This document shows, one piece after another, positions 1-64,000 of a stretch of DNA of 64,000 nucleotides; the first letter of the stretch is position 1; every line of letters begins with the position of its first letter. Origin of the DNA: Neophaeotheca triangularis (Eukaryota); NCBI GenBank assembly GCA_054600435.1, contig BAAIJX010000064.1, positions 1 to 64,000 of the forward strand, given 5' to 3'. The notes below the pieces were generated by a model. That model had not been told where the DNA came from. It ran no database searches and worked only from the letters and a program-made list of their open reading frames with translations. A program made the position numbers and the translations under genes.

Positions 1-120
1 AACCCTAACCCTAACCCTAACCCTAACCCTAACCCTAACCCTAACCCTAACCCTAACCCTAACCCTAACCCTAACCCTAACCCTAACCCTAACCCTAACC
101 CTAACCCTAACCCTAACCCT
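1..120. repeat. Telomeric repeat array (CCCTAA)n, chromosome end
   Basis: About 20 perfect AACCCT units from base 1; TTAGGG-type telomere typical of filamentous ascomycetes. Confidence 0.99.
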
Positions 121-3100
121 TAGAGTCGACTTTTTAGGGCGTAGGGGTCGACTTTAAATCTTACTATCGGCCTTATTTATAGTCGTCGACGATGTCGACT
201 TACTAGTACGTCGAGTCGACCTAATAAGGTAGAGATAACCTTATTTAGCTAAGTCGACTTTATGTTTTAGACTCGACCTAGTGTTATAGAGTCGACCTAG
301 TGTTATAGAGTCGACCTCGTGTTATAGAGTCGACCTCACTTAGTAGAGATAACTTTATAGGGTAGAGTTAACTTAGAGGAGTTTAGTTAAATAATCTTAA
401 TATTCTTAGCTACTAGTTACTATAACCTAACAATATAGGTTAGAATGTAAGGTAGATATAAGATAATAGGTAAGTCTATATATAATACTATCCCTAAGTA
501 TTAGGTAGGTAGCCTCCTACTATAGCCTATAATCCTCCTACTATAATAGAAGGTTTACTTCTATCGAAATAAGATAAGTATCGTTATAGGGGACTCCGGC
601 CTCTGTATTTTTAAAGCTCTATTAAGTTTTTAGCGATAATACTAAATAACCTAAAACCTTATATAGTATAGACAACTATATCTAGGCTAAGTAGAATAGT
701 AAGGGCGAGGAAAGCTAAAGTAGTAAGTAGTAGTTTAGATTATCTAGAGGCTACTATTATTATTTCGTTAGGATAGGAAAATAGTAGGGTAGAGTAATAG
801 GTTTCTTAGGGTTAACTATAGCGCTACTATTACGTTATCGAGTTCTTTTTCTAGTTCCTCTATTAAAGGGTAGGTCCTATAAGTAGAGTAGTCTTATATT
901 AGGTATAATTCCTAGAGCGTAGGTCTAGCTATTAGGGCAAAGACAATATACTATCGCCCTACCTTTAGCTCTAAATGTGTCGAGTAGTATAAGTACTCGA
1001 GAAGCTAGGAGACTAGTTTTACTTAGTAAGGTATTATTCGTAATAGTTATAAATAATATAGTAGGATTAGGAATTAGGTATAATTAGGAATTAGGGATTA
1101 TTTATAGTAGTTACGAATAATGTATTAGGATTAGAAATTAGTCAAATTAGTTATAGTAGATAGAGGCTACTTTAATTAGTCGTAAATCATTCTATGTATG
1201 TCTATCTATATAGATAGGTATCTAAGATATAAGTACTAGTATAGGGGAAGGTATAGGTATATAAAGAGGGTAATGACAAAGTAAATACTATAAAATAAGT
1301 ATGTCTATTAATGTAACATAGGGGTTACCACGATGCTATTAGTAGGTCTATACTAATTATAGTCTATAGCCTTACTTTCTTCTATAAGTTACCTTAAGAT
1401 AACCCTCCTATTATAGGTAAGCCTAAGATTAAGCTAATTAATAGGGTTACTATTTAATAAGGATAATACTAAGGAGTAAAATAAAAGGAAGAGGCTTCCT
1501 CTAAGAAATAAGGCTAAACGCTAAGAGGTCGAGTCATTACCCTAGGTTCTATAAGTACGGGGAAGCTAGAGGAACCTATATAAGGGGGTAAATATAAAAT
1601 CGGAAAATCCCTAACCCTATAACCTTAGATTCTCTATCGTAATCTTCGTAACTCTCGCTTCTCTTTCTCTCTCTTATTCTTTAAGATACGACAAAATGCC
1701 TAAACATCTCGATACTCTAAGGAAAGTAAAGTTTCGAGGAGTAAAGTAGGTTCTCGATAGTCTCTATAAGGAGACTAAGGATCCGGTATATCGAGTACCT
1801 CTCGTAAAACTTAGAGAGATCCTTAGAGAAAGTACGACTTTAGTATACCGCGCGACTACATCTAACTCTAATCGCTATTAATACGAGAAGAAAGAGATAA
1901 AACTTCTCTATAAGACACCTACTAAGAAGAGGAATAAGACAATTACACGAAAACGTACTACTACTATCGCTATAAAAGAAGAGCTAGATAAAAGAGAATT
2001 ACCTTTAAAATTCGACCCTAAATCCTACTACCCTATAAAGCGACACTAAGCTAGTAATAGTAATACTACTACAATATAGGGTCCTAAACCTCGTAGAGGT
2101 TATCGAGGAGATAATTCTCTTCATCTTACTACGCTAGATCTCGAAAGAGCTATATAGATAATCGAGAAGAACGGCCCTAACGGACACCGTCTTTTATTAG
2201 ACAATTTATGTTATAAGGCATAATTACTATATGTTATAAAATGGTCGCTATATAAGGGACTCGCGAGAATTAGCTTTAGGTATCGAATACTCGTAATATA
2301 CAAAGAGATTTTAAAAGATAACACTACTATATATATATCCTTTTCGAAAGAGATTCTTTAAGTATGGCTAAAGAAAGAAGACTACCGAAATATCTTTTTT
2401 CTTAACGAGTTTCACTATAGGATAGGATAAGAAGGCCGAGGACGCGTTCTATAAAGAAAGGGGAAGGAGGAGCGATATAAATTCGATAATGTAAAGATCG
2501 TACTAAGTCGAAAAGAGATGTAAAAGAAGGCGAAGAAGAAGGGCGCTACGAAAGGAGGGAAACGAGATAACGATACCGATCGATATGATAAAGAGACTAA
2601 GGATACCTATTTCTTAGCTATAGTCGGCTACGACTTTCCTCTTACTCTCTATAAGTACGAACTGACTAACTCGAACGGAAAGATGTCTTCGAAGCTTTAT
2701 ATTAAGCTACTATAAAAGCATGTCCTCTCGCTATAAAAGAAATATAGCCCTAACTTTATAATCGAAGAAGATAGCGACTCATTACATTCTATGCCTGCGG
2801 TATTAGCATTTAAACGAGAGAACGATATCTCGTATTATATAAATGCTCTAAACTCGCTAGACTTCTTAGTAGTAGAATTGTACGCGTCTATTTCGAAGAA
2901 CTCGTTTCGAAAGAGTCTATAGTATACGAAGGAGGATGTCGCTAAAGAAGCATTTCTTTCATTAGAGAACGTAACTCGAAAAGCGGTACATACTTTCTAC
3001 GATAGTATGCCGGCTAGGTTTAAGGAATGTATTATTAACGAGGGACAGCGAACGAGGTATTAGTTATATAGTAATAATTCACGAAGTTACGAAGGACTCT

Positions 3101-3130
3101 CTCTTCTTTTATTATTATAGTACTTATATC
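121..3130. other. AT-rich RIP-mutated subtelomeric region
   Basis: Strong TpA excess and CpA/TpG depletion, no ORF in the track, and a shift to balanced GC over about 3.1-3.6 kb. Confidence 0.92.
253..337. repeat. Subtelomeric 19-bp tandem repeat (GTCGACCTAGTGTTATAGA)
   Basis: Units start at 253, 272, 291, 310 and 329 (last one partial); further dispersed GTCGAC sites lie in 125-220. Confidence 0.85.
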
Positions 3131-3250
3131 TAATCTCTATTGTTCATAGCCGTTGTAAACAATACCTTCCGCTCGACATTATAGAAGGCCGAGTTCCCTG
3201 CCGAGCCCGTGTCCGGATTTTCCGTTTTTGCATTCAGTTGCGTGCCCGTA
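1556..3250 (+). mobile_element. RIP-inactivated Tc1/mariner DNA transposon (DD34E); transposase relic 1696-3063
   Basis: ATG at 1696, the IEED motif at 2761 and TAG at 3061 are all in one frame (455 codons), with internal RIP-type stops. Motifs: FFLNEFH (de-RIP FFSDEFH), EEDSD...H and NSLDFLVVE (de-RIP NSPDFSVVE), with 34 residues between D and E. Imperfect inverted repeats at about 1590-1610 and 3215-3235. Element ends are approximate. Confidence 0.85.
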
Positions 3251-3632
3251 ATACTCGTACTCTCGCTCGGTAAGCAGTCGAGCTTACAATAGGCTATCTA
3301 ATAGCCGATACAAAGTTGTTTAGTGATGACATGCCGACTACTTCTCCACTCGGTAACAACGGTTTTACGCTGACCCGGCCGAAAGTCAATAGGCCCCGTA
3401 GTCCGTATAGGCTAGTAGATTGCCGCGTTATGTACACTAAGGTATAGTAGGAACGCCCGGAGCTATAAGCAATAATGTGCGGGCCACGCTCTCGGAACAT
3501 TATTAATATCTTCAATCTTCGCAACGGTTTCCAAAGACTCCTCTTGATTCACTAACTGGTCGACTCACTAACCCAACAGCAGCGAAGTATTCCCGTAGAA
3601 CCCCAAGTGAAAGGCCGATCATCATATACATT

Positions 3633-4080
3633 ATGGAAGAGCCAAAATACGACCCAAGGTAAGTGGGAGCATCACTAGAACTCGCTGCCTAGCACGACTG
3701 ACATTGTTCTTAGCCGCCCGATGCCGGAGATTAGCATCGTCTACTCCTACAAACTCGACAATTGCCCGGGCAAGACAATCGTCGGTCTCCGCGTCGATTT
3801 CGGCCCAAACGCAATGACTCCTCCGCACCGCCACGGCGGCGCCGCGGTCTCCGCATACGTTTTCAAGGGCACCCTGTTCAACAAGATGAATGATGATCCC
3901 ATGAAGGTCATACAGGAGGGTGGGACTTGGTACGAGGCACCGGGCTGTCATCACCGCATCAGCAACAATGCCAGTGCGACAGATCCAGCGACGCTGCTGG
4001 CGACCATGGTGCTAGACACCGAGGATTTTGAGAAGAACGGCATGGCGGCTTTGCTGCAGATCGACGAAGAGTATCGCTGA
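3633..4080 (+). CDS. Cupin-domain protein (exons 3633-3658, 3714-4080)
   Basis: TPPHRH...YVFKG and G.TWYEAPGCHH cupin motifs; GTAAGT..CTGAC..TAG intron joins MEEPKYDPS in frame. Confidence 0.88.
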
Positions 4081-4211
4081 GCGGAGACGTGGTTGGTCGC
4101 TCGAGCGGTTAAGTTGCCGTAGGCCTAGAAGAAAATATGATTGTAATGCATGTTGGTTCGGCTTGTCAAGATATGGCGTTGCGTTTTCGGGTCCAGGTAA
4201 CAGGCCATCAC

Positions 4212-6023
4212 TCACATCGTGAGTATTGACTCTTGCAGTGTGTCAAAGTCTTCGAAGGGGATTTCGTTGTCCAGGTATGCATCGAAATTTGTGGCGGCTG
4301 TCTGCGAGACGCTGGTTAAAGGCTCAATTGAATGGGCGTAGTCCAGGAGCGGAAGGGCGCTGCTCGTTGTCGATGGAGAGCTCCTGCTGCTCGAAAGAAG
4401 AGAATCGCGCGCGATCGTGCCGATCTCCTCGTAAGTCTGTTTTCCCAACATCCAGTGCTGGCTAAGGGATTTGAGGGTGCCCAATGTCAAGCGGATCCTT
4501 TCGCGATGTTGCGCGAGATTTTTTCCCCGTAAGACCAGTCGGCACGCCGAGATCTTTGCAATGGTGACATTGGCGATCATGCAGATGAGGAATGGGGAGT
4601 GAGTGGTGACATTAGTCGGTAAGATCAGAAGCTCGTCGATCTTTCGGATGGCTCGTACGCATTTGATGGTGTGGACATTGGGCTCCGGGCGACTGCGTTG
4701 CTGAGGTCGCTCACTTGGAGCTAATGGCGCGCACCTGGAGATATGCTCGATTGGGCTCGCTCTCAAGGTGGACAGGCGTCGATGAAACTCCACGGTGCAC
4801 GTGTGCATAATGAATTGTGCCATAAACATCATCTCATCAAGTGATTCATCAGAACGAAGTACGCACTGCTTCGAAGGTGGCAGTAATGAATACCATCCCG
4901 TCATGCTAATGTCGATGTTGGTGCATATCGACAAATACTTGTTGGGAGCGGGCTCGCCGTCGCAGGACAGTGCTAGATACAAGCCCCTCGTCAAACCGAT
5001 GAGTTCTGCGAAAGATGAGAATTCTACGCCTTCGTCGGGCGAAAACTCTCGCACGTCGTACTGCTGCAGGGTTTTGGGTGTAGGGATCGTCTGTTAAAGT
5101 CAGCCACTAAACGGGATCAAGACTTGCAAGGCTGATCCTACACAGGCTTCATACTCATGCTCCTCACACGGGAGGTCGGCGGTCATGTCCACACCACTAG
5201 TGTGGAAGGAAAAAGTGTGGGCACTACCAGCAATATGAGCATCAGCGATGAGGATTTGCCACCACGTTCGGCGCCAGCTTTCTTCTAGAACTGCGTCGCC
5301 TCGGCTGTGTTGCTTCGCAAATCCCTTGAGATGCATGCCCAAGGTTATCGCCATCTGGACAGATTGTTCTAGCAAAGCGGTACCGGCATCCGGGTCGTTC
5401 CGCCAGTAGACAGCAATGGAGTATAAAAGCACTGCTTGGACATCGAAGCCGTTCGGCACACTTATTCCACACCGAAAATCGCTTACAGCTGACTCGATCG
5501 GGCCTGATCGTCCTTCTGATCGTGCCACAGGGGCGAACAAAGATCCGATGTAGTGTATGACCTTTACTAGAAGTTGAAGATCGTCGTCAAGCAGGCGGTG
5601 CATGAGGAATGGCCGCGGAAGAGCACACGGATGTGCCGCATGGAAGAACTCGTAGTAAAGATCCAAAAGACCGGGTTCAAACATAATGTCCATGCCTGAA
5701 GTGCTCGAGCTATGGTCGAAATTCTGCTGTGGCGGGAAGGCTGGTCCCTGGGGGTCACCCTGGGAGCTCTCGCCAACAACATCAAAGTTCAAAAATCCGT
5801 TCCACTCATCTCGTATTGGTGCTGGGTTCTGTGAGGCTCTGTTTCTCGCAGTGCCCCTACGTGAAAGAGGGAACACGCATTCTTTTCCGCTGGTGGAGCA
5901 CCGTGAGCACACGGGTTTCCGACCGTCGCATCGAAAGTGTTTGTAGCGGCATGTCTGGCAGGCTACCGACAGGCGGGTCTTTCGCCTGCCAGTGGCTGTT
6001 GGCGGTGGCTGTATACTTGACAT
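4212..6023 (-). CDS. Zn(II)2Cys6 transcription factor with fungal-specific TF middle domain (intron 5091-5141)
   Basis: CQTCRYKHFRCDGRKPVCSRCSTSGKEC cluster; EESWRRTWW and DLPCEE motifs; the intron joins the two track ORFs in frame. Confidence 0.93.
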
Positions 6024-6560
6024 TGCTGAAAACCGATTCCCTTGAAGAGAGCTGCGTGGACGTCCATTTACTACTGCGTGGCCTTTAGTGATTTTGCCAG
6101 TCAGAGTCTCTCAGCACGTACTCGATCCCCCGCTTCTCTTGGCAGAGGTTTTTCTTTGGTTCAGCCTTAGCCGGGCAGTAGTAGTGAGCAGCATGGAGGT
6201 ATAGATTTGCTCTATCCCAATGGGAGATTTGAAGATAGTAAATGGCAGCAGACCGTACCTCTAGTGCTCTCAAGGAAATCTTTATCTCTACTACAAGTAT
6301 GAGCACAGCCGCTTGCGACGCGTGAATGCCTACGATTACACTGCGTGAGCGAATAGTTTCTGGGTAGCTGTTGGGTGTAACTGTGTACGTCGCTCAAGTA
6401 CAAAACGATCTCATGGTACCCTCGAAATTTCGCACGACATCTGTTGTAGCGTGTGGTACTCGTGAATGTCTGATCCCTCCTCGCATCTACTCGAGCCTCG
6501 CATCTACTCAGAAAACAATCGAGTTGTAGTAGACCGTTCGACTCGTCTGCCTCCTCCACA

Positions 6561-7139
6561 TCACAACTCGTCTTTGCCCTCGTTCCATCCATCACCTACA
6601 CCTCGCATCCACTGCGCGCCGACCAACTCCAGACTATGCTTTTTCACGAACTCATCCGCCTTGAAACTCCGCCTCTCCACAAACTCCTCACCCCCGACGT
6701 CGCTCTTGTCCAGTTTCAGCCCCTGCGGCTCCTTGAACAGTAGGAAGAGGTAGCGATGCGGTCCACTTTCATCCTTCGGCCCGGGCGCAAGATAGCCGGT
6801 CAGCGTCTTCCCGGCTGGGACGTTCCCGGCGGAAGAAGGGATGTTGGCAACTACCCAATGGCGCCAGTACGCGAACTTTGGGTCGTCTGGAGTCGGCGCG
6901 TCGGGGTCGATGAGAACGAAAGTGAGGGAGTCGGAGGAGTCGGTGGTGGAGGAGGTTGACGAGAAGGTGACTTGTGGTGCCTCGGAGGCCTGGCTTTTGC
7001 GGACGAGCGAGCCGTGCGACGGGCTGATTGCGGGGAAGGAGACGGCGAGCTCGTACGTGGGGGTGAAGCCTGCCGGGATGACTGTCGAAGGCAAAAGCGA
7101 TGCCGACTTGAGAGAATCGAGGAGTGAGTTTGCTGCCAT
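6561..7139 (-). CDS. Phosphatidylethanolamine-binding protein (PEBP/Tfs1-like)
   Basis: DPDAP, WRHWVVAN and GPHRYLFLLF signature motifs. Confidence 0.93.
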   Translation of the reverse strand: MAANSLLDSLKSASLLPSTVIPAGFTPTYELAVSFPAISPSHGSLVRKSQASEAPQVTFSSTSSTTDSSDSLTFVLIDPDAPTPDDPKFAYWRHWVVANIPSSAGNVPAGKTLTGYLAPGPKDESGPHRYLFLLFKEPQGLKLDKSDVGGEEFVERRSFKADEFVKKHSLELVGAQWMRGVGDGWNEGKDEL

Positions 7140-7507
7140 TTTGCCGGATTTTGCTTCGACAGATGAGCGCTGTCGTAGTCGCGTCTCTTCAGCATGTGCG
7201 GTACGCTACCATTTGTATGTCGAGAAGACAAGTGCTTGCGTTTTCTCATTGGTGGACAATCTTGCGCTTGCCCAGCCTACCAAGTATGGAGATGGGATAT
7301 GACCACCCACCGAGGGGCCAGTGGCTACGGGCGCTTGAGATGGAACTACTGCAGAGACGTGGAGAAGGAAGAGGGATTGAGACGTCAGACTCTGGCCTTA
7401 TCAAGCAGACGATTCGAAACCATGGCAGCATCACAGGCACAAACAGCTCTCAGCTCTCATTCACCCGATCAAATCACAGCGAACGCGTTCGCTTCGCCTT
7501 CCGTACC

Positions 7508-9134
7508 TTATCTCGACTTGCCACCAAATCCACGGCCACCATTGCGACCCCGACCAGAGGCTACCCTAAGCACATACGCACCACGCTCGAAAGTGTTTGC
7601 AAGGATGTAGCCGGACGGGAACTGAAAGTTACCCCAGCTGCCCACGAAATCGAGAGATCCGCCCGCCTCATCATCCTCGGGGTGCATGTCAAAGAACGCC
7701 AAGGGCTTCACGCGGCTACCATCAGGGTGTTTGCTGATGGAGCGGACGTCATGCACCCAGACGCCTGCGCCGTAGTTGGACTGGAACATCACGCCCTTCT
7801 CGATGTAGAGATTGTGGTCTACCGCGCGGTGGTCTGTAGATTTGAAGGTTCCGGTCCACTTGGGCTTTTGCAGGTTGGTCAGGTCAATGATGTGGGTGAT
7901 GGGAACGCCGTCGGCGACGACGCCTTGCACCTCGTCGAGCTCGTCGTTGAGGAGGACAAATTGATGCCAGTTGCGCTCGGTCCACCAGCCTTGGTGAGTG
8001 TAGGTGGCGCCGGGGTATTCGAGGCGACCGAGCATCTTGGAGTCGGCCTTGTTGGTCGAGTCCCAGATGGTGATGCTGTCTTCGTTGTAGGCAACGCAGA
8101 TGTTGCGGCCCTTGTAGCGCCTGTCCGGTCCATTGTAGGTGACGCACTGCGCATCGTGAGTGTAGCCGTCGGAGCTGGCACATCCTGGCTTGAAGGGAGC
8201 AGATGGATCGTCGAGGTTGATGTACTCTAGACCAGCAGCACAAGTCTGGTTGCGAGGCTGGGCGCCGACAGCAATGGCGTACTCGTTGTCCCAGTCGATG
8301 ACAATGTTGTGCGCACGGCCGATGGGTAGGTCGTCAAAGACACCCTCGAGGTCCGTCTCAGTGCTGAAGGTGACGGGGTTTCGCGGGTTCACGGCAGCGA
8401 CCTTGTTCAGGTCGAAGATTTGGACGTTGTGTCCGACAGCCTCGGAGCCGATGATGGCGAAGTTGTTGAGCACGCGAATCTCACGCCACGAGGATCCAAT
8501 GGGATCGTTGGCCGGCAGGCGACCAAGGTAGGTCAGTTTGCCCTTCTTGTCGATTTCGACAAAGGCAGTGCCGGTATGCTGCCCGATCAGACCGATCTGA
8601 CGACCCTTCGGGCCGACCCAACCCCAGACGGAAGAACCCCGTCTGTTGGGGAAGCGTGGGTCGGCTTCTCCACCGCCCAGAGTTTCGTGGTTCATAAAGT
8701 CGTAGAGATCCATCTGTCGTGTTGTAGCTCGTCAGTGATGGTATCCTCATGGATGGAGGGATGATGATTATCCTGCTCGACGTACATTTTTGCAGCGGAA
8801 CGTCTGCATCGGGTTGCCCTTCTCGGCAACTGCAACTCCTTCCTTGCACTTGAGACGGTTTTTCTTGACATTCTTCGGGAGCTGGTCCCAGTCCTTCCAT
8901 GACGGCCATTGCGAGCTGTTCAAAGCTCCAGCAGCTTCGAGTGCATCCCATTGGGCCTGATTGAGTGCTCTGTTAGTATTCTGACACAGTTCGCAGTCCA
9001 AAACTCTGATTGTGTCGTACATTCTTCATATCAATAATCATCTGGTGGACCTCGCCGGACTCGTACTGCTCCTTCGAGAAGTGTGCGGCATTGGCGAGGG
9101 CCGAAAGGGCCAATAGTGGAGAGATGCACTTCAT
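7508..9134 (-). CDS. Secreted choice-of-anchor B / LVIVD-repeat-like protein (exons 9021-9134, 8786-8956, 7508-8713; about 496 aa)
   Basis: Signal peptide MKCISPLLALSALANA; two canonical phase-0 introns; motifs SSWREIR, DGYTHDAQCV, YTHQGW, DELDE, DHNLY and SNYGAG. Confidence 0.8.
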
Positions 9135-10190
9135 CTTGGCTTCGCTGGACGTGGGACGGGGCGTCAAGATCGTGAGCAGGATTGAGCAGGTTATCTGCAG
9201 CATATAAGGGCCAGCATGATGCTACTTATATCCTAGAAGATCTTCACCTTGCACTTACTGTTATCTCTGCCAGCCGGACACCTCCACGACACACTTGCGG
9301 TGCATCAACACCGTCAAGACTTGCGATACGCTGGACCTTCCTGAACAGGACTGACTGCCCAGCACGAAGTTGAGGTCCAAGACCAAAACCAAGCAAATCT
9401 ATATGTATGCTAAGCCCGCGTCTTTGTACAGGTAGGCTGAGAAGCGACGTCCCTGCCGTGGGCGAGACCGAGTCCATGCAAGGTATACGCAGCTTCACAC
9501 TGCAACGCCTTGACGCCCTTGCATGCTGCTAGTAGCACGTCAACGAGGCCTCGTCTCGCCATTGGTGATCACACGTCCTGGCCTTCCTTGTCGCCGCAGT
9601 ATCCGATGCGACGGCTGATAATAAATTCGCAAAACGGCTATCGCAGTGTCGGTCTTACTGCTCGAACTGCATTGGCGCGAGCTGTGGCGATGCTACCACA
9701 TCCTGTCACGCGCTCATGATAGCGGGGTGTCCTGCACGCAAGACTTCCAGACTAAGCTGTCCACGGCCTGGAGGCTGGTCGAGGGCTCTAGAAGAAATTG
9801 CATCACTTGCTGGGCGCATGAAGCAGCGAGGTTATCGCCGGCGTAAGGATGGCCTTTTGTTTTTGTCGAGCAACCTAATTCGCAAGACTTCTCCGAGTGA
9901 GCTGTGAAAAGAACGGGCTAGACAGAAACGACGACCTACTCGGCTTTTCGACGCCATCACGGTCACCATGCGAAGTCGCGCTCCGGGGGAAGCTGACTCT
10001 CTTATCTGTCAAGACCATCATCAGCCAATTCAATTCTCGTAAAAATTCACTGCGAGAAACACTGAACGCGGCCGTGCAATCGTAGTAAGTCCGAAAGAGA
10101 AGGCCAACAAAACAAGCGCCATGCCTCAGCGTCCTTTCTGATCTTCAACATATTGCGCGTTCCCCGAATACAGCCTGCTTGCCCAGATTA

Positions 10191-13141
10191 TCAACCGAGA
10201 TCTGACAGCGAACGTCTTCGCCGCGCCCAAGACAAATCCTTCTCTCGGTCAATCCTACATTCTGACTGCGATCGCACAAAAGATACGGCATGTTCTTCGA
10301 CAGAGCTGCTTTCTTGCCAAAGCCGATACCTTACCATTGAGTCTGGGGACCGAGGGTGGGGTTCCGGGTACAGTGCCAGATTTGATGGACGGCTGCCAAA
10401 TAACTCCCAAGACTGCTCGCATATCACCATCTCTTCCTCCATGAGCACGAGATATCGTCGCTCGCAATCATTCTCTATGAAAATCCCATTGAAGACCTCT
10501 CCGAGTAGGCACAAGACAAATCTTATCAAGAGCTCATGCTCTCTGACAATCAAATCATGCTGATCTCTCCGGCGCTCAACGCCGACAAGAAAAGCACTTA
10601 TGGTCTCGCTGAGGTCGATGCGGTTTCGGCGATAGGTAGCCATTTGCTCGGGGTGATCTTCAGCCCACAATTCTGCCAACTCCAGCACACCTTGCTGGAT
10701 CTTAGCAGTATGACTTTTGATGAGCACAGCTAACATGAAGTTGACAGGTATCACAATGTCGTATGAACGGTACAATGCGTATTCTGGGGCATGTGCCATA
10801 TAGAACTCGTCTTCCTTGAAGTGAAGGGCTGCTACCCGCGTGGCTTCGTATAGTATCTTCGTCGTCCAGCGTGAAACCACAGGTAAACGTGATTCTTTTG
10901 TTTCCAAACGCTCAATCTCGTTAAAAAAAACGCCAATTGTCGTGGCTGGAATATGTGACTTCATTTTGGAGTTGCACATCTTCAGAAACCACAGGCTGCC
11001 GAGCAAGATTGCCGGTTCAGCGTCAAAACAATCGCCGGCGCTTATCTGTAGAGCTGCTCTTTTTTCTTCCAGCCAGTCTAACATGCTGCGATGCGACAAC
11101 TGGACCGAGAATTCGTAATGAATGTCCAAGGTTGCCCCGACAGAGTTTTCCAGCACCTCCTTTGAAGAAGGTGTGCCATGGACTGAGACGAGATCCGTGC
11201 CGTATGCAATGGCCTTGTCTTCCAAGGCCAGGATGTCGTTGAACAAGACATCGGAATCCCTCTCTTCCGCATCCATATCGAGAATTTCAAGCGGTTGCTC
11301 GAAATCTAGCACTGCGACAGATAGCCCTAGTATACGACCCACTCCTTCAAGACACATGAGAAGCAATCTCGCGCTTTTCTTGCGGTGGAACGAATCGAGC
11401 CCGTCTAACATGCGAGTGAAATAGTCACTGAGTTCGCTTGGGATGTGTTCCAATCGCATTTCGAGATCGTGGTAGGTATCTTTGCTGCGCAACCCTCTTT
11501 GCAACTCACGAACGACTAGGAACACCCAAAGAAAGACCCCGTCGGCCTTGCGGACGATTTTTTGCTGCAGATTTTTGAATCCCGCCACATCTGCCTTCGC
11601 TTGCCCCCGGATCCGTGTCCCTTGAAACTTGCCTGCAACGTACTTGTTGATGTCAGATGCGGTGTGCTTGTGCAAGACGCAGTTGTAGTTCCCTGTCTGC
11701 GCTATCGCATCTTTGAAGTCTAGCCAAGGTCTGCTGGTCACGCAGACTTTGATGCTTCCGGACGATGCGAAACGTTGTACAACGCTCACAATATGATCGT
11801 GGTCGCCGCCGTACTCATCCAGACCATCGATGAAGAAACAGAACTTGAACGCCTCACCGTGGTGTTGGAGATCGAGTTGCCCGAGACGTTCAAGACAGTC
11901 TGCCATTTCTTGCTGCCTCCAGACCTTTGATTGCACTCGCGCACCCCATCGAGAGGGGCAAACTCTCTCAATCAAACTTGGACATTGGCGGAAGATGCTG
12001 TGAAGAAGGGTTCTCAAGAGACCTTCTTGCGACTTCTGCTTGGTGTCTCCTGTAGCCCAAAAGTAGTGACTTCCGATCACCAGATTCGCATGTCCCGCTC
12101 AACGCTGCAGAGTCTTCGCCGTGCGTTCATGATTGACGATAAAGTTCATGAGAGTTGACTTTCCGCATCCAGCTTTTCCCGTAATCCAGAAGATACCTTG
12201 ACCTTCTTCGAGCCACTCCCGGAAAAAGCAATGAGGCCTTCGTGAGTATATGGACTCATCTGCTGTGAAGTTTTTATTACCTCTTCTGTGTTTGTAGAAT
12301 ATCCTTTCGAAGGTCTTGTCGTGGGCGTCCTTGATGGCCTCCTGCCGTTGAACCATGGACTCGAATTCGAGACTCAGTAGAATGCCCTGCTGGATGCTGG
12401 CTACATGGCTTTGTTCGCTCAGCTGCTCTAGTTTACGGCATATTTCCAAGCATTCAGTCGTGTCTAAGGCTGCTTGCGTAGCCGACCCAGCAGTAACAGG
12501 CGGAGTGTCCTGTTGGGTGTTCAGCTTCAGAGCCTCTAGACGAGTGACGATGTCACTTTCAATGGATTTCAGAGCTGTGGTAGTCGACGCGTGCGACAGC
12601 TTGTTCTGCTCCTCGAGTTTTCGAATGGCGGTGTTGACGCTTGAACCGTCGACCCTGTTTCCGATGAGTGACCTCCACATGATGTTCCCGGACTGTAGAC
12701 TCACCTGAGTGCAAGCAACAGCGCCAGCATCAGCTATTGCTGCAAAGCATGGAGATTGGCACTCTCCCTCTCGATGCGGTCTTTCGCTTTGAGAGCTTCG
12801 CGTGACTTCTTAAGCGCCTGGAATATGCCGCCATCTTTCGGCATCGCCAATCCTTGCAAAAGACTGCAAAATCTCGTCGCGGCATCACGACAAGCTTCTG
12901 CGTGATCGCGCAAGGCCAGCTCTTCTTTGGACCATGGTAAGCCTGAGGGTAATCTCAAGGCGGGTAACGCTCCATCGACTTGTTTCTGCAGTCGCTCAGC
13001 TTTTTCTTTGAACTGTTGATTGATGATGAGGGCCCCTTTGCTACTGTTGCGGATCTCACACGCGGAACGGGCAAGCTGGACCACAGGAACCAGAAAACTG
13101 AGCGCCGCTGAGGCTACGCCTATCGCTGCAACGGCTTCCAT
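10191..13141 (-). pseudogene. NACHT-domain (NLR-like STAND) gene with two in-frame stops; intron 12655-12704
   Basis: Helical N-terminal domain MEAVAAIGVAS..., Walker A GKAGCGKS, Walker B FFIDGLDE, TSRP and ADGVFLWV motifs; TAG at 12734-12736 and TGA at 12099-12101 with no frameshift. Confidence 0.85.
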
Positions 13142-13832
13142 GGTGGTATGGCGGGCAGTCTCGTCGAGATAGCGGGATAACGGGTCGAGAAGAAGTAGGC
13201 AAGGAGGAACTCTTTACGCCGTGGGCTGGCTGACCTCGCAAGGCAGGGCGGAAGCACTTTGTATGTATAGGGGAAGGTACTTACATCCAATCATTTGAGA
13301 GGCTAGACCTACCATACGCATGCCCTTTATGCACGTATTCGCTGGCACGAAGCGGAGCAGCTGGCTGGTGTAGAAGTATCCAAGTACTCTGTTCACCGGT
13401 GAGACTGTCAAGGTGGTAGAGAGGCATGAGAGGTAAGGTAAGGTAGAAAGCGGAGAGCCTGCAGGCGCCGCCATTGGCGCACCTCAATCTGCACGTGGGG
13501 AGCACAGCTGGCTTGTGCGGTTCTATAGGCGTGGATCGGTTGTTAATAGGAGAGAACTGTCTACCGAGCTGTGCGACGGAAGGTGAATCCGTCCAGCCTT
13601 GGTCGAGACGGGGAAATTCATGCCTGAGGCATCCATGAACGCACACTTGGCAGTAGCAGCTATCACTACTAGGCAATCAAAACATCCAGGGCTGCTACAA
13701 GATACCTTGCCTCGTTGTGACTCCCGTCTTAATCTACCCCCTTTTTTTGGTCTCTTAACCGCCTAGACGTCAATTATCTCGATGACAGTCTGAATTGGTC
13801 GGTGCCGTTTTGATCAAGTCAGATCGCTCACC

Positions 13833-15400
13833 ATGCTGCTTCAGCTGCCAGAAGAGCTTCCCATCGAGGTTCTACGTCATCTGAGGCCATTTAACTACGA
13901 CCCTTCGGCGGAGTCGCAAAAAGAGAATGATCTGACAGCGCTGTGTAATTTGATCCTAGCATTTGGAAGCTTGGAAACACTGGTCAAATCGATTCTGTAC
14001 TCCAGCGGCCAGCCTCACAACAACGATAGCCCCTTCTCGAGAGTGCGTAAACTTCTGCGGACCTTGCTCGAGCGCCCGGAGTTGAGCAAACGCGTCCAAG
14101 CGATCCATACGAATACGCAGCACAAGGTCGCAACACAGCTCAGTGTCTCTTGGGGACAGGGTCAGATTTAAGTCACGCCATTTTGAGCATTTACGCCGAC
14201 TTTCACTACCCGAGAGCTTCACACAGGGTTCGCGTTATGGCTTAAGAAGCAGGGCTCACCCCGTTCATGCTCAGCAAATCATTGATGAGAGGTTTACTGT
14301 CGAGGGAGCTACTACGATAGAGCGCCACTTACCGGAAGCATGGATTTGTGAAGTCGAAGCGTATGATCGCGATCACGTCGATTTACATGGCCGATCACTT
14401 AGCCTCTAGAAGCGAGCAAGTCCACTCAACACTGCATTTACGGGGGAGTCTCAAGATCCCGCCACAACAAGGACCGACGGCGGATTCATCTCCAGACCGC
14501 GAGACATCCTCCTCACGAAGCCCAAATTGCGACGTGACCGTGACTTCCGAATCTCGCGATGGCATAATGCGGCTGCCTCTACTCGAAGAACTCAGAACCG
14601 GTGAGCGAGGGGTTCCGGGTTCGCATCTTAAACTTCTCGACCTTAAAAAACTCCACCTTTACGTATTCGCACTCGTCGACCACAACCTTTCCACATACGG
14701 CAGTACGTCCCACACATTGCCTTGTTGAAATCAATGCCAGCTTTATCTTATCACCCCACGTGACGCACAAAAAAGAGGAAGAGGAAGAGCGTAGAGCTTA
14801 GGCTTGAGGTCTAAGGACGAATGGGTACAAATTCTTCCAGCCTCTTCGAACGACTTTTGTAGATCTTCCTCGTCCTCGCAGCTACAGAATTGTACGGTCG
14901 ACGAAGGTAACTAACAAGGCCTAGTACATCAAGCTCGACGTTCATGCCACTCTCTGTTTTTCATTTGTCCGGAATCTTATCCTCAAGCTCACTGAGCTTT
15001 CTTTCGGTACTCGATTGATCAATGAGTAGCCCCGTGAATCCGCACATGACCACAAATAGGATGTTCTTGGCGAGCCAGCTAGATGTTTGTGGAGCCAGTA
15101 ACTTTATGGGCTGCCTGAAACTCAATAACTCCGGATTGTCCCCAGAGTCATTGAAAGTAGAACGTCGAATGCCAATCAGCACTATTGTTTGGCAGATTCA
15201 ACAGCGCAGTGCTTTCGCAGCGACTCGCGACTGTTTCATAGCGACCGAAAGCCAGCCCAAGATCCGACCGCGGTACGTAGCGCCATGGCATTGAGCTTCC
15301 AGCATTCTCAAAGCTCACACTTTCGATAATTTGACATTTGAGGGGATCGAAGCATTTCCCCAACCAGCGCACGGGACGCGTATCAGGCGAGGCTCACCAG
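13833..15400 (+). pseudogene. Degenerate F-box-like gene relic
   Basis: N-terminal LLQLPEELPIEVLRHL...DLTALC and LLRTLLERPEL resemble fungal F-box-like proteins; downstream frames are broken and the 3' end is uncertain. Confidence 0.45.
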
Positions 15401-16443
15401 ACGAAATGATAAAGCCGCCTTGGTAGTCAATGCGATCTTTTCCGTGTCTTCTTCCATGGTTAGGGGAGAGGTGAAGTCTACCTACCTAAGAAACTAGGTT
15501 GCAGACCTATTCGGGAACTCAATTTTTTGGGTTCTCGGCACCAGAATAGTGGTACCTGATGATCCGTAAGGCTGATGGCTGGAAGCTTCTCCAAATGTTA
15601 GTGTGGGGTATCCATCCCAAATGCTACCTTACCTTACCCCATCGATGCTGCTAACAAAACTGCTATTTCTCTAAGCCTTACTACCGCGACGATTATCGCG
15701 ATTCGTCTGAATGATAAGGTAGAGAGCCTACGTATCGCATTGCACTTCACACAGGTAAGGTTGCTTTCTCAAGACTGTCATTTCACTAGCCGTCGTTACG
15801 ATTACTCACTGATCAGCGCCCGATAATGCTGAAGAAGCTAAGCTCGTACACTTCTTCCACTACCTTACCGAACCACTCTTCAAGTTTGGTAGCTTTCTAT
15901 TGCATTGCAGGAACCAAACTCAAAACTATTCAGCTAATGCTCGTAATAGCTAAAGGATCTACACGTAGGCCAGAAGGTTCGTTTTAGCGATGCGCCTCTT
16001 GGCTGAAACGAAGGGGGCGTTTTTCGGGCTGCCGAATCACAATAACACTGAACTCTGCTATCGATAGTCTACATGCCGATTCGATGTTGCCCAGTACAAT
16101 CGGGCAAGACTTCGCAAGTGATCCGAATCAACCTGGCTTGGGACGACCTAATAACGCCCCAGACGATGATGTCGACCCAAAGGAGGTCATTTCTCCCCAT
16201 TGAGGCGGCGAGCTACTGTGCCTTGGTATTGAACTCTGCCCGCGATGGACTCTGCGCTTCCTTGGCTGTTTTTCTGAATGATCGACCGGGAAGACGTATA
16301 AGAAAGACCAACATCTCCCCATTGAAGAACCATCGCAAGCACATCAGCACCAGCATCTCAATCACTCCAGTCTCCAACCCCTCCACTTCACACTCGCTAC
16401 CAACCAACCAACTCAGACAATCGTCTCATCACTCAACATCAAC

Positions 16444-17103
16444 ATGAAGGTCTCCATGGTCGTTACCGCCTTGATGGCCGCTGGCGTTTTCGCCGCTCCC
16501 GAGCTCGAGACGAGGACGAACAAGTGCCCCAAGTACCAGGACAAGCTCGCCGAGTGCAGGAAGGAAGAAGTGCAGTGGATCAAGGAGTACAACCAATGCC
16601 AGGCCGGTGAGTAGCGTTTGATCCGAAAACGTATCCCACTTTCACATCGCCGTCTGACTCTCTGAACCCAGACATCCGCAAGCAGCAGGAGCAGTATGAT
16701 GCCTGCAGCCGGGACGAAAGCTCGTACCTCAAGGACTACCAGTCCTGCAAGGTCGAGCTCTCCGGGCTCAAGAACAACTACGACTCTTGCAGGAAGGGAG
16801 ACAGCAAGCACCAGAAGAGGAACAGCAAGAACAAGTGCCCGAACGAGAAGTCCCTGTACGACCGCAAGGACGATGAGTGCGATGACAAGGATGTAAGTTC
16901 CACCATCGACGCTGCGCCCGACTGCTGGGCCTTTATCTTTTCGACGCTAACACTCGGTTCTCTAGGACAAGCACGGTGACAAGTCCAAGGAGTGCAAGAA
17001 GTTGGGCAAGAGCCTGGACAAGGCGAACAAGAAGTGCGAGAAGAAGTTGGACGACTGCGACAAGTACGAGGAGAAGGTCAACAAGTACTGCGGCAGGAAG
17101 TAG
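16444..17103 (+). CDS. Small secreted cysteine-rich protein, 173 aa, 12 Cys (exons 16444-16606, 16672-16892, 16966-17103)
   Basis: Signal peptide MKVSMVVTALMAAGVFA; introns GTGAGT..CTGAC..CAG and GTAAGT..CTAAC..TAG give an uninterrupted frame; strongly C/G-ending codons. Confidence 0.9.
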
Positions 17104-17776
17104 ATACTGGAACATTAGTCGATTTGGACTTCCATTGACTGGCTGATGATGGGCGCTGGAAAATGGGTGACCGAGAGATGGGGTAGTTGGCGACGGTTTC
17201 GATTCTGTCCTTTCCGGTTCAACGGTAAATGTAGTAATGTAGCAATGGTATACGGAACAATCTACGCTTGGCTCATTGCACCGCGTGCTCCCAAGCTACT
17301 TCCATATTATTCGGCTGGGTGGAGCGCCTTGAGGTAGCATCTGAGCTCACGAGTGTGCAGGCTCAGATTCCAAAGCCGAGCGTTGTAGGTGGATCTATGG
17401 GAGTGAGTATGGTTTTGGCTGTTTGCGCGGGGATGAAGACGAGATTTGAGGCTGAGGGTAATTTAGCACGGAGAGATAGAGAAGAACAACGGTAGATACA
17501 TAGCTTCTATACAACGGCCGAATGATGGCAACGAAGACAGATTCATCCCTGCAATTCCGTGCACAAGCTCTAGGGAACCCATGGATTAAAAGCAATGAAT
17601 AGAGGAAATGGCTTGGAGGCAGAAAAAACAGCTTGAGACTAGCTGAACCTACACCTTGCAGACCACTTAACGTTCAGCTGGGATGCCTAAGCACCTCAAT
17701 TTGCCCACAACCAGCTCATGCAACCTCATGCGCCACCTCTGCCAATTCCCTTTCCCAGCATCTTGCACAAAACCCT

Positions 17777-18349
17777 TTACTTTTTGGTCCGCTTCTTCCC
17801 CTTCGATCTCTCTTCGCGCGCTTTCGACCAGACCGTCTTCATAGGCGGAGCCTTACGGTTAGGCGTCGGCGACCCAGCACCCACTGTCAGGAGAGAAAGT
17901 GACACGTCAGTAAGAAAGCTCGTCGACGCAGTCAGGTATGAAACAAATCTCCATTCCGACGTCTGCTCCAGCGTCCCACCACCTCACAACTTACGATCAG
18001 CCGCTTGACTCTTAGCAGGATCATTGATGAAAGCTTGCCAGGTCTGTTGCCTCTCCTCCAAACCCTTAGTCCAAGCCTGTTTTTTGGAGTGTTTAAAAGA
18101 CGCAGCAGGGGGAGTAGGGGCCTCGATCTCCTCCACAGCAGCAGCAGCAGCAGCAGCAACAGAAACACCTTGCTCGACAAAGTCCTCCGGGCGCGGGGCA
18201 CGCAAGCCACCAATCCCCTCAGTGATAGCGTCGAAAGCAGCGTCCCTAGCCTCGGCGGTATTGCCGAAACCATAAATGTCCAAGCCTTGCGCCTTGCGAG
18301 CGAGAGCGGTATCGATATCGTCAGTAGCCAAAGATTTCCAGGGCTTCTT
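17777..18349 (-). other. Candidate spliced C-terminal extension in frame with MSN5 (18349-17995, 17883-17777)
   Basis: Open frame starts at the codon right after the MSN5 TAG; canonical intron 17884-17994; 153 aa. Confidence 0.55.
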
Positions 18350-21300
18350 CTAAGAGCCGAAGAGATCGGCGATGCCTTCGAGAGTGGACTCGTCGCCTTT
18401 GTTAATGGTGGCGGCGGTTGGATCTTGGTCCATTTGCATAAACTGAGCCATCATACCGGAGCGGGCGGCTTTGGAGGAGCGGACAGGAGTTTTGGCCACG
18501 GAGCCGGATTCGTAGATGCTGAGGCCGCGGACGGCTTCAAGAAGGCTGAGCACGATGGCACGTTGTTGGCGCTCGCTGGCCGTTTTGCGGAGCTTGTTGA
18601 GGGCGTCGGTGACGGCCGAGACGCTCATGTTGGGCAGAGACATGAGGATGCGAGCGGGTGTTTCGGTCTTGTCGAAGTAGATGACGAGCATGTTCGCAAT
18701 GACGGTGGCAAGGTCGCGCTGGATGTCATGGAAGTAGGGGTCATGGATGGAAGTGATGCAAGCTTTGAGTACTTCCGTGCAGATAAATTCGCGGACCTGG
18801 GGGGCCGGGGGTGCGTCGTCTTTAAAGGTCGGGATGAGATCGCGGAAAACTTTGGTCACCGTGGTGCAGCAGCGAGTGTCGCGCATTTGGAGAGCGTGGG
18901 TGCAGAACATCATCATTGGTTCGAGGATGGCCGGGTCGGAAAGCACCATGGCGCGAATGGGTGATGGGGGAGGCCCGTTGGCGTGGGCGCCGCTGCCTGG
19001 TTGCTTGCCAAAAGCTAACAAAAAGGGAACGAACGATGTCATGGAAAAGGTCAACTGACGCAGCGTGCTCTCCGTGCGCATCTCATCGGTGAGTTCGTCG
19101 CCCTCGGCTTCACGCTCACCAGCCTCGCGGATAGTATCCCATTCAGCGGTGATCTTGGCATCGAGCTTCGTGAACAGCGCTTTGAGGACCGGCGGCAGAA
19201 AGTGATGAACGTGATGAGGCGGGCAACGACGCACCAGTCCAGTAGTGAGGTTGATGAGATTCTGCAGATGGTTTGTGGAGAGGGCGTGAGCGTCTTCGAA
19301 CAACGCATCAGCCAAGGCGGCGCCAAAGTTCGGCACACCAAAGAACTGCTCCTCAAACGTCGCCATCATGTAAAGCATATGATAAGCATGCTCGCGCACG
19401 TTCCGCGTGGCGCCACGGACTGTCGAAGCAAAACCTTCATACGAGTCCTTGCTCCCAGCCACACGAGCCAAGAAAGCCTCCTTGCTCTCGCTAGTGATGC
19501 CCGACTGCCAGAAGCGATCTTGAAGCGTGCGCTTGAGGACCACTTGCAAGTTGTCAGGGAGAGATTTCCAGCTCCACATGTTGTTGAATGCAGTAGCCTG
19601 CTTGATCATACCAAGCAAGTTCGGCAACATGGCAGGGATAACTTCAGCCCAGAGAGCACAAGCAATCTCGAGCTCTTTGCTGCCTTCTTTCGTCCTTTCA
19701 GTGGAAGCAGCCAAGAGTGACTTGGTGGCGCGCAGGGGTAGCGAAGCGATTCTGTCATTGATGGACTTTTGCTTGGCTTTTCCTGCATCGTTGAGGATCT
19801 GATTGTGCCAATCTTGCACTTGATCAAAGCCGTGCTCGCTGTAGAACTGGGGCAAATCACCGAGATCCAAAGCTTGGCGAAAGGATTCGAAGTCGGACAG
19901 AGCTGAGCTAAGATTTGGATCCTGCCAGGCCTCGTAGACGGGTCGAAGTATATCTTGGAGACGTTGGAGACGCACGTCTTTGGCAATTCCTGCGGCGCGA
20001 TGGATGATGATGAAGAGAAAAGCCCTGTAGCTCCAGATGATCTTAGCATCCTCGCTTAGCTCTTGAACTAGCGTCGCGACCTTCAACTCCAGCTCTCCAT
20101 AGACGTCCAGCAGCGGAGTTGAGAAGATCAACGCCAGCTTCTGCAGCTCCAAGACCCTCAAGTGCTCGAACCCCTTGACAGCTTCCATGTACTTGGCGTG
20201 GGATGGATCGTTGTGCAGTCTTTTCGTAAGAATGTACTGTACGACGTGCAGGACAAACTCATTTTCTGGATTGTGGACAGTCCTGATGATAGCGACCAAA
20301 GTAGCGAGCGTGTGCTGAGCGACTTCCGGATCGTCAATCTGCATGTTACAAATCTCCATAGTCCATTGCTGAAGGTATTGCACGGCAGCAGCTTGAGCCT
20401 TTTCGGCGCTAACAACTTCGACCTGCTCGTCAGCGCTGAGTGCTCCGGAATCCCTCAGCCAGCGTGAATAGCCTTTGAGAGCGGCGGCAACAACGCTGGC
20501 TTGCGCGTCGAGCTGAAGGACAGAAAGCTGAACAGGACTGTACGAGACAGGATCAAAGCCGCGGTCCGTTCCGTACGGTCCCTGTGCAAGCATGCTCTTC
20601 ATCTGCCCAAGCGTAAATTCCAAAGCTTGCACGGGGCGAGAAAGAGAGAGAGTTTCGATGACAGACATGCAGAACCTTCTGTAGTTGCCGATGAAAGCAT
20701 GGCGCTCTGGCGCTTGATCGAAATCTTCATACAGATGCTGGAGAGTCTCATCGTCGGAGTCCTCAGGTAAGACCTCATACCTCAGCAGTCGCTCGCTTGA
20801 AGTCTGAAGGAGAGATCCAAGGTATCCGGCGACGATCTCGACGAGTTTAGGGTTTTGGCATGCGAGCACTTTGGTCCAGCTGTGCAAGACAGGGATGGAG
20901 ACCGTCAAGCTTTTGCTCTGGAGTACCTTTGCCATGAGGTTGAAGAAAGGCCCAACAGGAATCTCGCTATAGATGAGTCTAGGATGAGCGGCAATGCACT
21001 CAGCTAGCATGGAGAGTGCTTCGGACATCTTGGACTGAAGCGTGTACTTGTCGTCGTCGCCACCAGGCGCCGAGTAGGTAATGTCGTACATCGCGTCAAT
21101 CATTTCGACCAAGTTGCTTTGAAAAGTGATGACGACAATATCCTGAGTTGAGCCTTGCAGAGTATCTTCGATGGTAGTGCGAGAGAGAAAGGCAAGCATG
21201 ACTTCTACGACAGCGAGACAAATCTTCACGTCTTTCAGAGAGAACGCTGCGGCCAGTGCCTTGATAGTGTCAGCCTCCAGTACCGACCTGAAATTGATCC

Positions 21301-22126
21301 AGGATGCCGTGGGACGTAGAGCTTGTAGAGCTTTGAGGATGCTCTGGGTATCTCTGGCTTGAATTTGAGGAGGCGAGGCGGTTGAAGACAGGCGCTGGGC
21401 CATGTAGCCGACCCACCAGGTCAGTCTTGACAGCCATCCGCCGTTGACTCCACCATTGTCGTCGGAAGCCCGCACTTCCGCGCTCGTTCCGCGTGTTGTG
21501 AGATGATCCTGAAACACCTTGTCCGTGACCATAATTTCGTTCAAGCTCTTGCCTAGAATATCCAGTCTCAAGCCAGCAGTCGGATCCTCATGCACGCAAA
21601 TATCCTCGGAAAGCATCTCAAGAATGTAACAGACCAGCCACGCGCTCGCCTGCTCGTTGTTGTCCCGCCAAGTCCAGATATCGAGCAGCTCTTTGTCCAT
21701 GTTCATCCACTCCTGACCCCAGCACCTCTTGGACATCTCGACCCACAAGGCGGCGATTTTGTTGCGAAGAAAGAGCGGATCCTGGACACGAATGGTGCCG
21801 GCAAGGACTTTGACCCATTTGCCGAGCTGCGCAATCTCGCCATCCTTGAGCTCAGCCCAGCGGTACTTGACGGAATGCTCCATTAGCTGCAAGCCGAAGT
21901 AGCGCACGGGATCTGGTTCGTCGACGCTGCTAGCGAGGTCGTAGCCGAGGTAGGGTGCGTCATGTTGGGCCTTGATGTTCTCGAGGATGTGAAGGTTCTC
22001 GAGGCGTTTGTTGTTGTTTAGACGAGGAAGAAGACTGGCACGGATACTGCGCTTAACGACTTGGACCTGGTCTTCTTGAGGTTGCGGTGGGTTGTGGTAG
22101 TTGGGGTTGTTGAATTGCTCGTTCAT
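18350..22126 (-). CDS. MSN5: Exportin-5 / Msn5 karyopherin
   Basis: About 1258-aa helical-repeat protein with VRYFGLQLME, FLRNKIAALWVE and LQDRFWQSGI motifs; first ATG at 22126. Confidence 0.88.
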   Translation of the reverse strand: MNEQFNNPNYHNPPQPQEDQVQVVKRSIRASLLPRLNNNKRLENLHILENIKAQHDAPYLGYDLASSVDEPDPVRYFGLQLMEHSVKYRWAELKDGEIAQLGKWVKVLAGTIRVQDPLFLRNKIAALWVEMSKRCWGQEWMNMDKELLDIWTWRDNNEQASAWLVCYILEMLSEDICVHEDPTAGLRLDILGKSLNEIMVTDKVFQDHLTTRGTSAEVRASDDNGGVNGGWLSRLTWWVGYMAQRLSSTASPPQIQARDTQSILKALQALRPTASWINFRSVLEADTIKALAAAFSLKDVKICLAVVEVMLAFLSRTTIEDTLQGSTQDIVVITFQSNLVEMIDAMYDITYSAPGGDDDKYTLQSKMSEALSMLAECIAAHPRLIYSEIPVGPFFNLMAKVLQSKSLTVSIPVLHSWTKVLACQNPKLVEIVAGYLGSLLQTSSERLLRYEVLPEDSDDETLQHLYEDFDQAPERHAFIGNYRRFCMSVIETLSLSRPVQALEFTLGQMKSMLAQGPYGTDRGFDPVSYSPVQLSVLQLDAQASVVAAALKGYSRWLRDSGALSADEQVEVVSAEKAQAAAVQYLQQWTMEICNMQIDDPEVAQHTLATLVAIIRTVHNPENEFVLHVVQYILTKRLHNDPSHAKYMEAVKGFEHLRVLELQKLALIFSTPLLDVYGELELKVATLVQELSEDAKIIWSYRAFLFIIIHRAAGIAKDVRLQRLQDILRPVYEAWQDPNLSSALSDFESFRQALDLGDLPQFYSEHGFDQVQDWHNQILNDAGKAKQKSINDRIASLPLRATKSLLAASTERTKEGSKELEIACALWAEVIPAMLPNLLGMIKQATAFNNMWSWKSLPDNLQVVLKRTLQDRFWQSGITSESKEAFLARVAGSKDSYEGFASTVRGATRNVREHAYHMLYMMATFEEQFFGVPNFGAALADALFEDAHALSTNHLQNLINLTTGLVRRCPPHHVHHFLPPVLKALFTKLDAKITAEWDTIREAGEREAEGDELTDEMRTESTLRQLTFSMTSFVPFLLAFGKQPGSGAHANGPPPSPIRAMVLSDPAILEPMMMFCTHALQMRDTRCCTTVTKVFRDLIPTFKDDAPPAPQVREFICTEVLKACITSIHDPYFHDIQRDLATVIANMLVIYFDKTETPARILMSLPNMSVSAVTDALNKLRKTASERQQRAIVLSLLEAVRGLSIYESGSVAKTPVRSSKAARSGMMAQFMQMDQDPTAATINKGDESTLEGIADLFGS

Positions 22127-22899
22127 AGTGAGCGATATTGTCCCCCTCACAGGGGAGAGGGAAGGTGGGAGATGTAGTGGGAGAGTGCTATGCGAGAGGG
22201 TGGTAAAGGATGGCGAGGTGAGGTTTCGAACAAATATTCGCAAGATTGGACTGGGTATCGGAGAAGGACTCGCTCAAAACACCGGTACGCCTCGCAGGAT
22301 GCTGAAGAAGTCGCTCAAGAAGAAATGCCGCCGCCCAGTACACACGCAAGGAGAAGACGTAGTATTCTGTGATCAGGTGGTCATGCTCTCGTGTGCTGCT
22401 TGTTGTTGTTGATGTCGGAGGGAGAGAGCGAGAGGAAGGCTGTAGGTGGTTGTAACTTGTGGGACCTGATGTTTAGATCCCTTATCGATAAGGTAACATG
22501 TCAATCGGCTTCGACGCGAAACATTCGCCGATGCTTCTAGCGCGCCGTCACATGCTTGCTTGCTTGTCAACCTTGGGCCTACTGCAGAGGGCAAGAATCT
22601 CCCTAAGTCGTGATGAAAGAAAGTCTTAGGAAGAGAACGATGGTGTTTTAGCAAGGCGCTTTTGGTCACCAAACTGGCTAATCCCCGAATTGTATGGTTG
22701 GCGGTGCACGGCCAATTGACAGGCCATGTATCGATTGCGAGCAACATTACAAACATCCATGACAGGATACAGCATTCGCATTGCTCTACGTATGGGAGCA
22801 CGATACTTCTCCCCGAACGCCAAAACCGAGTCTCTGTGGAGCCCCTTACCCGAAGCGCCATAACACGAGTACATATCGCCGATAAGCCCTAAACCAAAC

Positions 22900-24507
22900 T
22901 CAACCAAAAGGAAAACCCCCTGGGAACCCACCACCACCACCACCACCCTGAAACTTGAACCCGCCACCAGGGAACCCGCCAGGCCCAGACTGAAACCTGA
23001 AACCGCCGCCTCCGGGGAAGCCTCCAGGCCCAAACGGCGATCCCTGGAACGGAGAACCCTGTTGCCCAGCCATGGGATCATTAGGATCCTCACCGCGGTC
23101 GAAACGCTCCTTGAGTTCCGGATCGCTTAGAACTTCGTAAGCCTCGTTGATGGCCGCCATCTTCTTCTGCGCCTCCTCCTGGGTGAGACCGTGTTGGCCG
23201 GCCTTGTCGGGGTGATGGAGAACAGTGAGTTTGCGGAAGGCGCGCTTGATTTCGCGCTCGTCGGCGTCGCGGCCGACGCCGAGGACTTTGTAGTAGTCCT
23301 TTTGCTTAGAGCGCTTGAGGAGGGTCTGGGCTTTTTGGAGCAGTTCTTGCAAGCGTTGGGAGTTTCCGTTGGCTTCTTTGGCGTGGTTGAGGGTGCCGAT
23401 GCAGGGTTCGAATTCGTCGGCGTCGAGCTGGCGTTGGGCTTTGGAGATGAGGGCGGGGAGGCTGTCAGGGTTGTAGGTGAGGGCTTCGTCGCAGTAGGCG
23501 GCGGCCTTTTTCATGTTGTTCATTTCGGTGTAGGCTTCGCAGGTGCGTTCGATGAGGTGGGCGTAGAGTCCGTCGGATGCTTTCGGGTGGATGTAGCCGG
23601 CTTCGCGCCAGGTTGCAGTGTCGTCTTTGACTTCGGCGAGAAGGCCTGGGTCTTCGTTCTGTGGGACGAGAAGTTTGACTGCCGATGCATATTGCCGCTT
23701 TTCCATGAGCTGGTTGAACTTCTTCAGTGTTCGGTCGATGGCCTTTTGTGATTTGCGTAGCTTCGCGCATTCCTTGTTGTCTGGGTCGTTGTGCAGACAC
23801 TTGGAGATGGCCGTCATGCCCTTGTCGGTTTCCCCGAGTGAGTAGTAAGTCATGGCGGCGATCTTCAAGTGAGGCTCCGTCATGGCCGAAGCGATCTGGA
23901 GGACGTGATTGAGATCCGCAATACCCTCCATCACCTCGCCTTTCTCAAATCGGCATCTCGATCTCCGTTGCCGAATATCCAACGCCATACCCGCAACTAC
24001 GATCGCCGTCCCTGCTTGAGTGACACATGTCTCCCAATCACCGGCTTTCTCAGCATCAGCAGCCAACTTGGCAGCTCCTTCCGCCTCCTCGACATCCGCA
24101 ATCTCCTGCGACCCGATCTTTCCGGCCGCGGCATAATCCGCCTTTGCACCCTCCCAATCGGCAGCCCTCTCCTTCAACTTCGCCCTTTGCGTCAAAGCCC
24201 CCTCAAACCCCGGTTTCAGCACGAGGACCTGATCGAAGTCCTTGGTGGCCTGGGAGTTCCGGCCAAGGGATAGGTAAGTCGCGCCTCGCTTGAAGATGGT
24301 AAGGTAGTTGCCGGGGTCCTTTTGGATGGCCACGTCAAAGTAGGTGAGAGCATCGTGAGCGTTGCCTTGTGCTAGGTTCTCGTTCGCGCTGGATATGAGC
24401 TGAGATACGGGGGTGTCGGTTGGTATGTCGGCAGCCGAGAGGGCGGCGATTGGGGACGCGGAAAGGCAGAGAGCGCCCAGCGCGAGCAACGAGTGCCGGA
24501 GGATCAT
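22900..24507 (-). CDS. ER TPR + J-domain co-chaperone (DNAJC3/P58IPK-like)
   Basis: Signal peptide, TPR repeats, KDYYKVLG..HPDK J-domain and G/F-rich tail. Confidence 0.93.
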   Translation of the reverse strand: MILRHSLLALGALCLSASPIAALSAADIPTDTPVSQLISSANENLAQGNAHDALTYFDVAIQKDPGNYLTIFKRGATYLSLGRNSQATKDFDQVLVLKPGFEGALTQRAKLKERAADWEGAKADYAAAGKIGSQEIADVEEAEGAAKLAADAEKAGDWETCVTQAGTAIVVAGMALDIRQRRSRCRFEKGEVMEGIADLNHVLQIASAMTEPHLKIAAMTYYSLGETDKGMTAISKCLHNDPDNKECAKLRKSQKAIDRTLKKFNQLMEKRQYASAVKLLVPQNEDPGLLAEVKDDTATWREAGYIHPKASDGLYAHLIERTCEAYTEMNNMKKAAAYCDEALTYNPDSLPALISKAQRQLDADEFEPCIGTLNHAKEANGNSQRLQELLQKAQTLLKRSKQKDYYKVLGVGRDADEREIKRAFRKLTVLHHPDKAGQHGLTQEEAQKKMAAINEAYEVLSDPELKERFDRGEDPNDPMAGQQGSPFQGSPFGPGGFPGGGGFRFQSGPGGFPGGGFKFQGGGGGGGFPGGFPFG

Positions 24508-25178
24508 TGTTGCCTGATGTGGAAGAAATGTCTCCAACAGCAAGAGCTGGAGAGGTTAATGGTAGAATGTAGATGCGAGTTCGAAGAGGACAAGTAGGTA
24601 ATGGTAGGGTCCAAGGTTAATATCACACTAGGTACCTGGTACCTTATCGGACAGATGTCCGCAACTACTATCCTAGGTACACACGGACCGACTTCCCCAA
24701 GGGTCACTTCCTTCACGAGTCATGTACCTTACCTACCTGATGAAGTTGCCGCCGTGTACCCCGTGCAACCCATGGCTGTGTCTGTGGCTGGGGTGAAATT
24801 GATTGATCAAGCCACACGGCGTGGAGGTGACGTACGACTCCACCTCGTCGGCGTTGCCGCTTCTGGGAACGCTGGCACCATCATCACCACCGTCACCACC
24901 ACCACGACATCTCCTCCCCTCTCCGTACTCCTAGCGAAAAGTGGTTGTAATTGACAACAATCATTGACCGTTGAGTCTTGATTCCATACCTCACCGAAAC
25001 GACCGCACCCTTCCTTCCATCTTTTCTGTCTGATTTGCAACCATCATAGACTAAACCACCTCGGGACTATCGCCAGAGGCGGGAAAAGCACATGACCCGA
25101 TAAAAGATAATAAAACAGACAAACGCCTCAAGCTCCTCCGGGGCTCTTATCCCCCTTCCCACTCCCTCCATCGTCGAC

Positions 25179-27566
25179 ATGGCCCCTATGCGCATCCGCA
25201 TCGACGGCGGTACATTCCGCGACAAGCACAACCGCGAAGTCACCTTACACGGTATCAATGTAGCAGGCGATTCCAAACTGCCCCGATACCCTGACATGCC
25301 CTCTCATGTCAAAAACAAGTTCTTCCTCGGCGACAGCGTATCTTTCGTAGATCGACCCTTCTCCATGGACGAAGCTCACGAGCACTTTACCCGCCTGAAG
25401 CGATGGGGCTACAACACCATCCGCTACATCTTCACGTGGGAGGCGATTGAACACGAAGGGCCGGGAAAGTACGATGAGGATTTTATCAAGCACACAATCG
25501 AGGTTCTGCGATTGGCCAAGAGTTATGGTTTCTACGTCTTCATGGACCCCCATCAAGATGTTTGGTCGCGGTTCACAGGGGGATCAGGCGCGCCAATGTG
25601 GACAGTGTATGCTTGTGGTCTGGACCCGACGAAGTTTATCAATACGCAAGCTGCGCTCGTTCAAAACACATGGCCGAATCCGGCGGACTTTCCCAAGATG
25701 ATCTGGGCGACGAATTACACGAGGTTGGCTTGTCAGGTCATTTTCACCATGTTCTTTGCCGGCAAAGACTTTACACCAAAATGCGTCATTGATGGAAAGA
25801 ACATTCAGGACTATCTGCAGGATCACTTCGTCGCGGCGTGCAAACACCTAGCTCAACGAATACACGAGGCTGGGGATCTGGAAGGAGATGTAGTGATCGG
25901 ATATGAGAGTGTCAATGAGCCGAACAAGGGGCTTATTGCACATCCCGACCTTTCCGTCATTCCCTCCGAGCAGAACCTACAGAAAGGCACATCTCCTACA
26001 GCATGGCAGGCCATACTCACCGGTTCCGGACGCGCATGCGAGGTCGATACTTGGGAGTTTGGTGGTCTTGGTCCGTACAAGTCTGGCAAAGAGCTGATAG
26101 ATCCAAACGGGCAAATGGCCTGGCTCGACCCTAAGGAATGGTCAGATACCAAATATGGTTGGAAGAGGTCTGAAAGTTGGAAGTTGGGCGAATGTATCTG
26201 GGCACAGCACGGTGTTTGGGATCCTACCACTGACACTCTGCACAAACCCAAGTACTTCGCAAAGCATCCAAAGACTGGAGAAAAGCTGGACAACGAGTAC
26301 TTCATCAACAACTACTTCATGTACTACTACCGCAAATACCGCAATGCCGTTCGCGAAGTCTGGCCGGAAGCCATTATGCTTTTGCAACCGACGCCCTTCG
26401 AGATCCCACCATCGATTCAAGGCACGGAAGACGACGACTCCAACATGATCTTCGCTTCCCATTTCTACGATGGCATCACCCTCATCACAAAGAAATGGAA
26501 TCGTTTTTGGAATGTCGATGTTTTCGGCATCCTCCGCGGCAAATACCTCTCACCCGCATTCGCTATTAAGGTCGGTGAGACAGCAATCCGAAACTGTTTC
26601 CGCGACCAACTCTCAGCAATCCGGCAAGAAGGCATCGACTATATGGGCGTGCACCCTTGCATGTATACAGAAATCGGCATTCCCTACGACATGGACGACC
26701 GCTACGCCTACAAAACTGGCGACTACACCTCTCAAGCCCTCGCAATCGACGCCAATCATTTCGCAGTCGAACACAGTAAAGCGCAAGGCTTCACATGGTG
26801 GCTCTATAGCACCAACAATACTCACGAATGGGGCGACAGCTGGAATGGCGAAGACCTCAGCATCCTCAGTCACGACGACCGCGAGCTGCCACTCGAAGAG
26901 CATACTAGAGAGGACCACACCACCAGCAACAGCGCAACAAAAACCCCCGAAACCGACCCAAGCAGAGCAAGTTTCTCCGCCTCCCGCAGCAGCGACCCCA
27001 ACACCAAAACCATCAACCCCACTAACCTCAAAAAGACTCTCAGCGTCGACCGCATGAGCCATAACAGCAGCAGCACCACCACTCCCAACAACACCAACCC
27101 CAACAACGCCAAAGATACCCTAACCCTCGAAGAACGCCAAGGCAACACCCCGGGCTACCGCGCCGCCGAAGCTTACGTGCGCCCAACGCCCATAGCCACC
27201 GCCGGCGATATCCTCGACTACGGCTTCAATCTCCGCAACTGCGTCTTCACGCTGCAACTCTCGTGCAAAAACCCGGCACCCGCCGACGCGCCGACGGAAA
27301 TCTTCTTACCCGGTTTCCACTTCCCCGCGGACAAGTTGTCCGTGACTACGAGCGGGGGCAAGTGGAGTTTGAGCGCGGATGAAGGTGAGGGGGAGGCTAA
27401 GGGGTTGCAGCAGGTGTTGAAGTGGTGGCACCCTGCGGGTCAGGAGTTGAAGTTGGAGGTTTCCGGGGTGAAGAGGCGGGTGGGTATGGTTATGGGGAGG
27501 GAAGAGGAGGAGCCCGGGTATTTGCAGCAGTATGTGCAGATGGGGAAGAGTTGTGCTGTAATGTGA
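25179..27566 (+). CDS. GH5 endoglycoceramidase-related protein (EGCrP/sterylglucosidase-like)
   Basis: TWEAIEHEGPG, MDPHQDVWSR, NEP acid/base motif, TEIG nucleophile motif and WNGEDLS. Confidence 0.9.
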   Translation: MAPMRIRIDGGTFRDKHNREVTLHGINVAGDSKLPRYPDMPSHVKNKFFLGDSVSFVDRPFSMDEAHEHFTRLKRWGYNTIRYIFTWEAIEHEGPGKYDEDFIKHTIEVLRLAKSYGFYVFMDPHQDVWSRFTGGSGAPMWTVYACGLDPTKFINTQAALVQNTWPNPADFPKMIWATNYTRLACQVIFTMFFAGKDFTPKCVIDGKNIQDYLQDHFVAACKHLAQRIHEAGDLEGDVVIGYESVNEPNKGLIAHPDLSVIPSEQNLQKGTSPTAWQAILTGSGRACEVDTWEFGGLGPYKSGKELIDPNGQMAWLDPKEWSDTKYGWKRSESWKLGECIWAQHGVWDPTTDTLHKPKYFAKHPKTGEKLDNEYFINNYFMYYYRKYRNAVREVWPEAIMLLQPTPFEIPPSIQGTEDDDSNMIFASHFYDGITLITKKWNRFWNVDVFGILRGKYLSPAFAIKVGETAIRNCFRDQLSAIRQEGIDYMGVHPCMYTEIGIPYDMDDRYAYKTGDYTSQALAIDANHFAVEHSKAQGFTWWLYSTNNTHEWGDSWNGEDLSILSHDDRELPLEEHTREDHTTSNSATKTPETDPSRASFSASRSSDPNTKTINPTNLKKTLSVDRMSHNSSSTTTPNNTNPNNAKDTLTLEERQGNTPGYRAAEAYVRPTPIATAGDILDYGFNLRNCVFTLQLSCKNPAPADAPTEIFLPGFHFPADKLSVTTSGGKWSLSADEGEGEAKGLQQVLKWWHPAGQELKLEVSGVKRRVGMVMGREEEEPGYLQQYVQMGKSCAVM

Positions 27567-28351
27567 GTAGGAGAGAGTTGGGGATAAGGAGGAGGATTGG
27601 GCTGTTGGGCAGGCACTTCTATTTTTCGGTTGGCTGTCTTGCTCCCGTCGGGCTGGGTTGGGTTGAGATTCTGAATTGATTCGAGCCAGGCGTTCTTGTT
27701 GGATACCGGTAAAAATAGGGGCAGTGTTATGGTTGAACGTTGAGGGCTTCAGTTCGTAGTTCACGGACTAGTCACGAATTTTACCCGGGTACTCCTGAAT
27801 TGTACTATGTTTTGCTTTCGCTCCATATGCAGGGTCGGCAGTGAAGGTTGCATCTCCGACACATTTCGTGGTCGCCCAACACTTCTCTATCATTGTGGCC
27901 AATGTGTGAGCAGCTAACTTTCTAGCTAGTGATCAAGTTCTTTCGCTGAACGGAAAGTCGCTACCATCTTCACCTCTCGCGTCATTGTCTTTCAAATGCG
28001 TGCCTTCCCTCTCTGCCAATTCGTCAGCTCTGAGTGGCGCCAGACCGCGAACAAGACATGGTGACCACTGCGACCAGATCCCGGCTGCTTGGCTGGCGGT
28101 TTCCACCGACTCCTAGGATAACTGGCTGGGCTGTTTGTATGAATTCCAAGTCCTGTTCCCCTTGTTGACGCTGCAAGTTCCTTCACGTCGAGATTTTTGC
28201 CGCCATAGCCCACGTTGGCTTCCCAATGTTCGTTCCTTCTCTAAGACTCAAAACCTCTTGCAGCCAGATGCAGATAGTCGGCGCCTTCAGATGACTCCTT
28301 ATCGTGTCCCCTTCACGACTCAAAGACCTCGCAAGAGCTGCAGCTCAGCCC

Positions 28352-29251
28352 TTAGAGGTATCTCTTCTTCGGATCAATCGTATCAAGCACATCCATCGTC
28401 TTCTCATACATGGTGAAAACAATGCCACCACTAAACATCAGCCGGCCCAAACGCGGCAGCGCACCACTCCACAGCTTAAAAAACCCCTCGCCCTGCACAA
28501 TCTTAATCCCGCAATCCACACTATTCTTATAAGCGCCCCTGGCATCCAAACTTTGCATGCGCGTCTTGACCGTATCAATCGGCTGCGTAGCATACACGGT
28601 AATTGTCCCCGCCGCCGCTCCTAACCCAAACGTACTCAAAGCTCCCAACTTCTCACCAGGGGCCGCGTACCCTTGCGCCAACTGCCTCAGAAAAGTATAA
28701 GAACTGAATCTCACAGCCGAATTCGCCGCCTGCCTAGCCGTCGTGGGCACAAACCCCTTGAAGAAGCCCCTGATTCCCTGCTCCCTCGCAACCAATGCCG
28801 AACCGTGCAGGAACCCCCTCATCCTCGGCTGCGGCAACTTGCGATCATCGATCAGCTGCGTCTTCAAGCTCTCAAAAGGCGTAACAGCAAGCAAAGACTC
28901 CGTCGCACCGGCCAAGAACCCCGAAACCACCGTCATCGGCCCGCTGATACTGCCGTCCTCATTCCCAAGCAGAGTTTTGTACTGGTCGAAGGCTACGAAG
29001 CGCACGCCGGCTTTCAGGCTGTTGCCGATGATCAGGGTGGTGCAGCCTGCGTACCATTGGCGGCCGAAGGGCGGGAAGGGGAGTTTTTGGCCAGCGGAAA
29101 GGTTTTGGTTCAGTTGGACTCGCGTTTTAGCAAACTCTGCTGGGTAGGTGACGGCGATTTCGACAGCGCCCGCGGTGCTGCCTGCAATTATGCTGCGGAG
29201 GGGGGATGGTTTCTCTTTTTGCGGTGGGGCGGTGGCGCTAGAGGAAGACAT
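28352..29251 (-). CDS. CTP1: Mitochondrial citrate/tricarboxylate carrier
   Basis: Three carrier motifs (PAEFAKTR, PFESLKTQ, PIDTVKTR); GNSLKAGVRF and RQAANSAVRF. Confidence 0.9.
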   Translation of the reverse strand: MSSSSATAPPQKEKPSPLRSIIAGSTAGAVEIAVTYPAEFAKTRVQLNQNLSAGQKLPFPPFGRQWYAGCTTLIIGNSLKAGVRFVAFDQYKTLLGNEDGSISGPMTVVSGFLAGATESLLAVTPFESLKTQLIDDRKLPQPRMRGFLHGSALVAREQGIRGFFKGFVPTTARQAANSAVRFSSYTFLRQLAQGYAAPGEKLGALSTFGLGAAAGTITVYATQPIDTVKTRMQSLDARGAYKNSVDCGIKIVQGEGFFKLWSGALPRLGRLMFSGGIVFTMYEKTMDVLDTIDPKKRYL

Positions 29252-29614
29252 GGCGGTGGCTAGTGAGGGAGAGGGTTGGTTTGGTTAAAGAGGAAGAGGA
29301 AGAGGCGGTGGTTTTGTAGTGGGGAAGGCGTAGGATTGTTTTGGCTATCGCTGCGACTTCGCAATCGATGCCGAGGTGAGGTGAGAAGAAAGTTAAAGAT
29401 GCCTGATATCTGAGGCAGAATTACCTATTCAAGCTTAGACGTCCCCTCAATCAGCTGTATCAAACTTTCCTTGAGCATCAACTGAACATCATCTCCATCG
29501 ACCTACTACCAATCTTCCACTTTTCTACCTAATCGCGCTTTCCGGACAGGAAACCATCAAACGAAGCTTCACTGGGCTGAACAAAACCCTACTAATCATC
29601 CTCGGCCACCCATC

Positions 29615-30650
29615 ATGATGTCTCTCCGCGCCCTGACCCGGGCTCTTCCCCGTACCACCTCCCGTCTCACAGCAACCAGGACCTCTCTCCGCCCCGCCCT
29701 CCAAACCGCCGCCAAAACCAGCACATTTCCTATCTCCCGCACCACCGCCTCCGCCTTTAGCACCTCTCTCCGACGCAACGATGCCACAGCTCAAGAACTC
29801 GCAGCCAAGCTCTCGAGCGAAATGCAGCTGGAAAGTGAAAACGAAGCTTCAGCAGCCGGCTCGGAGTCGGCCACAGCCGTGCAGAAATTCCTCGACGAGG
29901 GCATCTGGGAAGTCCACGACACGCCCGGCGAGCAGGAAGTCACTCTCACACGCAAGTACGAGGATGAGCTCATCACCGTGCAGTTCAGCATCGTCGACTT
30001 CAACACGCCCATGATGGAGCACGACCAGGAGGATGACGATGCGTTGATGGATGAAGAGGACGAGGCGAGCATGGAATCCCAGAGCGGTGGTGCCAACACG
30101 AAGGGCGCCATCAACCAGGGCAGGACGCAAGGAGGAAACTTCAAAGTCGCGCCCGAGGATGAGATTGCACCGGCTGATCGTGAGGAGATGAGGGACCAGG
30201 AGGTAAGACGACACCAAACTCTCATTCCATGTTCGGGAAAAGGAAAAGAAAAAGAATCTCAAAGTACCCCTGACTAACTCTCCCGACCAGGACGAAACCC
30301 CCGCCTTCCCCGCCAACGTCACAGTGACCATCACTCGCCCGAATAAGGGCGCTCTCCGCGTCAACCTCACCTCGGAAGACAGCGAACTAACCATCCACTC
30401 CTTCACGCAACTGCCGGCAGGCGAGCTCGCCGACTCCAAGACCGCGGAAGCCGACCACAAGCGCGAAGCCCTTTACACCGGCCCGCCGTTCCAGCAACTC
30501 GACGAAGAAGTTCAGAGCCTAATGGAGCAATACCTGGACGAAAGAGGCATCAACACCAATCTGGCGGTTTTCATTCCGGATTACATTGATGTTAAGGAGC
30601 AGAAGGAGTACCTGGCGTGGTTGGGTAGGGTCAGGGGTTTCGTGGAGTAG
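29615..30650 (+). CDS. MAM33: Mitochondrial acidic matrix protein (exons 29615-30202, 30291-30650)
   Basis: R/T-rich presequence; C-terminal YTGPPFQQLDEEVQ..ERGI..KEQKEY..WL; canonical intron. Confidence 0.92.
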
Positions 30651-31179
30651 AGTTCTTAGGAAGTGGGAAAGGGTGTGGTTTGTGTGGATGAAGAGGAGTG
30701 GCAGGAGGATGTGCTGAAGTCGGCTTGGGTGCTTGTGTGCCCGGCTGTTGTCGTTGCGCTTTTGGCTGAGCGGTTCGCGGATGGCTTGCTTTGAGCTAGC
30801 AAACGAAGTGTGGAGGGAGGAGTTGGGTTGATTGGAGAACGTCTGGGAGATTTTCTCGTCTAGTTGGATGGCTTCGACGCTTTGGGACTCTTCCCTCTTT
30901 CCCCGCATGTCTGTTATGGACGATTGTAACTTTGTACAAATATATCCGGTCCTGCTTCCCCGTTTCTCCCGTATGTTTTCGACCCAATAACCAGCTCGGA
31001 TTGTCAAAAATGAGAGGAGCCCCTCGTCATGTTGAGGAAAGGTTGTCAGTAGCACTCATAACATCTAGAATATCATTCACGTGAATCTACGTCCCAGGTC
31101 TATTACACTACTTCCCTCCACGCCATTCCACTCCACCCACCCCACGCTCACCCTCCATTTCTTCCGCTCAGCCTACAAT

Positions 31180-34100
31180 TTACCTCCCAACAGCCCCTGC
31201 AAGCGCCTCCCACCCACAATCCTCCCAAGGCGCCAAGACAACCGCCCTCTGCGCATCACCCACACCCCCGGTTCCGGCAAAAGCCCGCGCCAATTCATCC
31301 GAGCCGAGAGAACCCGAAGGCGGCACGCTCATGAGCGAAGTCTGCAAGACCATAGCCTCGGCGTGGCCGTCTCCATCTTCATCGGCTTCGCTGCTCGGAA
31401 CGGCGTCCGCGAGACGTTGCCACGAACTCGGTTCTTCCGGGTGGAGAAGGACGTCTTCCTGAGCCATGGCGAAGGGGTTATCGGCGAGAACGGCGAGAAG
31501 GGTAGCGATTTGGGAGCGGGAAGCGGGATCCAGAGTTTCGAGGGTGCGGAGGTTGAGGAGATCGTCTTTGACGGCTACGGCGGTGTCGGCGTCGGCGTCG
31601 AGGTGCGCAATGGCTCCTAGCAGTGTGACTGAGCCGACGTGCTCAGGGTGCTGTTCTACGGTCGAGAAGAGCTGGTCACGGGCGACGGCTTTTTCGTCAC
31701 TGCCATTCGTAGACCACAGGACTTGGACGAGGAGGCAGACGACGTCTGGGTTGGAGGAGGATTCTTGTAGGGCGGTTTTGAAGGCCGGTATGGAGGTTGT
31801 GGGGTTTTGGAGGTTATGCGAGGCGAGGCCGATGGTTAGGTGGGCGGAGAGGCGGAGTTTGCGTCTTGTTTCTGGGTCGAGGCCGCTGGTTTTGGCGTCC
31901 GACGAGAGGTCGAGGGCGGTTTCTGCGTTCTCGATGGCGGTGGAGAAGTCGTGAGCTGCGAGTTGGCAGCGGGCGAGGTCGGTTTTGGCGTGGGCGTAGC
32001 GCGCGAGGGCGTAGAGAGATTCGGTAGTTTCGTAGTCGGATTCGGCGGCTTCGCAAAGTGTTGTGAGGGCTGCGATCGCCGTCAGATGACTGCCGACACG
32101 TTCGAGGAGGAGGGCGGCGAGGTGGCGATAGGGCAAGTCATTCGGAGCTTGGGTGCGTAGTTGTTCGACGGCGAAAAGGGGCTGGATCAGGGAGGTAAGG
32201 TCGTTCGAGGCTTCAAGGGAGGAGAGCAGGTGGTCGAAAGACGAGAGGGTGTATTGCCGCTTGCTGACGAGGGAGGCCGAGTCGGAGATTTCAAATGCGT
32301 GGGTGAAGTGGCCAAGAGCTTCTTTGTCGTCTCCCAGCAGTAGTGCAATGAGACCCTCACCTACCCACGCGTGGGCGTAGTCGGGGTCTGTCGACTGCGC
32401 TCGACCGAATGCCTGATGGGCCAACTCGTGATCGTTTTGCAGCAAGTACAGTACGCCCAAGTTCGTCCAGACTTTTGCATTCAGCTCGTTGAGATGCAAC
32501 GAGCGGACAAAGGCATGCTGCGCAATCTTCGGGTTGAGAGTGGTGGTGACAACTCCGAGAGCGTTCCAAAACTCTGCATTCCCTGCCTCAAGCTCGATTG
32601 CACGCTTGAAACAACGGACAGCAGCTCGAAGGAACTTCTTGCTAGCCTTGGAAGACGAACTCGAGGTGCTGGTATAAGCGAGGTTCTCAGCCCACCCTAA
32701 GTTGTAGTGTGCTACGGCCTGAGCGTGGATGTCGTTGGAGCAGCAGACTATGGCTTGCTTGTAGGCAAATATGGACATGAACAGGCCAACCGAGAGCGCA
32801 GATACTGTGTTGTCTGCTTGGGGAGCTTCAGTCTCGTTCGCCATGGCTTCCTGAGAGCTTGGTGTGACGCTGTCGAGCTCGGACACGATCTCACTCGACT
32901 CCCACCCCTGTCCCAGCGCACATAGTTTACCCATCTTCTCGTTGGGGAAGTGGTCAGCCCTCGAGCCAACAAGCGCATAAATGCTGCAAGCGTCACCCGC
33001 CGCCTTCCACAGATTGAAAGCTCCAGGTCTGTCCCGAGCACATTCGAGAGCAGTATTGATAGCAGCTTCTGCGCTCTCAACAGCCTGACCGAACAAGCCC
33101 GTCTCCAAGCAATGGAAGCCCTCTTCGACATACGTCTGCATCAACGAGATGAGCACGCCAAACTCGCCAGGCTTCTCTTGCAACACGGCTCTCAACCCAG
33201 CACCAGCCTCTTCATACTCCCCGAGTTCCCTATGCACATTCGCAAGCATGTACCTCGCAAACCATGTCTCGCCGGACACCTTCATCTCCGTGCCCTCTGG
33301 CGGCTCCAGAGCGTGGTTAAAAGTCCGTAGCGCCGAATTATACCGACCAGAGTTGTGATAGCTCTCACCAAGCCCAACATAGCTTTGATAATCGTCCGGG
33401 CTGATTCGCAAAGCCGACAGGAACGAGACAATGGCCGGCTGATACTCCTGCTTGTTCATCTGCACAACGCCGAGTGCGGAGTAAGGCCAACTGATACCCT
33501 TTCGCTTAGAACCGGGCGGCGGCCTTGCTCTTCCAGAGTCGATGACTCTTTGCGCAATCACTTCAACGATCTCCCACTCGCCGCGATCGGCGAAAGAGCG
33601 TGCTAGACGTTCTGCCGCTTCCGTTTCTGCAGAAGAGAGCTCAAAAGCTTTTTGGAAACACTGCCGCGCCCGCTTCTTGTCTTTGGCGTAGTCTGAGTAG
33701 TAGAAACCCAGGCTAGCGTATGCCGGTGCGAAATTGACATTTGCCTTGATGGCAGAGAGGAAGCGAGCGTAGGCTCCGTCACGAGCTTTGCGTGCCTCCT
33801 TCTCGGGGTAGAGGGACCAGATACACATGCCTATCCGGTAGAGGGTCTGCGCTCGTAGGTCGCGGGCTTGCGGGTCGTCAGCCTTCATGGAGGCAAGATT
33901 GTCTTCGAGCTCTTTGAGAGCTTGCTGGTGATCGCCGGCCTGGTACTTGCACCAAGCTAATTCGGTGCCGATGCGCACATTAGTGGGGTCTTCAGCCATG
34001 GCTTGAGTGAAAAAGTCGATTGCTTCGTTATACTCTTCGCGTTCTTCCAAAATAAGACCCATGCCTATGAGACCAGGCGTCGATTTCGGCCGCCTCGTTA

Positions 34101-35400
34101 GAATGTCCTCGAAGATCCTGCGAGCTTCCGCATGGTTTCTGGGGGCTTGATGATGAACAAGCGATGTCGCCAGAACGCTGTTAATGGCATCTTTCGTGTT
34201 TTGGAAACTCATGCCCAGTTTGGTCGATTCGGTGGCGACGACTTTCAAGCCGTTCCTCGCACTCTCGACCACGCTCTCGTGTTCTTCGAGATGTAGATAG
34301 TATTCGCTTACCAGTCTGTGGGCCAGGGGCGATTCTTCCGCAGCTGCCAGACCCTCAGTGAAGAGCACCAGACGCTCCTCGGGCGTAAGAGCTTTCATAG
34401 GCTCGTTACCATCTGTTGACTCGTCTTTTGGTGGTGGCGGAAAAGGAGACAGTTCGCTGCTCAGCCAGCCATTCAGAACCTTTGACAGCCCGCCTTCCGG
34501 AAATAGCGCAACGTATTCTCTCAGAACGTTCACATCTAACCCTCTCAAATCGTCGACATCCCTTGATTCCAGCACGACATCCCATGCCAAACCAAACGCA
34601 TGCTTGATGATGACCATGCCCTCAGCCATAGTCAAAACCTGATCGAGCTTGCCGGCCTTGGAATCCAGCGGCAAAACAACAAGCGTATCGTACGCCCGCT
34701 GTAAGAGCTTCTCCTCATACTGCCTCCGCACCTCATCGTCTGAAGTCCAGTCGATCAGCTGCCGATATAGGTTTTCTAGATCGCTTTCGTGGAAAATTTC
34801 ACGCTTGACTTCGACCGTCACCTGCCCGATCCGCGCACCAACCCTCGTCCGGCGCTCGTTGATGCTCTGCTTGATGCGCTGGTCCTCTTCCGTCTCGGTG
34901 ATTTCACTGATACGGGTGTAAGTGACCGAAGGATGCTGAATACGGCCCTCAAGAAATTCATAGACAGGGCTGTCAGGTAGCAAGACCTGCAAGGCACGTT
35001 TCTGCTGCGCTTTGGTACCATTCTTCTTGGCGAACTCCTGCAGTTTGTCTACCGTCGATTGGCAGCGATGCTTGTCATCAGCAGTCGCGTAGATTTCCGC
35101 AACTTTGACGGCAGCATTACGGTACTCGTCGACCTTGGCAGACCCCTGCGTTTCATAGAGGCTGCAGAGACCGAGCCATGCTTGAGCATCATCGGGTTTG
35201 GATTTCGCGGCTGCTTCGTAAGTTTTGGCTGCTTCGTCGGGTTTGCCTTGTTTTTCGAAGGCTCTGCCGAGAAAGAGTCGGGCGAAATAGTTGGAGGAGT
35301 CCGAGGCGAGCACGATCTGGGCTTGAGTGACTGTTTGATCGTAGTCGCCGGCGTCAAGGGCTGTTTTCGCCGCTTTCAACGCAGCTTTGTTGGCGGACAT
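31180..35400 (-). CDS. SKI3: Superkiller complex TPR subunit
   Basis: About 1406-aa TPR protein starting MSANKAALKAAK; RARQCFQKAFEL and QHAFVRSL motifs. Confidence 0.9.
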   Translation of the reverse strand: MSANKAALKAAKTALDAGDYDQTVTQAQIVLASDSSNYFARLFLGRAFEKQGKPDEAAKTYEAAAKSKPDDAQAWLGLCSLYETQGSAKVDEYRNAAVKVAEIYATADDKHRCQSTVDKLQEFAKKNGTKAQQKRALQVLLPDSPVYEFLEGRIQHPSVTYTRISEITETEEDQRIKQSINERRTRVGARIGQVTVEVKREIFHESDLENLYRQLIDWTSDDEVRRQYEEKLLQRAYDTLVVLPLDSKAGKLDQVLTMAEGMVIIKHAFGLAWDVVLESRDVDDLRGLDVNVLREYVALFPEGGLSKVLNGWLSSELSPFPPPPKDESTDGNEPMKALTPEERLVLFTEGLAAAEESPLAHRLVSEYYLHLEEHESVVESARNGLKVVATESTKLGMSFQNTKDAINSVLATSLVHHQAPRNHAEARRIFEDILTRRPKSTPGLIGMGLILEEREEYNEAIDFFTQAMAEDPTNVRIGTELAWCKYQAGDHQQALKELEDNLASMKADDPQARDLRAQTLYRIGMCIWSLYPEKEARKARDGAYARFLSAIKANVNFAPAYASLGFYYSDYAKDKKRARQCFQKAFELSSAETEAAERLARSFADRGEWEIVEVIAQRVIDSGRARPPPGSKRKGISWPYSALGVVQMNKQEYQPAIVSFLSALRISPDDYQSYVGLGESYHNSGRYNSALRTFNHALEPPEGTEMKVSGETWFARYMLANVHRELGEYEEAGAGLRAVLQEKPGEFGVLISLMQTYVEEGFHCLETGLFGQAVESAEAAINTALECARDRPGAFNLWKAAGDACSIYALVGSRADHFPNEKMGKLCALGQGWESSEIVSELDSVTPSSQEAMANETEAPQADNTVSALSVGLFMSIFAYKQAIVCCSNDIHAQAVAHYNLGWAENLAYTSTSSSSSKASKKFLRAAVRCFKRAIELEAGNAEFWNALGVVTTTLNPKIAQHAFVRSLHLNELNAKVWTNLGVLYLLQNDHELAHQAFGRAQSTDPDYAHAWVGEGLIALLLGDDKEALGHFTHAFEISDSASLVSKRQYTLSSFDHLLSSLEASNDLTSLIQPLFAVEQLRTQAPNDLPYRHLAALLLERVGSHLTAIAALTTLCEAAESDYETTESLYALARYAHAKTDLARCQLAAHDFSTAIENAETALDLSSDAKTSGLDPETRRKLRLSAHLTIGLASHNLQNPTTSIPAFKTALQESSSNPDVVCLLVQVLWSTNGSDEKAVARDQLFSTVEQHPEHVGSVTLLGAIAHLDADADTAVAVKDDLLNLRTLETLDPASRSQIATLLAVLADNPFAMAQEDVLLHPEEPSSWQRLADAVPSSEADEDGDGHAEAMVLQTSLMSVPPSGSLGSDELARAFAGTGGVGDAQRAVVLAPWEDCGWEALAGAVGR

Positions 35401-36416
35401 GTCTGGCTCATCTCCTTTCGTCGGAACTCGATTATAATTCCATGAGGTTGTCCGGAAGAAGGGGGGAAAGTTCTTTTGAGGTGGCAACTGGATGTTGTAC
35501 TAGGCAAGCAAGCTCACGTCGGTTTGTTCGAAGGTCAATGCTTTCAGATATTGCCTTTTCAGGCCTAGCGCTGGCAGTTTCTTGGCATCTGGGAGAGCCA
35601 ACACCGGAGACGTCTCCAACAACGTCCCCGACCACAACCACATCCATATTCGTAAGGTAAGGTAAGGGAAGGTATCAATGGTATCGTATCTTCTGTATCT
35701 TGGCAAGTGAAGCTTATATCGCCCTTTCCATACAATTTTCCCTTGAATTTCATATCTTCCACCGCCTTCACAATGGACTCTACCATCGCCCTCCTCCTCG
35801 TTCGATCTTCCTCAATAGGTGGTATCCGGTCTGATCACCGGCTTCCTCCCGTCCATGGCAGCGCCTACATACGCGCTGGAGCAGACTATCAGCTCACCTT
35901 GTGCGACATTGTTGGCATTCGCTAGCTATCGCTCTCGACTGGCCAACACGGAATGTGGACGGCCAATTTCTGCAGACCGTCACCCTGAATGCGGTCGAAA
36001 GAGCTGAGAACGACCAGAACGCTGCGCATTCATTCTTGTCGAGCGTGCCTCTGCTGGACATAGAGGTCCCACCGTTCTACCCTGTCTGATTTGGAACACA
36101 TATCTCTTTTGATTTGACGTGGCTCAGACCGCAGGAAAGGAACAGTCAGTCTTAGCCTGGCGATGGGGACGCAACAAAGCTATGGATTCGAACGTTTGGT
36201 TCACCCATAGGCTCGCTCTACTTCTTACACACTTTCTGGGGCCCCAACTAGGGAAAGCCCCGTCGAATGTATCCCTTGCAAGCACGGCAGTTGAAAAGCA
36301 GAGACGGCACCGACGGGGGACAGTGTCAGGGTCCTCGTGCTCTGTTCTTTCGCTCCCTTGGCTCATTCCTGGTCTACATTTACAATGCATTGCAGAGGTG
36401 AACAGGAAAGGCCATC

Positions 36417-37700
36417 GTGCTTGTTCTCAATGCCTGCGTTGGCTCTTTGAATTCTCAGCCAAGCCCTTGCCATGCGTTCCCCGGCGGTAATCCTGTGCGC
36501 TCTATAATCCCTTCGCTACAACGCAGCTCGACCTCGGCTTTTACGTGCTTCGATGCTGCATTGGGCTCTTATAGTAGCCAACAGTCTGCATATCCTTCGC
36601 AGAGTACATTAGCTACACCGAGCTTCTTGTGTTCTCCTATCAAATTCACTTTACCCATGACCAATACAGAAACACGTTCATTGTTAGATGCAACGCAGAC
36701 GCGATGGATAGTCAGCCGGGCGACAGTCTATAACTTAAATCCCGCGCCACGCAAGACCATTACGCCAGCTTCGAAGCGACATCACCCTGGAACGAATGTT
36801 TCGACTTCTGCCAGCAAAATACTCCATGAGAAGGCGTCTGCACCTCTTTCGTCTACTCTGGTGATTTGGATAGAAATCGCCCCAGTATCTGCTTCCTGAA
36901 AGACGGCACCAGTCTTGAGTTCGTGATACCGTGGAGGTGAACATTGCGGCTATCAAGCGTGTCTACTACGTTGAAAACGCTCCATCTTTGCTTCTCGGTA
37001 CGAGTGCCCGTTCCGGAACGTTCAGCACTTCAGCAGCAAGCACACTATCCACCGGGCCCACACTAGCGACAGCTCCAATCACCGGTGCAGAGAGTAGTCT
37101 TTCCCTTGGCACGCTCTCCAACACCCGCGATTCCGCGACAGCTAACACTCCGCTTTCCGCTGTCAGCACGCCCTCCTCTCGCGTTCATTCCTCTGGCACC
37201 TCTACAAGCGAGCCGACTCTGGACATCAACTCACCGTTCTTGTCCGGGTATGAGACTGCATCATCAAGTCCCTCCTCCGATTTCAGTCCTCTTGTAGGAA
37301 CCTTTACCATCGCAGCCACGAGTCAGACTCCCCCAAACATCGATTCTAGCGGGGGTTTCCCGCCGCCAAATGAGATAGTGATGAGGCTTCCCCAGGGAAC
37401 GACGAGCACAGACCCGACCAATTCGGATACATACAAGTACACTTGGCAGTTTATCCTCGTTGACTAGCCCCCTCGTTGATTTTCAAGCCATTGACACTAA
37501 GCGCGAAGACTCCGACGTTCGTAACAAGATACCTTATCACTTCCGCAGCCGTAATATTACTCTCCGAAAGCGGTCCCCGGAATACGGTCAGTAGCCCGTC
37601 GACAGCTTCTTCCGCGCCATCAAGTCTTGCTTTCACGTGCTTAGCGGTCGATGGTCAGGTAGTGACAGCCTACGGCGAACTCCACTTTTGGCTCATATGA
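36417..37700 (+). pseudogene. Possible decayed Ser/Thr-rich secreted or cell-wall protein gene
   Basis: Consecutive S/T-rich fragments in shifting frames with KR sites; no coherent ORF. Confidence 0.3.
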
Positions 37701-40371
37701 ACCATTGGAGCTGCGACTATTTCTTTCGAGCCTATCTTGATAGCGCCGTGAGTAGAGCCAAATCCGCACGAGCCGTCGCGGCTGAACATTGCGTTCAGAG
37801 ACTAACCGCGCTACAAGCGTTTTCGAAAATGAGACGGCAGATACGGAGTGCCTAGTGCGATAACCACTTCCGCCGTACGGCCAGACTGGCTGCGTCGGAC
37901 TGCTGTACTTGGACTTCACCCTTGACTACGAGAATTCCTGCACATTTACAGCGAAAGACGAGCGAGAAGAAATTATGTTTAGCGACACCACCATAAGCTA
38001 GGGTTGGTCTGTCATAGAAGAGAACCTGGAATTCACTTCCTCGGTATACCACTGGTCAAAGGCTCATCGAATTCGAATGATATCCAGAGGGGGGCGTATA
38101 TTCAGCTGCGCCACACAGAGATCTGGCATGCCGTGACAGAACCGGATCAGGAGATCAAACCGGATCAAGACACCGTGCCGGACGAGCCAGTACGGGACTA
38201 CGGCCCGCCCATTTCAGGTAATCGAAAGGTATCACTTTTAAAGCGGTTCGTACGACCCACGGGAAATTGTCGAATCTGCTGCAATGGTCAGCATCAATCA
38301 TGACTTTGGAGCAATTCGAGTGATTCCAGCGTGACACATGAACTTCGCTACCAAACGAAGGCATTACATTCTGATTATCCCTCAAGCGCGCTTGAATATA
38401 CAAAACCAGCGCACGCCACGCAACTGACAATGGTGCATTTAATTCGCACGCCACACGTCAAGCCGGGCCAGAGTGCACGCTTCCCCATGCATATGTTTCT
38501 CGACTACGCAGAATCATGCACTCTCGTGGGGTAGACGGAACAGGCGGAATTGTCCACTGACACCGCCTTACGCCAGGGGCACTACCAAATTCACGAGTAC
38601 TTCGAATTCCTACTTCAATTCGGTTGCGCAGGGTTGGCTCGGATCGAGATGAACATTATCTCGCTTTTCTTTCCGCCGTATGGATGATGGGCACTTACGG
38701 CGGAGCTCCATGGTAGACGATGACTGCACGCGCGAGTCCGGTGATGTTTTTGATTTCGATGGGAGACTATCGGGCTTTGGGGGCTCTTTGTTCAGTAGCG
38801 GCGTTTCGCAATTACACTTGTCACACGCAGTTTCTCCCTCGTAGCTCAAGAGGAGATTCCTTCGCCAGCCGTGGTCGTATCAGCATCTGGACGGGACTGC
38901 CGGCTTGATCCCCTGTGAACGTAGAAAGCAGGCAAGACAAGTACCCATAAGACTGGCCCCGAAGAAGACGTTCTAGGGCAAAATGGAGAAAAGCAATAGA
39001 CTCCCTTCACCATAACATAGGGGAGCCACGCAAACGCTGGCGAAGAGATAGAAGAGCTCGCCTCGCCTGGCGCGGGAGGAGATGGCATTTTTTCATACCG
39101 TTTGTAACACCACACAATGCCAGCCCGGCCGCTGGTCGCGATGGCCAGCCACAGAGCCGTCGGTCGCCACGGGACTCTGCTCTACCGGGCCAACGAGCTC
39201 CGCGACGACCGGCTGTAATGGCGGAACCGTCTCCCGGCGGAAGCGACTATACGGGCTGAACCAAACTGAAAGGCGTCTTGCACAAGTAAACATTGAAACC
39301 GGGGAATGGAATGGGGCAGAGATCAAGCATGTAGCTCGCGCGAGGCATGGATCGTTTGTGGGAATTCAGAACGACTACGGACAGCCGCTGCAACAACCTC
39401 TTGAAACTCTTGACGACTACTCTTGACAGCTACTCCCTCTTCCAACTTCAAATCTCCAGAAAGACCAAGACAAGTGAAGAAAAAAGAAAAAGACGAAGAC
39501 AGAATAGGTAGGTAGATAGGAGGTAGTGGTAGTATTCAAAAAAAGGCCCTGGGCTAGTTTATAGCAGTTCCAAACACTACCCTAACCCTCACCCTCACCC
39601 CAGCGAGATCCAACCCGAATCCAGACTAGCGGACTTGGCAACCAAAAAGTTCCCCACCACCTCCCGTCTCCCATCAAACTCCCGACTTCTCCCTCTTCTC
39701 CCTCCTTCCCTTTCCCTCCCCCATGAAAACTGAACCCTTCCTATTCACTCCATCTTGATCCAAAATTTCCACGATGGAAGCTGGAGGGGAAATGGAAGGG
39801 AAGATTACCACCTTTCTTTTTTTACATGGGGAGTCGTCTGCTTACCCCCAGCCCTTCTTTACATGAGTAGAGGGTTGGGAAATTTTTTATTTGGCGGTAC
39901 ATTTTCTCGCTCTGTCTTTTGCTGTGTACCTTTTTTAACACGGTCTTGATAGAGGGCTGTCGTTGGGATGGGAAGGTAAGGGGTTTGGGGATGATTGCTG
40001 GGACGCTTGTGGTGATGTGTGCTTTTGTGTGTTGATGCTATGCTATGCTATGTATTTGGTGACGGATCGTCCGGTGTCGAGATGTTAAACTTGGGCTTGA
40101 CAAACGAACGGTCTTCCTCGAGCTCCCTCACACCCTCCGTCTGTTTTGCTCGGGTTGGCATTTGCCCGTTCGCTTTGGACAAGAAGTCGACACCACTTCC
40201 TGCCTTGCATGATGTCCACGTCTCAAGAGGAAGAAGTTGCTGAGACCACCCGCCTCCCTCATCCGAAGCCTCGCAGACTTCAGTGCACTTCGTAACGAAA
40301 GTCCCACGTACCTTGATCAAGACATGCATGCACATGCCACTCCCCATCTCCATTCCCTATTCCCCCCCCCT

Positions 40372-41151
40372 TCAACCCTCGGGTGCATCCGTAAGCGGCA
40401 CATAGCGAACCTGATACTCCTTCCTCCTCTCCACCAAGCCATCGCGATCTTTATCAAAGACCCAAATCCACTGCTCCCCATCCTCGCCCTCGACAGGCAT
40501 AAAAAGCCTCCCGGGCCGCCTCAAAAGCCCGACCAACCTCTCCTGAAACCCCTTGGCCGCAGCACCAACATGTATAGCATCCCAGCCCTCATCCCCCATA
40601 TCCTCACGCCTATCCCAGCCCAGCCTCCCATCGCCAAGAACAAAACTCACCCGCGCCCCTTCTCCTCCTCCCCCCTCGCCAGCCAAAAGCCCCCGCCCTT
40701 CCTCGCTCTTACCCATATTCTCGCGCCCCATTTCCACAAGCGCGGGGATGTGTTCGAGCCCGACGACGACGCCGCCGGGCTTGACCAACTCCGCGAGCAC
40801 GTGCGTGAGGTAGCCGCTGCCGCTGCCGATGTCGAGGACTCGCGCGCCCGGGCGGAGGTAGGGGAGGAGCGACTCGGCGGCGTTGGCGTGCATGTGGGGC
40901 GCGCTGATTGTGGCGCTGTGGCCGATGGATTGCGGGCTGTCCTGGTAGGGGGCTGAGGGGGCGTAGTGGGCGCGGTCGACCTGCAGGCGGGGGAAGGGGT
41001 GGGTTAGTGGGGTGGGTTTGGAGGGGGGTCGGGATGGAGGTGGGCGTACGCTCATCATGGCGGCTTTGACGCGGGGGGTGGTGATTAGTTTGTTCGCGGC
41101 GAGGTTTTCGATTAGAGCTGTGTTTGTTGCTCCGTGGGATCGCCAGGCCAT
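40372..41151 (-). CDS. PCM1: Protein-L-isoaspartate O-methyltransferase (intron 40981-41049)
   Basis: MAWRS start, VDRAHY, ATISAPHMH, VLDIGSGSGYL, DAIHVGAAA and YVPLTD motifs. Confidence 0.95.
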   Translation of the reverse strand: MAWRSHGATNTALIENLAANKLITTPRVKAAMMSVRPPPSRPPSKPTPLTHPFPRLQVDRAHYAPSAPYQDSPQSIGHSATISAPHMHANAAESLLPYLRPGARVLDIGSGSGYLTHVLAELVKPGGVVVGLEHIPALVEMGRENMGKSEEGRGLLAGEGGGGEGARVSFVLGDGRLGWDRREDMGDEGWDAIHVGAAAKGFQERLVGLLRRPGRLFMPVEGEDGEQWIWVFDKDRDGLVERRKEYQVRYVPLTDAPEG

Positions 41152-41712
41152 GTTGAGTGGATCTGAGAGGTTGTTGGAGGGGTGGAGTTCTCGCTGGAGG
41201 CAGGAGACTGCGAGGAGTATCAGGGCGAGGGTGGGAAGTAGGAGACGGAGAGTGGAGAGTTGGAAATGATGTGGCATGCAACTGAGTCTCTTAATGTTGC
41301 AGCTCAAGGACTTACGATGATAATGGAGGGACTCTAGTCGTGAGGACGGGAGTAGTTGTGTGGCCCGGTCAGGTATGAGAGGAAGCATGCATGAGGCATG
41401 CAGCATCGCATCACCACATCACAGCTTCAACGTCACAGCTCCGACAGCTGCTGGCAACGGCAGCTTCCTACCCACGTGGCAATGCAACACACCAATTGCA
41501 CCGAGACTCACGACGCAAAAGCATCGCTACTGCTGGCAGTTTCATTGATAAATTGTGACACACAATCACAATCAGATCGAGTATCGAGCAGCATCTATAT
41601 CGTATCACATCGATATCATTACTACATAAGCCCTGATCCTCACAACTTGGTTTTATCCGAGCGTGAGAACACTGTCTTCCATTGTCCCTCAAACGTCAAA
41701 ACACTCCTAAGC

Positions 41713-42484
41713 TTACGAGGTAAGAGTAGAGTCCGTAGACCTGGCCTGCTTGATCTCGTCGTCGGTCATCTGCCTCAACACACCAGTCTGCGCGACCTCG
41801 CCCTTGAACAAAGCCTCGCCAATCTCCTTGGCGAAACCGGCCTTGCCGACTTGGGACTGCCAGTACGAGATGTCTGTTAAGGTATTGTTAGCGAAAAAGA
41901 GGTCCTCCGATCCAAACATGAATGTAGGAGAGAGCAACTCACACTGCGACTTGACGATGATAAGCTTCATACGCGGGTCCTCAGGGCCACCAGTGTGCAT
42001 GCCATCCTTGAGGTCGCCGAACCAAGCGCTGACGGGCTTGCTGTAGACGGCTTTGAGGCGGGAGTCATCGTTGCCGACGACCTCGCCCTGGCCGGTGACG
42101 GAGATCCAAGCCTGTGTCTTGCTGTCCTGGAAAGTCAGGTTGATGTCCTTGCTCGTCTGCAAGTCGTTGAATTTTTTGCTGTGAGCGTTGGCGAGGAAGA
42201 GGAAGTCGGGGCCGGAGCGCTGGGCGATGGACATGGAGCGGGCGACTGGCTGTTGGGGAGGATGGTCAGTCTCGTGTTCTTTGGGTGTAGTTGGAGTGTA
42301 GGAAGGTAGGGGGACTTACGCCAACGCCGCTGCGGTAGGTGCTCATCAGGCAGACCTTTTGCTCATCGGCCTGGGAGTAGAAGTCCTTGAACTTCTGGTC
42401 GGTTGAGGTCTCATCGTCGAATTGCTTCGCGACCGAGGGGTCGGTCTCGGAGTTGATCTCCTGGGCGGTCAATTTCTCAGGCAT
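41713..42484 (-). CDS. BLI-3-like / pyridoxamine-phosphate-oxidase-fold stress protein (introns 42250-42319, 41874-41942)
   Basis: TDPSVAKQFD, PVARSM, FLFLANAHSKKF and AWFGDL.DG.HTGGPEDPR motifs; two canonical introns. Confidence 0.85.
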
Positions 42485-43844
42485 CTTGAATGAGATTTGT
42501 GGTTGTAAAGGGTTTGAAGGTGAGTGGTCGGAAGGTTGTTGATGATAATTTAAGACAAGTGGAAATGCGAGGAAGAGTAGGGGCAAAGATGGTTGAGAGT
42601 AGTTGAAGGGACAGGTTTCTTGTATGCAAATGCGATGAATGGGAACCCACCTCAGCCTGCAGATTGATTGCGTAGGTATTAACGAACTCGCTGCCAAGTT
42701 GGACTACACTCTACTACCTCCTAGACTCTAGTTGTCAGAGGTACTTATGCTCTCATGGTACTCTCCCCGGGGACAGAGACTTGCTTTCCACCTACGTAGA
42801 TTCGCCCATTCACACCTACACCATGCAAATGGCCTCGGGCAGGGCTGTTAATACTATTACGCTGTGAATAATGTAGTGCGAGTAAGGTCTTAGTCTTGGT
42901 GTGACGCGTTTTGCGGAGAGCTGGCGGATGAGGTGAGAGCTCCCCGGCCAGCTGGTGGATTCAGCAGTCATGATGTAACCGTCGCCAACAATCAAGTTAA
43001 GGTAAGGTTAGGTACCTAAGGTAGGTAAGGTAGGTCAGGTCAGGTCAGGTATCCAGGATCTGTTGAAGCTTTGTATGTAGCTAGGAGAAAGAAAAGACTA
43101 CTACTGACTCCGAAGAGTCGTCGTCGGCCGACTTGTTCTAGATTCCCATTCCCATTTGCCCAACATACCTCACCTAGGTAGTTGAGGGGATGATGCTCTC
43201 ATCCAGATGTCGGTGGAAAGTACCTAACCTATAACTAGACCACCTCATCAGCCTTTAGAGCGGGGCAGGCCAGCGAGCGCGGGGCACTCAGATTATTACC
43301 TTACCTCTAGTATTGCCCCTCATCATCATCATCGCAGTCAGTTCATCAGTCAGTCTAGCGGTGCTCTCTTCGTCTCCCAGCCGTTCTATAGAAGATCCTC
43401 ACGAATTCGTAATGCAGACAACCTTGGGAGGAACAACGTTCGTTAACTATTCAGATCCATACTCAGCTTCAGCTGCATTGTAGATCTGATCTGATAGCGA
43501 TTTTTCAGCAACTAACCCCAGCACGTCTCCGTAGCCGCCGTCAGAAATGTCATCAAGGAAGGATACCTTAGACCGGCTATAACAACACGGCCCCGGAATC
43601 ACCCTCCTCCCCTCACGTCATGCTCCGTAGAACCGATAAGATGAACTGTGACGTCCTGTAGCAGCGTACGTTAGAAGTCATATATTAAACAACGAAGATG
43701 CACTGTAGACCCTCTAGAACATCAACATCCCTCCCCCCGTCACCAATTGCCACTGATCCTCCCTAGCGTTTGTTCTAATAAGCCAACCCTCTCCCAACTC
43801 CAATCCCCAAACACAACCCACCCCGCCTTCCCCTACCCCAAAGA

Positions 43845-44810
43845 ATGCCACCTCGACCCTACCTACCCAACGCGCCTAATCGGCGACACCCCCGTCCCAG
43901 CCCTCGGCCTGACTAGACAGCATGGCCATGTCTTTCGGCTACAGCTCATTCGGCGGCTACGACGACAGCGCAAGCCGGGCTGGCGGGTGCTAACCGCGAG
44001 CGTAAAACTTCTGGGGACACCGGCGAGCGACATCTAGCGACCGAGTTCGGGAACGTTACGGGCGAGGGCGGGAAGATGATGATCTATAAGGTACTTGTGT
44101 TATGGAGGTGAGGGGGGATGGGGGAGTAATGTGCGGCGGGCTTGTGGGGAGAGGTTGGGGACTGGGTGGGTGGATTTACACTATCAGCACCGGGATGATG
44201 AGGAGGGGACGGCGATTGGGAGACGGTGGGGGGCGATGGCCGAGTTGAAGAGGGAGGGTAAGGTTACAGTAGGTGTTTGGGCTTGTCCGAATGCTCGGCG
44301 GGCACGCTTGGGAGGGCGTGCAAGGTACATCTCATGGCGGAGATGGAATTTTCGCCTTATTTGCGCTGCAGATTTGAGAGCGAGCAGACGCGGGTTTTGA
44401 AAACGGCTAGGGGGGTGGGGGTGACGATGGTCGCGTACTCGCCGCTGATAATGGAGACCACTGAGTTAGGACGGTTGTGTATGCGAATGGTGTTGCTAAC
44501 GAGAGACAGATGCTCGCTTCGGCGAAGAGAACTTTGACGACAACTTGAACACCGGGCCAGTTGTCGTTGGCTTGGGTACTCGCTCAAGGCGAAGACTTTC
44601 AATCCCATTCCCGGCACTAAGCGTGTCAAGTATCTGGAAGAGAAAGCCAAAGCCGTATACGTAACGCTTAATTAGCAAAGACGAGAGGAATTGCAAAATC
44701 GCAAGGCCATTATTGAGAGTGTTGGCGGCACAAAGGGCACGCAATCATACCCTTCAGCCTTGACGGCCAAGTGCTTTGGGGGGAGTCCAGAACTCAAGTA
44801 GAGTCGGTAC
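43845..44810 (+). pseudogene. Aldo-keto reductase pseudogene
   Basis: Fragments PTRLIG..VPALGL, VDLHYQHR, AMAELKREGKV, GLSECSA, VAYSPL, LAWVLAQG and PIPGTKRVKYLEE spread over different frames. Confidence 0.85.
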
Positions 44811-46291
44811 CTGCCTAACAAAACAATTGTTGAAAGTTGAGAAATCGGGATTTGGAGAGATTCGACGAGATGCGCATTGATATTTGGAGAGCTGTCACTA
44901 CTCCTACAAAGAAAAGTGTAGCAAGGAAGAAATGATTGGCACGGCTGATTGGTCAAGGTTCATTTTTTCACTCTGCGCGTGCTGCGTTGCTGCGTTTCAG
45001 TAAAAGTCTCGCCTTAGGAACTTGTTGAAGGCGAGCATTTCTACCGTCCTGTGCTAGCGACCGCGACGACTCCTCTTCCCGATGAACGCGTGTTCAATGA
45101 TCACATCCCCCTCCACCCAACCGAGAAAGTCCAGTTCCGGACGGGTGAAGAAGGCCCTGGGAAGCGGTTGAGTTCGATGGACGAAGAAGATTATTCCAGA
45201 GGGTACAGCAACCCGCGCGTGCATGTACCCGTAGCTCACAAATCACGCAAAAAGGCGGGTTTGACCTGTAACTTTGGCTGTGGGAGAGGAAAGTGTGCAA
45301 CAAATACAAAAAGACGGGAGGGCAGAAAAAGAGGGCGGGGAGGTCGAGACTTTTTGTACCTGCAGAGTGCCTGCAGTAGCTCTACCGGATGGGGACTGCC
45401 TATAGGCTGGTATGGGCCGTTTGGCGGCTAAGTGGGTGTTTGGGAAATTGCACTGACAAGTACAGTAAGGTGCCTGGTAACCCTAAGTCCTTTACTCGTG
45501 TAGCTAGGTGAGCATGTCCAGGGGTCTCCTCGTGGGAGGGCCGTATTGGGTGGAACCAGGTCAAAGCGTTGAGTGAGGGCTGTCGACGTGGCCTCGGCAG
45601 AGGTGACAGCTGCTCTCGTCGTGCTGGCATACTGATGAAACGAGACACCGGGCACCTACCCACATCACCGCCATGTATCTCAGAAAGGTATGCGCTGGCG
45701 AGGTTGTGTTGGTGGCGAGACGAGGACAACCTTTGAAATTACTCCATAAGGTAGGAATTATTATTATTCTTGTTTGATGTGCTCGTCCAAGTGCCCAATC
45801 GGCGCTTCGTCTACCAAAACGGCCAGACAAAACGGAAACGTGCGGCAAGTGAGCCCTTTCCTCTTTCGGACGCGCCTTCCTCGCGGCCTGGCGGCATCTC
45901 CTGGCGAAATTACCGGCGCTAGCAAAGCGTAAGCGAGAGCCAATGAGAGCTCAGGTACCAGGCCCTGAATCCACAATGCACAGTGCTCAATATCACTCCC
46001 CCTTATTATCATCATCCTGCCTGCCTCTGATCTTCTTCCTCCTTTTCCTTTCCAGACTCTCAAACTACTCTTCAAGCAGTATCACAGACCCCGTCGTTCT
46101 TTCCCAAACCACCCACCCGAGCACCGACCAGCGTGCACCCACACTCACTCAAAGAAACCACATACACACACACCTACACACACACACTCACTCGTCACTC
46201 CTTGCATTCCGAGAGGATTACCCACATTCCACACAACCTCCAAACAAAACAGCTCGACCGAGTCTCCTGACGCAGAGCCGCATTAACAACT

Positions 46292-46565
46292 GTAAGTCTA
46301 TCCTTACATCACATCACTTGCGCCTGTGAAACTCCCGACTGCTTCCCTCGACTTCACACGCCATCCAGCGATAATACGTGTTCAATCAATAGGCCTGCGT
46401 ACGGCGTGAGAGAGTTGCGTTACAACAATACGATCCAGCCTACACTCGTTCATGCGCTTGTCCACAATCAACCATCACCTTCGCTAGCACAACAATTCTT
46501 CCATCATACCCGCGCGCAACGCTGCCACACTACCCCAACACCCGCTAACACCCGCTGGCCGGCAG
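46292..46565 (+). other. 5'-UTR intron of the GH17 gene
   Basis: GTAAGT donor, GCTAAC branch and CAG acceptor ending 22 nt before the ATG. Confidence 0.6.
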
Positions 46566-46587
46566 TATCACTCCCAAATACATCACA

Positions 46588-47724
46588 ATGAAGACCACCT
46601 TCGCTCTCGCCGGTTTGGCCGCTTGTGCCGCCGCCGTTCCTTTCGGCGCCGACCACCGTCACCTCCACAAGCACGCCCACGAGGAGCGTGATGTTCACAC
46701 CAACGTCGTCTACGCGACTGCCGCCAAGGTCATGGTTTACGTCGACCAGCAAGGCAACCCCGTCTCCACCACCACCATGGGTGTGACCCAAGAGACCCAG
46801 GCTCCCATTGAGCCCAAGGTCAAGGTTGCTGCTCAGCCTGAGCCCACCCCTGAGGCTGCTGCCCCAGCCTACTCTCCTTCCGAGGAGTCCTCCGACTCTG
46901 ACAACTCCGGTAACTCTGGCAGCTCTGGCTCCAGCGCTGGCGGCATCGGCTCCGGCCACGGAATCGTGTACTCTCCCTACGCCGGAGACGGCACTTGCAA
47001 GGACCAGAGCCAAGTCAACCAGGACTTTGCTGAAATCAACGGCTACGACACCGTCCGCATCTACGGCGTTGACTGCAACCAGGTTACCACCGTCCTCTCC
47101 GCTGCCAAATCCAAGAACATGGGTGTCTTTGCCGGCATCTTCAACATTGACCAGGTCAGCAACGAGGTTCAGACCCTCATTGACGCCGTCGATGGCGACT
47201 GGGACATGATCAAGACCGTCTCCGTCGGTAACGAGGGTATCAACAACGGTGACTACTCCATCTCCGCTGTCAGCAGCGCCGTCGACACCGCCCGCAGCGC
47301 TCTCCAGTCTGCTGGCTACAACGGCCCCGTCGTCACCGTCGACACCTTCGTCGCCATCATTGCCAACCCCGGTCTCTGCGAGGTCGGTGACTTCGTCGCC
47401 GCCAACTGCCACGCCTACTTTGACGGCGGCGTCGAGGCCAAGGACGCTGGTGACTTCGTTCTCAACCAAGCCCAGCGCGTCTCTTCGGCTTGCAACGGCA
47501 AGACCACCGTCATCACCGAAACCGGCTGGCCCTCGCAGGGCTCCGCCAACCAGAAGGCCGTCCCCTCCAAGGAGAACCAAGCCGCCGCCGTCCAGTCCAT
47601 CGAGGAGAAGTTCGACAGCAACGTCATTCTCTTCACCGCCTTCAACGACCACTGGAAGACCGACTTCGCCGGCTCCCACAATGCCGAGCAGTACTGGGGT
47701 ATCTACGGCGACGCTCCCGCTTAA
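46588..47724 (+). CDS. Secreted GH17 cell-wall beta-1,3-glucanase/transglycosylase (Scw4/10/11-like)
   Basis: Signal peptide, low-complexity linker, VRIYGVDC, VGNE and ITETGWP motifs. Confidence 0.93.
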   Translation: MKTTFALAGLAACAAAVPFGADHRHLHKHAHEERDVHTNVVYATAAKVMVYVDQQGNPVSTTTMGVTQETQAPIEPKVKVAAQPEPTPEAAAPAYSPSEESSDSDNSGNSGSSGSSAGGIGSGHGIVYSPYAGDGTCKDQSQVNQDFAEINGYDTVRIYGVDCNQVTTVLSAAKSKNMGVFAGIFNIDQVSNEVQTLIDAVDGDWDMIKTVSVGNEGINNGDYSISAVSSAVDTARSALQSAGYNGPVVTVDTFVAIIANPGLCEVGDFVAANCHAYFDGGVEAKDAGDFVLNQAQRVSSACNGKTTVITETGWPSQGSANQKAVPSKENQAAAVQSIEEKFDSNVILFTAFNDHWKTDFAGSHNAEQYWGIYGDAPA

Positions 47725-49325
47725 GCGCGCCCTCATCTAGATCTTCCCAGAACGAAGCTACGATTTTTCTCTCCTTCGGTCAAAACTCATGGAAAGAGGG
47801 AGGAGGTGTATAGGCGGGCAAAGGCTTTTCGTCAAGGATACCAAAGACAATTCTGGCCTGGCGTTCTTACCTCTCGTATGGATGTGCGATGTTCTTTCTC
47901 TCTTGCTGTGCTTGTGGTGCCGGCGCTCACACAGTCTGCTGCATTACTACTCGAGCTAGTTTCCATCTCTTCTCCGATCGATTTTGGCTAGCTGTTTTTA
48001 GTAACGCGGATGGTTTCGTGTCGAGTGCTGGGTCACTATTTACACTTCTTGTTCATACAATTCTATCCACCTTTTCTCACCAGACCGTGACTCGGCTGTG
48101 TCGTCTCGTGTGATAAAAAGACGATCAGTTCACAGATGTGCCCCTTTGTGCCGTTGATATCTTTACACCTTATGGGAGCAGTAGTCTCATCACCACTCTC
48201 GTCTCTCCGTTAAAGTCCTTGTCTTTCCCACCGTCAGTCGGCCTTGATAAGAATGCCAACCCGTCTCTCGCAAGGGCTTTGCGGCCGGCCACCTTGATGC
48301 AGTGTGGATCCGGTCTCAAGACAAATAGAGAGCCGGATGAAAGCCATTCATCCATCCATCCACCCATAACACGCACGCAGCGGCGATTCTTGAAAGATTT
48401 TATCTAACGAACTCTCCTCAAGGCACGCAAGTACAGTAATACATGGTATTCAGTACCCCCCCACAGCAAAGATAGCTCTCAGACTGTACCTACAGAAGTC
48501 CTAACCACCTAGAACCCAGAACAAAAACACGCAAACGTCACCTGGACGTCAACATGGTAACCAGTAAACAGTGACGAGTTTGGCGTAACTTGAAAAAAGG
48601 TAGCGGCGATGATGCGATGAGATAAGCGAGGGGGAAAAGAAAGGAAGAGCGAAAAAAAAAAAATAAAGGCAAAAAGCTCGAGCCCGTAAGGCTCGAACAC
48701 ACAAGCTTTCGCTGTGAGAAGGGTTTCCAAAGATTGAGAAGACGGCTTAGTGCGCTGGGCCAAGGATTCATCTGGTAAAAGGCAAGGTGAATGCTGATTA
48801 ACCCAAGCGCGCCGTTACCCAGAACTATGCTAAAACAAAATATATAGTGTCAAATTTGCTCTTGCACCTCAAGTGAGGTCTATGTTGGAAGGTGGTCGGA
48901 AGGACTTTCCTTCTGCCTTTCGCCGGCTTACTCCGTTAAGATTGAGGCGTCTCTCGTATACCTTACTCTGCGCACTTTGATGGATACAAAGTGTAGAGTC
49001 GTTCACTCTGTCGCGTTTTCTATACATCCAACGCTCCATCACTTCCCGCCTCGGGATGGAATTCGAACAACTAGCAGCACCGCTGGCTATCGAGTACTTA
49101 TTCATTGTACTCGGGCTTGGTGTGCGTTGCAAAAGAGGGAAGCCATGGCGACTTGGGTGAATTAAGAGGGGGGTATCTACGCTCTACAATGCTCATCTTC
49201 TCCGATCTGCGTCCCGACGTTTTGAGAGAAAAGCGCTTCTCAACTCCCACATCACAGCCAATTCCATAGCCCTACCCAATTCTTACACTCACTCCCTCGC
49301 TTCCACGATCCGGCCTTCAAAAATC

Positions 49326-50729
49326 TCAACCCTCGACAACCCGCTCCGGCCTCTTCCCCAATTCCCGCCTTAACCACTCATCCAACAACACCTGCGTCCT
49401 CTCCGGATCCCTCCCTTCACGCCACTCGCGCCAAAAATGCCCCAACCCAAAAACAACCTCGATACTAATCAAGCCAATGATCAACCACTCCAACCCGGTC
49501 GAATGCTTCTCACTCAACCTCTCCCTCAAGACCCCGGCAATCTCAGACGCATAATCCATCTTCTCGTTCAGCACCTTGATGCGCACGCCCACGTCCAAGG
49601 CCCTCCCGACGCTGTCGTAGTAGTTCTCCAACCCCAGCTCGTGAGGCGAGTCCCAGAAGAGATCGGGGAGGGAATCCGTGAGTTCGCTGTAGAGGTTCAG
49701 TTGCGCGCGGATGGAGAGCAGCTCGCCTGTTTTTCGCAGGATGAAGGAGCGCGTGTAGGGTGCGCCTAGGGGCCGGCCCGAGGAGAGCGTGGTCGGGATG
49801 CTGCGGGTGCTGGTGAAGTAGAGCGACAGCTGGGTCTCGAGGACGGCGAGTTTGGTGCTCCGGGCTAGGGCCGAGGAGAAGGCGATTTTGGCCAGGATGG
49901 CGCTGGTTTGCGGATCCGTGGTTTGGTCTGCCGGGCTTTCTGCGTCGGAGGTGGGAGAGGGGTTGGCTGTGCCTAGGATTATCGTGTCGCCGATTATTTC
50001 GGATGAGGGTTTTGTCGCGTCTTCGAGGTAGTCGAGGTCTTCGGCTTCGAGTTTGTCCAGGTGGCTGTTTGTTGCGGCTGGGGGGAGGACGCGTTGGACC
50101 AGGCGGTACGCTACGCTTTCTGGAACGTTCCAGGCGGCTACCGTGCCCGAGGGGAAGACGAAGATGTCGCCGGCGCCTTTTGTGCGGTCTTGACCGGTTT
50201 CCCGGTCTTTTTCCACGTAGTTGGGCGTTTGGACGTGGAGGACTTGCGGGTAAAGGGAGGTGTGGAAGGGGTCGGTCTTGAAACCGTCTTCGCGGAGGAG
50301 GCGCCGGGCCACGGATATGTTGTAGGTTTCGGCGGCGCAGTAGGCAGTGACTTCTTTTGTAATGGCTTCCGGATCGACGTGGCGTGTCTTGCCGCTGCCT
50401 TTGATTATGCTTGCATCGCGTGATCTTTGCGCTTCGACCGCTACTCGGCGCAGAGAGGAGTCACCAATATGGGCTCGCTTTGCTTTGCGTTTGGGCTTCT
50501 TCTTTTGCTCGACGACTTCATCTTGCTTGTCCTTTTCCTGTCGAAGGGTCCTGTTTGAGGAGAAGTGATTTTTTGGCAGTCGCCGACCTTTGGTGGTTTT
50601 CGACACGGTCCGTAGGCATAGCGAAGGGTGTGGACTTGGGCGAGGAAAGCTTCGAGTGGGAGTGTGTGTGGTGAGACCTCGTTTGGCGACGGTACCGAAT
50701 GCTATCCAGGTCGCGTTCCTCGACGCCAT
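49326..50729 (-). CDS. DUF155 RMD1/RMND1-family protein, probably mitochondrial
   Basis: Basic presequence; FVFPSGT.AAWN, FSSALARSTKL, RIKVLNEKMDY and LEWLIIGLI motifs. Confidence 0.88.
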   Translation of the reverse strand: MASRNATWIAFGTVAKRGLTTHTPTRSFPRPSPHPSLCLRTVSKTTKGRRLPKNHFSSNRTLRQEKDKQDEVVEQKKKPKRKAKRAHIGDSSLRRVAVEAQRSRDASIIKGSGKTRHVDPEAITKEVTAYCAAETYNISVARRLLREDGFKTDPFHTSLYPQVLHVQTPNYVEKDRETGQDRTKGAGDIFVFPSGTVAAWNVPESVAYRLVQRVLPPAATNSHLDKLEAEDLDYLEDATKPSSEIIGDTIILGTANPSPTSDAESPADQTTDPQTSAILAKIAFSSALARSTKLAVLETQLSLYFTSTRSIPTTLSSGRPLGAPYTRSFILRKTGELLSIRAQLNLYSELTDSLPDLFWDSPHELGLENYYDSVGRALDVGVRIKVLNEKMDYASEIAGVLRERLSEKHSTGLEWLIIGLISIEVVFGLGHFWREWREGRDPERTQVLLDEWLRRELGKRPERVVEG

Positions 50730-50997
50730 GTCAATACTTTCTTAGCGATTGACGGATGTCCAGGCTGTTCAATATCTTATGCGTGAAATGGAGACATGGG
50801 AGATTGTTTGAAGCATGCCAAGCCGCGAGTGAAGCTCAAGTTCACAGACAGCTGCATCACCGCGCAGCGAGCTCTCGCGTCTCGAACGTATTCGTGCTGT
50901 ACGTACTCCCACGGACACTGCATCACCACCACCACCAATACCACCACCACTTTTCCTACGGAGTTCCGCCCCTGGACCTGGACTCCATGCCTGCAGC

Positions 50998-53900
50998 ATG
51001 TCAGGTGATCTCCAGGCGACGGAGAAAGATGGGAAGAGCAACGCCGACGAGCCAACTCGGGCAGAGTCCAACGACGGCGCTGCCGAGCGCGAATCTGAGG
51101 AGGAAGACGACGAAGACGACGAGGACGAGCCTAAGCTGAAGTATACCAAGTTGACTGGCAACGTTGCTGGTATCTATCGCAACAATGACTCTACCTCCGC
51201 CTTCACCGTCGCCGGCGACAAGATGGTCACGGGGACACACAACGGCAACATACACGTGCTCAGTCTGCCTTCTATGGAATCCCTGCGGCTCTACCACGCC
51301 CACTCCGCTACCATTACCTCGGTTTCCGTGTCGCCGACGCCTCCCCCGCCATCCCTACAACGGACAGAGACTGGTTTCTCAGGCCCGGCACCCACATCGC
51401 GCTCTGCTTCCATACAGTCGCAAGCCCCGCCCCAACGAGGACAGAAACCGCAACCTCAGATCCCCAATACTCCAAACAATCAAATCTACGTTGCGACTTC
51501 CTCCCTAGATGGACACGTTTGCGTTTCTTCATTGGTCGACCCAAAGGATGTCCAACTGCGCAACTTCGCTCGTCCAGTGAAAGCCGTAGCGCTGTCCCCC
51601 GACTTCAAGAACGACCGTACCTACCTCTCCGGCGGCCTGGCGGGTAACCTCGTTTTGACGGTAGGCGGTAAAGCAGGTGTCTCTTCCGATGCCAACACGA
51701 ACAGCACTGCGGCTGCGGCCTCCGGGTGGCTGAGCTCGTTTGGACTTGGGTCGAATACGGGCAAGGATACTGTATTACACTCAGGAGAGGGTGCTATAAG
51801 TACCATCAAGTGGAGTTTGACGGGCAAATGGGTGGTGTGGGTGAATGAGGAGGGAATCAAGATCATGCGCAGTCATCTGAAACTGGACAGCGAGTCTAGC
51901 GAGGACATGTGGAAGCGAATTGCACATGCACAAAAGCCTCATAGGAAGAACTGGACCGATATGGCGGCTGTGTGGAAGGCGAGGGCGGAGTGGATCAGTG
52001 ATAAGAAGTTGGAGAGTGACGAGCTGGTACCAGGGAAGGGGGTCAATGGCGTCAACGGCGGGGCGAATACCACGACAAAGAAGGTGGAGAAGCTCGTCGT
52101 AGGGTGGGGCGATACTGTCTGGGTCTTGCATGTGCATGAAGGTGGCACGGGTGCTGGCAAAGAAGCTGGCAAGAGACAGGTGGGCACCGCTGAGATTCCG
52201 CACAAACTGCAGTTTCGGGACTGCGTCGTTTCCGGCCTTTCGCTCTATACCCCTTCGATGCTTGCGATTTTGGCGTACCGGACACGTGATGATGACGACA
52301 AGCCCATTGCTCAGGCGAACGACACTCAAAAGAAAGGTCGGCATCATAGGCAAACAGGACTACCTCCTCAGCTTAGATTGGTTGACGTTGCTTCTGGAGA
52401 GGAAGTCGATCTTGACGAACTATCGAAAATGTCTCGATTTGAGTCTCTTTCTGCACAAGATTATCATTTGGGAACCATGTACATGCCCACTCCCGCGCCT
52501 CGGAAAGAAAGTACAGCACAGCAGAGAGGAACAATGGAGAACTTATGGGAGTACTCCGGAGGCGGGTATGCAACTCGCATGTTCACAACGACGGGCAGTG
52601 TTCTTAGCAAGAGCAGCAGCCAAGACCAAATCGACCGGGGGTCGGCAGCCTCGCCATCATTGGGCTCTATGAAAGGCGTTACGCCAACACCGGCCCGTCG
52701 ATCTATCGATGCTCCGCCTTTCGCAGCAAACCCCGGCTTGAAGCTTTTCATCCATAGTCCGTATGATTGCGTTCTAGCTGTAAAGCGAGACCTCAGCGAT
52801 CACTTGGAGTGGCTGGTAGAACATCATCAATACTCACAAGCCTGGCAGCTTCTCGATGATCATCCAGAAGTCATTGACCCGTCGACAGCAGACACCAAGT
52901 CGGTTTCTCAGACCCAGTCACAAGCCCAATCACAACCCAGCTCGCCCTCAAAAGCTCACGGCAGTTTGGCGGAGTTTTTCGCAGACGACAGCTCCTCGAC
53001 CACAGCAACCACTTGCCGTGCCCACAATTCGGTGGCTCAGAAAGAAAAGCGACGCATTGGCGATCTTTGGTTACAACAGCTGATCTCGACAGACCGATGG
53101 GCAGAAGCCGGGAAAGTCGCAGGCAAAGTACTGGGCACCAGCTCGAGATGGGAACACTGGGTTTGGACGTTCGCCCAAGCATCCAAATTCGACGATATCA
53201 CGCCATTCATCCCTTCTACAAGGATGAAGCCTCCGTTGCCAAGTCTGGTGTATGAAGTCGTTTTGGGCCACTACATTACCGTCGATAGGCCTAGATTGCA
53301 GAAGCTGCTCGAAGAGTGGGATCCGGAGTTGTTCGACGTCAGCTCTGTCGTTGCTGCTATTGAGAGCAGATTGGACAGCCGCGAAGTTACTGAAGACACT
53401 GTCGAGGACGGGGTTCAAGGCCGCGACTATCGTATTCTACTATCAGCACTGGCGAAGCTCTATCTCGCTGAAGGTCGAGCACGAGACGCGCTCAGATGTT
53501 TCATTCGAACGCAAAACGCTGACGCCGCCATGGCTTTGATCAAGGAGGAAAAGCTACTAGACGCTGTGGCTGACGACGTTCCCGGCGTGATCATGCTGCG
53601 CGTTTCCCGCTCGCAACTCGAAAACGCCCCCCAATCTGAATTGGAAGAAGCAGCCTCGGAAGCAACCACGCTTCTCGTTGAAGAAGCTCACCGCGGTACA
53701 GTGACTCCAGACGCCGTGGTTGCCCAACTAACCCGCCGCGGCAAGCCTTTCGAACCCTTCCTCTTCTTCTACCTTCGCTCCCTATGGTACGACAACGGGC
53801 GCGCCTCTTCAGAAACCAGCGCCCGGGGCCACGCCCGCAATCTTACCTCGCGGCGTCTCTCCGAATCTCACGCCCTCGTCTCCGACCACGCCGACCTCGC

Positions 53901-54933
53901 CGTGCAGCTCTTCGCAACCTACGACCGTGAATTGCTTTCAATCTTCCTGCGCACGTCCAATGTCTACGATTACGAAACCGCCCAACAAATCTGCGAGTCC
54001 AAGCACTACATCCCCGAACTCATCCACGTCCTCTCCAAAACCGGCCAAACGAAACGCGCCCTCTTCCTCATCATTGGCGAGTTAGGTGACGTCAAACAAG
54101 CCATTGAGTTTACCAAAACCCACCCGGACCTCTGGCAAGACCTCCTCGAATACAGCATGGACAAACCGCAATTCATCCGTGGGCTGCTCGAAGAAGTCGG
54201 TACAACCATCAACCCCATCGAGCTCGTCCGTCGCATCCCCGAAGGCCTCGAAATACCCGGTCTCCGCAACGGGCTGGCGAAAATGCTCCGCGAGCACGAG
54301 ATCCAGCTGTCCATCTCCTCGGGGGTCGCGCGTGTACTACGAGGCGAGGTGCAAATGGGCATGGACACGTTACGCGCAGGCCAGAAGAAAGCCGTGCGCT
54401 TCGAAGTCGTGCATGACACGTCGGAAAAACACGGCCACGAACACCCAACCACCGAAGTCGATCTCGCGGTGCGCGATGTACCCACCACTACCACTACCAC
54501 CGACGGCTACAGCAGCGAACTCCTGCCCCCACAAAACAAACGGACCGTCCTCAAGACTGCCGTCCGTCCCGGGCACTGCACCACTTGCAGCGAACCCTTC
54601 AGCTCCGCGTCGTCAGACTCCCCCGACGCCGGCGACACCCACCTCATCGGCTTCGCTTGCGGTCACATCTTCCACCTGCCCTGCCTCCTCGATGCGAATC
54701 CGGAAACCGCGGATTCGGCCGCCGCTGACGATTTACTACGGCAGATGCGACGGAGCCATGAGAGCGAAACTGCTGACAGGGCCGACGACATGGGCCTCGC
54801 TGGCGCTACTGCTGGAGCCAGGGGTTATGGCGGGGGCAGGCCAAGTGTTGGCGCTAAAGTCGCGCATGCGCATGTTATTGGGAACGTGGTCAAGGGGGGT
54901 TGTGTGGCTTGTGGGGTGGTGGAGGGTGCCTAA
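50998..54933 (+). CDS. VPS41: HOPS subunit Vps41
   Basis: Acidic DEPKLKY start, GTHNGNIH, WD region, clathrin-type repeat (LW.DLL.YSMDKP.FI) and C-terminal RING-like CGHIFH. Confidence 0.94.
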   Translation: MSGDLQATEKDGKSNADEPTRAESNDGAAERESEEEDDEDDEDEPKLKYTKLTGNVAGIYRNNDSTSAFTVAGDKMVTGTHNGNIHVLSLPSMESLRLYHAHSATITSVSVSPTPPPPSLQRTETGFSGPAPTSRSASIQSQAPPQRGQKPQPQIPNTPNNQIYVATSSLDGHVCVSSLVDPKDVQLRNFARPVKAVALSPDFKNDRTYLSGGLAGNLVLTVGGKAGVSSDANTNSTAAAASGWLSSFGLGSNTGKDTVLHSGEGAISTIKWSLTGKWVVWVNEEGIKIMRSHLKLDSESSEDMWKRIAHAQKPHRKNWTDMAAVWKARAEWISDKKLESDELVPGKGVNGVNGGANTTTKKVEKLVVGWGDTVWVLHVHEGGTGAGKEAGKRQVGTAEIPHKLQFRDCVVSGLSLYTPSMLAILAYRTRDDDDKPIAQANDTQKKGRHHRQTGLPPQLRLVDVASGEEVDLDELSKMSRFESLSAQDYHLGTMYMPTPAPRKESTAQQRGTMENLWEYSGGGYATRMFTTTGSVLSKSSSQDQIDRGSAASPSLGSMKGVTPTPARRSIDAPPFAANPGLKLFIHSPYDCVLAVKRDLSDHLEWLVEHHQYSQAWQLLDDHPEVIDPSTADTKSVSQTQSQAQSQPSSPSKAHGSLAEFFADDSSSTTATTCRAHNSVAQKEKRRIGDLWLQQLISTDRWAEAGKVAGKVLGTSSRWEHWVWTFAQASKFDDITPFIPSTRMKPPLPSLVYEVVLGHYITVDRPRLQKLLEEWDPELFDVSSVVAAIESRLDSREVTEDTVEDGVQGRDYRILLSALAKLYLAEGRARDALRCFIRTQNADAAMALIKEEKLLDAVADDVPGVIMLRVSRSQLENAPQSELEEAASEATTLLVEEAHRGTVTPDAVVAQLTRRGKPFEPFLFFYLRSLWYDNGRASSETSARGHARNLTSRRLSESHALVSDHADLAVQLFATYDRELLSIFLRTSNVYDYETAQQICESKHYIPELIHVLSKTGQTKRALFLIIGELGDVKQAIEFTKTHPDLWQDLLEYSMDKPQFIRGLLEEVGTTINPIELVRRIPEGLEIPGLRNGLAKMLREHEIQLSISSGVARVLRGEVQMGMDTLRAGQKKAVRFEVVHDTSEKHGHEHPTTEVDLAVRDVPTTTTTTDGYSSELLPPQNKRTVLKTAVRPGHCTTCSEPFSSASSDSPDAGDTHLIGFACGHIFHLPCLLDANPETADSAAADDLLRQMRRSHESETADRADDMGLAGATAGARGYGGGRPSVGAKVAHAHVIGNVVKGGCVACGVVEGA

Positions 54934-55513
54934 TAGTTGATGTGTTCTCTTTCTGGGTAATGAGGTGTGTATTTCTGGTCGCTTTGGTGGTTGGTGGAGA
55001 GTAGCCAAGAGAAGAGGCTGCTTCCGAGGTTTGTGCTTTCAGCGACGGTGTTGTCGGCGTAACATGGGGTCGAGCTCTTCCGTCCCGGAACACTGGGTGC
55101 ATGCCGTCAATGGCGAGGCTTTGGCATAGCGGGCACGTTGTTATTATCATTATAGGAAGGAGAGAATTGTACAAATCGACACAGATTATCTCCAACTACC
55201 TCGACTACTTTGAGACAGGAAACGCATCCGTAAAGCGGGAAAAGTCCGGAGTCGCCCCTATTCATTGCCCCTTCTGCATCCTGACTCCTTATATTGGCCC
55301 TCGCTTCGCAGCAATATTTCAACAACTGCGAGGGAACTTTCACAGCTACCTGAACCTTGGCCCATTTAAGGGGGGGAATCCAGCGATTTTCAAGCATGAG
55401 AGATCGCCACAGCCATCAGTTTTGTAGATAGAGGCCATTTCCGTAGGACTCTTAGCTGCAAGAATGAGCGCATGGGCATCTCGACTACAAGGAGGTGGCC
55501 ATAGCCAGAGACA

Positions 55514-55715
55514 CCGGTAGAGCAGCATACCTTTATGCTTTTTCCAGGCCGCTCCCGACGAACCCTGAAAGCCCACCGGAAGGAATGATTATCGCGCGGG
55601 GTCGAACCGTAGCAGGTTCCCAGGGTGAATAACCTCTAGTTGATGGAACAATTTAGAGAAGGGAAAACAGATCCGTAAGGTCGGGATCGGTGAAATTATT
55701 GGTCCTAGTGGTTCG
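55514..55715 (+). pseudogene. Degenerate dispersed 28S (LSU) rRNA fragment
   Basis: Colinear match to remembered LSU sequence (GCTCCCGACG..GGAAGGAAT..AACCG[C]AGCAGGT..GGTGAA..CCTCTAGTTGAT.GAACAAT.TAGA.AAGGG..AGATCCGTAA..TCGGGA) with substitutions and deletions. Confidence 0.8.
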
Positions 55716-55825
55716 ACGAGCTGCGTCCTTTCATTAGTGTGGCAGTTACGACACTTCAGGCTCTACTGGTCTGGCCAGTCTTTTAGCATATTTCCCTACT
55801 AATTCACCTACCTATTCATCTACCC

Positions 55826-55885
55826 ACTCACCTACCTACTCACCTACCTACTCACCGACCTACTCACCGACCTACTCACCGACCT
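55826..55885. repeat. 12-bp minisatellite (ACTCACCKACCT), about 5 copies
   Basis: Direct reading. Confidence 0.8.
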
Positions 55886-56105
55886 TACCTTCTACCTACC
55901 CAAACCACCTACCAAGCACAGCCGCTCAAACAAGCAAACTCCCTTCAAGTGCGCGCTCGCTCCCTCGTTCACCCACCACTCTGTCAAGCATACTGAATCA
56001 CGAAACTTTCCCGTCCGGAGGGACGGCAAGCTTTCCAGTCGTAAAGAGTAGCATTCTGAATGGTATATGATGCCTTCCCACGAATAGTCCCGGCCGTTAG
56101 CCCCC

Positions 56106-59100
56106 TTAAAACCCCATCTTTGACTTGAGAACTGCGAATCACAAAGTCAGCAAATCCGCCCCACGTTCTTCCAACTACACTTTACTAGTAGCCTTCACCA
56201 CCAGCGCAAACCACCAGGCAAGCATAACAAAGGGAAGAGGGGTAAATGAGAAGAAGAACAAAAACTCACAACTAGTAGCCAACCCCCTCTTCTGCTGCCC
56301 AACAAACTTATTAACATCATTAACCCACCCACTGGAATTCTGCTCCAGCTGCTCCATCGAATCCCCAACCATGCCCAACTTCTCCGTCCGCTCCTGCACC
56401 TGCCGCTGCATGTACGCCCAATAACCCTCGTCTTGGGCCCCACCACCTCTTGCGATATTCGCTCTCTCCGCCGCCCGAGCCTTTTCCTCGTCGGCGCGGC
56501 TTTGTGCCACCATGCGTTTGGAGGGAGGTCGATCGGGCCCGCCTATTAGGATGTCCATGTCCGCTGGCGTGACGTATTGGGTTCCCGTGAGCCATTGGAC
56601 ATTGCTGATAGTCGGACGGGGCGGGATGAGGGCTTCGGGGTTGAAGATTTTATCGCCGCTGCGGCCGCTGCCGATGAGACTGTCGCCGGTGCCCCAGAGA
56701 TCGAGGAGGGCGATTTCGCTTGGGCCGGTGAAACCCACGACGGTGCCCTGGGGGGTGATTACGGCATCGGGGAAGCGGCGGACGTCGAGGATGGTGTTGG
56801 CGGGGGCTGAGCCAATTTCGCGCAGGGCGGGGAGGGAGTAGGCTCGGGCGTAGCCGTCGCCGAAGAGGCCGAGGAGGGCGTGGCCGGCGTCTTGGTACCG
56901 GGCGACGGCGGCGGAGTCGCAGAAGAAGGAGTCGAAAGATTTGTGGGCGCCTTTGGAGGTTGCGGGACGGGAGATGTGGGCGGAAGAGGCGGTGACGGTT
57001 ACGAGGGCACCGTTGACGCGGTTGCCGGAGCGAAGACTGCCGACGGCTTGTTGGGTCGCGAGGGCCGGGCGGCCGGTTTCGGCGTGGATGGGGGAGATGT
57101 GGAAGATGCGGCTGTCGGAAAGGTGGATGGAGCCGGCGTGTTGCACTGTGTAGCGGCCGGAAGGGTCGGGGACGATTTTGAAAGTGGCGAGGTGGCCTTG
57201 GCTCGTGCCGGCGTGGAGGAGGATGCTGCTGTAGTCTTCATTTTCGAGCGTCATGACGCTAAACTCTAGCGAGGTCACATATGGCTTTTTACTGCTGGCA
57301 TCATCGCTGTTTTTCCTGCGGATGCTGCGCTTCTTGTCCTGTGTAAGGCTTTGCATCGATTCGTTGTAGATGATGGCTGGGCCTCTAAGGTCGATCACCG
57401 CGATGCTCCCGCCTTGGAAGCCGGCGGCAACGAATCCGACTTCGCTCATCTTGACGGCAGTGACCGGGCCGTCGCCTTGATTCAAAAGTGTGAAAGGAAG
57501 TAGACCTTCTGAGAGCGAAGGCTCAACGCGATCGATTACATTTGTGAGAGCTCCAACCGTGTTTCTGGTCGCTTGTGGAGGGTCTTTTCCGGCATTCCTA
57601 TTGCGGTTCCAGCGGAACACCACAAGCTCCCCAGATTGCACACCAACTGCCATCTCCGAGCTGGCTGGGGCAAACGAGGTTTGTGTCACTCGCACGCCAT
57701 CAAGGGCGTTGACTGCTCTCGCCACGTCTGCCTGTAGCATGTTCTCATTTTCAATCTCGTCGCCATGCCCGATGTCCCAGAGTCTGATGGTGCCATCGGC
57801 GTGTATTGTTTGAACGACGTTTCGGTTCTCAAACCTTCGCATCGGACGAGGGGCCTCTGCGCCACCTTTGAGGATTGGCGGGCCATGCTGTCTTCTCTCA
57901 GTGAAGCCTAGCCACCTCTCTCGCTCTACGGGGGTAACGTTGAGGCGTTGAATGAACGGGTGCACGAAAGTTATGGAGGGATGTAGGTAGTTAGTTGGCG
58001 ATACAGGAATACCTGAAGGAAAGCTGAGAGTGATTAGTTCGCCTGATGCCATCAATGCTATGACCGCAATGGGGTCGTGTGCTCCAGCATAGTGAGGTGA
58101 GGATCTGGGTATGATGCAAAAGTCGACGACTTCTGTTCGAGGTGGCGTTGGTAGCACGTGTGTTCGTTTTGGCGACTCGAAATGTTTGGAGAGAAGATCC
58201 CAGGTCGCGGTGTTGTAGACCGGCGTTCTTCCCAACTCGAAGAAAGTCAAGCCTTTCGCAGGTGATTGAGTGCTGGCGCCTCCTGCGATCAATATTCCGG
58301 TGTCGTCCGGGTCAGAGCCATTTGCACACCATGAGATGCGAAAGATGGGTTCTTTGAGTGCAAAAGTCCCAGTCTGGCTACTCATCATAGCGCTGCGGTT
58401 TCCGGGTGTGGCTACATCGGTGTCCGTCAACGTCCTCGCCATGAGCATGCGACCATCCTTGTTGACATCCCAAAACACCAAAGAACTGTCTTCATAGCCG
58501 GTTAGAATGAATGTACCAGTCGGGTGCCATACCGCCTGCACTAATTTCGGCCTCCTGAAAGTCTGAGAAGCAGTCGGGTCGCCATCGCCACCTGGAGCAC
58601 CCTTGGGTATTTCATAAGGGAAGAAGTTCTTTGCCTTGTTGAGTTTGAAGTCGTAAATTGCTGCGCCAAGGGTAAAGCCAATCAACAAAGTCCCGATATC
58701 TCGAGGGTGGAACTGCAACGTCTGAACGCCAGCCACCCGCGCCTTGGGCTCAACCGCCTGCCACAGGTTGGGGACTTTGAAGGGTGCCAAATTCTCTCGA
58801 TCCAAATCATAAGCCAGCAAATCGCCTGTTTGCATTCCCAGGATACAGTAATCGATCATGGGATCGGTGGCAATGGCGGTCACAACACCAGGAGGGCTAT
58901 GACTGGCCAGCAATCTCTTGGCATCGAGCGAGTAGACGGAAATGTCGTGCTTCGAATCCAAACAGACGAGCTTGTCGGCGCAGAACTGCAGTGTCTGAGC
59001 TGCTGCCCCTGAGCGCGCTAGAGGGAGGGTAACGCATATCCGGCCGCGGCCAAAGACGTAGATCTGGCCAGGTCCAAATTGGGAGGATTTTGTTCCGACG

Positions 59101-59255
59101 GCTAGCAGAGATTGCACGGGGTCATAGGCAAGAGCGGAGGTTTGCGAGTTGATGCCATATCGTGCTAGGTCGTCTATGGCCAAATGATCCTGACTGAGAC
59201 CAGCGGAGAGGTCATTCTGAATGCCTGCTTGCTTGCCTCGGAGGAGATGGGTCAT
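56106..59255 (-). CDS. SRO7: Lgl/tomosyn-family WD40 exocytosis regulator (intron 56132-56269)
   Basis: LAYDPVQSLLAVGT, WHPTG and C-terminal ERTEKL SNARE-like helix; the intron gives the ending FLKSKMGF*. Confidence 0.92.
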
Positions 59256-59603
59256 GACGGATGATGATGGTTCATGGGGTGTAAGTTAGAGCGGACAATC
59301 GCTGCCGTTGCAATCGATTGGCAGGGAGTTCTCAGTTGTTGCAAGGAAGATGGGCAAGTGATTGAGTATATCTTCCAGGATACATAGATAAGGTAGCTTG
59401 TCTGTACTCTACTTGAAGCCCTCCAACTGCCTTGGCATATAGGTTGACTAAGCAAAGCAAGAGGAGAGCCGAAGTTCAGCCTCGTCATGTTATTCCATCC
59501 ATGTCCATGCACTTTACGCGCCTCACACGAGAAGTCGCGTCTGGCGTTGGGCGGCGTTGGCATCGGCGCTTTCTTTCTTCATTCTCCCTTAGCAACTATC
59601 GGC

Positions 59604-59678
59604 AACAACAACACCACCACTACCACCACCACCACCACCACCACCATAACCACCACCATAACCACCACCACCACCATC
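59604..59678. repeat. (CAA/CAC/CAT)n microsatellite in the SRO7-ASF1 divergent intergenic region
   Basis: Direct reading. Confidence 0.85.
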
Positions 59679-59799
59679 AGCTCCACATAACATAACTTCA
59701 CTCTACCTCAAACTTACAACACAACATTACCACCCGCATCTACCGTCTGCACCGCAATATCAAACCAACAGTCACATCGCCCACCACCCACCGCCCGCC

Positions 59800-60831
59800 A
59801 TGGCTACCGTCTCCCTCCTCAACGTCTCCGTCCGTAACAACCCGGCCGCATTCTCCGACCCATACGAGTTCGAAATCACATTTGAATGCCTCGAGCAACT
59901 ACAAAAAGACCTCGAATGGAAACTCACCTACGTCGGCTCCGCAACCTCGTAAGCCCACCACCACCACCCTCTGTTTCCCTCCAAACCCACCCCAACTACC
60001 CAACTAACCTCCATCCCTCCCAGCTCCGAACACGACCAAGAACTCGACTCCCTCCTAGTCGGCCCCATCCCAGTGGGCGTCAACAAATTCGTCTTCGAAG
60101 CCGACCCGCCCTCAACCGCCAACATTCCCTCATCCGAAATCCTCGGCGTCACCGTCATCTTGCTAACCTGCAGCTACGACGGCCGCGAATTTGTCCGCGT
60201 CGGCTACTACGTCAACAACGAATACGTGGACGAGACGCTGCAGAATGAGCCCCCTGCCAAACCCGTTGTCGAGAAAGTACGACGCAGCATTTTGGCTGAG
60301 AAACCCAGGGTTACCAGGTTCGCGATTAAGTGGGATACCGAGGAGAGTGCGCCTGCAGAATTCCCGCCTGAGCAGCCCGATGTCGATCAGGAGGCTGCGG
60401 ATGGGGAGCAGTATGGGGCAGAGGAGGACGAGGACGATGAGGAGGACGAGGCTGAGGAGGGTGCCGAGGGGGTTGAGGGTGAGGCTTCTGCGGATGCTAA
60501 GGCTAAGGCTAAGGTTAAGGGTGATGATACCGAGATGGAGGGGGTTGAGGGTGGGAATGGCAAGGCTGGGAACGGCAAGGAGGAGGATGAGGAGAGCGAC
60601 GCTGGGTCTGAAGACTTGGAGGCTGAGAGTGAGGGGGATGAGGAAGAGGATCTGGAGGACGAGGAGGGTGATGGCGAGGGCGAGGGCGAGCAGAATGGCG
60701 ATGTCGAGATGGATGACGGGACTGAGGGCAACAACGGTAACAACAACAATGCCGCTTCTTCGGCTGATGCGAAGAAGGCTACCCCCCAGGACCAACAGCA
60801 GCAACATCAGCCCGATGTGATGGTGCACTAG
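59800..60831 (+). CDS. ASF1: Histone H3-H4 chaperone (exons 59800-59948, 60024-60831)
   Basis: [40 protein letters not shown] motifs and acidic tail. Confidence 0.97.
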
Positions 60832-61411
60832 GAGAGCCCTTCGAGGGTTGGGGTTACTGCCTAACTCGACTCGTGCTGGATTTCGAAAGTACGGTAAAGG
60901 GCTTCATTCTTCTAGGCATGAGGGACGTGTGGCATGAGGGGATGCGCTCGTGGGAATATGTTTCCCTTGCCAAGAAGCATCACTAGCGTAGTCTTTGAAA
61001 GGTCACGGCCACGAGACTGTTGCATAGCGGTTATTGAGAAAACAATATATCCGTGTGGTCAAGGCAGTACGCCTACAAGCGAGAGGGATTCGTTACTTTT
61101 CTTGAGTCTGCACAGGTGTAGACCCGCCATTTTGATTCACGCTTCTGATTGCTTCTATACCATCCACATGACTGCCGCTCTGTAAGACGATGACACTGCA
61201 GGAGCGACTGCACCGGCCTCTTTTCTTGCGGATTGGCTTATTGATGTAGACATACGTGTGTGTAGTGGGCTGGGAATCTTGAAAGTACCTAAGCAGGTTG
61301 AGTACGGTTGCCGTTGATCAGTGGGCGATGAGCGGCACAATGGCTTTTATTTAGAAGCGGGACGAACTTTAGGTGAGAGAGAGAGTTTAGGAAAAGCTGG
61401 GGGTTTGAGGA

Positions 61412-61468
61412 AGGGAGGGGAGGGAAGGGGAGGGGAGGGGAGGGGAGGGGAGGGGAGGGGAGGGGAGG
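61412..61468. repeat. (GGGGA)n polypurine tract
   Basis: About 11 units by direct reading. Confidence 0.9.
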
Positions 61469-62022
61469 AAAATGTTGAGCTCCCATGTTACTTTGGGAAT
61501 GTAGGAGAGTAGGAGAACGGGGTCTATTTGGTTTGGTTTTGTTCGAGAAGTGTGTGTGAAAGAGTCTGTCTATAGTGTGGAATTGGATGGGCTTGAGAAG
61601 TGGTCGTTGAAGAGGCTAGAACTCCGATGCACGCTATGAAGAGCGTCATGTGGCAAGATGGCCCCTGGATCGCATTTTGCTAGGCACATTACGGGTTGCA
61701 CTTTTCCCTTGGCTTTCTTCGATCGTGCTCTGTGACGGCTCTGTTGGTGGATGTTCTATTGTATCGATTGTACCGCGTACGCCTTGGAGTGGCCCCTAGA
61801 ATGAACCCGGGATATGGAAAACGAAAACACCACTTCGAGAGAAGCAGCCCTGTAGTCAAACTCGATGACCGATCAAAAGTCGCGAAACCGTCGCTTTGAA
61901 GAAGTAGGACCCAAACCTCGCGAACTCCCAATACCATCATCAAGCACCACAGCCACCAGAATCACCACACCATCCACTCTCCGCCCTTCGCCCAGTCCGC
62001 CCTAGATCCCAGCACTGCACCA

Positions 62023-63381
62023 TCAACAACACCCCTCGCCCTCAGCATGCTCATGATACCTAGCACAAAGCCCCCTGCCAGCCCAAGGCTTACAGCCACT
62101 CGTATCGAGTCCCACGACCCAGCCCTCGCCAGCCTTCCTCAGACAAACGGCGCAAAAAGCCTTGTCGCAACTGACGCACTTCTCGGCGCCGACGCCGGGC
62201 TTCAGAACCTCCTTGCAGCCCTCGCAGGCGCGCGAACTGCTCCAGCTGCCCGGGCGCCAGACAGCGAGGCCGTGCCGCTCGACGGCTTCGACGCCGGGGC
62301 GTTTGAGCTTCACCACCAGCTCGCGGAGGAAGCGCGGGTGCCATTCGTCGCGGTGGCATTCGAGGAGTTTGTCGGTTTTCTTGTACGCGAAGAGGTCGAG
62401 GACGAGGCGGCGGAGGGGCGAGTTTTCGCGGATGCTGTCGCAGAGGATCCACGTGTCCGACGGCGTGGGCACCGAGTTTGTCGTTTCCGAGAGCCGGGCG
62501 ATGGTCGTGAGGATTGTGTTGGATAAGGGTGTGGTTAGCAGGCGGTCCGAGAGGGCGTAGAGGTCCATGAGGAGGAAGTATTTTGGGGATCCGGCCGAGT
62601 TGCGGAGGTCGCCGTCGTGGTGGGTGTCGAGGAGGAGGTGGGGGGCGGATGGGGGGTGGGGTTGGGGGTGTTGCGCGTGCGAGGAGTTTGGGGGGGTCAG
62701 GATAGTCGTTGTGGCGCCGCTTGCTGGCGTCGTGAGAGAGCCGGTGTACAGCCATTGCAGGAACCACTCGAAAATTTCGGGCTTTTCTTCGGGCAGCCGA
62801 ACGGTTTGCTCGAGGCCTTCGGCGAAAGTGCCGTTCAGGGCGGCTGCGAAGAAGGGCGAGGAGCCGGTTATGAGTTCTTTGTGGACGAGGTATTGGGTCA
62901 GGGGCCGGGATTTGCTGCCGTCTTCGCCTACGAAGACGGTGGCGACGCCGGAGAAGCTGCGGAAGGAGGTGCGGAGAGGTAGACGGTCGGGGGAACGACG
63001 AGGACGCGGGGAGCGGGAGCGCGGGATCGAGAGCGCGGGTTCGTGGGTGCCGCTGTTGCGATTGGCGCTTTCGGGGGACCGAGCGGACATGGTGTCACCA
63101 CGTACTCTGCGGCTTTCGTAGCGAGCTAGTGCTTCCATTCTCGAGCCCTCAAAGCCTACCCTAGACAGACCGACGGCGGGAGAGAAGAGCGAAGGTGCGA
63201 TAGTGGTGGCAACACCCTCCATCGGCGCCGGTCTACCTTCGTGAGTCGGTGAACCCGCCATGGGCGTATCGACGGGTGAATTAGTGGCAGAAGATGAAGC
63301 AGGCGAGGGCACTTCAGTAGTGGCTGGAACCATAGACATGTTCAAAGGCGTGGTGACGGTGAATCTATCCGGAGCTGACAT
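62023..63381 (-). CDS. BTB/POZ-domain protein with Cys-rich C-terminus; start uncertain
   Basis: YLVHKELI..SSPFFAAALNG.FAEG..VRLPEE.PEIFEWFLQWLY BTB motif; CxxC pairs and C.RYHEH tail; the frame stays open upstream of the first ATG. Confidence 0.85.
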   Translation of the reverse strand: MSAPDRFTVTTPLNMSMVPATTEVPSPASSSATNSPVDTPMAGSPTHEGRPAPMEGVATTIAPSLFSPAVGLSRVGFEGSRMEALARYESRRVRGDTMSARSPESANRNSGTHEPALSIPRSRSPRPRRSPDRLPLRTSFRSFSGVATVFVGEDGSKSRPLTQYLVHKELITGSSPFFAAALNGTFAEGLEQTVRLPEEKPEIFEWFLQWLYTGSLTTPASGATTTILTPPNSSHAQHPQPHPPSAPHLLLDTHHDGDLRNSAGSPKYFLLMDLYALSDRLLTTPLSNTILTTIARLSETTNSVPTPSDTWILCDSIRENSPLRRLVLDLFAYKKTDKLLECHRDEWHPRFLRELVVKLKRPGVEAVERHGLAVWRPGSWSSSRACEGCKEVLKPGVGAEKCVSCDKAFCAVCLRKAGEGWVVGLDTSGCKPWAGRGLCARYHEHAEGEGCC

Positions 63382-64000
63382 GCGCTGAGGAGGTGGACGG
63401 CGAAACCACACGGGTGTCTCGTTGGGATCCAGGACGAAGGGGAGCCTGGGGCGATTGATGAGCCCGGAGAAGCTGAGGCGCTGTCGGCGAGGAGAAGTGT
63501 TTGTGTCTGCTGCTGACGCGCTTCTGTGATGGAGAAGGTTGCGAAAGGCCGTGGTCAATGGTGTTGGAATTGTCGTACTTGTGATGGTGGGATAAAGTCA
63601 ATGCCCCTGAGTGGTGCGATACGGACGAACGACTGCAATCTTAAAAGGTGTGAATTGTTTGAGAGATGGGAAGAACGAGAGGTACTGTGCTGCTATGGCG
63701 AGACCAACAATGAGTAGGAAAAAGGCAAATAGGTCATCTCATACTTACCTGCAATTCGAGCCCTCGGCAGCGCATGTCTTTGTCGCAAGCGGTGTTATAC
63801 ATGCCTACCGAAAGCGGCCGTCGACGCCGCTGACTGCGGGCGCAAACGGAAAACAATGAGACAAACCGCTGAATCTCGCCGGGGAGTTTGGCTCGCATTG
63901 GACATTACTTGCATGTCACACTTGCTGCAGGTAGCCGTGCATTAGTAGACACCTTCATGGCTTCTTCAAATGAAATAGGACGAGAGGTCGATTTGGCGAA

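Follow-up and report, generated by a model that had tools for sequence, protein, structure and literature searches.

A protein-coding frame directly behind the MSN5 (exportin-5) stop codon, and the case for a separate small cistron

The reading frame that continues behind the UAG stop codon of a fungal MSN5 (exportin-5) gene is a real, selected protein-coding sequence, a conclusion we draw from codon usage, from the synonymous bias of the differences between two strains, and from one protein relative. We see about an even chance that the 153-aa frame constitutes a small protein gene in its own right, restricted to one lineage, whose translation would start at a near-cognate codon or by reinitiation. 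The original prediction was of a hidden protein extension; the part that stands is that the same three lines of evidence point to coding sequence with a predicted intron rather than to 3' UTR, whereas the proposed conditional tail on MSN5 was not upheld. Throughout, the window is the whole stretch of DNA that was analysed, 64,000 nt in length.

The MSN5 coding sequence (18350..22126, minus strand) is a single ORF of 1258 aa plus a TAG stop. Both Pfam and 116 orthologs, several of which were named by their sources as Msn5, karyopherin or exportin-5, identify it as a full-length member of the Msn5/Kap142/exportin-5 family. The Pfam Exportin-5 family (PF19273) matched residues 359-1201 of 1258 (E 2.4e-83; 281 bits, with a cutoff of 27), and there was a weak Pfam match to IBN_N at residues 48-93. 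The window protein ends ...LEGIADLFGS, and the TAG follows at once (18350..18352, minus strand). This end is typical of the family, whose terminal motif, ...LEG[VI]A.[LM]F(G), is present there, and the stop therefore lies at the family's conserved C-terminus: the chain ends 1-4 residues past the [LM]F in 115/116 orthologs, and the sole exception, P0061, was labelled partial by its source. The closest ortholog, P0005, is 75% identical to the window MSN5 and has the same final residue (...MFGS), and all 60 MSN5 loci examined in metagenomes stop at the same terminal motif. The exportin itself is thus no different here from the rest of its family; it is the extra frame that is absent from all other members examined. 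The best named matches to MSN5 were from the Teratosphaeriaceae, in the Dothideomycetes, and a Sordariomycete match was the weakest of the 116. Contigs from marine metatranscriptomes (X4, X5) and from an air metagenome (X3) fell on the MSN5 coding sequence alone (18503-19298), at a depth of 2.5-8.5, and their absence from the small ORF is uninformative on its expression; the three RNA runs listed contain 0.05-0.08 of the words.

The small ORF follows the MSN5 TAG directly and in the same phase. Its first codons are KKPWKSLATDDIDTALARK..., and exon 1 (17995..18349, minus strand) remains open for 355 nt, or 118 codons plus one base, without an in-frame ATG. The predicted intron (17884..17994, minus strand; 111 nt) has GTAAGT from 17994, a CTGAC branch motif within cttactgac, and a CAG ending at 17884, and contains an in-frame TGA three codons in. 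Its removal would keep the frame: the codon c|tg, split across the predicted intron, gives Leu, and exon 2 (17777..17883, minus strand; 107 nt) consists of the two bases that finish this Leu, 34 codons, and a TAA (17779-17777). These 35 further residues end in the basic tail SKGKKRTKK, bringing the product after predicted splicing to 153 aa, which includes an AWTKGLEER/VWSKAREER pair and a poly-Ala run. No in-frame AUG occurs within the first 132 codons, and the lone in-frame ATG, which belongs to exon 2, is only 21 codons away from the stop. There is no promoter space between the ORF and MSN5. The original prediction had described the MSN5 terminus, the open frame behind it, the intron signals and the frame kept by splicing to the KGKKRTKK end, the late ATG, the paired motif with its poly-Ala run, and the lack of promoter space; all of these were confirmed.

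Two further landmarks lie near the start of exon 1. The first 18 nt (18332..18349, minus strand), AAG AAG CCC TGG AAA TCT, encode KKPWKS and form a stop-free spacer, in MSN5 phase, before the part that is shared with the only protein relative, P0003. The next codon, TTG (18329..18331, minus strand; Leu7 of the open frame), is followed by GCT, aligns with P0003 residue 1, and is a candidate near-cognate start. The first ATG 3' of the MSN5 stop (18271..18273, minus strand) does not share the frame of the conserved ORF; it opens a 113-codon ORF with a poor codon score and belongs to ORF 17932..18450.

The open frame behind the MSN5 TAG is more than chance. A 121-codon open stretch has a probability of ~0.0055 from base composition, and stretches at least as long as the small ORF make up 111/4378 (2.5%) of those counted stop to stop in six frames across the whole window, real genes included. 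Codon scores for exon 1 were 0.413 in frame versus -0.228 and -0.712 in the other frames, with MSN5 at 0.392; in exon 2, which has only 35 codons, the true frame scored -0.229 and another frame 0.186. Comparison with a second strain was made through X2, the one independent run for this species, which leaves 18335-18376 (the TAG and most of the spacer) uncovered. Over the 462 nt of exon sequence the window and X2 differed at eight positions (1.7%), of which six are synonymous, whereas only one of the eight would be synonymous if read in either alternative frame; the probability of six or more synonymous differences out of eight is about 0.003-0.01. Five of the differences are in exon 1 (three synonymous and two not), together with one 3-nt length difference in a GCT repeat, and all three in exon 2 are synonymous third positions. 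The predicted intron carried five differences in 111 nt (4.5%), 2.6 times the variability of the exons.

Run exhaustively against 1,835,955,588 protein representatives, phmmer found one match, P0003 (169 aa; E 2.1e-4), and pairwise BLASTP between this protein and the small ORF product gave an E of 5e-12 with 33-40% identity. P0003 is a stand-alone ORF call, and the similarity starts six codons past the position of the window TAG: query residue 7, the Leu encoded by TTG, pairs with P0003 residue 1 (LATDDIDTALA vs MGTDEVDTALA). Because P0003 comes from prokaryote-style ORF calling, its first M may be ATG, GTG or TTG. It probably adjoins P0005, the closest MSN5 ortholog, judging only by the equal contig figures in the two records (2 contigs, longest 29461).

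None of the 116 MSN5 orthologs has any of the extension, and when MSN5 plus the tail was used as the query no ortholog covered more than 63%, which is MSN5's own share of that query. A tblastn search for the extension likewise came back empty (0/74 loci at E <= 1e-3), as did a profile search for the extension (0/47 loci, best E 1.9), and the in-frame open stretch 3' of the MSN5 stop in 60 metagenome loci was 0-78 codons long and in no case similar. A word-index protein search with exon 1 scored none of 12 near-length and none of 510 longer candidates, and a metagenome scan with small-protein alignment gave 270 pattern matches, of which none was confirmed. Pfam returned no family for either exon product, PDB sequences gave no match to the small ORF product at E <= 1, and the best score in the Atlas cluster search with that product, 0.79, was under the useful range. 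The AlphaFold2 model of the product had a pLDDT of 53.5 and a pTM of 0.22, with residues 1-7 at pLDDT below 50, a quality too low for a fold search. For noncoding RNA in the region or the intron, Rfam had no matches at E <= 1 over 17000-18800.

That the frame is a gene of its own, started at a non-AUG codon, is a case which the original prediction had set against its own claim and is now the reading we favour, given that MSN5 ends where its family ends, that its orthologs are tail-free, and that P0003 is its own ORF call from the TTG position. The coding region of the small gene would then open at the TTG or close to it, 18 nt past the MSN5 TAG and at the point where P0003 begins. Because there is no promoter room between the genes, the small ORF would be read either from a transcription start inside the MSN5 coding sequence or from an MSN5 transcript running on through it, and, because no AUG is available, we propose that the near-cognate UUG (UUG GCU) would serve as the start, reached either by scanning or through reinitiation by ribosomes that had just terminated at the MSN5 UAG; bicistrons with short spacers in Glarea lozoyensis are a model for the latter. 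With an ATG in place of the TTG, TTG-GCT would encode M-A, a typical fungal start context. The product may be a small, largely disordered and helical protein, for which the basic, NLS-like tail suggests a nuclear location. The ORF, the intron signals, the coding constraint, the single relative and the absence from all other MSN5 orthologs and loci are observations, and the separate cistron, its UUG start, its mode of transcription and the nuclear location of its product are what we infer. The phase shared with MSN5 would be a coincidence, expected about once in four cases (a one-in-three chance of the frame, and six stop-free codons).

Several observations count against a separate cistron. The first 132 codons hold no in-frame AUG, and proteins that start only at a non-AUG codon are rare; the base at -3 of the candidate TTG start is T, a poor context; the first AUG that a scanning ribosome would meet (18273) is out of frame; exon 2 scores poorly for codon usage when taken by itself; and a frame that is in phase, stop-free and AUG-less has exactly the appearance of a readthrough tail.

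Parts of the arrangement have precedents in other ascomycetes. The glpks3-glnrps7 pair of Glarea lozoyensis, the system of the IGG1/IGG6 element, is reported to be carried on one transcript with a 26-bp spacer (PMC4471562), and a 9-bp derivative to support termination-reinitiation in yeasts and Aspergillus nidulans (PMC10352335). The window pair resembles these dicistronic pairs in consisting of same-strand ascomycete genes, at most a few tens of bases apart, between which neither a terminator nor a promoter would fit; its spacer, from the TAG to the P0003-aligned codon, is 18 nt, which is within the ~26-nt Glarea-type limit, and contains neither AATAAA nor ATTAAA. In the Glarea pairs, ribosomes go on to translate the downstream ORF once they are done with the upstream one (PMC4471562, PMC10352335), and a single transcript and both proteins have been demonstrated, whereas the window pair is known from sequence alone. 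The Glarea downstream ORF also opens with a start codon, whereas the window has only TTG (18331-18329, in two strains), and a restart at UUG is unprecedented there; moreover, the Glarea partners share one pathway, whereas the window pairs an exportin with an orphan. Neurospora makes use of near-cognate starts, UUG among them, with an activity in vivo reported at under 1% of that of AUG (PMC5487733). The N-terminal extensions of Neurospora cpc-1 use conserved CUG, UUG, ACG or AUU starts, of which the position is kept and the identity varies by lineage (PMC5487733). Those extensions lie upstream of a normal AUG, whereas the near-cognate codon in the window would be the only start of its protein.

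Readthrough of the MSN5 UAG is an unlikely but substantial alternative, in which a near-cognate tRNA would decode the UAG in some ribosomes to yield an exportin-5 isoform with a disordered, basic 153-aa C-terminal tail. It keeps its place because the 153 codons run straight on after the stop, open and in phase, across a frame-preserving predicted intron, and because a tail can do without the AUG start that this frame lacks. The missing promoter space and the coding constraint on a frame that is conserved in one other species also speak for it. An in-phase, stop-free frame with coding-type conservation is equally compatible with readthrough and with a separate cistron. However, the tail is found in 0/116 orthologs, 115 of which keep a free end at the terminal motif; the sequence 3' of the stop is short and unrelated in 60/60 other loci; and the similarity to P0003 starts at a start-type codon, six codons past the stop. 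Besides the fungal motif UGA-CU(A), UAG CAR YYA is another leaky stop context. The MSN5 stop lies in UCU UAG AAG AAG, which matches neither, and in the UGA-CU(A) motif the substitution of UAG for UGA was reported to lower readthrough in Ustilago and HeLa (PMC4207609). Nor was a stimulatory RNA structure seen near the UAG: relative to shuffled sequences, the 141-nt fold gave a z of +1.51 (188/200 shuffles fold as well) and the 60-nt fold a z of -0.33 (74/200). Programmed fungal readthrough isoforms, with UGA CU(A) stops and cryptic PTS1 signals, are similar in that a C-terminal extension comes from an in-phase frame behind the stop. The tails described there are short targeting signals behind UGA-CU (PMC4207609), whereas the window has a UAG-AA stop and a long tail with a predicted intron and no PTS1-type end, and the literature searched yielded no report of a nuclear transport receptor with a readthrough tail that is both long and spliced. 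Overall, a selected exportin-5 extension in at least two Dothideomycete species, produced by readthrough from a non-canonical UAG or by stop-loss editing novel to the class, seems doubtful.

A start-lost relic, in which a former ATG at 18331 became TTG by mutation and the ORF, without useful translation, is now decaying, is rather improbable. The TTG-GCT does stand at the P0003 start position, with no other in-frame start, and the window's small ORF is absent from the proteins on record. The family is also tiny and fast-evolving, its 33-40% identity comparing with 75% for MSN5 and the ortholog from the same species. Yet the TTG is present in both strains, being unchanged in the X2 contig 18076-18334, where both mismatches lie elsewhere, and the 6/8 synonymous differences between these two TTG strains therefore suggest constraint after the start change, albeit from a small sample of eight sites in strains only about 1-2% apart. 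The frame, splice signals and stop are also intact, with the 3-nt difference as the sole length change.

The original prediction had also proposed that A-to-I editing, in a sexual or other special stage, converts the UAG to UGG and so fuses the tail to MSN5; we consider this very improbable. The UAG supplies both bases that editing requires, a U at -1 (trivially true of any UAG) and a G at +1, and hundreds of genes have stop-loss editing in Fusarium graminearum and Neurospora, including 403 in F. graminearum, where the FgDBF2 tail is a degron (PMC11156358, PMC13123824). In the available text of the sources, however, A-to-I mRNA editing in fungi is reported for Sordariomycetes and one Pezizomycete (Pyronema) alone and was not found in A. 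nidulans or Botrytis cinerea, and the Ame1-Tad3 interaction, which enables editing, arose within the Sordariomycetes (PMC11156358, PMC11087585). The best named MSN5 matches, being Dothideomycetes, fall outside these lineages; no report of A-to-I mRNA editing in Dothideomycetes was found in the literature searched, and the available text of PMC13123824 is silent on the class. The A of the UAG also lies outside any significant hairpin loop: in the 141-nt fold the UAG is in an unpaired stretch between helices and not in a hairpin loop, and in the 60-nt fold it is partly paired. Sordariomycete stop-loss tails such as that of FgDBF2, a 24-aa degron, share with the window a UAG followed by an open, disordered and compositionally biased frame. 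The window differs in its fungal class, in the 153-aa length, predicted intron and coding constraint of its frame, and in having a relative that starts behind the stop, whereas published stop-loss tails are described as having low sequence conservation (PMC13123824).

That the TAG or TTG is an artefact of assembly or sequencing, with a longer MSN5 or an ordinary ATG-led gene as the truth, is scarcely credible: the gap in X2 cover does include the TAG and spacer, and the run that best matches the window, X1, may itself be where the window came from, but the TTG is confirmed in X2, and the stop is exactly where P0005 and the family end.

Other gene structures were tried and rejected. Removal of the TAG by alternative splicing would have to use one of 24 GT..AG pairs (45-400 nt) linking an ATG-led frame upstream to the ORF in phase, all of which run from the MSN5 frame and none of which has a CTRAY branch; their donors are GTCATT, GTCATC, GTCTCG, GTCACC, GTGCTC, GTCCGC or GTGGCC, and the only good-looking donor near the stop, GTATGA at ~18457, is out of phase. 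The same GT..AG scan (45-400 nt) gave no ATG exon upstream in another frame. A plus-strand gene, in the 340-aa stop-to-stop ORF at 17942-18964, was judged to be a shadow ORF, with a codon score of 0.11-0.13 vs 0.26-0.41 for the minus frame, and it is the minus frame that P0003 matches.

The small ORF has one relative and comes from a poorly studied fungus, and it has as yet no bearing on a long-standing question. Were it part of Msn5 instead, the karyopherin would carry a spliced readthrough tail of unusual length. If the separate cistron that we favour is correct and the small ORF is translated alone, it would be a conserved eukaryotic cistron without an AUG, 18 nt behind the stop codon of another gene. 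Such a gene would be out of reach of standard annotation, and near-cognate initiation or termination-reinitiation could be tested on it as a natural example from a filamentous fungus.

The MSN5 (exportin-5) gene runs from 22126 to 18353 on the minus strand as a single ORF of 1258 codons (Pfam Exportin-5 PF19273, E 2.4e-83), and its TAG stop at 18352-18350 is preceded by ...LEGIADLFGS. Beginning with the codon right after that TAG, the same frame is open for 355 nt (exon 1 of the small ORF, 18349..17995, minus strand; product P0001) and is followed by a predicted minus-strand intron of 111 nt, from GTAAGT at 17994 to a CAG acceptor at 17884, with a CTGAC branch motif and an in-frame TGA near its 5' end. 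The predicted splicing preserves the frame and adds 35 residues, ending in KGKKRTKK-TAA at 17777; the product is then 153 aa, and its sole in-frame ATG lies 21 codons from its end. The original prediction had described the TAG, open frame, intron signals, KGKKRTKK tail, and late ATG correctly in every respect.

The stretch behind the MSN5 TAG is coding sequence. On a codon log-odds score trained on the window's 11 longest ORFs, exon 1 reaches 0.413 in the proposed frame versus -0.228 and -0.712 in the other frames; MSN5 itself scores 0.392, and its lowest 462-nt window 0.249. When antisense frames are added to the background, exon 1 scores 0.261 and the top plus-strand frame 0.134. Exon 2, at only 35 codons, lends the frame no support of its own, scoring -0.229 in its true frame versus 0.186 in another. 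Sequencing run X2, from another sample labelled as this species, differs from the window at eight exon positions, six of them synonymous and two replacements (A82P and G96A); in exon 2, all three differences are synonymous. Read in either alternative frame, only one of the same eight is synonymous, and the probability of six or more synonymous differences among eight is 0.003-0.0096 when the transition/transversion ratio is varied from 1 to 5. No X2 difference in 17619-18334 was missed because the contig mismatch totals (12 and 2) match the positions listed. The intron has 5 differences over 111 nt and the exons 8 over 462 nt; the end of MSN5, our comparison set, has 12 over 1048 nt, 10 of them synonymous. 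The sole length difference is 3 nt, within a GCT (Ala) repeat of the small ORF (18125-18171) that was flagged in X2 read placement as a repeat with reads apparently cut. From base composition, 121 open codons have a probability of ~0.0055, and stop-to-stop stretches at least that long make up 111 of 4378 (2.5%) over the six frames of the window, real genes counted.

Two word-index protein searches with the small ORF found no relative. An exhaustive phmmer search of 1,835,955,588 representatives returned one protein at E <= 0.001, P0003 (169 aa, E 2.1e-4), whose residues 2-92 align with small ORF residues 8-109; in pairwise BLASTP, the E value is 5e-12 and 35/106 residues are identical. P0003 starts MGTDEVDTALA..., versus LATDDIDTALA... 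in the window, and its residue 1 pairs with a TTG at 18331-18329 (minus strand), 18 nt 3' of the TAG. The similarity fades after P0003 residue 92, matching the intron position in the window, as would be expected of an unspliced ORF call. With the exon 1 codon score and the synonymous differences, this relative bears out the earlier claim of a protein-like, coding stretch behind the stop. P0003 is a single-member cluster recorded on 2 contigs (longest 29461), and the record of P0005, the closest MSN5 ortholog, carries identical figures, from which we infer that the two genes adjoin in their organism too. P0005 (1256 aa, C-terminus ...MFGS) is 75% identical to the window MSN5 overall and 69% in the end region. 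Entries of this origin seem to be prokaryote-style ORF calls: the MSN5 of Aureobasidium, for example, occurs there as 854-904-aa pieces, alongside 1229-aa annotated proteins, and the M of P0003 may thus represent ATG, GTG, or TTG.

In the MSN5 orthologs of other fungi that were compared, the tail is missing. The query was MSN5 joined to the extension, with a W put in place of the TAG for the purpose of the test; residues 1060-1377 were scored, restricted to the 7999 candidates with the most shared words. Among these, 116 proteins matched at E <= 0.001, and none has the extension: coverage of the scored region is at most 63%, MSN5's own share (199/318 residues), and 48-56% in four of them. In 115, the C-terminus lies 1-4 residues past the [LM]F of the motif ...LEG[VI]A.[LM]F, the exception being labelled partial by its source. 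The closest named matches (55-58% in the end region) are Oleoguttula (Teratosphaeriaceae, Dothideomycetes), Elasticomyces, Meristemomyces, and Recurvomyces; Pycnora, which we take to be a lichen genus, stands at 48%, Eurotiomycetes at 43-46%, and the sole Sordariomycete, the weakest match, at 39%. With 15 aligned MSN5 proteins as the query, 74 MSN5 loci were recovered from metagenomes. When the two exon products and P0003 were compared with these loci by tblastn, there was no match at E <= 1e-3 (the best, E = 0.034, sits upstream of that locus's MSN5 stop). At the 60 usable loci, many of them repeats of the same species so that independent lineages are fewer, the in-phase open stretch 3' of the MSN5 stop is 0-78 codons, with one stretch reaching its contig end at 57. 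The best match of a two-relative profile, run against 3051 six-frame ORF pieces within 3 kb behind the stop at 47 of these 60 loci (six had short downstream DNA and seven duplicated kept loci), has an E of 1.9, and in-phase translations at ten loci, the longest stretches included, resemble non-coding sequence. On these negatives, the small ORF is limited, as far as visible, to the species of the window and a single relative.

The surroundings of the locus yielded several further observations. About 670 nt separate the end of the small ORF from that of a convergent neighbor (about 16444-17103, plus strand), which has a signal-peptide-like start, MKVSMVVTALMAAGVFAAP, followed by Cys/Lys/Glu-rich pieces in three frames, suggesting an intron-containing gene for a small secreted cysteine-rich protein. 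Upstream of MSN5, a 551-aa stop-to-stop ORF (22900-24555, minus strand) opens with a signal-like sequence, carries TPR-like repeats and a J-domain-like stretch that includes HPD (...LTVLHHPDKAG...), and has a tail rich in Gly; it presumably resembles ER DnaJ/TPR co-chaperones. A 340-aa stop-to-stop ORF at 17942-18964 (plus strand) runs opposite the end of MSN5 and the small ORF. Its codon score (0.11-0.13) is below those of the sense frames, and we therefore take it for a shadow ORF produced by the high GC content of the coding strand rather than for a gene. In X2, 17430-17648 and 18377-18469 are each represented by paired contig versions of near-equal depth (73.3/71.8 and 60/60.4) that differ mutually at several sites, which suggests either two haplotypes, the genome being diploid or hybrid, or a sample made up of two strains. 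Three contigs from environmental samples match MSN5 coding sequence within 18503-19298: X3 from an air metagenome (585 nt) and X4 from a marine metatranscriptome (182 nt), both with no mismatch, and X5, also from a marine metatranscriptome (221 nt), with two. Those samples thus contained this organism or one very near to it.

The data as a whole are most simply explained if the small ORF is a separate gene, small, young, and fast-evolving, that abuts MSN5: the MSN5 family terminus is kept, the tail is missing from every other ortholog, and P0003 begins six codons behind the TAG, at a start-type codon. The total absence of an AUG fits poorly and is not explained well, as the TTG has a poor -3 context and the first AUG, at 18273, is out of frame. 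According to PMC5487733, near-cognate codons including UUG are in use in Neurospora, with in vivo activity <1% of that of AUG. In Glarea lozoyensis, glpks3 and glnrps7 are transcribed together into a single mRNA, with a spacer of 26 bp between them (PMC4471562); in the window, the putative spacer from TAG to TTG is 18 nt. With a 9-bp derivative of the Glarea spacer, ribosomes that have completed the upstream ORF reinitiate on the downstream one, both in yeasts and in A. nidulans (PMC10352335).

These same features, the lack of an AUG, the poor TTG context, the out-of-frame AUG, and the in-phase stop-free spacer, are also expected of a readthrough tail of MSN5, which we therefore keep as a rival, unlikely yet of appreciable weight. 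The fungal readthrough motif is UGA then CU(A), and UAG instead of UGA lowered readthrough (PMC4207609); the MSN5 context, UCU UAG AAG AAG, differs from it, no RNA structure was found downstream of the stop, and the ortholog data and kept terminus also count against readthrough. That the small ORF is a relic that has lost its start is likewise unlikely, only slightly less probable than readthrough, and accounts other than those named here share a small probability. A-to-I stop-loss editing of the MSN5 UAG is very improbable: according to PMC11156358 and PMC11087585, genome-wide A-to-I mRNA editing is known from Sordariomycetes and Pyronema, has been looked for in Aspergillus nidulans and Botrytis cinerea with no such editing identified, and needs an Ame1-Tad3 interaction that originated in Sordariomycetes, whereas the closest named MSN5 matches include the dothideomycete Oleoguttula; the available text of PMC13123824 makes no mention of editing in Dothideomycetes, and the UAG lies in no significant hairpin (fold z +1.51 and -0.33). 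Sequence error is just as remote. Splicing around the TAG was rejected, as the 24 frame-keeping GT..AG pairs all lack both a consensus donor and a branch motif. Of the conditional MSN5 extension originally proposed, the in-phase coding frame stands, but the tail absent from orthologs, a stop context unlike the fungal readthrough motif, and the lack of a significant hairpin speak against the rest.

The product of the putative separate gene could be assigned neither a family nor a solved relative, and no fold was predicted for it with confidence. Its KKRTKK end matches K-K/R-X-K/R, the pattern of classical monopartite NLSs, a weak indication that the gene may encode a small nuclear protein.
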